35,562 nucleotides of DNA. Source: a virus. Positions 1-35,562 of this stretch are shown here, piece by piece. A program made the translations under genes and the position numbers. Location of the stretch: the IMG/VR virus record IMGVR_UViG_3300045988_033250, positions 1 to 35,562 of that record. One strand, written 5' to 3'. Under the pieces are notes generated by a model. It had not been told where the DNA came from. It made no database searches and was given only the letters and a program-made list of their open reading frames with translations. Numbering within the stretch: the first letter of the stretch is position 1; the number at the start of each line of letters is the position of its first letter.

Positions 1-55
1 ACATTATAAGATCAGGAGCGACATTTACGGCAACGGCACTAGACGGAACAACGTT
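1..55. repeat. Left copy of exact 55-bp terminal overlap (identical to 35508-35562)
   Basis: acattataagatcaggagcgacatttacggcaacggcactagacggaacaacgtt is present at both ends of the window. The ORF starting at 35342 continues in frame into base 56. Confidence 0.95.
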
Positions 56-119
56 TGATTTCACTCAACGAACATATTCAGCAATTGATAATGCAGGAAT
101 TGATGAAATATGCGTATAA
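1..119 (+). CDS. 3' part of wrap-around tail-fibre-like gene (starts at 35342, stop TAA 117-119; 94 aa in total)
   Basis: Carrying the 35342 frame through the overlap gives ...ATALDGTTFDFTQRTYSAIDNAGIDEICV*. Codons in this window start at base 3. Confidence 0.8.
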   Translation, partial: IIRSGATFTATALDGTTFDFTQRTYSAIDNAGIDEICV

Positions 120-132
120 GGGGGGTTAAAAT

Positions 133-687
133 ATGGCATTTTTAGACGAAACAGGACTTGCCTACTTTTGGGGCAAGGTAAAAGCGAAAATAACAGATAG
201 CAAAACAGAGACAATCAATGCAGTTTATCCAATTGGCTCTATTTACATGAGCGTAAATGATACTAAACCATCAACACTTTTTGGTGGTACGTGGGAAAGA
301 CTTGAAGGACGTTTCTTAATTGGAGCAGGGACAAACATGAGAACAAACACTAATGAAAGTTTTGGCTCACTTGGGATAGGAGAACCAGAATTTGCAAATG
401 GTGAAAGAGGTGGCCAATACTATCATAAATTAGGTATTGATGAAATGCCTGAACATCATCATGATACAAACGACTGGACAATTGTTGCTAACAAGGACGC
501 TGTTAAGATAAAAACCAATTTTGGGGCTAAGTGTATTGAATTTAATACGGAAGCTACTAATATCGTGCCTAACATAAAAGCAACTAAAAACGAAGATGGC
601 AACGCAACTGGAGACTCAGGCGGAGGAAAAGCACATAGCAATATGCCACCATACTTAGCAGTTTACATGTGGAAAAGAACGGCATAA
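133..687 (+). CDS. Tail-collar / receptor-binding fibre tip protein (phage tail collar domain-like)
   Basis: Motifs YPIGSIY...FGGTWE...GRFLIGAG...MPEHHHD...AHSNMPPYLAVYMWKRT are typical of the phage tail collar (MdpB/gp12 C-terminal-like) family. RBS GGGGG lies upstream of the ATG. Confidence 0.8.
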   Translation: MAFLDETGLAYFWGKVKAKITDSKTETINAVYPIGSIYMSVNDTKPSTLFGGTWERLEGRFLIGAGTNMRTNTNESFGSLGIGEPEFANGERGGQYYHKLGIDEMPEHHHDTNDWTIVANKDAVKIKTNFGAKCIEFNTEATNIVPNIKATKNEDGNATGDSGGGKAHSNMPPYLAVYMWKRTA

Positions 688-723
688 ATAAGGCTATAAC
701 ATGCTAAGAAAGGAGGGATAAAG

Positions 724-2385
724 GTGATCAGAGTATTTTCTCCTACAGATAAAATATTCACGTCAAATGGTGATGCGGTTATCCGACCATTCAAGGCAAA
801 AGTGCATAAAGAGGACAACGGAAAATTCTATCTGAATATTGAAGCAGACATATCATATGTTGACATTCTGACAGCAAATAGAATCATTGTTGCAGATACG
901 CCACAGGGTGCGCAGGCATTTCGCATTAAAAATCCAGAAAAGACAAAACACAAGATTACGATAAAAGCACAGCATATATCATATGATGCAGAAAACTATG
1001 TGATCGCAGACAGTTATGTTGTCGATAAGAATTGCAATGATGCGATGGATCATCTGAACAGGGCTACGGACAATCCTAGCCCGTTTCAGGTGGTGTCTGA
1101 TATTGCAGAGGTAAATTCATACAGATGTGTTAGAACATCGCTGTATGATGCTTTTAGCACGGTTCTGGAGCGTTGGGGCGGACACTTTGTGCGTGACAAT
1201 TACAGATTCGGAATCATGAGCACTATTGGGCGTGACAATGGTGTGACTGTACGATATAAAAAGAATCTGAAGGAAATGACATGCACGGCAACCTGGGATA
1301 ATGTGGTTACAAAACTTATGCCAGTTGGAAAAGATGGCTTGCTGTTGGATGAGATTTATCTTTACAGCAAGACACAGTATGACATTCCATTTACAAAGGT
1401 CGTGTCTTTCAACCAAAATATTGACCAAGACCTGTACAAAGACGCAGACGGAAATCTTGACGAGGTTGCATACAATAATGCACTGGTTGATGATTTGAGA
1501 AAGCAGGGGCAGGCATACGTTGATGCCAATTGTGCGCCAAAAGTGAATTACACTTTAAAAGCAAACGTTGAAAAGCTGACTGATATAGGCGATACAATCG
1601 AAGTTATTGATGAACCAATGGGTGTTGATATTACAACGCATGTCATTTCGTATGACTATGATTGCATTCTAGGCAAGTATACGGAACTTGAATTTGGGAA
1701 TTTTCAGCAGAAAGTTTCTGACCTTATGGGAACAGTAAGCTCAACAATTCAGCAAAGCGTTGAAAAAAACAATGCGAACTTACAGGTGATATTCTCAGAT
1801 GCAATTCAGCAGGCGCAGGATACAATTCTAGGAATGCTTGGCAATTCGTATGTTGTGTATGATGGCGACAAGATTCTTGTTGTCGATGCATTGCCAAAGG
1901 AAGAAGCGCACAACGTTATTATGATCAACAGCGGTGGTATTGCATTTTCAAGCACTGGAATCAATGGAGATTTTGAAAGTGCATGGACGATTGACAATGT
2001 GCTGAATATGCAACATATAAATGTGATTAATCTTGTTGCTGACATGATTAAAGGTGGAACATTAAAGCTCGGTTCTAACCTTAATCAGAACGGACAGATT
2101 GAGGTATACGATGAAGCAAACAATCTGATTGCAAAGTTGGACAAAAACGGTCTGATTATGTACGGGCTTGATGGTTCATATCTGGTGGTCAATAATTCAG
2201 TCGGCTTTGCGGGATATGACCGCACAGGGGCTAAAACATTCTGGGTTTCAGGTGACGAGTTTCATCAGAAAAAATCTGTTATTGAGGAAGAGATCACGTT
2301 ATGCAACAAGGCAAGGTTTATTCCAATCACTGTAAAAGATGGCGATACTGTCGTTAATGATGGTATCGGCATTGTAGGGGTATAA
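724..2385 (+). CDS. Tal-like tail tip / minor structural protein (N-terminal region of prophage tail endopeptidase family)
   Basis: 553 aa with a GTG start after AGGAGGG. The N-terminus MIRVFSPTDKIFTSNGDAVI...A.V.E.NG...L resembles the siphophage Tal N-terminal domain. It lies in the tail module. Confidence 0.7.
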   Translation: MIRVFSPTDKIFTSNGDAVIRPFKAKVHKEDNGKFYLNIEADISYVDILTANRIIVADTPQGAQAFRIKNPEKTKHKITIKAQHISYDAENYVIADSYVVDKNCNDAMDHLNRATDNPSPFQVVSDIAEVNSYRCVRTSLYDAFSTVLERWGGHFVRDNYRFGIMSTIGRDNGVTVRYKKNLKEMTCTATWDNVVTKLMPVGKDGLLLDEIYLYSKTQYDIPFTKVVSFNQNIDQDLYKDADGNLDEVAYNNALVDDLRKQGQAYVDANCAPKVNYTLKANVEKLTDIGDTIEVIDEPMGVDITTHVISYDYDCILGKYTELEFGNFQQKVSDLMGTVSSTIQQSVEKNNANLQVIFSDAIQQAQDTILGMLGNSYVVYDGDKILVVDALPKEEAHNVIMINSGGIAFSSTGINGDFESAWTIDNVLNMQHINVINLVADMIKGGTLKLGSNLNQNGQIEVYDEANNLIAKLDKNGLIMYGLDGSYLVVNNSVGFAGYDRTGAKTFWVSGDEFHQKKSVIEEEITLCNKARFIPITVKDGDTVVNDGIGIVGV

Positions 2386-2386
2386 T

Positions 2387-4105
2387 ATGGCTACATCAGG
2401 AACATTTAAGACATCAGCGTATGATGGTGCATGTTTACAATTTGACTGGTTATTAAAAAGCCAGAGTACCGTAAACAATCAGTCGGTTATCTCATGGACA
2501 TTAAAAGGTGCAGGAATCAAGTCTGGCTATTGGTACATGGCAGGTCCTTTCAAGTGCACTGTAAACGGCACTGTTGTTTATCAATCAAACACTAGAATTA
2601 AGTTATACACTGGAACGGTTGTTGCATCTGGAGAGCTTGCAATCGGACATGAAACCAACGGTTCAAAGACATTCAGTGCATATGCAGAGTGTGCAATCTA
2701 TACATCGGCTGTAAATTGCAAAGGTTCTGGAAGTTGGAGCCTTCACGATATTGGCAGAGCATCACAGCCAAGTTTGAATACATGGCCTAACAATTCTCCG
2801 AATTTTAACATCGGAGACACAATTGTGGTACATATGAACCGCAAATCAACCGTGTTTACGCATACAGTGGTGCTGAAGTTGGGTTCATACAGTTATACCA
2901 TCGGCACAGGTGTAACGGATAATATTTCTCTTGATACAGACAGGATTGCATCGAATCTTTATGCACAAATGCCAAACAGTAATGAAATGACAGGCGAAAT
3001 TGATGTCACAACGTACAGTGGCAGTGCAGTTATAGGTACGTCAAGCTGTACAATCATTGCGCACGTTGTAAATTCTAATCCTACATTTAATGTTGAATAT
3101 GAGGATTCAAATTCTAAAACGGTTGCAATTACAGAAAACAATCAGTACATTATCAGGAATAACTCGACATTGAAAATCAGCGTAAACAATGCGCAGGCAT
3201 TAAACAGTGCCACGTTAAAAACAATTACTGCTGTTGTAAATGGAAATGTATATACAGGCACTTTAAGTGGCACTACAGGCGTTGTAAACGTTGGTATGGT
3301 AAATATATCATCCGATGCAAAAGTGACCGTTAAAATCGTTGATTCGAGGGGAAATGCGGGGCAAAAAGAGATCACGGTGCTTGTGTATGACTGGACATTG
3401 CCAAGTGCAATCATCAAGTTGAACCGCAAAAGCAATTATTATTCAGAAAGCATCTTGAATGTCAATGCGAATTATTCTTCAATCGGTGGGAAAAATGAGA
3501 TAACGATTAAGTACCGCACAAAGAAGGTTGCAAATAGCACATATAGCACTTACACGACAATTCAGGATAACACCGATACGAATTTTTCGGCTGATAACGA
3601 GTATGAGTGGAACGTGCAGATTAATATTGCAGACAAGCTAGGCAATACAACCTACAATCTGATTCTCCCGAAGGGGATTCCTATTGCTTATGTTGACATC
3701 AAGAAATACAGCTTTGGTGTAAATTGTTTCCCAAAGCATGACAACAGCCTTGAAGTCAATGGCGTGTGCATTAGTGGTAAGGTGCTTTACAACAGTGCAA
3801 ATGGAACAGCAGGAACCGTCACATTGTCAGACAGTGCGGAAAATTACACATATCTAGAAATCTTTTACAGATCATCAGGTGATAATGCTTGTGGCAGTGT
3901 TAAGGTATTCAGCCCGAACGGAAAACTTGTGCATTTAGGAACGATTCACTATATTGCAGATTATGACTATGCAAAGTTCGCTCTCGTTAGTGTGTCGGGT
4001 TCAATGATCACATTTAGCCAGAATTACAAGATTACTCTAAAAAGCAACGGCTCAGTATATTCAGCAGAAAATGCGATTTTTATAACAAGAGTGGTTGGAT
4101 ATTAA
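2387..4105 (+). CDS. Siphovirus host-specificity / baseplate protein (DUF859-like N-terminus)
   Basis: 572 aa. The N-terminal pattern GTFKTSAY...LQFDWLLKSQSTVNNQSVISWTLKGAG...GELAIGHETNGSKTF resembles DUF859 siphovirus proteins. It is the last gene of the tail operon and is followed by terminators. Confidence 0.6.
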   Translation: MATSGTFKTSAYDGACLQFDWLLKSQSTVNNQSVISWTLKGAGIKSGYWYMAGPFKCTVNGTVVYQSNTRIKLYTGTVVASGELAIGHETNGSKTFSAYAECAIYTSAVNCKGSGSWSLHDIGRASQPSLNTWPNNSPNFNIGDTIVVHMNRKSTVFTHTVVLKLGSYSYTIGTGVTDNISLDTDRIASNLYAQMPNSNEMTGEIDVTTYSGSAVIGTSSCTIIAHVVNSNPTFNVEYEDSNSKTVAITENNQYIIRNNSTLKISVNNAQALNSATLKTITAVVNGNVYTGTLSGTTGVVNVGMVNISSDAKVTVKIVDSRGNAGQKEITVLVYDWTLPSAIIKLNRKSNYYSESILNVNANYSSIGGKNEITIKYRTKKVANSTYSTYTTIQDNTDTNFSADNEYEWNVQINIADKLGNTTYNLILPKGIPIAYVDIKKYSFGVNCFPKHDNSLEVNGVCISGKVLYNSANGTAGTVTLSDSAENYTYLEIFYRSSGDNACGSVKVFSPNGKLVHLGTIHYIADYDYAKFALVSVSGSMITFSQNYKITLKSNGSVYSAENAIFITRVVGY

Positions 4106-4161
4106 ACAAAATCATGATATACTATTAGTGCAGTGTTTCATGTTCACTGCATTCCTTTCTC

Positions 4162-4193
4162 AGCCTGTCGGTTTTCGGCGGGCTGTTTTTTTT
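4162..4193 (+). terminator. Rho-independent terminator ending the late/tail operon
   Basis: Stem agcctgtcg / cggcgggct (two G-U pairs), loop gtttt, followed by a T8 run. A second 7-bp hairpin (tgcagtg...cactgca) lies at 4131-4153. Confidence 0.75.
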
Positions 4194-4361
4194 ATTTGCA
4201 AAATTCTATACTAACTTGTCATAGCCTACAGGTCGCATAATGTTAGTAAAGAAAAAATCACCGTTTGCATTCGGTGATTGAATGGTGTATATTATAGATG
4301 TATTTTCGTTGACATTGGTCATAGATTCTCCTAGTAAATGGCAGGCAGAAATGTCTGCTTT
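4194..4361. other. Candidate attP region (non-coding gap between tail operon and serine integrase)
   Basis: 168-bp gap next to the integrase 3' end. It contains a 7-bp inverted repeat tactaac (4209-4215) / gttagta (4242-4248) flanking a 26-bp core. Assignment is by position only. Confidence 0.3.
4252..4278 (-). terminator. Rho-independent terminator for the integrase gene (minus strand)
   Basis: Hairpin atcaccg (4257-4263) / cggtgat (4272-4278). The A6 run on the + strand is a U-run after the hairpin on the minus strand. It lies downstream of the integrase stop. Confidence 0.6.
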
Positions 4362-5696
4362 TTACTTGAAGAAAACTTCTATTCCATCAGGGGAAACATG
4401 GACAGAATCAAGGACATTTCGCCACAAGGTGCGCTTGTTTTCACGTGTGAGATTGTCATATATTGAGCGCCAACCGCTGTTCAAAAATTGGTTAAGATGA
4501 TCAGTACTTTGAGGTTTGAAAGATTCAAGCCTTTTTATTTTGTCTTCCGTTTCTGCATATAGGCGTTCATAGGTGCTTACAGGCATACGTTTTTTGATGA
4601 ATATATAATTCAGATTATCAAGTTCTTTTCTTAGTTCTTTTAATTCCTTTTCGGTTGTGTCTTTTGTTTCAGATGTGATGCTTGATATTGTGGCTATATG
4701 GTTTTTCAAAAGATCGTCAAGGTTAGACAACAGATATTTTTCCGTTGCCAGTTCTGCATAGTGTTTTTTGTGGGTACATGTATGCACTGAGTGGGCATTA
4801 TTACATCTATAGTAATAATATCGTTTGCCACCTTTTGGATGGCTCACTCCAACAAGCTTAGAACGGCATTCTGGGCATCTTAACAGTCCAGTGAATAAAT
4901 ATGTATGGCGCTGTATTCCTGTGCGTATATTGGCTTGTAATGCGGTCTGAACGGCATTGTATGTTTCTTTCGTGATGTATGGCTCGGCGTAGTTGGAGTT
5001 TCCACGATATGATCCTGCATAAAATTCATTCTTTAAAATGTGCATGTAGGCCATGTAAGGCCGAGACAGTCCGTATTTCTGGTTGACGTATTCGACTGTA
5101 TGATGGACTGACTGATGCAGGAGAAATGATTCGAAAATGTCTTTCACGATTGGTGCTTTGGATTCATCAATCACAATGCGTTTATTGCCGTTTTCTGTGG
5201 CAATCCTGTAGCCGAAAGGAACATTGCCAGTGATAGGTTGACCTTGTGCAATCTTGTACTCAAATACGGCTTTGATGCGTTCAGAGCCTTTTTTTAATTC
5301 ATGCTCCGCAAGGTTGACTTTAAGGTTGAACATAAACAAGCCGTTTGCGGTGGACGTGTTTATGTCGTCCTCACAAATGGAAATCATGGCAACATTGTTT
5401 TGTTGAAGAAGTTCAAGCATTTTATTAGCTTCAAGGACGTTACGTGACAAGCGGTCAAGGCGTGTGAAAGCTATGGCATCAAGATTTTTCAGGTTTGACA
5501 GCATGGATTGTAGTTGTGGACGTTTCATATTGCTTGCTGAGTAGCCCTCGTCGATATAAATGTTTTGCAATTGATGATTATGCTCGGAACACCAGTTTTT
5601 TATTTCGTCAATTTGTGCTTGTATTGAGTAACCATATTTCTTTTGTTCATCAGTAGATACACGGGCATAACCACCAATTCGTAAATTTTTTTTCAT
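4362..5696 (-). CDS. int: Large serine recombinase (phage integrase)
   Basis: The N-terminus MKKNLRIGGYARVSTDEQ is a resolvase catalytic domain with the Ser nucleophile. It also has a recombinase domain, a Cys-rich zinc ribbon (CPECRSKL...YYYRCNN...HTC) and a C-terminal coiled coil. The start at 5696 is preceded by GGAGG; the track ORF start at 5765 is an unsupported extension. Confidence 0.93.
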   Translation of the reverse strand: MKKNLRIGGYARVSTDEQKKYGYSIQAQIDEIKNWCSEHNHQLQNIYIDEGYSASNMKRPQLQSMLSNLKNLDAIAFTRLDRLSRNVLEANKMLELLQQNNVAMISICEDDINTSTANGLFMFNLKVNLAEHELKKGSERIKAVFEYKIAQGQPITGNVPFGYRIATENGNKRIVIDESKAPIVKDIFESFLLHQSVHHTVEYVNQKYGLSRPYMAYMHILKNEFYAGSYRGNSNYAEPYITKETYNAVQTALQANIRTGIQRHTYLFTGLLRCPECRSKLVGVSHPKGGKRYYYYRCNNAHSVHTCTHKKHYAELATEKYLLSNLDDLLKNHIATISSITSETKDTTEKELKELRKELDNLNYIFIKKRMPVSTYERLYAETEDKIKRLESFKPQSTDHLNQFLNSGWRSIYDNLTRENKRTLWRNVLDSVHVSPDGIEVFFK

Positions 5697-5837
5697 CAAA
5701 AATACCTCCGATTGATTGAAAATAAAAAAAGCAGTCCATACTAGCCATTGAAAGGCGGTGAGCATATGGACGCTGAAAGTTTCTATTCTTTGCTGTTTAA
5801 TCTTTATGCAGAACAGGAAGATCTCAAAATTGAATAT

Positions 5838-5859
5838 GAGTTAGACAACTCTTTTTTTT
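5838..5859 (+). terminator. Plus-strand intrinsic terminator-like hairpin between integrase and repressor
   Basis: gagtt-agac-aactc followed by T8. It is only terminator-like on the + strand and could insulate the immunity region from read-through or antisense transcription. Confidence 0.4.
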
Positions 5860-5871
5860 CGACAGATGGTT

Positions 5872-6213
5872 TCAATCAGAAACATTCTTGCTGTCAAGGT
5901 ACAGTTTCATTATCTTCAGATACAGCTCATCCTTCTCAGCTTCTGGAAGATCGTGAAACAGAGACTCGATGCGCAGTGTGAGGTCTGTCGCTTCATCGTA
6001 GCTTGACGTATCAATGCCAAAATATGAAATGTCGATTCCGTAAACCTCGCAAAAACGTTTCAGAGTTGAAAGAGTCAAGGAACGTTTTCCAGACTCAATA
6101 TTTGATATGGCAGGACGAGAAAGCCCGACCATTTCAGCAAGCTCAGACTGTTTAAGATCACGGGAGTTGCGTAGTTCTTTTAGTTTCCTTCCTATTGATT
6201 TATTATTGATCAT
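5872..6213 (-). CDS. XRE-family HTH repressor (CI-like), no peptidase domain
   Basis: IGRKLKELRNSRDLKQSELAEMVGLSRPAISNIESGKRSLTLSTLKRFCEVYG is a classical HTH_3 motif. It is divergent from a Cro-like gene and has RBS AGGTGGTG. Confidence 0.9.
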   Translation of the reverse strand: MINNKSIGRKLKELRNSRDLKQSELAEMVGLSRPAISNIESGKRSLTLSTLKRFCEVYGIDISYFGIDTSSYDEATDLTLRIESLFHDLPEAEKDELYLKIMKLYLDSKNVSD

Positions 6214-6360
6214 TATTCTTTACACCACCTAAAAAATTTATATTTCGATGATAACATAACGTTGCTATTTGAAACAATAAAAAATAATCGTATTTTGATT
6301 AAAAGTAGTTGCAATTTGATTACATAGGTTTATAATGTAATGCATGAAAGGGGGCATGAA
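6214..6360. promoter_or_regulatory. Divergent immunity control region with rightward early promoter
   Basis: -35 TTGCAA (6309-6314), 16-nt spacer, -10 TATAAT (6331-6336) facing the Cro-like gene. Inverted repeat TAATC-N7-GATTA lies at 6285-6301, with repeated TTTGATTA half-sites at 6294 and 6315 as candidate operators. Confidence 0.6.
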
Positions 6361-6555
6361 ATGAAAAGAGCAGAATTGAAAGCATTCAGAATTTCAAAGG
6401 GTTTTACTCAGAAGGACGTTGCAGAAATGCTTGGAATATCAACGAGCCATTATGCTTGTATTGAGCAGGGAACGCACAATCCTTCTACAGAGCTTGTCAA
6501 AGTGTTCTGCAAAGTATTTGGATATGAATATGCAAATTTGATTATTGGGAGCTGA
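6361..6555 (+). CDS. Cro-like XRE-family HTH protein
   Basis: MKRAELKAFRISKGFTQKDVAEMLGISTSHYACIEQG is an HTH_3 motif. The ATG at 6361 is preceded by AAAGGGGG. Confidence 0.85.
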   Translation: MKRAELKAFRISKGFTQKDVAEMLGISTSHYACIEQGTHNPSTELVKVFCKVFGYEYANLIIGS

Positions 6556-6559
6556 AAAA

Positions 6560-6682
6560 ATGTTAGAAATCGTAGCAGAAATCGTAAAAAGAGGGCAAGC
6601 AGAAGAATTAAGAAAAATTATTAAACAGTACGAAATTGATGTTTCAAAAAGAAAGGAAAACAAGAAAAATGATAGGATTTGA
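6560..6682 (+). CDS. Small hypothetical protein (40 aa)
   Basis: ORF MLEIVAEIVKRGQAEELRKIIKQYEIDVSKRKENKKNDRI fills the Cro-ERF gap. It is below the ORF-track cutoff and has a weak RBS. Confidence 0.3.
   Translation: MLEIVAEIVKRGQAEELRKIIKQYEIDVSKRKENKKNDRI
6641..6655 (+). repeat. Copy of the GTTTCAAAAAGAAAC element (variant GTTTCAAAAAGAAAG)
   Basis: gtttcaaaaagaaaggaaaacaagaaaaatg lies immediately upstream of the ERF start codon. Confidence 0.8.
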
Positions 6683-7286
6683 AAACATTACAACAGAAGT
6701 CGCAACTGATTTAATCGAGCTAGTAAATCAGTTAAGAGGACTTGAAAAGTCTGCACAGGTCAACTATTCTGTGCAGAACAGAAAAACAGGGGAATGGATG
6801 CGCAAGGCATTTGATTATGTGCCATTAGACAACATTTTAAACAAAATCAAGGAAAATCAGAATTTTGCACTTTTACAGCCAATCGGAGTTGACGAGAACG
6901 GCATAAACGGTGTTCGCTGTATTCTGGTACACAAGAGCGGGCATGTATTTGAAACAAACACTTATCCGTTTGCAGTTAAGGAAGGTGCGAAGCTTCAGGA
7001 TGAAGGTGCAGAGATCACATACCGTAAGCGTTATTCATTAGGTGCATTCCTTGGTATGGCAACTGAAGAAGACACAGACGGAAACGATGATGAAGCAACG
7101 AACAGCACGGAACGCAAGGCATCACCAAGACAAATCGTAGTATTGAGCAAGATCTATACAGGCGAGAATCTTGAAAAGCTGTTAAGGATGAACAATATCG
7201 AAAAGCTGGAAGACATGCCGATGTCGAAGGCAAGTGAGTTGATCAGTAAGAACATGAAGCAGAGAAAGGAAAATAGACATGAATAA
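6669..7286 (+). CDS. ERF-family single-strand annealing protein
   Basis: AFDYVPLDNILNKIK...VRCILVHKSGH...GAEITYRKRYSLGAFLGMATEEDTDGNDD matches the ERF superfamily signature (ITY.RRY.L...LGI..DDDG). The start could instead be 6636 or 6639. Confidence 0.8.
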   Translation: MIGFENITTEVATDLIELVNQLRGLEKSAQVNYSVQNRKTGEWMRKAFDYVPLDNILNKIKENQNFALLQPIGVDENGINGVRCILVHKSGHVFETNTYPFAVKEGAKLQDEGAEITYRKRYSLGAFLGMATEEDTDGNDDEATNSTERKASPRQIVVLSKIYTGENLEKLLRMNNIEKLEDMPMSKASELISKNMKQRKENRHE

Positions 7287-7566
7287 TTACGTACAATTTG
7301 TAGTATGCCAGCACACTGGCGATAGTAAAAAATACCTGTTCTATTCACCTGCTTTTTCCAACCTTGAGAAAGGTGACGAGGTTCTGGTTGATACGCAGTT
7401 CGGAGAAAAAAAGGCAACCGTGCTTGCAGTTTGCACTTCATCTAGTGAGGATGTGGAAAGAATATTGCGTGTTCTTGCAGGTGCAGAAGACAAGCCAGTC
7501 AAAAGAGTTATCGGCAAATATAATTTCGTTAAATTTGATTACAGCGAGGATGAAAACAATGGCTAA
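7279..7566 (+). CDS. Hypothetical protein
   Basis: 95-aa ORF in the same orientation, tightly packed with its neighbours. Confidence 0.6.
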   Translation: MNNYVQFVVCQHTGDSKKYLFYSPAFSNLEKGDEVLVDTQFGEKKATVLAVCTSSSEDVERILRVLAGAEDKPVKRVIGKYNFVKFDYSEDENNG

Positions 7567-7873
7567 TATTATTGAAAGAACAGGATCAGACGTTACTTTT
7601 TCTAAAGAAGCATGTGATAAAATCATCAGCCTTGAGAAACAGGCGAAAGATATCAAGAAACAGCAGGACAGCATGAAGAAAGAAATTCTTGATGCTATGC
7701 AGAAATATGGAGTATTAAAGATTGACAACGAGTTTCTGAAGATCGCATTTATTCCAGAGCATGACACAGAAAAGTTTGACAGCAAGACATTCAAGGAAGA
7801 GAATCCTGACGTATACGACTTGTACGCAAAAATTTCAAAAGTAAAACCATCCATCCGCATCACGGTGAAGTGA
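7559..7873 (+). CDS. Hypothetical coiled-coil protein of the recombination module
   Basis: MANIIERTGSDVTFSKEACDKIISLEKQAKDIKKQQDSMKKEILDAM... The ATG at 7559 lies 8 nt after GAGGA. The longer track ORF (7364) overlaps the previous gene. Confidence 0.65.
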   Translation: MANIIERTGSDVTFSKEACDKIISLEKQAKDIKKQQDSMKKEILDAMQKYGVLKIDNEFLKIAFIPEHDTEKFDSKTFKEENPDVYDLYAKISKVKPSIRITVK

Positions 7874-8463
7874 TGGAAACATTCAGCATTAAAGGTGGTA
7901 CGCTTGAATATTTCGATGATACTCATACATATCTGTATGATGGGCTTATATTGCCAAGCGTTACGCAGATTCTTGGTGTAAAATATAGAAATGATTATGC
8001 AAGCGTGCCTCCTGCCGTGTTGAATAATGCGGCTAAAAGAGGTACGGCAGTACATAAGGCAATCGAAAACTTTAATGTTTCGGGCTATGATGATGGAAGC
8101 GAAGCAGTGCGAAACTTTAAGTTTTTGCAGAAACAATACGGATTCGAGGTTCTGGACAGTGAGTTTCCGATTGTGATTTTCAAGGATGATATGCCGATAG
8201 CGTGTGGCAGACTTGACATGACAATGCTGATGGATGGTGAAACTGGCATTGCGGACATTAAAACAGTCAGTTCTTTAAACAAGGAAAAGATCGCATATCA
8301 GCTGAATTTATACCGCATCGGATTGATGCAAAGTTACGGAGTTGATGCAAAATTCCTGAAGATCATACATATTAGGAATGGTATCAGGAAAGTTGTTGAC
8401 TGCCCTGTAAACGAGGGCATGGCATTGGAAATCATAGAAGAATATTACAGAGGAAAGGAATAA
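7870..8463 (+). CDS. PD-(D/E)XK family exonuclease (RecB/Cas4-like fold, recombination partner of ERF)
   Basis: Motifs GTAVHKAIE, GRLDM, IADIKT (D-x-K) and QLNLYR are in the order typical of phage PD-(D/E)XK exonucleases. ATGA overlap with the upstream gene. Confidence 0.75.
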   Translation: MMETFSIKGGTLEYFDDTHTYLYDGLILPSVTQILGVKYRNDYASVPPAVLNNAAKRGTAVHKAIENFNVSGYDDGSEAVRNFKFLQKQYGFEVLDSEFPIVIFKDDMPIACGRLDMTMLMDGETGIADIKTVSSLNKEKIAYQLNLYRIGLMQSYGVDAKFLKIIHIRNGIRKVVDCPVNEGMALEIIEEYYRGKE

Positions 8464-9092
8464 TGTTGAAATCTGTCAAAAATTACAATTCATTATATGA
8501 AGTGAATGAAAAAGGAGAAATAAGAAGCTTATATCATTGGAATGGTCACAAGTACGAAAAAAGAAAAAAGCCATATATTCTAAAGCAATCAAATACAACA
8601 ACAGGATATAAAAAGGTTGAGCTTGTGAAAGATGGAAAGAGAAAAAGCATAAAGGTTCATAGAATAGTGGCAACTGCTTTTATCCCAAATCCTATGAATA
8701 AGCCATATATAAATCATATAGATGGAAACCCTATAAATAATTGTGTTGAAAATCTTGAATGGTGTACTCAACATGAAAATATTGTACATGCATATAAAAC
8801 AGGATTGATAAAAATATCACACATTACAAAAGAAGAATTGCAGAGATATATAGAAAATGGGCTTACATATAAGCAAATAATGAAAAAAGAACATATATCT
8901 TTTAAGAGGTTACAGAATTATTACAGAATGTATGGGTTGAGGAATCAACACAATAAATACAATATTGATTTGGAACAACTTAAAAATGATTTTAAAAAAG
9001 GAATGACGAACAAAGAACTTGCAAAAAAATACAATTGTTCAAATGCACTTATTGCAACACGAAAATATCAATTAAAAAAAGGGAGAATATAA
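8463..9092 (+). CDS. Free-standing HNH homing endonuclease (NUMOD4 + HNH_3-like)
   Basis: YEVNEKGEIRS (NUMOD4-like) and HRIVATAFIPNP...INHIDGNPINNCVENLEWCTQHEN (HNH_3). The gene is locally very AT-rich and is inserted with TAATG overlaps at both ends, between the exonuclease and ssb. Confidence 0.85.
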   Translation: MLKSVKNYNSLYEVNEKGEIRSLYHWNGHKYEKRKKPYILKQSNTTTGYKKVELVKDGKRKSIKVHRIVATAFIPNPMNKPYINHIDGNPINNCVENLEWCTQHENIVHAYKTGLIKISHITKEELQRYIENGLTYKQIMKKEHISFKRLQNYYRMYGLRNQHNKYNIDLEQLKNDFKKGMTNKELAKKYNCSNALIATRKYQLKKGRI

Positions 9093-9526
9093 TGGCAGGA
9101 ATCAATTTATGTGTACTTATTGGACGTACTACTAAAGACATTGAACTAAGAAGGACAGGAAATGGCACGGCTGTTGCAAGTTTCACTCTTGCCGTCAACA
9201 GAGACTTCAAGACAAATGACGGGCAGGAAGCAGATTTCATTCAATGCGTAGCATGGAAAAAGACGGCTGAACTTTTAGAGCAGTACGTTCATAAAGGAGA
9301 TAGAATTGCCTTAAACGGCTCTATCAGAACAAGGAATTATGAAGATAGTCATGGGAGAACAGTGTATGTTACAGAAGTGTTGGTTAATCATGTTGAATTC
9401 TTAGAAACTAAGAATCGTGAAATGCCTTCTGATAGCCCTAGCAATCAAAATAAGAGTGATCCTTATAATGGCTTGGGGAATCCAGGATACGGATACGACA
9501 TAGATTCGTCTGATTTGCCATTCTAG
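9092..9526 (+). CDS. ssb: Single-stranded DNA-binding protein
   Basis: MAGINLCVLIGRTTKDIELRRTGNGTAVASFTLAVNR...ADFIQCVAWKKTAE is an OB fold, and the acidic C-terminal tip is DIDSSDLPF. Confidence 0.93.
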   Translation: MAGINLCVLIGRTTKDIELRRTGNGTAVASFTLAVNRDFKTNDGQEADFIQCVAWKKTAELLEQYVHKGDRIALNGSIRTRNYEDSHGRTVYVTEVLVNHVEFLETKNREMPSDSPSNQNKSDPYNGLGNPGYGYDIDSSDLPF

Positions 9527-9540
9527 GTGGTAATAACGGT

Positions 9541-9990
9541 ATGATAGGAAATGCAAAAGCTATCATCCAGTGGTTGTTCGACCAGCAGGACACAGAAAAG
9601 CTGTACGAGATAAAAGAGAAAAAATCGAAAAGATCATTGACAGCCAATGCGTACTACTGGTCTTTACTCAACCAGCTGGCGAGCATTATGAGAATGGATA
9701 ACCAAGAATGCCACTTTCTTATGCTAAAACGATATGGACAGTATGAAGTTGTGAGCATTCGTTCAGACGTGAGCCTACATGGTTATTTCAAGTATTATGA
9801 GGAGATAGGCGAAGGCAAAGTAAACGGCAAGGAGTTTACCCATTATAAAATCTATAAGGGCAGTTCCCAGATGGATTCTAAGGAATTTGCCGTGTTGCTT
9901 GATGGTGTAAGAAGCGAATGCGAAGAGGTAGGAATACCAACGCTAACACCGTCAGAGATTGCACAACTAAAATTTATAGGAGGTGATTAG
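9541..9990 (+). CDS. Hypothetical replication/recombination-module protein (resembles the putative HNHc_6-type nuclease family)
   Basis: KRSLTANAYYWSLLNQLASIM...YGQ...SSQMDSKEFAVLLDGVRSECEEVGIPTLTPSE resembles a family common next to ssb in Firmicutes phages. Family assignment is from memory only. Confidence 0.45.
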   Translation: MIGNAKAIIQWLFDQQDTEKLYEIKEKKSKRSLTANAYYWSLLNQLASIMRMDNQECHFLMLKRYGQYEVVSIRSDVSLHGYFKYYEEIGEGKVNGKEFTHYKIYKGSSQMDSKEFAVLLDGVRSECEEVGIPTLTPSEIAQLKFIGGD

Positions 9991-10305
9991 TTGATAGAAT
10001 CAATTATGCCTAATGGCATGTATCAGGTTAACGGTCACACATATTATTACAGCAATCAGCGTTATGAGAGCACACACAGACATGAAATTTTTTTCGGCAC
10101 TGCCAACAGAAAAAAATCAATCAAGTATGGTCTTGTAGTATTCATCAGACCTGAAGATCACAACATGTCTGAGTATGGCGTGCATAACCGAAAAGGGCAT
10201 GAATTTGACATGTATCTGAAAAAGTTGGGGCAGAAAAGAGCCATGGACGAGTATTCATGGACAACAGATGAATTTATCGAAATCTTTGGCAGGTCGTATA
10301 TTTGA
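9991..10305 (+). CDS. Ref-like (RecA-dependent nuclease / HNH-fold) small protein
   Basis: HRHEIFFGTANRKKSIKYGLVVFIRPEDHN...GVHNRKGHEFDMYLKK parallels the HHIFgG.NRk.SekyGLvv.LC..CH...vH pattern of Ref-like proteins, but without the cysteines. TTG start 5 nt after GGAGGTGA (alternative ATG at 10006). Confidence 0.5.
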   Translation: MIESIMPNGMYQVNGHTYYYSNQRYESTHRHEIFFGTANRKKSIKYGLVVFIRPEDHNMSEYGVHNRKGHEFDMYLKKLGQKRAMDEYSWTTDEFIEIFGRSYI

Positions 10306-10314
10306 GGTAGTTAC

Positions 10315-10713
10315 ATGTATAGAAAATATCACAATACAAAGACGGTTGCTGATGGAATCAAGTTCGACTCAAAGTTGGAAGCTGAACGGTATGCACAGTT
10401 GAAGATTCTGGAACGTGCAGGAATTATAAGGAAGTTGGAACTACAGCCTTCTTTTGACCTTTTGCCGTCATTCAGGAAGAATGGCAAAACATGGCGTAAA
10501 ACCGTGTATAAAGCCGATTTCAGGTACATCTTGTGTGATGGCGATAGAATTATCATCGAGGATGTGAAAGGCTCTACAGCGGTAATTACTGACGTTTTCC
10601 GTTTAAAACAAAAACTGTTCGAATACAAATATCCAGAGTACACAATTAGTATCGTTACGAGTAAAGACATCAAGAAGTTTCAAAAAGAAACGAAAGTCGG
10701 CAAAATGTGTTGA
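10315..10713 (+). CDS. DUF1064 protein (putative Holliday-junction resolvase-like nuclease)
   Basis: KFDSKLEAERYAQLKILERAGIIRKLELQPSFDL...YKADFRY...IIEDVKG...FRLKQKLF is the DUF1064 signature. The C-terminal tail KFQKETKVGKMC is encoded by a copy of the repeated element. Confidence 0.8.
   Translation: MYRKYHNTKTVADGIKFDSKLEAERYAQLKILERAGIIRKLELQPSFDLLPSFRKNGKTWRKTVYKADFRYILCDGDRIIIEDVKGSTAVITDVFRLKQKLFEYKYPEYTISIVTSKDIKKFQKETKVGKMC
10677..10691 (+). repeat. Copy of the GTTTCAAAAAGAAAC element
   Basis: gtttcaaaaagaaacgaaagtcggcaaaatgtg lies inside the 3' end of the DUF1064 gene and directly upstream of a promoter. Confidence 0.85.
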
Positions 10714-10738
10714 TTTATTCACGATGCGATGATAGAAT
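10710..10738 (+). promoter_or_regulatory. Sigma-A-type promoter for the replication operon
   Basis: -35 TTGATT (10710-10715), 17-nt spacer ending in TGA (extended -10), -10 TAGAAT (10733-10738). Confidence 0.6.
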
Positions 10739-10745
10739 TAAAAAG

Positions 10746-10873
10746 TAGCAAAAATCTACACCACCTATTCAGTAACCGCCATTGCTGAATAGCAGTGAAT
10801 GAAACTGAATAGGTACATGAACCGTATTGCATTAGGTTGGCGGACTTAATGTGATGCGGTTTTTTGTTTTTTG
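10746..10873 (+). ncRNA. Structured leader RNA / candidate attenuator upstream of the replication organizer
   Basis: CCTATTCAG (10764-10772) can pair with either CTGAATAG copy (10785-10792 or 10805-10813), giving 11 bp each. The first hairpin loop CCGCCA (10776-10781) is complementary to TGGCGG (10838-10843) in the terminator loop. It ends in an intrinsic terminator. Confidence 0.5.
10821..10873 (+). terminator. Intrinsic terminator immediately before the organizer RBS
   Basis: 14-bp stem 10821-10834 / 10847-10860 with three G-U pairs (valid on the + strand only), a 12-nt loop, then tttttgttttttg. RBS AGGAGGG starts at 10878. Confidence 0.7.
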
Positions 10874-10893
10874 AAATAGGAGGGTTACTAACC

Positions 10894-11721
10894 ATGAATG
10901 ATATTAAATTAAATGACATTGCAGATGATCTGTTGATCCTTAACAAAATAACTGTTGATAGGTTATTCCAGCTTGAAAATTGTGCTGATTGCATTGCACT
11001 ATATGTGTTTTATTACAAAACAGCAAAGTGGCAGAAGACAAACACTGTGAAAGCAAACGATCAGTATGTGAAGAAGTCACTTAAATGGGGCATTTCAAAG
11101 ATTCAGAAAACGAAGCAGACGCTGAAGGAGCATGGTCTGATTGATATTGTTCAGCGCAGAAAAGATGGAAAAATCGAAGGCTGGTTCATAAAGGTTTCGT
11201 ACCTTGTGAATGAAAGAAAAGCTGATGAAATTAAAATAAAAGTGCAAAATATCAACAATACCCAAAATCAACAAGTAGAAAATTGTACAAGTGGCAATGA
11301 AGAAACAAATGCTTTAAAAGAAAAAATTAAATGCTTAAAAAAAGAAATAGAAATGCTTAAAGATAATAAGAAAGAAAGAAAGCCAAAGAAGCAAACCAAG
11401 TCGTATGATGAACAGATTGCAGAGTATACACAAAATGAAGATTTACAGAATGCGTTGAAAGCATTCTTACAGATGAGATCATTCATCAAGAAGCCAATGA
11501 CAGAGTATGCTCTTAAACTCATGCTGAAGAAACTTGATGAACTGGGAAATACAGACGATGTAAAAATCGCTATTCTCAATCAGTCAATAACACATAACTG
11601 GCAAGGAATCTTCCCATTGAAGGATGGATATACAAAGCAGGAGAAACAGCCAGATAAGAAATACGACCAGAACGGCTATGAGTCGGAAGAAGATCTCATG
11701 GCTATGTTTTACGGCAAATAA
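10894..11721 (+). CDS. Phage replisome organizer / DnaD-domain replication initiation protein
   Basis: N-terminal winged-helix-like region, then a Lys/Glu-rich linker. The C-terminus LQNALKAFLQMRSFIKKPMTEYALKLMLKKLDELG...AILNQSITHNWQGIF resembles DnaD/DnaB_2 domains. ATG at 10894 after AGGAGGG. A DnaC-like loader lies downstream. Confidence 0.7.
   Translation: MNDIKLNDIADDLLILNKITVDRLFQLENCADCIALYVFYYKTAKWQKTNTVKANDQYVKKSLKWGISKIQKTKQTLKEHGLIDIVQRRKDGKIEGWFIKVSYLVNERKADEIKIKVQNINNTQNQQVENCTSGNEETNALKEKIKCLKKEIEMLKDNKKERKPKKQTKSYDEQIAEYTQNEDLQNALKAFLQMRSFIKKPMTEYALKLMLKKLDELGNTDDVKIAILNQSITHNWQGIFPLKDGYTKQEKQPDKKYDQNGYESEEDLMAMFYGK
11307..11362. repeat. Three iteron-like direct repeats AAATGCTT(T)AAA spaced exactly 22 bp (candidate ori)
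   Basis: ATGCTT occurs at 11309, 11331 and 11353. The same DNA word is read in three different codon phases (NAL, KCL, EML). Nearby pair: CAAAAT(AT)CAACAA at 11245 and 11263. Confidence 0.55.
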
Positions 11722-11787
11722 GTTTCAAAAAGAAACAAAATGTGGAAAAATGTATTGCAATTGCTTTCATATTATGATATTATAATG
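11722..11787 (+). promoter_or_regulatory. Repeat element plus near-consensus promoter (copy A of a 66-bp direct repeat)
   Basis: GTTTCAAAAAGAAAC at 11722-11736. -35 TTGCAA (11755-11760), 17-nt spacer ending in TGA, -10 TATTAT (11778-11783), overlapping TATAAT at 11781-11786. About 92 percent identical to 13799-13864. Confidence 0.7.
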
Positions 11788-11813
11788 TTGTAGAAAGAAA
11801 GAGGTACAAAGAT

Positions 11814-11972
11814 ATGACATACGAACAAGCATTGAAAAAAGAATACAGAAATAGGGACTGGTCAGATGGTTACATCGTTGAAAAAGATGGCGATTACGAA
11901 GTCGCTTACAATGGCCATGATCTTGAGTGTGCAATGGCTAATGGCTGGAAGTTTGTCGGCTTGAGCAAGTAA
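11814..11972 (+). CDS. Small hypothetical protein (52 aa)
   Basis: MTYEQALKKEYRNRDWSDGYIVEKDGDYEVAYNGHDLECAMANGWKFVGLSK. RBS AAGAGG lies upstream. It is below the ORF-track cutoff. Confidence 0.55.
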   Translation: MTYEQALKKEYRNRDWSDGYIVEKDGDYEVAYNGHDLECAMANGWKFVGLSK

Positions 11973-11993
11973 GAAAGAGAAGGAAAAAAGAAC

Positions 11994-12275
11994 ATGAAAA
12001 TAAAAGTAAATACAAATAAAACAGCAGAAGTAAGAGTTTATGTAAGTAATGATTTGCTAAGATTGTTTGGCGAAGATTTTTTCTTTGATGGTTATCCTTT
12101 AGGAAAAGTCAAAGCCAATGCAAATAAAACTTACCAAGAGGAAGTATACAGAGGGGTCTATCAAGATATTAATTGCGAATATCATTATGATAGAAAAACC
12201 CATATACATTCCTATTGGTTAGCAGGCAATCACGATTATAGTGATTGCTGGCTTATGGGTGGTCATAAAGCCTAA
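11994..12275 (+). CDS. Hypothetical protein
   Basis: 93-aa ORF after GAAGGAAAA, co-oriented with its neighbours. Confidence 0.6.
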   Translation: MKIKVNTNKTAEVRVYVSNDLLRLFGEDFFFDGYPLGKVKANANKTYQEEVYRGVYQDINCEYHYDRKTHIHSYWLAGNHDYSDCWLMGGHKA

Positions 12276-12327
12276 AAATGTAGTGAAGCGATAACACTCA
12301 AAACACTGACTTTTGGAGGAGAAACAA

Positions 12328-12918
12328 ATGTTTAATATGAATAGTGGTTACACTGGTTACAGTATGAGCAATCGTGCCGTAGAGGCATATGAAGATGGCG
12401 AAATGCCATTATCTAAATGGAGCAAACAATTAATTATTGATGAAGTAGTAGAATATGATCATTTTACAAAAGAAGATCTTAAAAAGTATACTAAGAAAGT
12501 ATTAACAGAGTACTTCCTGGAGCGTTCTTCATGGCATCACACTGGCAAGTTCTGTAACGAAACAGACTTTTATTCTATTAATTCAAATCGTGCTGAAAAC
12601 GGCTCTATTGATGATTTAGAAGAACTTAAAGACTGCTACAAGAAAAAAATTAAAAAAGTAGAAAAGCTAGAAATTAAGAAGGCAAAAGTTAAATACTTAG
12701 AATGGAGCGGATCTAGATCACATCCTAAAGCCACTGAAGTAGAAGGTTATGCTGTAATTATTGGCAACTGGGCTTATTTCACAAGTGGAAATAAGAAAAA
12801 CCTATCATCAAACGGATTTAAAATTATAGAAACATATGATCGTGCACCTAGAGGTACTGCCAATATCTTTAAGAGAATCTTGAATAATCTACCAGATGCA
12901 GTAAAAAAGAAAATCTAA
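12328..12918 (+). CDS. Hypothetical protein (conserved N-terminal SGYTGYSMSNRAVEAYEDGEMPLSKW motif)
   Basis: ATG at 12328 lies 7 nt after GGAGGAG. The N-terminal motif recurs in Firmicutes phage/ICE proteins of unknown function (recollection only). Confidence 0.65.
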   Translation: MFNMNSGYTGYSMSNRAVEAYEDGEMPLSKWSKQLIIDEVVEYDHFTKEDLKKYTKKVLTEYFLERSSWHHTGKFCNETDFYSINSNRAENGSIDDLEELKDCYKKKIKKVEKLEIKKAKVKYLEWSGSRSHPKATEVEGYAVIIGNWAYFTSGNKKNLSSNGFKIIETYDRAPRGTANIFKRILNNLPDAVKKKI

Positions 12919-12971
12919 TGCAATTTATTAAAGAAAGACATCGCATCTTATAAGAAAAGGAGGAACAAAAC

Positions 12972-13796
12972 ATGAAAAGCATATACGATATATTTAAGAA
13001 TGAAGAGCCGACGGCGGAAGGGATACAGCGAATGCTTGCCACTTGTGATGATAAATCTGAGTATATCAAAGGCAATATGATTTATTGCCGAAAATGCAAC
13101 GAGCCACGAAGAGAATGGCTGTCGCTGATTGGTGGATATGTTCCTGTGATGTGTTCATGCATGATTGCAGAGCAAAAGAAACAGGACAGACTGGCACGAA
13201 TTAAAAAATACAGGAACACAGGATTTCCTGACAGAGAACTTCAGAAATGCAGATTTGATCTTGATGATCAGAAAGCAAAGAAGGCTAGCGACATGTGCAG
13301 GAATTATGCCAAAAAATTTGACGAGTTCAAGAAAGCAGGAAAAGGGCTTATCCTGTTTGGCGGAGTTGGAACAGGCAAGACGTTTCTTGCATCATGCATT
13401 GCGAATGAGTTGATTGACAATGGTATGCCGTGTCTGGTAACAAATTTTGCACGAATCATCAATACGCTTCAGGGCATGTATGAAGGAAAGCAGAACTATC
13501 TGGACAGCCTGAACGAGTTTGATCTTCTAGTTATTGATGATCTGGGTATTGAGCGAAACACGGAGTACGTTAACGAGTTGGTGTATAACATTATTGATGC
13601 GAGATACAGAAGCGGAAAACCGATGATAATTACCACTAATCTGAAGTATTCAGACTTGTACCATACAGAAGATACAAGCAAAGCCAGAATTTACAGCCGT
13701 ATCATTGAAATGTGTCTTCCTGTACTTGTCAGCGGAGAGGATAGAAGAAAAAACAAGATGCAGGACTCAAGGCTGATGGATATATTAAACGGTTAA
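12972..13796 (+). CDS. DnaC/DnaI-like AAA+ helicase loader
   Basis: Walker A GGVGTGKT, Walker B LLVIDDLG, and ARYRSGKPMIITTN. The N-terminus has CxxC pairs (CRKCNEP...CSC). Confidence 0.9.
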   Translation: MKSIYDIFKNEEPTAEGIQRMLATCDDKSEYIKGNMIYCRKCNEPRREWLSLIGGYVPVMCSCMIAEQKKQDRLARIKKYRNTGFPDRELQKCRFDLDDQKAKKASDMCRNYAKKFDEFKKAGKGLILFGGVGTGKTFLASCIANELIDNGMPCLVTNFARIINTLQGMYEGKQNYLDSLNEFDLLVIDDLGIERNTEYVNELVYNIIDARYRSGKPMIITTNLKYSDLYHTEDTSKARIYSRIIEMCLPVLVSGEDRRKNKMQDSRLMDILNG

Positions 13797-13798
13797 AT

Positions 13799-13864
13799 GT
13801 TTCAAAAAGAAACAAAATGCGGGAAAATGTATTGCAATCGCTTACATATTATGATATTATAATA
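13799..13864 (+). promoter_or_regulatory. Repeat element plus near-consensus promoter (copy B of the 66-bp direct repeat)
   Basis: GTTTCAAAAAGAAAC at 13799-13813. -35 TTGCAA (13832-13837), 17-nt spacer ending in TGA, -10 TATTAT (13855-13860). Confidence 0.7.
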
Positions 13865-13893
13865 ATGTAATCTAAGAGAGAGGAAGAAAGAAT

Positions 13894-14331
13894 ATGAAAA
13901 CATTAGCAGAAACATTATTGAACTATTATCAGGAACACGAGGACGACTTCAATCGTGACATCGAGTAACTAGATTGCTGGAACGGAATCCTTGGAGACAG
14001 CCGTGTCGAGCAGATGGATATGCTCGATGAGATTTGCCAAGGTAAAGAGGTTACCGAGATTCTGAGACGTGCGTATTTCAGACATGACGATGATACCTGG
14101 CACGAGGAAAATGGCGAGAGAGTCTATGGAGAGTTCAATCCGAACCGTGATTATTTCTACTTTAACGGATATGGAAATCTTGTTAGCACTGATCAATGTG
14201 ACTACAGCGACTTCCTTGATGAGAATTTCGTGGAGGACATTATCGACAATGAATGCCATCTTGATCTTAGCGATGGCGCACAGGAAATCATTGACAACTA
14301 TGATGAGGACGGTGACAGCGATGAAAATTAA
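13894..14331 (+). pseudogene. Acidic early protein gene interrupted by one in-frame TAA (13966-13968)
   Basis: A strong RBS (GAGAGGAAG) serves the ATG at 13894. Reading MKTLAETLLNYYQEHEDDFNRDIE*LDCWNGILGDSRVEQMDMLDEI... stays open in the same frame to 14331. The track ORF start at 14014 has no RBS. Confidence 0.65.
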
Positions 14332-14641
14332 GACATGGAATATTGAAGAATTGACTGGATATACCCCTAGAACAACGTTCTATGAGGACTTCAGCATTGC
14401 AGATCATTTCGGTGCTTAGGCAGTCCGTGATACTTATTGCAGAGCGTTCAACGCATGGCAGAACAATATTGAATACATGACAGAGCTTGTTATGGTTCTG
14501 AACTGGAAGATCAGCGAGCATTACAGAAGGAACTTCATGCTTGCTGAGATGTATGATGAACTTTGGCGAAAGGCTGATGAATGGGTTTTTGACCATTTCG
14601 ATGGTGAGGACTTACAATATTTCTTGAGAACAACGGACTAG
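14321..14641 (+). pseudogene. Early gene interrupted by one in-frame TAG (14417-14419)
   Basis: MKIKTWNIEELTGYTPRTTFYEDFSIADHFGA*AVRDTYCRAFNAWQNNIEYMTELVMVLNWKISEHY...LRTTD*. There are 73 further open codons in the same frame after the TAG, ending right at a terminator. Confidence 0.65.
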
Positions 14642-14660
14642 GAAAACCTAGTCTTTTTTT
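14636..14660 (+). terminator. Rho-independent terminator
   Basis: gactagg-aaaa-cctagtc followed by T7. Confidence 0.8.
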
Positions 14661-14695
14661 ATCGAAAAAATTGCCAAAAAATGTCATGAAAACGT

Positions 14696-14724
14696 TTGAC
14701 TTTTCTATATTATAGTATTATAAT
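14696..14724 (+). promoter_or_regulatory. Near-consensus sigma-A promoter for the accessory gene block
   Basis: -35 TTGACT (14696-14701), 17-nt spacer, -10 TATAAT (14719-14724). Confidence 0.7.
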
Positions 14725-14755
14725 ATAACTGTAAAAAGAAAAGGAGAACAAAGAA

Positions 14756-15022
14756 ATGATTGAAAAAAAGACAATTAGAAATTTATATTCATATCTTATA
14801 AACACAAAAGAGGATAAAATTATTATCAGAACATCGTACGTAAAAGGCGGTTGGGACGATAATGAGCTCGATGCTCATCTGGCAGGATTCAACATTGTAA
14901 GATTCATCAATCCGGAATACGAAGCAAAGCATGAATTTTCCGAATGCTACAAATCTTACATTCTTATTTATAGATTAAATGTAAGCATTACAGATGATTT
15001 TAGAACAAGATCACTAGTATAA
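14756..15022 (+). CDS. Hypothetical protein
   Basis: 88-aa ORF with RBS AAGGAGAA. Confidence 0.65.
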   Translation: MIEKKTIRNLYSYLINTKEDKIIIRTSYVKGGWDDNELDAHLAGFNIVRFINPEYEAKHEFSECYKSYILIYRLNVSITDDFRTRSLV

Positions 15023-15036
15023 GGAGTAAAAACAAA

Positions 15037-15480
15037 ATGGAAAAAGCACTATTCACAAGCAATTCTGATGAATGGGAAACACCGTCAGAAGTATACATGA
15101 GGCTAAACGAAAGATTTAAATTCACACTAGATCCATGCTCGACAAAAGAAAATCATTTGTGCGATAAATATTACACAAAAGAAGAAAACGGACTTTGCAA
15201 GTCGTGGAAAGGTGAAACTGTGTTTGTCAATCCACCATACAGTAAAATTAAACAGTGGGTTGAAAAATGCTATAAGGAATACGAAACAAACGGAACAACA
15301 GTAGTAATGTTGATTCCAAGCAGAACAGACACAAGATATTTTCACAATTACATTTATCATAAGGCAGAGATTGAATTTATTAAAGGGCGTTTACATTTTA
15401 GCAATTCAAAAAATAGCGCACCGTTTCCGTCTATGATAGTGATATACCAACAAACGGAGGAGAAAGAAAAAGATGATTAA
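15037..15480 (+). CDS. Phage DNA N6-adenine methyltransferase (Dam family)
   Basis: SDEWETP...FTLDPC...VFVNPPYS...MLIPSRTDTRYFH...GRLHF matches the phage Dam (PF05869-type) pattern with the NPPY catalytic motif. Confidence 0.88.
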   Translation: MEKALFTSNSDEWETPSEVYMRLNERFKFTLDPCSTKENHLCDKYYTKEENGLCKSWKGETVFVNPPYSKIKQWVEKCYKEYETNGTTVVMLIPSRTDTRYFHNYIYHKAEIEFIKGRLHFSNSKNSAPFPSMIVIYQQTEEKEKDD

Positions 15481-15928
15481 TGCAGAAAAGTTCAAAAAAG
15501 AAATTAGGGCAATGACAGATGAAAGCACAACGTTCGCATTTAAGGCGGACGATCCAACCGTAATCATAAAATGCAATGATTTAGGTTGTCATGAATGCTT
15601 GTTTAATTGTGGCAAGTGTTTTCTTGAAAGAATGAGATGGATCATTTCTGAATATAAAGAGCCAGTCAAATTAACTAGATTAGAGTATGAATTGCTGAAA
15701 TTTTGGAGCAGTGAAGGCTATAAATATATAGCAAGAGATAGAGACAATACGTTATTTATCTATAAAGATAAGCCTTCAAAACTTGCTGAATATTGGGCAA
15801 TCCTATATCACTATTCATTAGATGATAACTTCCGTAACCTTTTTGAATTTGTTGAATGGGAAGATAAAGAGCCTACATCAATTCAAGAAGTTTTGGGAAG
15901 TCGCGAGGTGATTGAAGATGACTTATAA
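15473..15928 (+). CDS. Hypothetical protein (Cys-rich N-terminus)
   Basis: 151-aa ORF overlapping the dam stop, with a CHECLFNCGKC motif. Confidence 0.65.
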   Translation: MINAEKFKKEIRAMTDESTTFAFKADDPTVIIKCNDLGCHECLFNCGKCFLERMRWIISEYKEPVKLTRLEYELLKFWSSEGYKYIARDRDNTLFIYKDKPSKLAEYWAILYHYSLDDNFRNLFEFVEWEDKEPTSIQEVLGSREVIEDDL

Positions 15929-16085
15929 AGAACTATCAAAAATGAAAGAACTATCAAAAATGATTGAAACATCTTCATATAGCAGATTCGCAAAAGGCTT
16001 ACAAAAATGTCTTTTTGGAAAAATAACTAGAATCTATGCTAAACAAATGCAAATTGAACAAATGAGATTAGAAAAAGCAAAGTAG
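15918..16085 (+). CDS. Small hypothetical protein (55 aa) containing an 18-bp tandem duplication
   Basis: MTYKELSKMKELSKMIETSSYSRFAKGLQK... The word aaagaactatcaaaaatg is present twice in tandem (15927-15944 and 15945-15962). Confidence 0.4.
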   Translation: MTYKELSKMKELSKMIETSSYSRFAKGLQKCLFGKITRIYAKQMQIEQMRLEKAK

Positions 16086-16205
16086 GAAGATCTATGAAAA
16101 GAACTCAGGATTATATAAAAGATTTAGAAGAGGAGGCTAGATGTAATAGCAGTTTTTAGCGCTGAAAAAGTACAGGAAATTGTAGAAGAAAAGGAAGCTG
16201 AATAT

Positions 16206-16478
16206 ATGAAGCTAGAAGAAGAGTATTCATATTTGAAAGAAGAATTTGAAGATTTAAAGGCTTACTATGAAGATTTAAAAGATAAGTGCAAAAGTTATGA
16301 AAAAGCAAACAAAACTGTATTGAGTATTTACAATGAGGATTTAAAAAAGATGGATGATCTTCAGAAATTAAATAGAAAGCTTGTTGAAAACAATAAAATG
16401 GCTAACAGAGATTTCTTTATTCTTGCAATAGCCTATGCTGCTACACTGATGTTTATGATTTACTTATTTATCAGATAA
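16206..16478 (+). CDS. Coiled-coil protein with C-terminal transmembrane anchor
   Basis: 90 aa, Glu/Lys-rich heptads, then FFILAIAYAATLMFMIYLFI. The frame is open upstream to 16128. See the finding on a possible frameshift with the 16094 start. Confidence 0.6.
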   Translation: MKLEEEYSYLKEEFEDLKAYYEDLKDKCKSYEKANKTVLSIYNEDLKKMDDLQKLNRKLVENNKMANRDFFILAIAYAATLMFMIYLFIR

Positions 16479-16488
16479 GGGGGGAGCG

Positions 16489-16695
16489 ATGATGAGGGTG
16501 AATGAAGTGCTGGCTAGAGTTAGCGAAGAAGAAATCATCATGATACGTACTGAAGCATTCTGTATTCAATGTACAAAGAATCAGTTAGTGCATGATGATG
16601 ATTTTATCAATATGAAATTAAAAGATAAAATCGTAACTCATTTAGGAGTTAATCATTTTAATGGTTCGAATGGAATTTTAATAAAATGCATTTAA
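16489..16695 (+). CDS. Hypothetical protein
   Basis: 68-aa ORF after GGGGGGAG. Confidence 0.6.
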   Translation: MMRVNEVLARVSEEEIIMIRTEAFCIQCTKNQLVHDDDFINMKLKDKIVTHLGVNHFNGSNGILIKCI

Positions 16696-16711
16696 AGAAG
16701 GAGATTAAATA

Positions 16712-16891
16712 ATGAATAACTATTTAATAAAAAAAGTAGTCTACTTCAGTTATCAGCAGTTTTTGAACGAACTTGAAGAATTAAAAAAGAAATATTACGT
16801 TATTGGATACACTGTCAAATCACAAGAAAATGTTGCAGATGTTCAGTTAGTCGAAAAATATGGAGGCAGAAAATATGGAACTTGTAAATAG
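16712..16891 (+). CDS. Small hypothetical protein (59 aa)
   Basis: MNNYLIKKVVYFSYQQFLNELEELKKKYYVIGY..., after AAGGAGA. It is just below the ORF-track cutoff. Confidence 0.55.
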   Translation: MNNYLIKKVVYFSYQQFLNELEELKKKYYVIGYTVKSQENVADVQLVEKYGGRKYGTCK

Positions 16892-17087
16892 CAAGAAACT
16901 GGAAGCAGTTGCTAACTTTCTAACCAATATCGAAGTTAATGGTGATTATTTATGTGGATCATTTCTTGAATACCTAAACGGCTCATTCAACGCTCCAAAA
17001 TGTTTAGATGATGATGGAGCTTTCTGTTTGGAAAACTGCCCAATGAAATCAAAAAAAGCATTTATCAAATGGCTTAAAGAGGGGTGA
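16875..17087 (+). CDS. Hypothetical protein
   Basis: ATG at 16875 lies 8 nt after GGAGG. The track ORF starts at 16860. Confidence 0.6.
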   Translation: MELVNSKKLEAVANFLTNIEVNGDYLCGSFLEYLNGSFNAPKCLDDDGAFCLENCPMKSKKAFIKWLKEG

Positions 17088-17092
17088 TAATC

Positions 17093-17365
17093 ATGTATTG
17101 TATAATGTTTTACATGTGCGATGGTTCTAAATATGTGATTGGTGGCGTTGGTGCTGGTGCTTACGGCTTACTAAGAGATAAAACAGATAGAGAATTAAGA
17201 TATGCACATTTTGACTTGACAGGTTACAAAACAATCACATTCTATGATCCAAATGGAAATTGTGAGCACGTGGACGAGGCTCATATTAATCTAGAAAAAA
17301 CCATATCAATTAATGTGATGGACGAGAACAAAAGAAGAAATGAAGAAGCAGAAAAATATATATAA
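17093..17365 (+). CDS. Hypothetical protein
   Basis: ATG at 17093 after AGAGGGG. The track ORF starts at the GTG at 17084. Confidence 0.6.
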   Translation: MYCIMFYMCDGSKYVIGGVGAGAYGLLRDKTDRELRYAHFDLTGYKTITFYDPNGNCEHVDEAHINLEKTISINVMDENKRRNEEAEKYI

Positions 17366-17376
17366 AGTATAAGTAT

Positions 17377-17505
17377 ATCCCTATATTGATATTCCAATTT
17401 TAAAAACATTAGTTACACGGACTAATCAAAACGTGGCTCATAAGAAAATTCTATTAAAAACCTATTTAGATTTTATTTCTATAATCTCATTTTCAATATA
17501 GGGAT
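17377..17505. repeat. Perfect 13-bp inverted repeat enclosing a 103-bp AT-rich intergenic segment
   Basis: atccctatattga (17377-17389) and tcaatatagggat (17493-17505). An inner hairpin attagt-tacacgg-actaat and a TATAAT at 17480-17485 lie between them. Confidence 0.85.
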
Positions 17506-17525
17506 TCATTAAGGAGTGATCACAA

Positions 17526-17711
17526 ATGAAAAAAATGAATAAAAACAGGGCACTATGCCTTTTATCAGACATATGTATATTAATTATTCTTATTTCCATG
17601 GTATTGACAGGCAATAACTGGAATTCAACAGAAGTGAAAGTCTTCTGTTGCAGTTCGCTTTTTATGAATATTTTGTTCGTGCAGTATTTCTTGATCATGG
17701 GAGGAAGATAG
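17526..17711 (+). CDS. Small two-pass membrane protein (61 aa)
   Basis: RBS AAGGAGTG lies 7 nt upstream. Two hydrophobic segments: ALCLLSDICILIILISMVLTG and VFCCSSLFMNILFVQYFLIMG. The antisense 78-aa track ORF lacks an RBS. Confidence 0.6.
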   Translation: MKKMNKNRALCLLSDICILIILISMVLTGNNWNSTEVKVFCCSSLFMNILFVQYFLIMGGR

Positions 17712-17712
17712 C

Positions 17713-17787
17713 ATGGATTTTATCGGAATCTTACTCATATCAGTATCAATAGTTCTGATAGCGATTGGATATTTCTGGAAAGAATAG
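17713..17787 (+). CDS. 24-aa hydrophobic peptide
   Basis: MDFIGILLISVSIVLIAIGYFWKE, preceded by GGGAGGAAG 6 nt upstream. It has a single predicted TM helix and is not in the ORF track because of its size. Confidence 0.5.
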   Translation: MDFIGILLISVSIVLIAIGYFWKE

Positions 17788-17806
17788 AACTAAATAAATA
17801 AAAAAA

Positions 17807-17945
17807 TGGCTCGTGAGGTCGTTCGAGGGTGTCAGCACAAAACGCAATACTTATAATATGACTTATAATTTCCCAATACTTTTACTGAAAATCGTTTCTC
17901 CTAATACTTTTAAGTGTTGGCATTCTCAAACGACTTTATGAGTCA
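17807..17945 (+). ncRNA. Long strand-specific hairpin RNA (31-32 bp stem, 75-nt AU-rich interior with three AAUACUU motifs)
   Basis: Arm 17808-17838 pairs with 17914-17944 at 30 of 31 positions. Eight pairs are G-U, which would be A-C mismatches on the minus strand. AATACTT occurs at 17846, 17875 and 17903. Confidence 0.55.
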
Positions 17946-17984
17946 GATAACTATATATTTGAAAAGATAAATGAGAGGTAAAAA

Positions 17985-18155
17985 ATGGCAAAACTTGTAA
18001 AAATGAAATACAAAACGCTAGGTGGTGACGTAAAAATCAACACGTATAATGCGACAATATCAAAAAAGATTGTGGAGGAATCTGGGCTTGATCCCGAAGA
18101 AGAAATCACAGTGAAGGCTGAAAAAGGGAAAATCATTATCGAGCAAAAAAGATAA
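17985..18155 (+). CDS. AbrB/MazE/SpoVT-family small DNA-binding protein (56 aa)
   Basis: MAKLVKMKYKTLGGDVKINTYNATISKKIVEESGLDPEEEITVKAEKGKIIIEQKR fits the swapped-hairpin SpoVT_AbrB pattern (...ip..i.e..gl..gd.v.v....g.iii). RBS GAGAGGT. The antisense 71-aa track ORF is rejected. Confidence 0.6.
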   Translation: MAKLVKMKYKTLGGDVKINTYNATISKKIVEESGLDPEEEITVKAEKGKIIIEQKR

Positions 18156-18205
18156 AATAAAGGCAAAGAGAACGTGGAACAGATTAAGAAGGAGGATGAA
18201 GAATT

Positions 18206-18445
18206 ATGAATAATTCACATAAATTATTAAATGGTGTTGAAGGAATTCTTGTCAAAGACTTTAATCCAAAGTACAAAACTATCGAACTGATTGAAAGCAG
18301 AGAAATATTTCCATTTGGAATGCCTATAGGCTTGTTTCATTTCAAAAAGGTGAAAAAAGACTACGGAGACAGAAAAATTGCTTCTGTGATGGATTTTAAC
18401 GATACTCACACAACGTCAATAGCTATAGAGGTACTTAAATCATGA
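18206..18445 (+). CDS. Hypothetical protein
   Basis: 79-aa ORF after AGGAGGA. Confidence 0.65.
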   Translation: MNNSHKLLNGVEGILVKDFNPKYKTIELIESREIFPFGMPIGLFHFKKVKKDYGDRKIASVMDFNDTHTTSIAIEVLKS

Positions 18446-18795
18446 GTGGTGGAAGTCTTAACTATTTAGCATCAAATATTAGTGATTCTTTATTCATGTC
18501 TAGAGTGGAAGGACATTATAGCAAGATTTGCGATAATGACAATGCTAGAATCGCAAGAGAATTGAACCCGATGCATGATAGGGAACTGTCAGAACTTATG
18601 GCAGATGCTATGTGTCTTCTTCATGCTTTAGAATGGTATGAAAGTTGTGATATTGGAGAAGAATCATATAAAAAGTACGTGAACAAATTCAAAGCAAAGT
18701 GGATGCCTAGAACCCCTGAAGCAGAAGCGAATAGTTATGCAGAGGATTTAAAGGCGTTGTACAAAGAACTGGATGCAAAGCTGAGAGGCGAATAA
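18442..18795 (+). CDS. Hypothetical protein
   Basis: 117-aa ORF with ATGA overlap to the upstream gene. Confidence 0.65.
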   Translation: MSGGSLNYLASNISDSLFMSRVEGHYSKICDNDNARIARELNPMHDRELSELMADAMCLLHALEWYESCDIGEESYKKYVNKFKAKWMPRTPEAEANSYAEDLKALYKELDAKLRGE

Positions 18796-18808
18796 AATTA
18801 CTATTGAG

Positions 18809-18834
18809 AAAAGGGCATAAAAACCCTTTTTTTT
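18809..18834 (+). terminator. Weak intrinsic terminator
   Basis: aaaaggg-cataaaaa-ccctttt followed by further T residues. Confidence 0.45.
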
Positions 18835-18903
18835 GGTAATAATTAGAGTATAATTACAGTAGAGAAAGAGGGTAAAAAAATGTTAGAAAAGGAGGGCAAA
18901 AAA

Positions 18904-19107
18904 ATGGTATTTTCTAATAAAACATATGACATTCTAAAGTGGGTAGCACTAGTAGGAACAAACGCATTTTCAGTGTTAATTATAACGCTCGGAAAAATCT
19001 GGGGATGGAGTTGTGCAGAGGCTATTGCAGGAACTATTTCAGCAATTGGCACTTGCATTGGTGCATGTTTACAGATTAGTTCGGCGAACTATAGAAAGGT
19101 GGAATAA
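18904..19107 (+). CDS. Holin (SPP1/Dp-1-like small two-TM holin)
   Basis: MVFSNKTYDILKWVALVGTNAFSVLIITLGKIWGW...IAGTISAIGTCIGACLQISSANY. ATG lies after GGAGGG. It sits directly upstream of the XhlA-like and endolysin genes. Confidence 0.75.
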   Translation: MVFSNKTYDILKWVALVGTNAFSVLIITLGKIWGWSCAEAIAGTISAIGTCIGACLQISSANYRKVE

Positions 19108-19455
19108 ATGAATACTGAAACAAGCGTAAGCATCGCATTACTCATTTCTTTGGCATCGCTTGCATGTACGTTGATCAACACTTTTGCAGGTGGCAAAAAA
19201 CGTCAGGAAGAACAGGCAGAGCGAGAAAAGAATAGGCAGATGGATATCGAAAAAAATTTTGTAAAGATCAACGTAAAACTTGATGATTTTTGCGACACCA
19301 CAAAAAAGATGATGATAGAAAATGGCGAAAAGGCTGAGCAGTTGAAAAATGTATCAGAACGACTCGTCCTTGTTACTGAGCGTGTACAGACGTTGTTTAA
19401 ATACAAGGATGATCACGAGGAAAGGATTAAAGGACTTGAAGACAAAGTCAAATAA
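19108..19455 (+). CDS. XhlA-like lysis-associated membrane protein
   Basis: N-terminal TM segment (SVSIALLISLASLACTLINTF) followed by a coiled coil, in a lysis-cassette position. Confidence 0.65.
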   Translation: MNTETSVSIALLISLASLACTLINTFAGGKKRQEEQAEREKNRQMDIEKNFVKINVKLDDFCDTTKKMMIENGEKAEQLKNVSERLVLVTERVQTLFKYKDDHEERIKGLEDKVK

Positions 19456-19468
19456 GGAGGGATAAAAA

Positions 19469-20503
19469 ATGTACGGTATTGATATTTCAAAACACAATGG
19501 CAATATTAATTTAGAGCCATATAAAGGGCAGTTTGTAATTATTCGTGTTGGTTATGGCCACTTTCATTTAGACGAAAAATTTGAAAGAAACGTGAATGAG
19601 TGCAAAAGGCTAGGCATTCCATTTGGCGTTTACCATTATTCATACGCTTTAAATGAGGCAGAAGCAGAAGAAGAAGCAAGAGGCGTACTAAACGCAATCG
19701 CAAAATACAAGAACGATATCAGAGTTGGTGTATGGTTTGATATGGAGGACGCAGACGGCTATAAAAAGAAACATGGCTTCAAGTTCTCTAATTCAACAAT
19801 TGCTCCAATTTGTTATAAATTCTGCAAGATGATTGAGGACGCAGGATATTATTCAGGTATTTACACTTCTAGTTCATGGCTTGACTATGTAAAAGGATTA
19901 AATGACAGATTCGACAAATGGGTGGCTAATTGGGGCAAGAATGATGGAACACAGCACACAAACACTTCTCAATATGGCACATTACAACAGTACACTTCTA
20001 AACCGTTAGACAAGAACGTCATGTATGCAGACCTTTCAAGATATTCAAGAGGTAACACAACACAACCTCAGCAAAAACCAATTGCTCAGATTGCTGATGA
20101 AGTAATTGCAGGGCAATGGGGTGATGGAGCTGACAGAAAGAAACGCTTAACCGACGCAGGATATGATTACAATGCTGTTCAGAATGCAGTGAATGCAAAG
20201 CTTGCAAAGAAATCTAATGAAGAGATTGCACAGGAAGTCATTGCTGGAAAGTGGGGCAATGGTGATGATCGCAAACAGCGTTTAACAAGTGCAGGATATA
20301 ACTACACTGTAATACAAGAAATTGTTAATAAATTGACGAGCGCTAATAAAGCAAGCAAAGCAGTATATTACACTGTTAAAAGTGGTGATACATTAAGTGG
20401 TATTGCATCCAAGTATGGAACAACATATCAAAAGCTAGCTCAAATGAACGGTATCAGAAATCCTAACAAGATTTATCCTGGACAGCGTTTAAGAGTGAAG
20501 TAA
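19469..20503 (+). CDS. Endolysin: GH25 muramidase + two CW_7 repeats + LysM
   Basis: [11 protein letters not shown]...IIRVGYG...GVYHYSY (GH25). Two repeats of I(A)[25 protein letters not shown] (Cpl-7 type). C-terminal [30 protein letters not shown]...IYPGQRLRV (LysM). Confidence 0.92.
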
Positions 20504-20883
20504 TGGCACAAGGCTATTATTCATGCAGTAGATGTGGGAAGATACATCCGAAAGGGTATGTATGCAAGGTAGAAAAGAAACACTACAAGTGCAGCTACAA
20601 AGAGTCAAGGCTGAGAAGTAAAAGCGCTTGGACAGATAAAAGCAAGCAGATTAGAGAGGATGCAAACTATCTATGTGAAGTATGCAAAGACAAAGGTATT
20701 TACAATTATAGAAATGTAGAAGTACATCACATAGAGAAGCTGAAGGATAAGCCAGACTTATGGTTGGAAGATGATAACCTAATATGCTTATGCAAAGATT
20801 GTCACAGGATGGCTGATGCAGGTATGATTGACAAAGAGTATCTGAAGAAGTTAGCAAGGCAGAGAATAGACAGGCTTAAATGA
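20503..20883 (+). CDS. Packaging-associated HNH endonuclease
   Basis: CSRCGK...CEVCKDKG...VEVHHIEKL...NLICLCKDCH is an HNH motif. It lies immediately upstream of the terminase genes, as in HK97-like cos phages. Confidence 0.88.
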   Translation: MAQGYYSCSRCGKIHPKGYVCKVEKKHYKCSYKESRLRSKSAWTDKSKQIREDANYLCEVCKDKGIYNYRNVEVHHIEKLKDKPDLWLEDDNLICLCKDCHRMADAGMIDKEYLKKLARQRIDRLK

Positions 20884-20990
20884 TCCCCCCCATGGTAATG
20901 GGCATTTTCTGGTGAGACAGTGAGATGAAACGCCCATATGGAAGAACACAAAATTTAAAAATTCTTATGGTTTTTTGGAAAAACGGCATA
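20884..20990. other. Candidate cos / packaging recognition region
   Basis: Non-coding stretch with a C7 run (20885-20891) and inverted repeat ATGGGC (20898-20903) / GCCCAT (20932-20937). It is placed between the HNH and terminase genes. The exact cleavage site is not determinable from sequence. Confidence 0.3.
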
Positions 20991-21024
20991 AATCACGCTA
21001 TAATGTGGATATAGCCGTTTTTAT

Positions 21025-21039
21025 GTTTCAAAAAGAAAC
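21025..21039 (+). repeat. Copy of the GTTTCAAAAAGAAAC element
   Basis: atgtttcaaaaagaaacaaaaacagcgaaaaatgt lies upstream of the glf remnant. Confidence 0.85.
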
Positions 21040-21053
21040 AAAAACAGCGAAAA

Positions 21054-21071
21054 ATGTTCCACGTGGAACAT
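21054..21071. promoter_or_regulatory. Perfect 18-bp palindrome ATGTTCCACGTGGAACAT
   Basis: The sequence is self-complementary over all 18 bp and sits just upstream of RBS GGAAGGGAGAG of the 21091 ORF. Confidence 0.6.
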
Positions 21072-21090
21072 TGAGGAAGGGAGAGAGCAT

Positions 21091-21823
21091 ATGCGGAAAA
21101 ATTTTGCGTGTATCGTAATATCACATGGCAGACCTGAGTGCAGTACGGTAAAGGTGCTTCGTGAGTGTGGATATACAGAAAAGCAGTGGGGCAAGCCATG
21201 CAAGGAACTTGACAAAAGTATTATCAGGCGTATTCCACTGCGTTTCACATACAACAATAATTATTTCAATGCAAAGTACCAAGGCATTCCTGTTGATGGT
21301 TATTCTAAGGCAGTAGAAAGGCTACTAGAAGGCGTTGAAGTTGTGACAGGGTATAAATGTTCAAGCTCAAGTAAAGAGTGGCTAAAAAGGGCAAAAAAAC
21401 GTGGTTCTGACAGGTGCTATTGACGAATATTACAATTACTGTTATGGTACGTTGGAATATCGAAGCCTGAAATTTGAAACTGAGGAATTGAAGGAAGAAA
21501 ATTATCAAGGCAATGCTGTCGTGAATTATACCGATGCTAGAGTGCCGTATACTAGAGTTATTGAGCACAAGCATTTTGCAGGAGTGAAGACACCGACAAC
21601 CATTATCACGAAGGAATATCCGCAGAAATGGGATATCGGTAAAGAGCGATACTATCCGATTGAGGATGAAAAGAACAAAGCACTGTATCAGAAATACAAA
21701 GAACTTGCAGACCGTGATGGATTGATCACAGTTGGAAGGCTTGCAGAGTATAAATATTACGATATGGAAGATACAATCAAAAGTGCATTTAAGGCGGTGA
21801 GAGAATTATGCGAAAAACAGTAA
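21091..21823 (+). pseudogene. glf: 5'-truncated, frameshifted UDP-galactopyranose mutase remnant
   Basis: GYTEKQWGKPCKELDKSIIRRIPLRFTYNNNYFNAKYQGIPVDGY then (other frame) VVLTGAIDEYYNYCYGTLEYRSLKFE...QGNAVVNYTD..VPYTRVIEHKHF...EYP...YYPI...GRLAEYKYYDMEDTI align with roughly the C-terminal 220 residues of Glf. The FAD-binding GxGxxG N-terminus is absent. The frame switch lies at the A5/A7 runs 21384-21399. Confidence 0.8.
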
Positions 21824-22182
21824 ATGAACAGGCTGAAGAAATATTACAGAAAGCAGAAGCATTTGGAGTTGATAAAAACTTCTTCTTCATTACGACATTC
21901 AGGCGATACATGGTACAGTTGAAAATATTAAACGAGCTTGAATCGTCAATCAAAAATGACGGCGTGTTGGTTACAAAAGAATATGTAAAAGGAAGAAAAA
22001 ACGTATATTCACATCCAGCCATTCAGGATTATAACCGAACAACTGACAGTGCAAATAAGACAGTCAGCACGTTAATGAAGATCATTTCGAAATTTTCCAG
22101 TGATGATAATTCTGAGGGTGATGCTGACCCGTTGCTACAGCTTATAAATGGCGGTGACGATGATGGCAGCGACGAGCAGTAA
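21808..22182 (+). CDS. terS: Terminase small subunit (P27 family)
   Basis: 124 aa, with a KNVYSHPAIQDYNRTTDSANKTVSTLMKI pattern and an acidic tail. It is located between the HNH and TerL genes. Confidence 0.75.
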   Translation: MRKTVNEQAEEILQKAEAFGVDKNFFFITTFRRYMVQLKILNELESSIKNDGVLVTKEYVKGRKNVYSHPAIQDYNRTTDSANKTVSTLMKIISKFSSDDNSEGDADPLLQLINGGDDDGSDEQ

Positions 22183-23851
22183 GGCTTATGAATATTGCAA
22201 AAACTCTGTCAGAAAGAAAACCACTCCGAGATACGTCAAAAAACAGATGCGAGACTGGATGAAGATTGCAGAAGGAAAAAACGCAAAGTACTTTGTATCT
22301 GAAAAGAAGGTTCAGCAGATTGAAAACATTCTGAAACTGCTTATCATGCCAAAAGGATTGAAAGCAGGACAGTCTATGTATAAGTGCGCTACGGGGTATC
22401 AGTGGTTGATATATACAGCCATGCTATGCACTGTATATCGTGACAAACCGAAAAAGCGCAGATATGAGACAGGACTGTTAGAAATATGCAGAAAGAATTT
22501 CAAGACATATACAGTCGGAACAATCTTTATTATTCTGTTTCTTACTGAGCCTAGGTTCTCAAAGTTCTTTTCAGTTGCACCAGATGGAGCGTTGTCAAGA
22601 GAAATAAAAGAAGCAATCTCAGATACAATCAAAAGCAGTCCGCTTATTTATGAATATAAAGGAACAAAGCGTTTCAAGTTGTTAAGGGACTACATCAAAT
22701 TCAAACCGAATGAAAACACGTTGATCCCGTTAGCATACAGTAACAACCGTATGGACGGACGTATGCCGAATGCATTTATCGCAGATGAAGTTGGAGCATT
22801 GCCAAACGGTTATCCTGTCGAAGCAATGAGATCTGGACAGCTAAACGTTGTTAACAAACTAGGGTTCGTTATCAGTACAAAATATCCGACAATCGACAAT
22901 CCTTTCGAGGACGAGGTCGCATATGCTAAGAAGGTTCTTGATGGCATCGAGAAAGATGATACTGTTTTTGCACTGTTGTATGAGCCAGACAAAACATCGG
23001 ATTGGGAAACAGACAATCTTGTTTTGAAGCAGGCGAATCCTGCATCATTAGAAATACCTGAAATCTGGGATGATCTTGTCAAGAAGCGTGCGAGAGCCAT
23101 TGCCATTGAGAACGAGCGAGAGAACTTTGTTACAAAGCATTGCAACATTATTTATCAAGGACAAGGAACTGAAACATTCATTGATGTTAAAGATGTTCAG
23201 GCGTGCAAGGTTGCAGATATTGACTGGAACGGCAGAGTTGTATATTTAGGCGTTGACCTTTCAGAATCGAATGATAATACGTCTGTTGCCATGGTTTCTG
23301 TAGATGATGAGGATAATATTCTTGCAGAAAGTTTCGCATTCATTCCAGCAGACAGGATCACAGAGAAAACAATTTCCGAGCGTGTGAACTATCAGGAATT
23401 ATTGAAGAGTAATAAGGTGTTTGCGTGCGGTGACAGAGTTATCTCATATGCGTTTGTTGAGCAGTTCATTTTGAGCCTTGAGAGCCGTTATAACGTACAA
23501 ATACAGGCTATTGGATATGATAGATGGAATGCATTAAGCACAGCGCAGAAATTGGCAAATGAGGGCTATAACACGGTTCAGATAAAGCAGTATTCAAGCG
23601 TGCTACATTCTCCGACAAAAAGGATGAAAGAAGCCATACTTAAACAGAAATTCAAATACACAGAAAACAAACTTCTTGAAATCAATTATCAGAATGCGAA
23701 ATGTGCATATGACACAAACAAAAATATGTATGTGAGCAAGAAAAAGAGCAACGGCAAGGTTGATATGGTTGTATCACTTATCAATGCAATTTATCTTCTT
23801 GAACAGGATTATTTCCTGAATGAAGGTGACTTCACATTCCAGATGATTTAA
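22148..23851 (+). CDS. terL: Terminase large subunit (Terminase_1 family)
   Basis: 567 aa with Walker B-like AFIADEVGAL and C-terminal nuclease-region motifs (YLGVDLS...DNTSVAMV, GYDRWNA, DMVVSLINA). Start is ambiguous (22148-22163). The P-loop region reads CRKNFKT. Confidence 0.88.
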   Translation: MAVTMMAATSSKAYEYCKNSVRKKTTPRYVKKQMRDWMKIAEGKNAKYFVSEKKVQQIENILKLLIMPKGLKAGQSMYKCATGYQWLIYTAMLCTVYRDKPKKRRYETGLLEICRKNFKTYTVGTIFIILFLTEPRFSKFFSVAPDGALSREIKEAISDTIKSSPLIYEYKGTKRFKLLRDYIKFKPNENTLIPLAYSNNRMDGRMPNAFIADEVGALPNGYPVEAMRSGQLNVVNKLGFVISTKYPTIDNPFEDEVAYAKKVLDGIEKDDTVFALLYEPDKTSDWETDNLVLKQANPASLEIPEIWDDLVKKRARAIAIENERENFVTKHCNIIYQGQGTETFIDVKDVQACKVADIDWNGRVVYLGVDLSESNDNTSVAMVSVDDEDNILAESFAFIPADRITEKTISERVNYQELLKSNKVFACGDRVISYAFVEQFILSLESRYNVQIQAIGYDRWNALSTAQKLANEGYNTVQIKQYSSVLHSPTKRMKEAILKQKFKYTENKLLEINYQNAKCAYDTNKNMYVSKKKSNGKVDMVVSLINAIYLLEQDYFLNEGDFTFQMI

Positions 23852-23880
23852 TTGCTATAAATTTGCATTTATGCTAATAT
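23852..23880 (+). promoter_or_regulatory. Possible internal promoter between terL and portal
   Basis: -35 TTGCTA (23852-23857), 17-nt spacer ending in TGC, -10 TAATAT (23875-23880). Confidence 0.35.
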
Positions 23881-23894
23881 ATAAGCGTAAAAAT

Positions 23895-23909
23895 GTTTCA
23901 AATAGAAAA
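23895..23909 (+). repeat. Degenerate copy of the GTTTCAAAAAGAAAC element (GTTTCAAATAGAAAA)
   Basis: atgtttcaaatagaaaatactaac lies just upstream of the portal start. Confidence 0.5.
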
Positions 23910-23928
23910 TACTAACAAAGGGGCGGTA

Positions 23929-25140
23929 ATGAGAGTGGCACTATTCAGAAAAATTATGAATAAATTAAATCTTAACGATCAAAGTGTTCAGCTTGACGAT
24001 GTGCTGTTATCTGCATTGCTCAATAATGAGACAATCACAAGGGACAAGGCGTTGACACTTCCTGCCGTATCAGGTGCCGTTGACTTTATCAGTGGTTCGA
24101 TTGCATCAATGCCTGTTAAACTTTACAAGTACAAAAACGGCAAGGTTGAGGAAGTGCAGAGAGACAGCCGTGTACGAATGCTCAATGGCGACACTGGGAA
24201 CACGCTTGACGGGTTTCAGACAAAAAAAGCCATGGTCGAGGATTATTTACTTGGCAAGGGTGGATATTGCTTTATTCAAAGAGACAGACAGAACATCGTG
24301 ACGGCACTAAAATATATTCCAGATATGAACGTTACTGTGTGGTCAAATTCCGACCCGATGAACCGTTTTATACAGTTCTATGTTGGTACAGATAAAATCT
24401 ATCCGTGGAACATGGTCAAACTCTTGAGAAATACCAAAGACGGAGCAAGCGGAAAAGGATTGACTGAGGAAATCTCAAAAGCACTTGAAACGGCATACAG
24501 TACGTTGGTGTATCAGCTTGGACTGGTTCAGACAGGTGGTAATAAAAAAGGATTCTTACAGGCAGAGCGTAGGCTTGGACAGGAAGAAGTGGACAAGCTC
24601 AAAGAAGCATGGAAGAGGTTATACGCCAACAACACCGAGTCCGTCATGGTTCTGAATAACGGCATCAAGTTTCAGGAGTCGTCAAATAGTTCAGTTGAAA
24701 TGCAGTTGAATGAAAGCAAGAAGACTTTACAGGATGAAATAAATGGAGTATTCCATATTCACAGTGATTTTAATCTGACATTTAAGGAAGCAATCTATCC
24801 AATTGTTAAAGCATTTGAGACAGCAATCAACAGCACATTGCTGTTGGAGAAAGAAAAGAAAAACTTCTTCTTTGAGTTCGATACAAAGGAAATTGTGAAA
24901 GCAACCATCAAAGAAAGATTCGATGCTTACAAAGTTGCAAAAGATACAGGACTTATGACTATCAATGAGTTGCGACGAATGGAAAATCTCAATTATATTG
25001 AGGGTATGGATGTTATCAACGTTGGACTTGGCGCAGTATTGTATGATACCAACACAGGAATATATTACACGCCAAACACTGGACAGGTGACAGGTGGAAA
25101 TGAAGAAGAAAAAACGGCTGAGAAAGTTGAAGAAACCTAA
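23929..25140 (+). CDS. Portal protein (HK97 family)
   Basis: About 400 aa located after TerL. The ATG at 23929 follows AAAGGGG (the track ORF starts at 23893 without an RBS). Length and order are typical of Phage_portal family members. Confidence 0.85.
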   Translation: MRVALFRKIMNKLNLNDQSVQLDDVLLSALLNNETITRDKALTLPAVSGAVDFISGSIASMPVKLYKYKNGKVEEVQRDSRVRMLNGDTGNTLDGFQTKKAMVEDYLLGKGGYCFIQRDRQNIVTALKYIPDMNVTVWSNSDPMNRFIQFYVGTDKIYPWNMVKLLRNTKDGASGKGLTEEISKALETAYSTLVYQLGLVQTGGNKKGFLQAERRLGQEEVDKLKEAWKRLYANNTESVMVLNNGIKFQESSNSSVEMQLNESKKTLQDEINGVFHIHSDFNLTFKEAIYPIVKAFETAINSTLLLEKEKKNFFFEFDTKEIVKATIKERFDAYKVAKDTGLMTINELRRMENLNYIEGMDVINVGLGAVLYDTNTGIYYTPNTGQVTGGNEEEKTAEKVEET

Positions 25141-25152
25141 CAGGGGGGGCAG

Positions 25153-25917
25153 ATGATGAATTACAAGTATTTGAAGAATCTGACGAAAACAAGCGCTGAT
25201 TTTTATGTTTATGGCGATATCGTTGACGAGAACGTGCCTGACTGGTGGACTGGCGAGAAATCAGAAACAGCAGTTGACACGAACACATTTAAGGCAGAGC
25301 TTGACAGCTTGAATGGAGTGACAGACTTTAATATCTACATCAATAGTGGTGGTGGCTCAGTGTTTGCAAGTTCTGCAATGGTCTCAATGTTGAAGAGATT
25401 CAGACAGAACACAGGAGCGAAGATTCATGCATATATTGATGGATTGTGTGCAAGCGCATCAACGTATCTTGCCATGGTCGCAGATGATATCAACATTTAC
25501 AAAAACTCGGTAATGATGATTCATAAGCCAATGACATATGCTTATGGAAATGCTAACGAGTTACAGCATGACATTGACACATTAAATCTGATTGAAAGTG
25601 GAACGATGTTGCCAATGTATGAATCCAAAGCAAAAGAAGGAATCACAGCAGAGAATATCGCAGAACTGGTTGGCAACGAAACATGGTTCAGTGGTAATCC
25701 TGATGATGATATGTACATCGGAAATTATTTCAGTGTGAACGCACTGGACAGTGTGAAGGACGTACAGGCATGTGCAACGGACTTATTCAGAAACTACAAG
25801 CATGTGCCAGATGCATTAAAAAAGCCAAAACAGGTTAAAAAGCCTGTCGAAGATCGTGCGCTTGATTATTCAGCGTACGAGAATATTATTAGTTCATTAA
25901 AGAAGATGGAGGGGTGA
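25153..25917 (+). CDS. ClpP-like (S14) prohead maturation protease
   Basis: YINSGGGSVFASSAMVSMLK...IDGLCASASTYLAM...MMIHKP gives the ClpP Ser/His motif arrangement. It lies between portal and capsid. Confidence 0.88.
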   Translation: MMNYKYLKNLTKTSADFYVYGDIVDENVPDWWTGEKSETAVDTNTFKAELDSLNGVTDFNIYINSGGGSVFASSAMVSMLKRFRQNTGAKIHAYIDGLCASASTYLAMVADDINIYKNSVMMIHKPMTYAYGNANELQHDIDTLNLIESGTMLPMYESKAKEGITAENIAELVGNETWFSGNPDDDMYIGNYFSVNALDSVKDVQACATDLFRNYKHVPDALKKPKQVKKPVEDRALDYSAYENIISSLKKMEG

Positions 25918-25921
25918 ATAA

Positions 25922-27061
25922 ATGAACGTAAAAGAACTCATTGAAAATCGAAATTCGAAAGTCGCTCAGATGGAGAAACTGTTAACAACTGCAAAGGCAG
26001 AAAACAGATTACCGTCTGAAGACGAAAAAAACCAGTTTGCAAACCTTGAAAAAGAGGTAAAGGACATTGATGCAACTGTTGCTATGTATGACCAGATGGC
26101 AGGAATGAGCGTGAAGAAAGTGCCAAGCTCACCTGTTGAAATGACAAATGAAGAAAGAGATCACAAAGCATTTGAAAATGCAATTCGTGGCATTGTGAAT
26201 ACCGACACACCAACAATGCCAGCAGATGCAAAGACACTGATTCCAACAACAGTTTGGAATGAAATCATTTCACAGGTTATTGAAATCTCACCTGTGTTTT
26301 CTATGGCAGACCGCTATAACATCACTGGCAATCTAGTATTACCAAAGTATGATGCACAGAACAGTTCAATCGTGATGCAGTATGCAGATGAAGGAACTAC
26401 AGCAGAATCTGGAAAGGTTGTTATCAGCCAGATTACTCTTGGTGGATTCCTTGCACGTTGCCTTGCAAAAATCTCAAAGAGCTTGATTAACAATTCTAAT
26501 TTCGATATTGTGGGATTTGTTGAAGCAAAAATGGCACAGGCAATCGCATTATATTTCGAACATGAAATTCTGTTCGGCACAGTAGGAAAGGTTGAGGGTT
26601 TAAAGGGCATTACATCAGATATGACTGTTACAACTGCCACAGCCACAAAGATTACATCTGACGAGCTTATGGATGTGCAGGACAAAGTAATCGACAACTA
26701 TCAGGCTAATTCCGTATGGATCATGAATCGTGAAACTAGAAATGCAATCAGAAAGTTGAAGGATAACGAAGACGATTATTTATTGAACCGTGACTTTACA
26801 GCAAAATGGGGATATACACTTCTAGGCAAGGACGTTTATTGCTCTGATGCGATGGACAAGATGCTTGCAGGGAAGACAGCCATTTATTACGGTGACTTCT
26901 CTGGTCTTGCAGTGAAGGTTTCAGAAGATGCTAACATGCAGGTATTGCAGGAAAGATATGCAGAGGAACATCTACTTGGAATTCTAGCTTTCGTTGAGTG
27001 GGATGCAAAGGTTGCAGACACTCAGAAGCTTGCAAAACTTGTGATGGGAGCAGGCAAATAA
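25922..27061 (+). CDS. Major capsid protein (HK97 fold) with N-terminal delta/scaffold domain
   Basis: 379 aa, with a coiled-coil N-terminus (KELIENRNSKVAQMEKLLTTAKAENR...). It follows the protease. Confidence 0.88.
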   Translation: MNVKELIENRNSKVAQMEKLLTTAKAENRLPSEDEKNQFANLEKEVKDIDATVAMYDQMAGMSVKKVPSSPVEMTNEERDHKAFENAIRGIVNTDTPTMPADAKTLIPTTVWNEIISQVIEISPVFSMADRYNITGNLVLPKYDAQNSSIVMQYADEGTTAESGKVVISQITLGGFLARCLAKISKSLINNSNFDIVGFVEAKMAQAIALYFEHEILFGTVGKVEGLKGITSDMTVTTATATKITSDELMDVQDKVIDNYQANSVWIMNRETRNAIRKLKDNEDDYLLNRDFTAKWGYTLLGKDVYCSDAMDKMLAGKTAIYYGDFSGLAVKVSEDANMQVLQERYAEEHLLGILAFVEWDAKVADTQKLAKLVMGAGK

Positions 27062-27077
27062 AAAGGGGTGAAGCGAT

Positions 27078-27371
27078 ATGGAAGTAAGCAAAGTCAGTGA
27101 TATTACAGAAGAATGCGTTGCAGACTATTTGAGATTGGACGAAGTAACAGACAGCGATATAAATACATTAACCATGCTTATTTCCATCGCTACTTCTTTC
27201 ATCGAAAACTATACTGGGATTGATGATCTTGACAAATATCCTGAATTTGTGATTGTGGTGCTTATTCTTTGTCAGGACATGTGGGATAACAGAACAATGT
27301 ATGTTGACAGTAAAGACCTGAACAACACGGTGCAGAGTATTCTCGCAATGCACAGTGTGAATCTGTTGTGA
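27078..27371 (+). CDS. Head-tail connector (gp6-like, Phage_connect_1)
   Basis: VADYLRLDEVTDSDINTLTMLISIATSFIENYTGI matches the gp6-like connector signature. Confidence 0.75.
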   Translation: MEVSKVSDITEECVADYLRLDEVTDSDINTLTMLISIATSFIENYTGIDDLDKYPEFVIVVLILCQDMWDNRTMYVDSKDLNNTVQSILAMHSVNLL

Positions 27372-27381
27372 GGTGATTAAA

Positions 27382-27708
27382 ATGCTGAATGCGGGGAAGT
27401 ATTCAAAGAAAATCACAATTTACAAAACGGCGATTGTGACAGATGCTGATGGTTTTCAGACAGAACAGAAGAAAGTGATTCTTACACCATATGCATACGT
27501 GAGAACGACAAAGGGATTCACGCTGATTGCGAACAATTCTGATTTTGAGAAAGCATACACCAACTTCACAATTCGATATCCGAAAACAGAGATCACGAGG
27601 GATATGCTGATCGAGTTCCATGGCAAAACATATACGATTGAGTATCTGAACAACGTTGATGAAAACAGCGTAGAATTAGAAATTCAGGCAAAGGAAATTT
27701 CGAAATAA
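27382..27708 (+). CDS. Head closure / head-tail joining protein (SPP1 gp16-like)
   Basis: LNAGKYSKKITIYK...DGFQ...YAYVRTTKG...FTIRY...IEFHGKTYTIEYLNNVDE pattern. The ATG at 27382 lies 6 nt after GAGGTG. Confidence 0.75.
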   Translation: MLNAGKYSKKITIYKTAIVTDADGFQTEQKKVILTPYAYVRTTKGFTLIANNSDFEKAYTNFTIRYPKTEITRDMLIEFHGKTYTIEYLNNVDENSVELEIQAKEISK

Positions 27709-28373
27709 TGCTATATTTTGTATATAAACATACATTTCCAAACGGCAAAATTTACATTGGAATAACAGACCAAAAGCCGGAAAGAAGATGGAGAAATGGA
27801 ATCGGGTACAGACGGCAACCGTATGTGTACAATGCAATTAAAAAATATAAATGGGTAAACGTTAAACACGAAATTTTGCTTTCTGGGCTATCGAAAGAAG
27901 AAGCGGAAAACAAAGAAATAGAACTAATTGCAAAGTATAAAAGCAATCAAAAAGCGTTTGGATACAATATTGCTAATGGTGGTAATTCTACTGGAACTGT
28001 ATCTGAAAAAACGAAGGAAAAAATAAGCAGCTCGTTAAAGGGAAGACCAAAAGAAAAACCGCCGTGGAAGGGTAAGCATCATTCAGCCGAAACAAAGGCA
28101 AAATTGAGTAGTCTGAGAAAAGGTAACAAGAATCCTATGTATGGGCGACACGCTTCTGATTATACAAAAGCAAAAATGAGTGCTTCTCATAAAGATTGCA
28201 GTTTATGTAAACAAGTAATTTGTATTGAAACTGGAGAAACATTCAAGAGCGCATCAGATGCGGCTAGAAAGATGAACTTGTCTCAAGGCAATGTTTCTTC
28301 CGTTGCAAGGGGCGTGAGGGAACATACAAAGGGCTATCATTTTAAATATGTAGCAAAGGAAGTGACTCACTGA
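27708..28373 (+). CDS. Free-standing GIY-YIG homing endonuclease (NUMOD3 repeats, C-terminal HTH)
   Basis: YFVYKHTFPNGKIYIGIT...RW..G.GY...EEAENKEIELI...GYNIANGG (GIY-YIG). HSAETKAKLS and TKAKMSASH (NUMOD3-like). FKSASDAARKMNLSQGNVSSVA (HTH). TAATG and TGATG overlaps with the flanking structural genes. Confidence 0.88.
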   Translation: MLYFVYKHTFPNGKIYIGITDQKPERRWRNGIGYRRQPYVYNAIKKYKWVNVKHEILLSGLSKEEAENKEIELIAKYKSNQKAFGYNIANGGNSTGTVSEKTKEKISSSLKGRPKEKPPWKGKHHSAETKAKLSSLRKGNKNPMYGRHASDYTKAKMSASHKDCSLCKQVICIETGETFKSASDAARKMNLSQGNVSSVARGVREHTKGYHFKYVAKEVTH

Positions 28374-28801
28374 TGGCAAAGATTGCTTTTGATATTGACG
28401 ACAGTGTATTGAAGGATATATCTTACATTGACAAGCAGTTTGATCACATCTTTGGTGGTATGACACAAGCAGGCGCAGAGGTTGTTTACAAGAATGTTAT
28501 TGCTAATCTTCCAGAGGCGCTGAAAAGTTCAGGATTCAGCAGTCATGTGAAACTGTCAAAGATATACAGAACTCCATCAGATGATGGTATCAACACGAAA
28601 GTCATGATCACTGGATATTTCAAAAACAAGGAAGGCAAGAAGACTCCTGCACCACTTGTTGCTAACATGTTTGAGTATGGCAGTGACAAAAGGAAATATC
28701 CAAAGCATCCTTTTTTCCGAAAGTCTTTCAAAAAGTCACAAATCATGAAAGCAATGGAAGAAGCGCAGAAGAATTTGAGCGGGGGTCTGTTGGATGAATA
28801 A
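28373..28801 (+). CDS. HK97 gp10-like neck/tail component
   Basis: 142 aa in the position and of the size of gp10-family proteins, with a GGMTQAGAEVVYKNVIANLP motif. Confidence 0.6.
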   Translation: MAKIAFDIDDSVLKDISYIDKQFDHIFGGMTQAGAEVVYKNVIANLPEALKSSGFSSHVKLSKIYRTPSDDGINTKVMITGYFKNKEGKKTPAPLVANMFEYGSDKRKYPKHPFFRKSFKKSQIMKAMEEAQKNLSGGLLDE

Positions 28802-29141
28802 CCTCATTGAAAAAACATTGAGCGACTTCACGGTCAATGGAAAAAAAATTTCAGTTAAGTTTTTGCGATATAATGGCAACGAGGAAACATACATCACTTA
28901 TATGGAAACAGATGCGGACAGTGTGTTACATGGTGATGATGAATTGCTTAATTATGTCGAGTATTACGATTTTGATATTTACTCAAAAGGCAATTACAAG
29001 CCGATTATCAAGGCATTAAAGGGATTGCTTACGAGTGTTGGGTTTATGTGGGAACCTGACAGATCATCCGAAGATATGTATGAGGACGATACGAAGTATT
29101 ACCACAAGACATTATGTTTTTCAATCGAAAGGAGCGAATAA
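28794..29141 (+). CDS. Tail completion / tail terminator-like protein
   Basis: 115-aa ORF immediately upstream of the major tail protein. Assignment is positional. Confidence 0.5.
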   Translation: MNNLIEKTLSDFTVNGKKISVKFLRYNGNEETYITYMETDADSVLHGDDELLNYVEYYDFDIYSKGNYKPIIKALKGLLTSVGFMWEPDRSSEDMYEDDTKYYHKTLCFSIERSE

Positions 29142-29701
29142 TGGCTAAAATTGGGTTAAATAACTTCCGATATTCAAAACTTACGGAATCGGGAGAAGGT
29201 AAAGCAACATACGATGGTGCGAAAAAGCCAGCCAAGGCTATTTCCTGTAAGGTGGATATTTCTAACAATGATGCAGCTTTATATGCTGATGATGCATTAG
29301 CAGAGAGCGATACATCTTTCCAGAAGGGCTCTGTTACAGCAGGAATCGACAATGAAGATGTGCAAACTATGGCAGATCTTCTAGGACATACGGTTTCAGA
29401 AGAAGGTGCAGAGCTTGTCAGAAATGCAAATGATGTTGCGCCATATGTGGGTTTCGGAAGAGTCGTTACAAAGATGGTGAACGGAGCTTACAAGTACACA
29501 GTAGAATTCTTATGCAAGGTTAAATTCTCAGAACCTTCTCAAGATGATTCTACAAAGGGTGAAAGCGTATCATTCAGCACAACTGAACTTAACGGAGTGG
29601 TGGCTACATTGGCAGATGGCACATGGTCAAAATCTAAAACGTTTGATACAAAGACTGAAGCTGTCACATATCTTGAAGGACTGATGGCAAAGACAGCCTA
29701 A
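29141..29701 (+). CDS. Major tail protein (phi13 family-like)
   Basis: MAKIGLNNFRYSKLTESGEGKATYDGAKKPAKAISCKV... The ATG at 29141 follows AGGAG. It is followed by an attenuating terminator and the chaperone genes. Confidence 0.8.
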   Translation: MAKIGLNNFRYSKLTESGEGKATYDGAKKPAKAISCKVDISNNDAALYADDALAESDTSFQKGSVTAGIDNEDVQTMADLLGHTVSEEGAELVRNANDVAPYVGFGRVVTKMVNGAYKYTVEFLCKVKFSEPSQDDSTKGESVSFSTTELNGVVATLADGTWSKSKTFDTKTEAVTYLEGLMAKTA

Positions 29702-29711
29702 AAGAATATTC

Positions 29712-29741
29712 AAGACAGGGTTAGTCCCTGTCTTATTTTTT
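29712..29741 (+). terminator. Intrinsic terminator after the major tail gene
   Basis: aagacaggg-ttagt-ccctgtctt followed by attttttg. Confidence 0.7.
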
Positions 29742-29756
29742 GAAAGAGGGTAAAAC

Positions 29757-30110
29757 ATGAAGGAAATCTCAAAGACACTTGAATACAAAGGCAAGAAATA
29801 CAAGCTCGTTTTCAATCTTAACGTGATGGAAGTTATTCAAGATAAATACAGAACACTTGAAAACTGGGGCAAACTCACAGATGGTGCAAAAAACAATGGT
29901 GAGCCAAACGCAAAGGCTGTTATCTTTGGAATCACGGCAATGCTGAATGAGGGCATTGATATCGACAACGAGGAAAATGGCACAAGTGAAAAGATGCTTA
30001 CTAAAAAGCAGGTAGGCAGAATGATCACGGAAATTGGATTGAAATCATCCGCACAGCTGATGAACGGTGTTGTCATTGACAGCACGCAGAGTGCCGAAAA
30101 AAACGCATAA
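29757..30110 (+). CDS. Tail assembly chaperone (gpG-like)
   Basis: 117-aa ORF between the major tail and tape measure genes, ending just after a slippery A-run. Confidence 0.8.
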   Translation: MKEISKTLEYKGKKYKLVFNLNVMEVIQDKYRTLENWGKLTDGAKNNGEPNAKAVIFGITAMLNEGIDIDNEENGTSEKMLTKKQVGRMITEIGLKSSAQLMNGVVIDSTQSAEKNA

Positions 30111-30340
30111 TCCCCGATGAGGATGATCCAGAGCCAATAGATTTTACATGGTTCTACTTTATCGGGCGTAACAAACTCGGTTTTACATTCCATGAGGTTG
30201 GCAGATTGACACTGACAACTTTCAATCTGTTCTATAAGCATTATAAGAACGATTTTGATTTTGAGCTGATGCTTGAAAAGACAGGGACAACATACGCAAA
30301 AGCATATGAGAAATCACAACATGAAGATGATTGGTTTTAA
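29757..30340 (+). CDS. Tail assembly chaperone frameshift product (gpGT-like, -1 PRF at 30098-30104)
   Basis: The -1 frame is open from 30104 to TAA 30338-30340 and encodes ...RIIPDEDDPEPIDFTWFYFIGRNKLGFTFHEVGRLTLTTFNLFYKHYKNDFDFELML... It ends 12 nt before the tape measure start. Confidence 0.7.
30098..30104 (+). promoter_or_regulatory. Slippery heptamer A AAA AAC for -1 programmed frameshift
   Basis: The X XXY YYZ pattern is in the zero frame of the chaperone gene (gaa aaa aac). Confidence 0.7.
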
Positions 30341-30352
30341 GGGGGTGAGAGC

Positions 30353-32782
30353 ATGGCATTAGGTGGAACAATAAAACTTCAAGGTGAGAGTGAATACAGG
30401 CGTGCATTGAGAGAAATTACACAGAATTTGCGTGAAGTATCTTCCGAAATGAAGATTGTCACGAGTACGTATGACAAAAACGACACAAGCACCGATGCAT
30501 TGACAGCCAAGAGTGACGTGCTTAACAAACGTCTTGAAGAGCAGAAATCGAAGCTGAAACTTGTCTCTGACCAGTACAAGGAATATTGGGAAGCTGTTAA
30601 GCAGTCAGCAAATGAGCATATACAACTCGGTGAAAAGCTTGAAGATGCAAAGGGAAAGCTTGCAAGCATCGAAGCACAGTCTGGTAAAAATACCAAAGAA
30701 TACGAAGAACAGAAAAAGGTAGTTGATGAACTTCAAAAGCAGTATGACGAAAGTACAACGGCTCAGGACAACAACAAGAAATCACTATCACAGCTTGCAG
30801 TGCAGATGAACAATGCAAAAGCCGATGTTATCAAGACAACAAAAGAGATTGACAATCTCGGCAAAGAATCTGATGGAAGTGCAAAACAGGTTGATGATTT
30901 ATCGAAGAAGATGGGTGATGCTGATGGTGCATCAAAAAACCTTAACGATGGTTTCACAGTACTCAAAGGCACAATGGCTAATCTCGCATCACAGGCAATC
31001 AGCAAGGTTGTTGATGGATTCAAGTCGCTTGTAGGCGGTTCGGTGGACTATCAGAAGTCAATGGAGTACTACACGACATCGTTTACTGTCATGACAGGTT
31101 CAGCAGACAAGGCAAGCGAGACGGTTAAGAAACTTGCTGACATTGGAGCAAAAACGCCATTTGATATGCCACAGCTTGCAGATGCAACATCTTTGCTGAT
31201 GAACTATGGCTTTAGTGCTGATGATGCAGTTGACAGCATGATGATGCTTGGCGATATTTCACAGGGAAATGCGGACAAGCTGGACACTATTTCGAGAGCA
31301 TATGGGAAAATGAGCTCAGCGCAGAAAGTATCGCTTGAAGACATAAACATGATGATTGATGCAGGATTCAACCCGTTACAGGAAATCTCAGAACATACTG
31401 GAGAAAGTATGCAAAGCCTTTATGACAGAATATCACACGGCAAAATGTCTGTGGATGAGATCACAGAGTCTATGAAGAGATCAACATCTGAAGGTGGCAA
31501 ATACTTTAAGTCGATGGATGCACAGTCTCAGACATTGGATGGCAGACTTTCGACATTGAGTGATACGATCAATTCCAAACTTGGTGAAGCATTACAGCCG
31601 ATTCTGAAAAAAGCCTCTGATGAATGGATTCCAAACATCACAAATGCAATCGACAATATGGATATTGATTCTGTCGTTTCTGTCATTGATGATCTTATTT
31701 CTGGCGTTGGTGATTTATTCGGATTCATCATGGACAATGGCGATACGATTATTTCTCTTGTTGCAGGAATCGGAACGGCAATGATGGTATGGAACGTTGC
31801 AAGCATGATTAACGGTGTGGTTGGAGCAGTTAAAGCATTTCAGGTGGCTAATGAAGGTGCATCTGTTGCACAGGCATTATTGAATGGTGTCATGAACGCC
31901 AATCCGATTATGCTCGTTGCAACGTTGCTTGCAGGACTAATAGCAACAATTGTCACATTATGGAACACCAACGAGGGATTCCGCAATGCTGTCATAAGTG
32001 TGTGGAATGCATTCAAGGACACTGTCGGAAATGTAATCACGGCAGTTGGTGGATTCATAGACAACCTCATATCGTGGTTTCAGGCTCTTCCTGGGCGTAT
32101 TGGCACATTCCTTGGTAATGTTATAAGCAACGTACAGAATTGGGCTTCTAACATGGTTTCTAGGGCTTTTGAGACAGGTTCTAGATTTGTCAATGGTGTT
32201 GTATCATTCATTCGTGGTCTTCCGTCTGCTGTATGGAATTGGCTGTCAAGTACATTGAATAACGCATGGAATTTTGCGAGACAGTTGGCACAAGCAGGAG
32301 CAAATGCAGCATCTGGGCTTGTAAATAACATCATCGGGAAAATCAGAAGTCTTCCAGGTCAGTTGTATAACTGGGGTGTTGACATGGTTAAGGGCATTGC
32401 AAATGGTATCAGAAATGCGATCCATCATGTCACAAGTGCGGTGACTGATGTTGCAAATAAAATCAAGTCATTTCTTCATTTCTCAAGACCTGATGAAGGA
32501 CCTCTTGCTGAATACGAAAGTTGGATGCCTGACATGGTCGAGGGATTGAGTGATTCTTTAAGAAAAGCTAGTCCAGAACTTATCAGCCAGACAGAAGCAT
32601 TGGCGAGTGGAATGTCTGACGCATTCAATGCTAATGGTGGCGTTTCGACAACTGGTGGAAGAAGCTACGATTATATGGTTGAGGCATTCAAGGATGCACT
32701 ATCACAGGTCAAAATCGAGATGGACGATGAAGAGATGGGGCATTTCGTCGATAAAACAGTTACAAAACTTATTTATGATTAA
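30353..32782 (+). CDS. Tape measure protein
   Basis: 809 aa with coiled-coil N-terminal part, TP901-type core (GAKTPFDMPQLADATSLLMNYGF...GNADKLDTISRAYGKM) and hydrophobic Gly/Ala-rich segments. Confidence 0.92.
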   Translation: MALGGTIKLQGESEYRRALREITQNLREVSSEMKIVTSTYDKNDTSTDALTAKSDVLNKRLEEQKSKLKLVSDQYKEYWEAVKQSANEHIQLGEKLEDAKGKLASIEAQSGKNTKEYEEQKKVVDELQKQYDESTTAQDNNKKSLSQLAVQMNNAKADVIKTTKEIDNLGKESDGSAKQVDDLSKKMGDADGASKNLNDGFTVLKGTMANLASQAISKVVDGFKSLVGGSVDYQKSMEYYTTSFTVMTGSADKASETVKKLADIGAKTPFDMPQLADATSLLMNYGFSADDAVDSMMMLGDISQGNADKLDTISRAYGKMSSAQKVSLEDINMMIDAGFNPLQEISEHTGESMQSLYDRISHGKMSVDEITESMKRSTSEGGKYFKSMDAQSQTLDGRLSTLSDTINSKLGEALQPILKKASDEWIPNITNAIDNMDIDSVVSVIDDLISGVGDLFGFIMDNGDTIISLVAGIGTAMMVWNVASMINGVVGAVKAFQVANEGASVAQALLNGVMNANPIMLVATLLAGLIATIVTLWNTNEGFRNAVISVWNAFKDTVGNVITAVGGFIDNLISWFQALPGRIGTFLGNVISNVQNWASNMVSRAFETGSRFVNGVVSFIRGLPSAVWNWLSSTLNNAWNFARQLAQAGANAASGLVNNIIGKIRSLPGQLYNWGVDMVKGIANGIRNAIHHVTSAVTDVANKIKSFLHFSRPDEGPLAEYESWMPDMVEGLSDSLRKASPELISQTEALASGMSDAFNANGGVSTTGGRSYDYMVEAFKDALSQVKIEMDDEEMGHFVDKTVTKLIYD

Positions 32783-32794
32783 GGAGGTGAAAAT

Positions 32795-33496
32795 ATGAGA
32801 AATTACGTTATTCAAAATGGACTTGACAGCCGATATTTAAAAGGATTGCTGATTCAGGAATTGCCACCGATTACAAAACCATTGATGCGAACGAGTATTG
32901 AGCAGATAGATGGGCGTGACGGTGATGTGATCACAAGACTTGGATACTCCGCTTACGATAAAAAAATGAAAATCGGTCTGTTCGGAGACTATGATATTGA
33001 TGATATTATTACGTTTTTCAATTCAAGTGGAACGGTCACGTTTTCAAACGAACCAGAAAAACACTACATATACGATATTCTTGATGCTGTCGATTATGAG
33101 CGCCTCATGAGGTTCAGAACAGCTGAGATCACGTATCATGTACAGCCGTTTAAATACAGCAATATCGAGAAACTGAAGGCGTTCAGCAATCCGACAAGTG
33201 CTATCACAGTTAGAAATAACGGCAATTATGTATCAAAGCCAGTCATTCATATCAAAGGAACAGGGATTATCAATCTGTCGTTGAATGATATGCAGTTGTT
33301 CAGAATTGATATGAGCGCATCAAATTCAATCACTATAGACACAGGAAGACTTGAGGCGTACAATGATGGTGTATTGATGAACCGATACGTTGTCGGAAAT
33401 TACGATAACTTTGTGCTGAAAGTAGGGTCTAACTCCGTGTCATGGGATGGAGCATTGACATATATAGCGTTTGAAAAACAGTCGAGGTGGATATGA
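32795..33496 (+). CDS. Distal tail protein (Dit, Sipho_tail family)
   Basis: 233 aa directly after the tape measure gene. Pattern IDGRDGDV...GYSAYDKKMKI...FSNEPEKHY...NNGNYVSKPVIHIKG. Confidence 0.75.
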   Translation: MRNYVIQNGLDSRYLKGLLIQELPPITKPLMRTSIEQIDGRDGDVITRLGYSAYDKKMKIGLFGDYDIDDIITFFNSSGTVTFSNEPEKHYIYDILDAVDYERLMRFRTAEITYHVQPFKYSNIEKLKAFSNPTSAITVRNNGNYVSKPVIHIKGTGIINLSLNDMQLFRIDMSASNSITIDTGRLEAYNDGVLMNRYVVGNYDNFVLKVGSNSVSWDGALTYIAFEKQSRWI

Positions 33497-33843
33497 TGGA
33501 AAAGACGAATCTTGAAATGATCAGAGGCGACACATTGGCATTTGCTTTCGAGGTTGAGTATGACGAAGCCTTGCAAAAACTGGACAGTGCATACTTCACA
33601 TGCAAAGAGAACTTTGATGATGATGCACCGATATTCAAAAAGTCGCTAGAACATGGTATCACATTCGCAAAGCAGGAAGATGGAAAGCTGTACTATGTAG
33701 TACGTGTTGCTCCTGAAGATACGGTAAGTGTTGAGCCGGGGCATTATTATTACGATTTGCAAATTGGCATCAATGGCGATGTGTTCTCAATACTGATTGG
33801 CTCGTTAAAAATTCATAACGATGTAACGATAGGGGTGAACTAA
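33493..33843 (+). CDS. Small beta-rich tail accessory protein (paralog of 34060-34413)
   Basis: MIRGDTLAFAFEV...PEDT...PGHYYYDLQI...GSLKIHNDVT is shared with the 34060 ORF (MPRGDIRNIHFTV...PEDT...YGTYYYDIEL...GKLIITEEVT). Confidence 0.65.
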   Translation: MMEKTNLEMIRGDTLAFAFEVEYDEALQKLDSAYFTCKENFDDDAPIFKKSLEHGITFAKQEDGKLYYVVRVAPEDTVSVEPGHYYYDLQIGINGDVFSILIGSLKIHNDVTIGVN

Positions 33844-33844
33844 T

Positions 33845-34051
33845 ATGAACGATTTTTTCAAAAAACCGCTTGTGAAAATACTTATGCTTAAAGGCGAAAA
33901 GGGTGACAAAGGCGACAAAGGGGAAGGAATTCCTGCAGGTGGTTCAACAGGACAGTTTTTGAAAAAGAAAAGCAACACTAATTATGCATACGAGTGGGCT
34001 GATATTGCTCTTATTTTAAACACTGACATTGATGCTATTACGAAAGGGTAG
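33845..34051 (+). CDS. Small fibre-associated protein with short collagen-like Gly-X-Y stretch
   Basis: GEKGDKGDKGEG followed by GGSTGQFLKKKSNTNYAYEWAD, a motif common in phage fibre and upper baseplate proteins. Confidence 0.6.
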   Translation: MNDFFKKPLVKILMLKGEKGDKGDKGEGIPAGGSTGQFLKKKSNTNYAYEWADIALILNTDIDAITKG

Positions 34052-34059
34052 GTGATGAC

Positions 34060-34413
34060 ATGGAACATATTAAAATGCCTAGAGGGGACATTAGAAATAT
34101 TCATTTTACCGTTCGTGATGCAAACGATACAGAGGTAAGCAAAGAATTCACTCAAATTACTTTTACGGTGAAAGCAAATACATCAGCGAGAAAAATTATC
34201 ATCCAGAAAAAACTGACTGATGGAACGATAACTAAAAGCGGAAATGTATATTCATTCTCAATCATGCCAGAAGATACAGACGACATTGAGTATGGAACTT
34301 ATTATTATGACATTGAGCTTATCAGAGGCGACAAAATACATCAGACGTTTATAGGCAAGCTGATTATCACGGAAGAAGTCACGTTCGCATGTGATACCGA
34401 AAAAGGAGTTTAA
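34060..34413 (+). CDS. Small beta-rich tail accessory protein (paralog of 33493-33843)
   Basis: See the paralog alignment above. Confidence 0.65.
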   Translation: MEHIKMPRGDIRNIHFTVRDANDTEVSKEFTQITFTVKANTSARKIIIQKKLTDGTITKSGNVYSFSIMPEDTDDIEYGTYYYDIELIRGDKIHQTFIGKLIITEEVTFACDTEKGV

Positions 34414-34416
34414 AGC

Positions 34417-34746
34417 ATGGATGATTTTAAAATTATCATGCTTGCTGATGATGATTACTTAACCGTAAAAATGGATAGCGTTTCAGTTATTGGGACAGAC
34501 GATTATAACGAATTAGAAAATATTCCTAAGATCAACAATGTTGATGTAAAAGGGAACAAAACGCTTGCAGACTATGATATTGAGAGTGCAAGCGAAGCAA
34601 AAAAAGAATTTGAAAATTTGAACAGCGAAATAAACATACATACAAGAAATGCAGATATGCACGTATCACGTACAGACAGGATGAAATGGGACAGTGGTAC
34701 GACGTATACTATTAGTAAAGAAAATCTGATTATAGGAGGAAAATAA
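34417..34746 (+). CDS. Tail fibre-associated protein
   Basis: DYNELENIPKINNVDVKGNKTLADYDI resembles the Y..L.nkP.ingv.l.G motif of phage fibre proteins. Confidence 0.55.
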   Translation: MDDFKIIMLADDDYLTVKMDSVSVIGTDDYNELENIPKINNVDVKGNKTLADYDIESASEAKKEFENLNSEINIHTRNADMHVSRTDRMKWDSGTTYTISKENLIIGGK

Positions 34747-34748
34747 AA

Positions 34749-35327
34749 ATGGCAGATATTTCAGAAATTACATTACCTAGTGGAGTCACTTACGACATCA
34801 AAGACGCAACAGCAAGAAATGAAATTAGTATTCTCAAAGGCTCTGCAACAGGTGCTATGCATTACGCAGGAGTTACAACAACAAAACTTGAAAATGGTTC
34901 TAGCACATCACCAATCAAAATCAATGAAGCAGATTATACGCCATCAAACGGTGACGTTGTAATTTACGGACAGCTTGAATTTGTATGGTCTACATCAGAC
35001 AAAAAGTGGCACGAGTTTGGTAGTACAGGCAGTCTCAAGGGACTGGCATTCAAGGATTCTGCGAGTGCATCATATACACCAGCAGGTTCAGTTTCCGCAC
35101 CGACTGTTTCGGTTGCTGTAAATACAGCGAGTGTTACGCCTATCACTGGTGTAGGCACATTGCCAAGTTTCACGGCATCGGTTTCAAATGAGACTCTAAC
35201 ACTTGGATTCTCAGCAGGAACTTTGCCAACAAAAGGAACAAATGTAACGGTTGCAACAGGCATTAAGTCTGCTAGTGCATCAGCACCAGCGTTTACAGGA
35301 ACAAGCGCAACGATTACAACAAAATAA
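34749..35327 (+). CDS. Tail fibre protein (Ser/Thr/Ala-rich C-terminal half)
   Basis: The N-terminus MADISEITLPSGVTYDIKDATARNEI is shared with the next gene. The C-terminal half is low-complexity, with repeated TP.G..S.P / P.FT motifs. Confidence 0.65.
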   Translation: MADISEITLPSGVTYDIKDATARNEISILKGSATGAMHYAGVTTTKLENGSSTSPIKINEADYTPSNGDVVIYGQLEFVWSTSDKKWHEFGSTGSLKGLAFKDSASASYTPAGSVSAPTVSVAVNTASVTPITGVGTLPSFTASVSNETLTLGFSAGTLPTKGTNVTVATGIKSASASAPAFTGTSATITTK

Positions 35328-35341
35328 AGGGGGTTGATTGA

Positions 35342-35562
35342 ATGGCTGATATATCAAGTTTGAAAGTCCCTAGTGGAGCAACATACATGCTAAAGGATTC
35401 CACAGCCAGAAGCCATATAAGCAATAAAAGCAATCCACATGGAGTCACAAAATCACAAGTAGGTCTAGGCAATGTTGCAAACTATGATCAGTCAAAAGCA
35501 ATAACAGACATTATAAGATCAGGAGCGACATTTACGGCAACGGCACTAGACGGAACAACGTT
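35342..35562 (+). CDS. 5' part of wrap-around tail-fibre-like gene (continues at base 56 to stop 117-119)
   Basis: MADISSLKVPSGATYMLKDSTARSHISNKSNPHGVTKSQVGLGNVANYDQSKAI... RBS GGGGG. The motif KSQVGLGNV.NY is typical of fibre proteins. Confidence 0.8.
   Translation, partial: MADISSLKVPSGATYMLKDSTARSHISNKSNPHGVTKSQVGLGNVANYDQSKAITDIIRSGATFTATALDGTT
35508..35562. repeat. Right copy of exact 55-bp terminal overlap (identical to 1-55)
   Basis: Direct comparison of the two ends shows 55 of 55 identical bases. Confidence 0.95.

What the first reader, a model, noticed from the sequence alone, without database searches (positions are those of the whole stretch)
10710..10893. Structured ~130-nt leader with mutually exclusive helices, complementary loops and an intrinsic terminator directly upstream of the replication-organizer gene
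A good promoter (TTGATT, 17-nt spacer, TAGAAT, with an extended TG) would start transcription near 10746. The next gene starts only at 10894. The intervening RNA has three notable properties. (1) CCTATTCAG (10764-10772) can form an 11-bp helix with either of two CTGAATAG copies (10785-10792 or 10805-10813), a classic switch geometry. (2) The first helix has a 6-nt loop CCGCCA (10776-10781). (3) A 14-bp terminator stem (10821-10834 / 10847-10860) has three G-U pairs and a U-run ending 5 nt before the RBS, and its 12-nt loop contains UGGCGG (10838-10843), perfectly complementary to the first loop. This suggests a kissing-loop or pseudoknot. The layout resembles transcription-attenuation control of rep genes in pT181/pIP501-type plasmids, here placed in front of a phage DnaD-like initiator. 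It could alternatively be a stand-alone sRNA. I do not recognise it as a known riboswitch class.
Basis: seen in the sequence. Interest (0 to 1): 0.7.

Follow-up and report, generated by a model that had tools for sequence, protein, structure and literature searches.

The report
Kissing-loop leader RNA before phage rep
A conserved ~125-nt structured RNA with its own promoter and terminator sits directly in front of the replication-initiator gene of a group of human-gut phages; it can fold in two ways, and the loop of its first hairpin matches the loop of its terminator, a match kept through at least a dozen sequence versions, so it looks like an undescribed RNA control of phage replication.

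Summary
The promoter, the 9-nt strand X with two alternative partners, the 6-nt loop L1, the 14-bp terminator and its complementary loop L2 are all present. The fold has z = -5.7.

The element occurs in 127 fetched loci (41 distinct sequences), almost all from human-gut metagenomes or viromes. It always lies just upstream of a mosaic DnaD/O-like rep gene, or of a homing endonuclease inserted ahead of it.

All helices keep pairing with compensatory changes:
- Both mutually exclusive helices are 99.8% paired.
- The terminator is 99% paired.
- The L1-L2 loop-loop helix is 98.9% paired, across 14 L1/L2 combinations (about 12 distinct matched pairs).

Sequence diversity is concentrated in the two loops. 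No Rfam family matches.

The element is not a pT181-type attenuator. It has no antiterminator complementary to a terminator arm and no sign of an opposite-strand countertranscript.

Best reading: a bistable leader/attenuator for rep. L1 is exposed only briefly during transcription, and L1-L2 pairing, in cis or with terminated copies in trans, sets termination. The structure is shown; the regulatory logic is inferred. The closest functional analogue is the P4 CI RNA.

The parts
10677..10691 (+). 15-nt palindrome GTTTCAAAAAGAAAC about 20 bp upstream of the -35 box. It is part of a promoter module repeated three times in the window and is a putative binding site for a transcription regulator.
   Evidence: Exact copies lie at 10677, 11722, 13799 and 21025, with degenerate copies at 5869, 6261(-) and 6641. 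It is conserved upstream of the element in relatives even when the upstream gene differs.
10710..10738 (+). Sigma-A type promoter: -35 TTGATT, 17-nt spacer, extended -10 TGATAGAAT. The predicted start is near G10745.
   Evidence: The scan finds it. In 74 distinct upstream sequences TTGAC(T/A), the 17-nt spacing, the TG and TAnnAT are kept while the spacer sequence varies; in L184 and L201 the spacer is entirely different.
10745..10759 (+). P0: a small 5'-terminal hairpin, GUAG/CUAC with a 7-nt loop.
   Evidence: 98.3% of cells are paired and 2 of 4 pairs show double changes on the CM alignment. RNAalifold predicts it.
10763..10773 (+). Strand X (core CCUAUUCAG), the shared 5' strand of the two mutually exclusive helices.
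   Evidence: It pairs with X' in 99.8% of cells or with X'' in 99.8% of cells.
10765..10792 (+). P1 hairpin (state A): 11 bp, 10765-10775/10782-10792, displaying loop L1.
   Evidence: 3 pairs have compensatory changes: AU/GC/GU, AU/GC and GC/AU. It is the MFE of the growing transcript until position 10810.
10776..10781 (+). L1: the 6-nt loop CCGCCA, complementary to L2.
   Evidence: The loop-loop helix is 98.9% paired and 4 of 7 pairs have compensatory changes. There are 14 L1/L2 combinations, and the cognate partner is best or tied best in 13.
10780..10797 (+). P1b (state B only): an inner hairpin, CAUUGCU/AGCAGUG, that buries the 3' end of L1.
   Evidence: It is present in the MFE. In the C-F sequence group the 3' end of L1 covaries with the 5' end of segment J: AU in 9, CG in 8, broken in 3 of 20.
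10804..10814 (+). X'' (core CUGAAUAGG), the distal partner of X (state B). It is the most conserved segment of the RNA.
   Evidence: It forms an 11-bp helix with 2 compensatory pairs, CG/UA and AU/GC/GU. TGAATAG is invariant in 41 sequences, and pairwise diversity is 0.01 in the C-F group.
10821..10860 (+). Terminator hairpin: a 14-bp core stem, extendable to about 20 bp with weak apical pairs.
   Evidence: The terminator scan finds it. The hairpin energy is -22.6 to -24.8 kcal/mol. 99% of cells are paired and 8 of 17 pairs have compensatory changes.
10838..10843 (+). L2: UGGCGG in the terminator loop, complementary to L1.
   Evidence: The L1/L2 duplex energy in the window is -11.8 kcal/mol.
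10860..10872 (+). U-tract of the terminator (UUUUUUGUUUUUU).
   Evidence: Relatives keep at least 4 U directly after the stem.
10879..11721 (+). RBS (GGAGGG 10879-10884) and the replication-initiator gene (ATG 10894 to stop 11721), the gene downstream of the leader.
   Evidence: It matches PHROG 678, replication initiation O-like (7e-22), and PHROG 186, DnaD-like. A gene is called at the same coordinates on the source contig.

Best explanation
The element is a non-coding leader RNA of about 125 nt, running from the predicted start near 10745 to the U-tract at 10872. It is transcribed from its own regulated promoter and ends in an intrinsic terminator 6 nt before the RBS of the replication-initiator gene. 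All transcription into rep, from this promoter and from upstream, must therefore read through that terminator.

The 5' domain is bistable.
- State A forms first. X pairs with the proximal copy X' and displays the 6-7-nt loop L1 on an 11-bp hairpin.
- State B can form once the distal copy X'' is made. X re-pairs with X'', and the 3' part of L1 is buried in an inner hairpin with segment J.

L1 is thus available only in a short co-transcriptional window. Its only conserved partner is L2, the loop of the terminator hairpin.

Proposed logic (inferred):
1. Pairing of L1 with the nascent L2 in cis locks state A and lowers termination efficiency, allowing rep expression.
2. Transcripts that refold to state B terminate and are released with L2 exposed.
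3. These released RNAs can occupy L1 of other nascent leaders in trans, block the cis contact and favour termination.

The terminated leader would then act as its own same-strand 'countertranscript'. This would give dose-dependent negative control of rep, and the hypervariable L1/L2 pair would define specificity groups.

Shown: the promoter, both helices, the terminator, the loop-loop complementarity and its covariation, and the position in front of rep.
Inferred: that termination is regulated, the direction of the effect, and any action in trans.
For: Structure:
- Fold z = -5.68.
- On a 41-sequence structural alignment, P1 is 99.8% paired, the L1-L2 helix 98.9% and the terminator 99.0%. 15 pairs carry double changes. 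The covariation score is 0.448 against 0.221 in shuffles (0 of 500 reach it), and slid controls pair only 31-43%.
- The alternative helix X:X'' is 99.8% paired with 2 compensatory pairs.
- The CM-derived alignment gives the same result.
- Many G-U pairs fit only the + strand RNA.

Leader rather than free-standing gene:
- The same promoter module drives two other transcription units in the window, with leaders of only about 30 nt. Only the rep unit has the long structured leader.
- The RBS of the next gene follows the U-tract within about 6-25 nt in most relatives.

Bistability and timing:
- State B is -51.4 kcal/mol. State A with open loops (-42.1) plus the loop duplex (-11.8) is about -54.
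- The MFE of the growing transcript is state A until 10810 and state B from 10814.
- The A-to-B barrier is 7.3-9.5 kcal/mol in all 14 classes.
- The probability that L1 is fully unpaired at nested equilibrium is at most 0.01 in 13 of 14 classes. L2 is at least 90% exposed in 9 of 14.

Specificity:
- The cognate L1/L2 pair is best or tied best in 13 of 14 classes, averaging -9.5 against -6.0 kcal/mol for non-cognate pairs.
- Diversity is concentrated in L1, L2, J and the top of P1. X'' and the lower terminator stem are nearly invariant.
- L251 differs from its closest relatives at only four positions in the core: one in X, one in L1 and two in L2, of which the L1 change and one L2 change compensate each other (C-G to U-A).

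Precedent: in P4, an RNA made from the same untranslated transcript pairs with same-strand sequences and causes premature termination ahead of the replication genes (PMC4825925).
Against: - No conventional antiterminator exists. Both states leave the terminator hairpin intact, and the best leader/terminator-arm duplexes are no better than shuffled controls. How loop pairing would change termination is therefore unexplained. A kissing complex is sterically compatible with a closed terminator hairpin.
- There are no expression data: no 5' or 3' ends and no evidence of read-through control.
- In the window's own class L2 is partly closed by weak apical pairs (P unpaired 0.04).
- The barrier-to-time conversion is rough.
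- My structural alignment was fitted to the structure, including the register of L2, which inflates the percentage paired.
- The host is unknown, so promoter and terminator rules are assumed to be those of Bacillota.
- Loop variability with compensation could be neutral drift rather than selection for new specificities.
Confidence: 0.5

Rival explanations
1. It is a stand-alone small RNA gene. The promoter-to-terminator unit makes a stable ~125-nt sRNA whose L1-L2 contact is simply an intramolecular tertiary contact (a compact kissing fold). It acts in trans on an unknown RNA or protein target. Its position before rep is synteny, and rep is expressed by terminator leak.
For: - It has its own conserved promoter and a strong terminator.
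- Homology between relatives ends right after the U-tract, and loop classes are shuffled relative to the downstream gene type. In some loci a homing endonuclease gene, not rep, follows.
- No antiterminator is present.
- A 24-28-nt linker is long enough for a cis kissing complex (geometry, inference).
Against: - No promoter lies between the terminator and rep, so rep depends on read-through in any case.
- The sister promoters in the same phage have short leaders.
- No third site covarying with L1/L2 was found in up to about 10 kb of flanks.
- Loops that only make a tertiary contact are usually among the most conserved positions of an RNA. Here they are among the most variable.
- This reading does not explain the conserved second conformer that hides L1.
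Confidence: 0.25
2. It is a protein-responsive attenuator. The input is a phage or host RNA-binding protein that recognises the invariant single-stranded X'' (ACUGAAUAG) or X'. Binding shifts the A/B equilibrium and so decides whether L1 can reach L2. The RNA does not act in trans.
For: - X'' is almost invariant, although wobble-compatible changes are tolerated in X and X'. This suggests a constraint beyond pairing.
- The bistable design needs some input.
Against: - No candidate protein co-varies or is consistently adjacent. The upstream gene can be DUF1064 or another gene.
- The invariance of X'' could simply reflect the need to pair with every X variant.
- This reading does not explain why L1/L2 diversify.
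Confidence: 0.15
3. It is a multimerising RNA. L1 of one molecule pairs with L2 of the next to build dimers or rings, as the phi29 packaging RNA does, giving an RNA scaffold used in replication or packaging.
For: There are two complementary loops on one RNA, with covariation and sequence divergence between related phages. The same pattern is known for pRNA (own knowledge).
Against: - There is no match to the pRNA family or to any Rfam model.
- The phage is a temperate siphovirus-type genome with a terminase, an integrase and a DnaD/DnaC replication module, not a phi29-like podovirus.
- Intramolecular pairing is sterically possible here.
- L1 is hidden at equilibrium.
Confidence: 0.05
4. It is a DNA-level element. 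The repeats and inverted repeats would be protein-binding sites or a replication origin next to rep, not an RNA structure.
For: There are three copies of an 8-9-bp motif and a pair of inverted hexamers next to an initiator gene. A dyad and a palindrome do exist in the promoter part.
Against: - Pairing is kept through many G-U pairs, which would be C-A mismatches on the other strand or in duplex DNA. In the first hairpin stem (P1, the X:X' helix), for example, the counts include UG 15, GU 11 and UG 19.
- The covariation follows antiparallel Watson-Crick logic over four helices.
- The hairpin plus U-tract is a canonical terminator.
- Candidate iteron-like repeats lie inside rep at 11307-11347 instead.
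Confidence: 0.03
5. It is ordinary intergenic punctuation: a terminator for the upstream operon plus a promoter, with the extra complementarities arising by chance.
For: Promoter-like and terminator-like matches are common in AT-rich phage DNA. The scan totals are close to shuffle expectation.
Against: - The order is wrong: the promoter comes before the terminator.
- The fold has z = -5.7.
- The whole 125 nt is conserved, with compensatory changes in four helices and about 12 matched loop pairs.
Confidence: 0.02

Closest known systems
Satellite phage P4 immunity: CI RNA with seqA/seqC (Deho, Ghisotti and co-workers; summarised in PMC4825925)
   Same: [quoted passage not shown] - The RNA defines immunity specificity.
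   Different: - P4 CI is cut out of the leader by processing and pairs with two linear target sequences. Here the partners are two hairpin loops, one of which is the loop of the terminator itself.
- There is no sequence or structure similarity.
- P4 is a proteobacterial satellite. This element is in gut phages whose nearest cultured relatives infect Lactobacillus.
- The three-strand X/X'/X'' switch has no P4 counterpart that I know of.
- Function here is untested.
pT181 / pIP501 / pAMbeta1 antisense-RNA-mediated transcription attenuation of rep (Novick 1989; Brantl and Wagner; described in PMC4878617)
   Same: - The leader lies between the promoter and the rep gene and ends in an intrinsic terminator.
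- A 5' sensing hairpin has a loop that starts a kissing interaction.
- The decision must be taken in a short co-transcriptional window.
- The loops determine specificity (incompatibility).
   Different: - In pT181 the base of the sensing hairpin is an antiterminator that pairs with the 5' arm of the terminator. No such complementarity exists here.
- In pT181 the antisense RNA comes from the opposite strand and is fully complementary. Here there is no antisense promoter, and the complementary loop is on the same strand, inside the terminator.
Phage P1/P7 c4 antisense RNA (Citron and Schuster 1990; own knowledge)
   Same: - It is a same-strand, co-transcribed antisense RNA.
- Short loop sequences and their targets covary between related phages and define heteroimmunity.
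   Different: - c4 blocks translation, and indirectly transcription, of icd-ant, not of replication genes.
- Its targets are single-stranded mRNA sites.
- The Rfam C4 family (named from memory; I did not check that it is in this release) does not match: no Rfam family reached threshold here.
Kissing-loop copy-number controls ColE1 RNAI/RNAII and R1 CopA/CopT (own knowledge; R1 is discussed in PMC4878617)
   Same: - 6-7-nt loops are fully engaged in loop-loop helices.
- In some classes complementarity extends partly into the upper stems; 11 bp with one bulge is predicted in the C class.
   Different: - Those systems use opposite-strand antisense RNAs.
- Their outputs are primer maturation or translation, not a terminator carrying one of the loops.
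phi29-family packaging RNA (pRNA)
   Same: One RNA carries two loops complementary to each other, with covariation between related phages.
   Different: - The genomic context and function differ (packaging motor of protein-primed podoviruses).
- pRNA has no terminator role.
- No Rfam match was found.

Membership tests
Intrinsic (Rho-independent) terminator | A G+C-containing hairpin immediately followed by a U-tract on the transcribed strand. | tested here: met
   The terminator scan finds it at 10819-10862 plus TTTGTTTTTT. The hairpin energy is -22.6 to -24.8 kcal/mol. The stem is 99% paired in 41 relatives, and at least 4 U are retained.
pT181/pIP501-type antisense-controlled transcription attenuator | A leader between the promoter and the rep gene that contains an intrinsic terminator. 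| tested here: met
   The promoter is conserved in 74 distinct upstream sequences.
pT181/pIP501-type antisense-controlled transcription attenuator | An antiterminator segment in the leader that pairs with the 5' arm of the terminator, mutually exclusive with the terminator. | tested here: not met
   The best duplexes between the leader and either terminator arm are within the range of shuffled arms and differ between classes. Both conformers keep the terminator.
pT181/pIP501-type antisense-controlled transcription attenuator | A countertranscript made from the opposite strand of the leader. | tested here: not met
   - There is no promoter-like site on the - strand between 10740 and 11000.
- The region downstream of the terminator is not conserved.
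- The helices rely on G-U pairs valid only on the + strand.
- The - strand CM hits are weak fragments.
- A weak or unusual antisense promoter cannot be strictly excluded.
pT181/pIP501-type antisense-controlled transcription attenuator | A sensing-hairpin loop that kisses a complementary loop of the regulator RNA. | tested here: inconclusive
   A complementary loop exists and covaries, but it lies on the same RNA, in the terminator loop. Whether pairing is in cis, in trans or both cannot be told from sequence.
P4-type same-transcript antisense RNA immunity (CI RNA) | The regulator and its target sequences are encoded on the same strand of one untranslated leader upstream of the replication genes. 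| tested here: met
   L1 and L2 lie on the + strand, 57 nt apart, upstream of rep. The P4 description is in PMC4825925.
P4-type same-transcript antisense RNA immunity (CI RNA) | RNA-RNA pairing causes premature termination and confers immunity in the lysogen. | not testable with these tools
   This needs transcript mapping and genetics.
P4-type same-transcript antisense RNA immunity (CI RNA) | Sequence or structure homology to P4 CI/seqA-type RNAs. | tested here: not met
   No Rfam family reached threshold in the window or in 6 relatives. The only sub-threshold hit is a chance RsaOG match on the - strand, E = 4.9.
Metabolite-binding riboswitch | A conserved aptamer core of invariant unpaired nucleotides, and a known-class match. 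| tested here: not met
   There is no Rfam match. The invariant segments are the strands of the alternative helices, and the loops are hypervariable.
phi29-type pRNA | Covariance-model match and a packaging-motor context in a protein-primed podovirus. | tested here: not met
   There is no Rfam hit. The genome has a large terminase, a serine integrase and a DnaD/DnaC-type replication module.
Leader-peptide (ribosome-mediated) attenuator | A conserved short ORF in the leader. | tested here: not met
   The only ATG-initiated mini-ORF in the window's leader (10818-10850, 10 codons) is lost or replaced by other frames in relatives. For example, TACATAA replaces TACATGA in L041, L235, L251 and L266, and the B and C classes have different sequence there.

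The most novel reading that the evidence does not exclude
The terminated leader is its own countertranscript. This would be a same-strand, self-addressed antisense system in which a transiently exposed sensor loop (L1) on the nascent rep leader is contested between the nascent terminator loop (cis, read-through) and the exposed terminator loops of already released leader RNAs (trans, termination). The system would count phage genome copies, shut rep off in lysogens or late in infection, and define replication-incompatibility or immunity groups. That would explain why the matched loop pair has diversified into about 12 versions among otherwise near-identical gut phages.
Probability: 0.3. Interest if true: 0.85.

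Novelty: new variant of a known kind. Interest (0 to 1): 0.72.

Why it matters
If the regulatory reading holds, this is an RNA-only checkpoint on replication-initiator expression in a common group of human-gut temperate phages. Its architecture is not found in Rfam or in the papers I could search. One loop of a kissing pair sits in the loop of the terminator. The other sits on a sensor hairpin that a three-strand switch exposes only briefly.

It would extend plasmid-style antisense copy control and P4-style RNA immunity to tailed phages of Bacillota. It would also give a natural set of at least ten near-orthogonal kissing-loop pairs on one scaffold, which is useful for synthetic RNA regulators. 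And it offers a clean test case for co-transcriptional folding.

Even if it proves to be only a structured sRNA, it is a well-supported new RNA family with unusually clear covariation for a tertiary (loop-loop) contact.

Tried and rejected
1. Rfam. No match at gathering thresholds in the window or in six relatives. At E<=10 around the element the only hit is a chance RsaOG match on the - strand.
2. tRNA/tmRNA. None found.
3. DNA similarity to 50,697 GenBank phages. No match in near or distant mode.
4. Genome-contig scan with TGAATAGRYAN{4,5}RACYGTAT. The pattern was too loose: 120 rows, all chance matches, none containing the element.
5. Exact-protein look-ups for DUF1064 and SSB. Only human-gut metagenome contigs were returned.
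6. Nearest cultured relatives and distant rep loci (Lactobacillus delbrueckii phage PMBT4, bajarodcaudo virus 4, L034-L040). No element found with filters off.
7. A third site covarying with L1/L2 as a trans target. Extra k-mer matches in the flanks are class-independent coding sequence.
8. A classical antiterminator. Rejected.
9. A leader peptide. Not conserved.
10. X as an anti-SD mimic or partner of the rep RBS. AAUAGG at 10875-10880 could pair with X in the window's rep type only, so this is not a general feature.
11. The plain MAFFT alignment mis-registers the 3' arm of the terminator between classes. I replaced it with a CM alignment and a manual N-padded structural alignment.
12. Co-occurrence. 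In 5 of 5 metagenomes with two element-bearing contigs the loop classes differ, but the chance expectation is about 0.26 and assemblers collapse identical copies. This is not evidence.
13. Literature searches found no description of this RNA.
Full report
**Context**

The 35.5-kb window is a temperate, siphovirus-type phage genome. Exactly the same DUF1064 and SSB proteins are found only on human-gut metagenome contigs, one of which (35,517 bp) is essentially this window.

Upstream of the finding, on the + strand, lie an exonuclease, an HNH endonuclease, SSB, NinB and a DUF1064 (resolvase-like) gene ending at 10713. A serine integrase (4362-5765) and a cI-like gene lie on the - strand. Downstream are a replication initiator (10894-11721; PHROG 678 'replication initiation O-like', 7e-22; also DnaD-like PHROGs) and a DnaC/IstB-like loader (12972-13796).

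The large terminase is 77% identical to those of Lactobacillus delbrueckii phages. There is no DNA-level match to any of 50,697 GenBank phage records. The host is not identified.

**The observation**

- the promoter TTGATT-17-TGATAGAAT;
- X = CCTATTCAG (10764-10772);
- its two partners X' (10785-10792) and X'' (10805-10813);
- the 11-bp hairpin with loop L1 = CCGCCA (10776-10781);
- the terminator stem 10821-10834/10847-10860 with three G-U pairs;
- L2 = TGGCGG (10838-10843) in its loop;
- the T-run to 10872, the RBS at 10879-10884 and the ATG at 10894.

The RNA 10746-10893 folds at -51.2 kcal/mol against -30.5 +/- 3.7 for dinucleotide shuffles (z = -5.68, 0 of 200). There is no tRNA and no Rfam family at gathering thresholds. 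At E<=10 the only hit is a chance RsaOG match on the opposite strand.

**Relatives**

Searching IMG/VR with the Rep protein and with DNA patterns, and the metagenome collection with a stricter pattern, brought in 127 loci that contain the element. These give 41 distinct core sequences and 49 distinct sequences when short flanks are included. Almost all come from human-gut assemblies; one is labelled fermentation and one viral metagenome. Identity to the window ranges from 97% down to about 70%.

The element was not found in more distant rep loci, in L. delbrueckii phage PMBT4 or in a rodent-gut phage, even with CM filters off. My one scan of the reference-genome collection used too loose a pattern and returned only chance matches.

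**Covariation**

A plain MAFFT alignment mis-registers the terminator. I therefore built a covariance model from two sequence classes, realigned with it, and made a manual structural alignment with N as gap placeholder that MAFFT left unchanged.

On that 41-sequence alignment, the structure 'P1 (X:X') + terminator + L1-L2 pseudoknot' gives:

| measure | value |
|---|---|
| cells paired | 99.2% |
| pairs with changes on both sides | 15 |
| covariation score | 0.448, against 0.221 in shuffles (0 of 500) |
| cells paired when the 3' partners are slid | 31-43% |

Per helix:
- P1: 99.8% paired, 3 compensatory pairs.
- Loop-loop helix: 98.9% paired, 4 of 7 pairs compensatory (for example UA/CG, CG/UA, CG/AU/GC).
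- Terminator: 99.0% paired, 8 of 17 pairs compensatory.

The competing helix X:X'' is 99.8% paired with two compensatory pairs (CG/UA; AU/GC/GU).

The CM alignment, which was not hand-fitted, gives 98.3% pairing for P0, P1 and the terminator. RNAalifold predicts the same three helices on its own. The many G-U pairs are legal only for the + strand RNA.

One caveat applies. The manual alignment was fitted to the structure, including the register of L2, so the percentage paired is somewhat flattered. The slid controls and the independent CM alignment limit that concern.

**The loops**

Fourteen L1/L2 combinations occur:

| L1 | L2 | note |
|---|---|---|
| CCGCCA | UGGCGG | the window |
| UUCGCGC | GCGCGAA | |
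| UUCGCAC(C) | (G)GUGCGAA | |
| CCGCCC | GGGCGG | |
| UCGCCC | GGGCGA | |
| UUGCCC | GGGCAA | |
| UUGCGC | GCGCAA | |
| CUGCCA | UGGCAG | |
| UCGCCU | GGGGCGA | one G-U |
| CCGUCC | GGGCGG | one G-U |
| UCGCCA | UGGCGG | one G-U |
| ACGCAC | GUGCG | |
| (two single-mismatch variants) | | |

In an all-against-all duplex calculation the cognate L2 is the best or tied-best partner of its L1 in 13 of 14 classes, averaging -9.5 against -6.0 kcal/mol.

Within the largest backbone group, pairwise diversity is 0.22 in L1, 0.17 in L2 and 0.24 in J. It is only 0.01 in X'' and 0.03-0.05 in the lower terminator stem. So the loops are the fast-evolving part, the opposite of what is usual for a purely architectural tertiary contact.

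I found no third site in the available flanks that changes together with the loops. L1 and L2 are each other's partners.

**Two states**

Without the pseudoknot, the nested MFE in every class is state B, in which X pairs with X''. It is 0.2-11 kcal/mol (about 2-11 in most classes) below state A, in which X pairs with X'.

In state B an inner hairpin (P1b) pairs the 3' part of L1, and the following bases, with the 3' end of X' and the 5' end of J. In the C-F group that contact covaries: AU in 9, CG in 8 and broken in 3 of 20 sequences.

For the window:

| state | energy (kcal/mol) |
|---|---|
| B | -51.4 |
| A | -44.1 |
| A with both loops open | -42.1 |
| L1/L2 duplex | -11.8 |
| A plus kiss (approximate sum) | about -54 |

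The two end states are therefore about equally stable. The MFE of the growing transcript is state A up to 10810 and state B from 10814.

The direct-path barrier from A to B is 7.3-9.5 kcal/mol in all 14 classes. By a rough Arrhenius estimate (my inference) this is a refolding time of tenths of a second to seconds. That is the same order as the time RNA polymerase needs to go from X'' to L2 and the U-tract.

At nested equilibrium L1 is fully unpaired with probability at most 0.01 in 13 of 14 classes. L2 is at least 90% exposed in 9 of 14. It is less exposed in the window's class, where weak apical pairs cover it.

**What it is not**

- There is no classical antiterminator. The best duplexes between the leader and either arm of the terminator are no better than with shuffled arms and differ from class to class, and both states keep the terminator.
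- There is no promoter-like site on the opposite strand, and the sequence downstream of the U-tract is mosaic, so a conserved countertranscript is unlikely.
- There is no conserved leader peptide.
- There is no aptamer-like invariant core.

Membership in the pT181/pIP501 attenuator family therefore fails on two defining features (as described in PMC4878617), although the general logic may be similar.

**Leader or free-standing sRNA?**

Three observations favour a leader.
1. The promoter belongs to a module that occurs three times in the window: 10677-10740, 11722-11786 and 13799-13862. The module is the palindrome GTTTCAAAAAGAAAC, about 9 nt, AAAATGTnTTG, a 17-nt spacer and an extended -10. 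The other two copies drive genes through leaders of about 30 nt, and only the rep copy carries the 125-nt structure.
2. No promoter lies between the terminator and rep.
3. In most relatives the next RBS follows the U-tract within about 6-25 nt.

Other observations favour an autonomous unit. Homology between phages stops right after the U-tract. Loop classes are shuffled relative to the type of rep N-terminal domain. In several phages a GIY-YIG-type homing endonuclease gene sits between the terminator and rep.

The promoter itself is well supported. TTGAC(T/A), the 17-nt spacing, the TG and TAnnAT persist in 74 distinct upstream sequences, including two whose spacer is entirely different and several with a different upstream gene.

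**Most likely mechanism**

Steps marked 'shown' or 'inferred'.
- Shown: transcription entering rep must pass a conserved intrinsic terminator. The 5' domain has two conserved, mutually exclusive folds. The first-formed fold displays L1 and the later, more stable one hides it. L1's only conserved partner is the terminator loop L2.
- Inferred: L1-L2 pairing is the control point. The most coherent scheme is that cis pairing of L1 with the emerging L2 locks state A and reduces termination, perhaps by slowing closure of the upper terminator stem. In several classes the predicted duplex extends into the 3' side of that stem.
- Inferred: transcripts that refold to state B terminate and are released with L2 exposed. 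These RNAs can then occupy L1 on other nascent leaders and so favour termination.

That would make the terminated leader a same-strand countertranscript giving dose-dependent repression of rep. It would also explain diversification of the loop pair as escape from cross-regulation between related phages.

The closest precedent is P4. There the CI RNA, derived from the same untranslated transcript, pairs with same-strand sequences and causes premature termination ahead of the replication genes (PMC4825925). The direction of the effect, and whether there is any action in trans, are not established. A kissing complex is compatible with a closed terminator hairpin, so the opposite sign is possible.

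**Rivals**

| rival | confidence |
|---|---|
| Stand-alone sRNA with an intramolecular kissing fold and an unknown trans function | 0.25 |
| Attenuator whose input is a protein binding the nearly invariant X'' | 0.15 |
| pRNA-like multimer | 0.05 |
| DNA-level site or origin, contradicted by strand-specific G-U pairing (candidate iteron-like repeats lie inside rep at 11307-11347) | 0.03 |
| Chance, effectively refuted | 0.02 |

**Novelty and verdict**

The parts are familiar: promoter, switch helices, kissing loops and terminator. The purpose suggested by the position, control of an initiator gene by a leader RNA, is a known kind.

The architecture matches nothing in Rfam 15 or in the papers I could search. 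It combines a sensor loop paired to the loop of its own terminator, a three-strand switch that gates the sensor, and about 12 naturally occurring matched loop pairs.

I rate it a new variant of a known kind, real and well supported as a structure, with an untested mechanism. Interest: 0.72.

Noticed in passing
window 10677-10740, 11722-11786, 13799-13862; also 21025-21039, 5869-5883, 6261-6275(-), 6641-6655: A promoter module occurs three times: the palindrome GTTTCAAAAAGAAAC, about 9 nt, AAAATGTnTTG as the -35 region, a 17-nt spacer and an extended -10. The 15-nt palindrome alone recurs exactly at 21025, before the 21091 ORF (which lies upstream of the large terminase gene) with no obvious -35/-10, and in degenerate form around the cI/cro-like switch. 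Its centre is about -62 from the predicted start, which would suit an activator or a looping repressor. The module carries the last ~13 codons of whichever gene lies upstream.
   Followed up: partly
relatives, e.g. L018 and L020 (first ORF after the terminator); L243: In some phages a GIY-YIG-type homing endonuclease (M..WTVYKHTAPNGKVYIG..., with repeated NUMOD-like motifs) or another small endonuclease-like ORF is inserted between the terminator and rep. The junction right after the U-tract is a recombination or insertion hot spot.
   Followed up: partly
window 10894-11721 and downstream genes in L005, L009, L016, L021, L184, L257, L265: The rep proteins are mosaic. The C-terminal DnaD-like domain is shared (...KSYDEQI.EYT.NEELQNALKAF.QMRSFIKKPMTEYALKLMLKKLDE...). 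At least six unrelated N-terminal domains occur, and they assort independently of the L1/L2 loop class.
   Followed up: partly
window 10873-10884: The rep RBS region GAAAUAGGAGGG resembles X'' (CUGAAUAGG). X (CCUAUU) could pair with AAUAGG 10875-10880, giving a possible fourth partner and a translational effect. This holds only in the window's rep type (L001-L003), not in other classes.
   Followed up: partly
L015:2369-2520: One relative carries a 19-nt duplication of the 5' hairpin P0 region (GTAGATATAAATCTAGGAACAGGTAGAAATCTAT), giving two tandem 5' stem-loops.
   Followed up: no
window 10716-10732 and the equivalent promoter spacers in relatives: The spacer between -35 and -10 often holds a dyad (TCACAATGTGA, TCACATTATGA, TCATATTATGA in the sister promoters). 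This may be an operator inside the promoter.
   Followed up: no
window 8463-9092: An HNH/NUMOD4 homing-endonuclease gene is wedged between the exonuclease and SSB genes of the recombination module. Its stop overlaps the SSB start at 9092.
   Followed up: no
window 11307-11347 and 11455-11465: Inside rep, tandem 19-nt A/T-rich repeats (AAATGCTTTAAAAGAAAAA x2) have an inverted partner 136 nt away. This is a candidate internal origin, as in lambda O. Read-through from the leader would then also transcribe the origin.
   Followed up: no
metagenome samples ERZ1034626, ERZ1034897, ERZ1034901, ERZ1034687, ERZ1035027: Each sample has two element-bearing contigs, and in all five the two carry different L1/L2 classes. 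This is suggestive of incompatibility but not significant (chance about 0.26), and it is confounded by assembly collapsing identical copies.
   Followed up: yes

What the first reader, a model, noticed from the sequence alone, without database searches (positions are those of the whole stretch)
17807..17945. 137-nt strand-specific long hairpin RNA with three AAUACUU motifs in its AU-rich interior
Arm 17808-17838 pairs with arm 17914-17944 at 30 of 31 positions. Eight of the nine non-Watson-Crick positions are G-U pairs on the + strand, which would be A-C mismatches on the minus strand. Only one is a true mismatch. This bias argues that the structure is selected at the RNA level (or single-stranded + strand level), not as a DNA palindrome. 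The 75-nt interior is AU-rich and carries AATACTT at 17846, 17875 and 17903 (spacing 29 and 28 nt), plus ACTTATAAT twice. No U-run follows, so it is not a terminator. No ORF with an RBS explains the region. It lies between a 24-aa hydrophobic peptide gene and an AbrB/MazE-like gene. Possibilities include an RNase III-processed regulatory RNA, a protein-sequestering or antitoxin-like RNA, or a single-strand origin-like element that works in one orientation.
Basis: seen in the sequence. Interest (0 to 1): 0.7.

Follow-up and report, generated by a model that had tools for sequence, protein, structure and literature searches.

The report
Phage RNA hairpin enclosing a promoter
Between two small genes of a temperate gut phage lies a 137-base stretch that folds, mainly on the coding strand, into a long hairpin; it varies less than the genes around it and has a promoter-like sequence in its loop, so it is most likely an mRNA processing or insulating signal, but its function is untested.

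Summary
Positions 17808-17838 pair with 17914-17944 at 30 of 31 positions: 22 Watson-Crick, 8 G-U and 1 C-A. As + strand RNA the fold is -46.8 kcal/mol (z -6.8). The minus strand gives z -1.2 and single-stranded DNA z -1.6. It is the only stem of this quality in the 35.5-kb window.

There is no Rfam match and no GenBank phage match. I found 37 distinct variants in 76 loci, all from one lineage of about 37-kb temperate siphophages in human-gut metagenomes.

- The element is single-copy and always in the same orientation.
- It always lies 15-38 nt downstream of a 24-25 aa hydrophobic-peptide ORF.
- It varies less than the flanking ORFs.
- Stem changes are mostly GU/AU/GC exchanges, but divergence is too low for significant covariation.
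- The strand bias is modest (p about 0.02-0.06).

Its -35 lies in the left arm and its -10 in the loop. Transcripts started there would therefore lack the left arm.

My best reading (about 0.35) is a cis-acting double-stranded RNA element, a likely RNase III substrate, that forms only in read-through transcripts and is nested with a restart promoter. The sequestering-RNA, antitoxin and single-strand-origin readings are weakly supported or unsupported. Function is unproven.

The parts
17713..17787 (+). 24-aa hydrophobic peptide ORF (MDFIGILLISVSIVLIAIGYFWKE), with GGAGG at 17700-17704. It is always found directly upstream of the hairpin.
   Evidence: ORF list. The ORF is intact at 24-25 aa, without indels or stops, in every locus that holds enough upstream sequence, while the adjacent spacers carry indels. 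A codon-degenerate search for the peptide in IMG/VR returned only contigs that carry the hairpin, 17 of 17. No Pfam, NCBIfam or PADLOC family matches. There is no third-codon-position excess of variable columns (10/9/11), so coding is inferred from frame and length conservation only.
17788..17807 (+). A-rich spacer of 15-38 nt in relatives, ending in a conserved A7-8 T tract that abuts the stem.
   Evidence: The last 10 nt show 96% column identity, while the rest is indel-rich.
17808..17838 (+). Left (5') arm of the hairpin. Its apical part contains the -35-like GTGTCA.
17839..17913 (+). AU-rich interior of 75 nt with no conserved secondary structure. The 5' 32 nt are almost invariant, and the 3' 43 nt are variable with many indels.
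   Evidence: Fraction of variable columns is 0.16 for 17839-17870 and 0.51 for 17871-17913. RNAalifold predicts no interior pairs.
17914..17944 (+). Right (3') arm of the hairpin. Its apical 14 nt, GTGTTGGCATTCTC, are identical in all variants.
17829..17857 (+). Sigma-70/sigmaA-type promoter-like site: -35 GTGTCA (17829-17834), 17-nt spacer, -10 TATAAT (17852-17857). The implied start is near 17864, inside the loop.
   Evidence: Promoter scan, 10 of 12 matches. The site and its 17-nt spacing are present in 36 of 36 variants. The only -10 changes are CATAAT and TATACT, which keep A2 and T6. Sites scoring at least 10 of 12 occur about once per 2.4 kb of strand in this phage, so the match alone is only suggestive.
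17849..17869 (+). 9-nt direct repeat ACTTATAAT-N3-ACTTATAAT. The second TATAAT would lie at about +1 to +6 of the putative promoter.
   Evidence: It is the only exact TATAAT-N6-TATAAT in the window.
17842..17912 (+). Three 14-nt direct repeats (ACGCAATACTTATA, TCCCAATACTTTTA, TCCTAATACTTTTA) that carry the AATACTT cores.
   Evidence: The middle copy is degenerate in about a third of the variants.
17985..18155 (+). Downstream 56-aa AbrB/MazE/SymE-like gene. This is context, not an obligate partner.
   Evidence: It also occurs without the hairpin in the sister sub-lineage. In L092 the peptide and hairpin are followed by an HTH gene instead.
18806..18854 (+). Context: a terminator-type hairpin (GAGAAAAGGG...CCCUUUUUUUU, 18806-18834) followed by TATAAT (18849-18854), just upstream of the holin gene. 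It would end any unit started inside the long hairpin.
   Evidence: Fold of -15.5 kcal/mol, z = -5.0. It is conserved in relatives with and without the hairpin.

Best explanation
The element is a cis-acting structured segment of the phage's own + strand mRNA. It overlaps a promoter.

The 'middle' operon appears to start at the strong promoter at 14696-14724 and has no predicted terminator before this point. Its transcription runs through the 24-aa peptide gene and then through both arms. Those arms close into a 31-bp G-U-rich duplex around an unstructured 75-nt loop.

I infer that this long-range duplex is a substrate for the host's double-strand-specific RNase III. Cleavage would cut read-through transcripts between the peptide gene and the downstream AbrB-like gene. 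That would set the stability of the peptide message from its 3' end and uncouple downstream expression from upstream transcription.

A sigmaA-type promoter is nested in the same DNA, with its -35 in the apical left arm, its -10 in the loop and a start near 17864. RNAs begun there carry only the right arm, cannot form the duplex and so escape processing. They would express the AbrB-like gene and the next one or two genes as far as the conserved terminator at about 18806-18834.

Shown:
- The hairpin and its + strand bias.
- Its conservation above that of neighbouring ORFs.
- Its strict linkage to the mini-ORF.
- The invariant promoter-like site and the geometry that leaves the left arm out of locally started RNAs.
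- The downstream terminator.

Inferred:
- That the region is transcribed as described.
- That RNase III cuts the stem.
- That the promoter fires.
- That the purpose is to discriminate transcripts by where they started.
For: Structure:
- + strand RNA z = -6.8, minus strand z = -1.2, single-stranded DNA z = -1.6.
- It is the only such stem in the window, and shuffles never reach it.

Evolution, from 27 variants in alignment A1 and 36 in the later count:
- 94.6% of stem cells pair.
- 18 of 31 pairs are invariant. Eight vary on one side only, as GU to GC or AU.
- Three pairs show double or alternative repairs: 8/142 GC-GU-AU, 12/138 UA-UG-CG, and 17/133 C-A repaired to U-A in 8 variants and to C-G in 1.
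- The + strand is more stable than the minus strand in 26 of 27 variants.
- Stem sites with GU on the + strand number 13, against 4 with AC.
- Loop length varies between 71 and 85 nt, as a stem-only constraint would allow.

Conservation. Fraction of variable columns:
- arms 0.29
- 5' loop 0.16
- peptide ORF 0.44
- AbrB-like ORF 0.70
- spacers about 0.8

Promoter:
- 10 of 12 match with the optimal 17-nt spacer.
- No indel between -35 and -10 in any variant, and the key -10 positions are kept.
- Indels begin just downstream of the implied start.

Transcription context:
- All genes here are on the + strand.
- The upstream promoter and terminator pair is at 14635-14724.
- The conserved terminator and -10 lie before the holin gene.

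Substrate plausibility:
- RNase III accommodates about 22 bp of dsRNA and makes a double cut in intramolecular stems (PMC6212723).
- B. subtilis RNase III cuts duplexes formed by long-range (>100 nt) intramolecular pairing in mRNAs (PMC11780869).

Module behaviour:
- The peptide and hairpin stay together across at least five different upstream junctions and two different downstream genes.
- The element is single-copy per phage.
Against: - There are no expression data of any kind. Transcription, the nested start site and RNase III cleavage are all inferred.
- Covariation is not significant. In the shuffle control, 47 of 500 shuffles reach the observed paired fraction and 56 of 500 reach the covariation score. 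All variants are close relatives.
- The strand bias is modest (p 0.025-0.06) and could partly reflect the strong G>C skew or C-to-T bias of this strand.
- In many relatives the minus-strand fold is also stable, and in L020 it is the more stable of the two.
- The four apical G-U pairs and the right-arm apex are invariant even though strengthening changes would be allowed. That hints at sequence-specific recognition that this model does not explain.
- The conserved A-tract 5' of the stem is unexplained.
- A promoter match of this quality occurs by chance about once per 2.4 kb of strand.
- The sister sub-lineage manages without the element.
- The host is unknown, so its RNase III and sigma factor are assumed.
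Confidence: 0.35

Rival explanations
1. The element works purely at the DNA level. The conserved core is a promoter or operator region: the -35, the -10 and the tandem ACTTATAAT sites, possibly with AATACTT iterons. The arms are inverted protein-binding sites or a decaying palindrome. On this view the G-T excess is a by-product of strand-asymmetric mutation and not of selection on RNA.
For: - The most conserved segment is exactly the -35 to about +10 region, with a fixed 17-nt spacer.
- The apical arm sequences are invariant even at wobble positions, as expected for sequence-specific sites.
- The + strand has a strong G>C skew.
- Covariation is not significant.
Against: - As duplex DNA the arms are only 71% complementary.
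- The distance between the arms varies by up to 14 bp among variants, so helical phasing is not kept.
- Basal-stem polymorphisms are mostly GU/AU/GC exchanges that keep + strand pairing, with two or three compensated pairs.
- Base composition alone predicts a GU to AC ratio of about 1.2 to 1, not the 13 to 4 sites or 236 to 40 cells observed.
Confidence: 0.2
2. The peptide and hairpin form a type I toxin-antitoxin-like or self-limiting toxin module. The 24-aa membrane peptide would be toxic, and the adjacent RNA structure, or an RNA made from it, would keep its synthesis low through RNase III-dependent decay.
For: - The peptide has the size and shape of type I toxins: one hydrophobic helix and a charged C-terminus.
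- Peptide and hairpin co-occur strictly as a unit of about 240-260 bp that moves between contexts.
- Prophage type I toxins in B. subtilis are silenced through RNase III (PMC3531473).
Against: - No conserved minus-strand promoter exists in or next to the module, and no antisense RNA can be defined.
- Loop complementarity to the peptide's ribosome-binding region is no better than shuffled controls.
- No toxin family matches.
- The peptide gene has no promoter of its own inside the conserved block.
- Co-occurrence over 260 bp may be mere linkage.
Confidence: 0.12
3. The element is a stand-alone trans-acting or protein-sequestering small RNA. Its loop motifs (AAUACUU, CUCCU/UCCC) would bind a protein or target mRNAs. 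This was one of the first reader's options.
For: - The 5' and 3' ends pair in a closing stem, as in many stable RNAs.
- The loop carries repeated motifs.
- Nucleotide conservation is high.
Against: - No promoter was called upstream of the stem and no terminator after it.
- The middle motif is lost in about a third of the variants, and the 3' loop is indel-rich and unstructured.
- No Rfam family matches, even at E <= 10.
- The best predicted target in the phage (16478-16514, z = -4.9) lies in a gene found in only 1 of the 20 hairpin-carrying loci compared, and there at 35% identity.
Confidence: 0.08
4. The element is the inert remnant of a mobile element such as a MITE or IS end. The 31-bp terminal inverted repeats would enclose the old transposase promoter, and the whole would be carried along by linkage.
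For: - Imperfect 31-bp inverted repeats surround about 75-85 bp.
- A -35 inside the left repeat with the -10 just inside is a common IS layout (my own knowledge).
Against: - It is single-copy per genome and always in one context.
- Searches of viral, metagenome and genome collections with an arm pattern found it only in this phage lineage, and all genome hits were chance.
- No target-site duplication is present.
- It varies less than the flanking ORFs, which argues against neutrality.
Confidence: 0.07
5. The element is a minus-strand intrinsic terminator. The complement of the stem is followed by U7-8, which is the conserved A-tract at 17798-17807 on the + strand.
For: The A-tract next to the stem is conserved, and the minus-strand fold is moderately stable in many relatives.
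Against: - No minus-strand genes or conserved minus-strand promoters lie to the right.
- The minus-strand stem is mismatched at its base and has a loop of about 100 nt.
- No local hairpin precedes the U-run.
- The phage's real terminators are short GC stems followed by U-runs.
Confidence: 0.04
6. The element is a single-strand DNA signal, such as an sso-like or Frpo-like origin or promoter, or a 6S-like RNA polymerase decoy.
For: The structure is orientation-specific, with a -35-like duplex and a single-stranded TATAAT in the loop.
Against: - The DNA fold is not significant, z = -1.6.
- This is a dsDNA phage with an integrase, a DnaC-like loader, SSB and ERF, and no rolling-circle Rep.
- The + strand lacks the ssoA loop hexamer TAGCGT, a motif I recall from memory.
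- There is no 6S match in Rfam and no internal stem beyond the bubble.
Confidence: 0.04

Closest known systems
Lambda sib / tI retroregulation of int (RNase III hairpin completed only in read-through transcripts; from my own knowledge)
   Same: A long hairpin downstream of a gene forms in full only in transcripts of one origin. RNase III cleavage there controls the upstream message from its 3' end. The setting is a temperate phage.
   Different: In lambda, discrimination comes from termination inside the hairpin versus antiterminated read-through. Here it would come from a promoter nested inside the hairpin. There is no sequence similarity, and cleavage is untested here.
IS10/IS50 'protection from outside transcription' by fold-back inhibition (from my own knowledge)
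   Same: The start site of the internal promoter lies between two complementary segments. Only transcripts that enter from outside contain both segments and fold.
   Different: In the IS elements the 3' segment covers the transposase ribosome-binding site and blocks translation. Here the right arm ends about 30 nt (window copy) upstream of the next gene's Shine-Dalgarno sequence, less in relatives with shorter spacers. Predicted Shine-Dalgarno accessibility is, if anything, higher in read-through RNAs (0.69 against 0.55). This is not a transposable element.
Intercistronic RNase III processing sites of phage polycistronic mRNAs (T7 R sites, SP82; my own knowledge) and long-range mRNA duplexes cut by B. 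subtilis RNase III (PMC11780869)
   Same: An intergenic, strand-specific, imperfect duplex of at least 22 bp lies within a phage operon. Two helices are separated by a mismatch-prone segment.
   Different: The loop is much larger at 75 nt and carries a conserved promoter-like sequence. The element is tightly linked to a mini-ORF. No cleavage data exist.
Type I toxin-antitoxin loci of Firmicute prophages (txpA/RatA, bsrG/SR4, yonT/SR6; PMC3531473, PMC5848175)
   Same: A small hydrophobic peptide gene in a prophage sits next to highly structured non-coding RNA, and RNase III is the expected effector.
   Different: No antisense RNA gene or promoter can be found. The complementarity is intramolecular and lies 3' of the ORF.
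Intergenic imperfect palindromes that fold better in one transcript orientation (ERIC/REP-type elements; my own knowledge)
   Same: The size class is about 130 nt. The palindrome is imperfect with G-U pairs, and a role as an mRNA stability element has been proposed.
   Different: Those elements are multi-copy and dispersed in a genome. This one is single-copy and lineage-specific.

Membership tests
RNase III intramolecular substrate | Continuous or near-continuous dsRNA of about 22 bp or more within one transcript | tested here: met
   The stem has 30 of 31 pairs, and the consensus has helices of 10 and 14 bp. The size criterion is from PMC6212723, and long-range duplexes are from PMC11780869.
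RNase III intramolecular substrate | rnc-dependent paired cleavages that leave 2-nt 3' overhangs | not testable with these tools
   This needs end-mapping in wild-type and rnc backgrounds, or in vitro cleavage.
Intrinsic (Rho-independent) terminator, + strand | Compact GC-rich hairpin immediately followed by a U-run | tested here: not met
   No U-run follows 17944 and no terminator was called. The loop is 75 nt.
Intrinsic terminator, minus strand | Compact hairpin directly abutting the U-run | tested here: not met
   U7 is present, but only a long-range stem with a mismatched base exists. No local hairpin precedes the run.
Sigma-70/sigmaA promoter | -35 and -10 hexamers at 16-18 nt spacing, conserved in relatives | tested here: met
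   GTGTCA-17-TATAAT scores 10 of 12. The site and its spacing are present in 36 of 36 variants.
Sigma-70/sigmaA promoter | A primary transcript 5' end about 7 nt downstream of the -10 | not testable with these tools
   No transcript data are available.
Type I toxin-antitoxin system | Small hydrophobic toxin ORF | tested here: met
   A 24-25 aa single-helix peptide is intact in all variants. Toxicity was not tested.
Type I toxin-antitoxin system | A separately transcribed RNA complementary to the toxin mRNA | tested here: not met
   No conserved minus-strand promoter lies in or near the module. Loop complementarity to the translation start matches shuffled controls.
Type III toxin-antitoxin (ToxI-like antitoxin array) | Tandem near-identical repeats of about 34-45 nt upstream of a ToxN/AbiQ-type endoribonuclease gene | tested here: not met
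   Only 14-nt cores repeat, at 28-29 nt spacing, and one copy is degenerate. The downstream gene is a 56-aa AbrB-like protein.
Known RNA families (Rfam 15, including 6S, Y RNA and riboswitches) | Covariance-model match | tested here: not met
   There are no hits at gathering thresholds in the window. No hit overlaps the hairpin at E <= 10.
6S-type RNA polymerase-binding RNA | Closing stem, central bubble and a further internal stem-loop, about 180-200 nt in all | tested here: not met
   The element is 137 nt. The interior has no conserved pairing beyond the closing stem.
Invertible promoter (inverton) | Both orientations of the segment between the inverted repeats are found in populations | tested here: not met
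   All 37 distinct variants from 76 loci are colinear. The loci were retrieved through the arms or the neighbouring gene and not through the interior.
MITE / IS remnant | Multiple dispersed copies with target-site duplications | tested here: not met
   The element is single-copy and occurs in one genomic context only. The flanks show no duplication.
Retron msr-msd RNA | An adjacent reverse transcriptase gene | tested here: not met
   No RT domain was found in the ORFs scanned across 4.3-21.8 kb.
Single-strand origin (ssoA type) or single-strand DNA promoter | A stable single-stranded DNA hairpin in a replicon with a single-stranded replication intermediate | tested here: not met
   The single-stranded DNA fold has z = -1.6. 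The replication module is that of a dsDNA temperate phage.
Structured RNA supported by covariation | Statistically significant compensatory changes | tested here: inconclusive
   Three pairs show changes on both sides, but the shuffle controls reach the observed values in 37-56 of 500 trials. Divergence is too low.

The most novel reading that the evidence does not exclude
The element is a compact 'transcript-origin discriminator'. One 137-bp stretch encodes both a promoter and a hairpin whose left arm lies upstream of that promoter's start site. RNAs that arrive from the upstream operon fold into an RNase III-sensitive duplex and are severed or silenced. RNAs born at the nested promoter cannot fold and are spared. 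The module travels together with a possibly toxic membrane mini-protein gene whose message it caps. This would be a self-contained insulator design that, to my knowledge, has not been described for phage operons. The nearest analogues are lambda sib and IS10 fold-back inhibition.
Probability: 0.2. Interest if true: 0.6.

Novelty: new variant of a known kind. Interest (0 to 1): 0.4.

Why it matters
If the nested promoter-in-hairpin logic is real, it is a very small, portable way for a phage to insulate one transcription unit from read-through without a terminator. It would also tie the dose of a membrane mini-protein to dsRNA processing. That bears on how temperate phages of Gram-positive gut bacteria time the genes just ahead of their lysis cassette, and it offers a synthetic-biology part. 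It also shows that a non-coding element can be the slowest-changing part of a hypervariable phage region.

If it is only a processing or stability hairpin, or a promoter with a decaying palindrome, it is ordinary. It is confined to one lineage of uncultured gut phages, so its general impact is limited.

Tried and rejected
- Rfam at gathering thresholds and at E <= 10: nothing overlaps the hairpin.
- GenBank phage collection, by near and distant DNA search and by protein search with the AbrB-like gene: no homologue.
- Arm-pattern scans of genome, viral and metagenome collections. Every genome hit was chance, including the two Selenomonadaceae hits. L049, L133, L135 and L136 were chance matches too. 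The host remains unidentified.
  - TerL is 77% identical to Lactobacillus delbrueckii cos phages.
  - A search with the UDP-galactopyranose mutase fragment gave no host clue.
- A strong minus-strand promoter at 18542-18515 that could feed an antisense RNA ending at the hairpin: absent from all relatives.
- A minus-strand promoter at 17991-17964, in a SymR-like position: its -10 lies in an indel-variable spacer and is missing in some spacer types and in L092.
- Anti-Shine-Dalgarno or antisense pairing of the loop with the translation starts of the peptide, the AbrB-like gene, p61 or p79: no better than shuffled controls.
- Trans targets elsewhere in the phage. The best hit, the translation start of the gene at 16489, was found in only 1 of the 20 hairpin-carrying loci compared, at 35% identity.
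- A switch in which the free right arm hides the AbrB-like Shine-Dalgarno sequence. There is only a small shift in predicted accessibility (0.69 against 0.55), which is not convincing.
- A simple insertion or accessory-cassette reading. Phages with the hairpin also differ from phages without it across the upstream region: p59 and p61 are present in 20 of 20 and 0 of 15 loci respectively. These are two sub-lineages, not an insertion polymorphism.
- attC, retron, type III antitoxin, CRISPR-like repeat, cos/pac site and replication origin: each lacks its defining partner or motif, or sits in the wrong place.
- A second long inverted repeat at 17377-17505: it shows no strand bias and was not pursued.
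- Defence-system models for the neighbouring small proteins: none.
- PDB sequence search and fold search for the AbrB-like protein: not significant.
Full report
**1.

Reading 17400-18400 shows a left arm at 17808-17838 and a right arm at 17914-17944. They pair at 30 of 31 positions: 22 Watson-Crick pairs, 8 G-U pairs and one C-A mismatch at stem position 17.

| Strand and molecule | MFE (kcal/mol) | z-score |
|---|---|---|
| + strand RNA | -46.8 | -6.8 (0 of 200 shuffles as good) |
| minus-strand RNA | -29.1 | -1.2 |
| + strand ssDNA | -14.7 | -1.6 |
| minus-strand ssDNA | -10.9 | -0.1 |

An ungapped scan of the entire window on both strands finds no other 31-nt stem with at least 27 pairs. 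Twenty dinucleotide shuffles never exceed 27. As a duplex-DNA palindrome the arms are only 71% complementary, and the Watson-Crick-seeded repeat finder did not list them.

AATACTT lies at 17846, 17875 and 17903. These are the cores of three 14-nt direct repeats, and ACTTATAAT occurs twice. No U-run follows the stem on the + strand. The ORF that spans the hairpin is not coding, because homologous copies are 133-147 nt long in steps that break the frame.

**2. Genomic setting**

The window is a nearly complete temperate siphophage.
- It carries a large serine integrase, CI- and Cro-like repressors, ERF, SSB, a DnaC-like loader and a Dam methylase.
- Later genes are a Dp-1-type holin, a GH25/CW_7/LysM lysin, an HNH endonuclease, terminase, portal and tail genes.
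- TerL is 77% identical to cos-type Lactobacillus delbrueckii phages. No GenBank phage shares DNA with the region.
- All genes around the element are on the + strand.

The transcription signals are as follows.
- A terminator at 14635-14654 and a near-consensus promoter at 14696-14724 open a 'middle' operon.
- No terminator is predicted between that promoter and the hairpin.
- About 0.9 kb downstream of the hairpin, an A-tract/GGG-CCC/U8 hairpin at 18806-18834 (z = -5.0) is followed by TATAAT at 18849-18854, just before the holin gene.
- That junction is conserved in all relatives examined.

**3. Relatives**

I searched with arm patterns, with the downstream protein and with exact-protein look-ups. 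These gave 76 loci and 37 distinct hairpin variants.
- All come from about 36-38-kb phage contigs in human-gut metagenomes.
- Hits in the species-representative genome collection were chance.
- A covariance model built from 27 variants finds exactly one copy per carrier, and none in the sister phages that lack the element.
- Every copy has the same internal orientation, although retrieval did not depend on the interior.

The hairpin is coupled to the peptide ORF.
- Every copy with enough upstream sequence has the 24-25 aa ORF 15-38 nt upstream.
- A codon-degenerate search for the peptide found only contigs that carry the hairpin.
- The gene upstream of the peptide differs among carriers, with at least five junction types that start at or just before the ATG.
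- The downstream gene is usually the AbrB-like gene, reached through three different spacers. In L092 it is an unrelated HTH gene, and homology ends about 9 nt after the stem.

The peptide and hairpin therefore behave as one unit of about 240-260 bp. This is not a simple presence/absence insertion. Carriers also share p59 and p61 upstream, and non-carriers lack them (20 of 20 against 0 of 15 loci). These are two sub-lineages.

**4. Evidence on what is selected**

Fraction of variable alignment columns (profile):

| Region | Fraction variable |
|---|---|
| 5' 32 nt of the loop | 0.16 |
| Each arm | 0.29 |
| Peptide ORF | 0.44 |
| 3' loop | 0.51 |
| AbrB-like ORF | 0.70 |
| Spacers | about 0.8 |

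The hairpin is thus the slowest-changing part of the region.

In the stem, 94.6% of cells pair and 18 of 31 pairs never vary. Eight pairs vary on one side only, as GU to GC or AU. Three show double or alternative repairs:
- 8/142: GC, GU and AU.
- 12/138: UA, UG and CG.
- 17/133: the majority C-A mismatch is repaired to U-A in eight variants and to C-G in one.

Mismatches cluster at stem positions 12-17. The consensus is therefore a 10-bp basal helix and a 14-bp apical helix, and the loop has no conserved structure.

The shuffle controls are not significant. Between 37 and 56 of 500 shuffles reach the observed values, because the sequences are too similar.

The strand asymmetry is real but modest.
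- Cells pair at 94.6% on the + strand and 77.1% on the minus strand.
- 13 stem sites show GU on + and 4 show AC. This gives p = 0.025, or 0.06 after allowing for the G>C skew.
- The + strand is more stable in 26 of 27 variants, with a mean of -44.4 against -34.4 kcal/mol.

Loop length varies by up to 14 nt. A stem-only RNA constraint tolerates that, and phased DNA sites would not.

**5.

The promoter scan calls GTGTCA-17-TATAAT at 17829-17857 on the + strand, a 10 of 12 match.
- The -35 lies in the apical left arm and the -10 in the loop.
- The site, its 17-nt spacing and the critical A2 and T6 of the -10 are present in 36 of 36 variants.
- Indels begin only downstream of the implied start near 17864.
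- The second TATAAT of the ACTTATAAT repeat falls at about +1 to +6.

A match of this quality occurs about once per 2.4 kb of strand here. The call alone is weak, and the conservation pattern is what makes it credible.

The geometric consequence follows directly from the sequence. Any RNA started at this site lacks the left arm and cannot form the hairpin. Any RNA that arrives from upstream contains both arms.

**6. Best explanation (confidence about 0.35)**

I read the element as a cis-acting + strand dsRNA element of the middle-operon transcript, and a likely RNase III substrate.
- The size criterion of about 22 bp and the double cut in intramolecular stems come from PMC6212723.
- B. subtilis RNase III cuts duplexes formed by long-range (>100 nt) intramolecular pairing in mRNAs (PMC11780869).
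- Cleavage would separate and tune the peptide message and cut downstream genes off from read-through.
- The nested sigmaA promoter would restart transcription of the AbrB-like gene, and of p79 and p117 in the window, as far as the conserved terminator before the holin gene.

Transcription, cleavage and promoter activity are all inferred. This model leaves three things unexplained:
- the invariance of four apical G-U pairs;
- the invariance of the right-arm apex;
- the conserved A-tract 5' of the stem.

**7. Rivals**

- *Purely DNA-level promoter or operator with a decaying palindrome (0.2).* It fits the invariant core and the non-significant covariation. It does not fit the 71% duplex complementarity, the variable arm spacing or the GU-preserving polymorphisms.
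- *Type I toxin-antitoxin-like module (0.12).* It fits the peptide and the tight linkage. No antisense promoter and no complementarity beyond chance were found.
- *Discrete trans-acting or sequestering sRNA (0.08).* It lacks a promoter and terminator. The middle AAUACUU is lost in about a third of the variants, and the loop is unstructured and indel-rich.
- *MITE or IS remnant (0.07).* The element is single-copy and single-context, has no target duplication and varies less than its neighbours.
- *Minus-strand terminator (0.04).* A U-run is present but the hairpin geometry is wrong, and nothing on that strand needs terminating.
- *Single-strand DNA origin or promoter, or a 6S-like decoy (0.04).* The DNA fold is not significant, the phage has a dsDNA lifestyle, there is no Rfam 6S hit and there is no internal stem.

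**8. Comparison with known systems**

In logic, the closest are lambda sib/tI retroregulation and IS10/IS50 fold-back protection from outside transcription (both from my own knowledge). In each, a structure forms only in transcripts of one origin.
- Unlike sib, discrimination here would come from a nested start site and not from termination.
- Unlike IS10, the right arm does not cover a ribosome-binding site. Predicted Shine-Dalgarno accessibility changes little.

In anatomy, the element resembles intercistronic RNase III sites of phage operons and the long-range mRNA duplexes cut by B. subtilis RNase III. It differs in having a large, sequence-conserved loop and an attached mini-ORF.

It is not a member of any Rfam family. 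It fails the defining tests for a terminator, type III antitoxin, retron RNA, inverton, MITE, sso and 6S RNA (see the membership table).

**9. Verdict**

This is a genuine, lineage-specific, strongly conserved non-coding element with a plausible and somewhat unusual design. There is no functional evidence, and the statistical support for RNA-level selection is only moderate.

I rate it a new variant of a known kind, an intergenic processing or insulating hairpin, with interest 0.4. The most novel reading still open is a self-contained transcript-origin discriminator, at about 0.2 probability.

Noticed in passing
window 18806-18854: A terminator-type hairpin (A-tract, GGG/CCC stem, U8; -15.5 kcal/mol, z = -5.0) is followed by a perfect TATAAT just upstream of the Dp-1-type holin gene. 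The junction is conserved in relatives with and without the long hairpin. It looks like the true boundary between the middle genes and the lysis/late operon, with a -10 but no obvious -35, which would fit an activator-dependent late promoter.
   Followed up: partly
window 17377-17406 and 17476-17505: A second long inverted repeat, with a 13-bp perfect core (ATCCCTATATTGA / TCAATATAGGGAT) and about 70-100 nt between the arms, fills the 160-nt gap between the 93-aa and 61-aa genes. It shows no strand bias (z = -1.9 on + and -2.3 on minus). In relative L138 this gap is only about 30 nt.
   Followed up: partly
window 21091-21823: Two overlapping ORFs (21091-21423 and 21401-21823) together look like a truncated, frame-split UDP-galactopyranose mutase. 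The second ORF matches Pfam GLF positions 85-203 of 203. They sit between the HNH endonuclease and the small terminase gene. A relative (L138) has a ParB_N-like gene at that position. This is probably a decaying moron.
   Followed up: partly
window 14635-14724: An intrinsic terminator (GGACTAGGAAAACCTAGTCT followed by a T-run) is followed by a near-consensus promoter (TTGACT-17-TATAAT, 11 of 12). It marks the start of the operon that runs, with no further predicted terminator, into the hairpin.
   Followed up: no
window 17801-17810 and 17980-17989: The 10-mer AAAAAATGGC occurs at the 5' edge of the hairpin and again at the start codon of the AbrB-like gene. This could be chance in A-rich sequence, or a trace of the recombination that joined the modules. 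It is only partly kept in relatives.
   Followed up: partly
L092:300-900 (minus strand of the locus): In one metagenome contig the peptide and hairpin unit is followed by a 67-aa helix-turn-helix gene instead of the AbrB-like gene. Homology to the window ends about 9 nt after the stem, which defines the right edge of the unit.
   Followed up: yes
window 17526-17711 and relatives L004-L037, L138: A 61-aa two-helix membrane protein (p61) and a 59-aa protein (p59) are present in every hairpin-carrying locus and in none of the hairpin-less loci, although their order relative to the peptide gene varies. The carriers therefore form a distinct sub-lineage with its own set of small membrane proteins ahead of the lysis genes.
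   Followed up: partly
window 8463-9092: An HNH_3/NUMOD4 homing-endonuclease-like gene lies within the recombination/replication module, just upstream of the SSB gene. It is separate from the HNH gene at 20503-20883 that sits upstream of the terminase genes.
   Followed up: no
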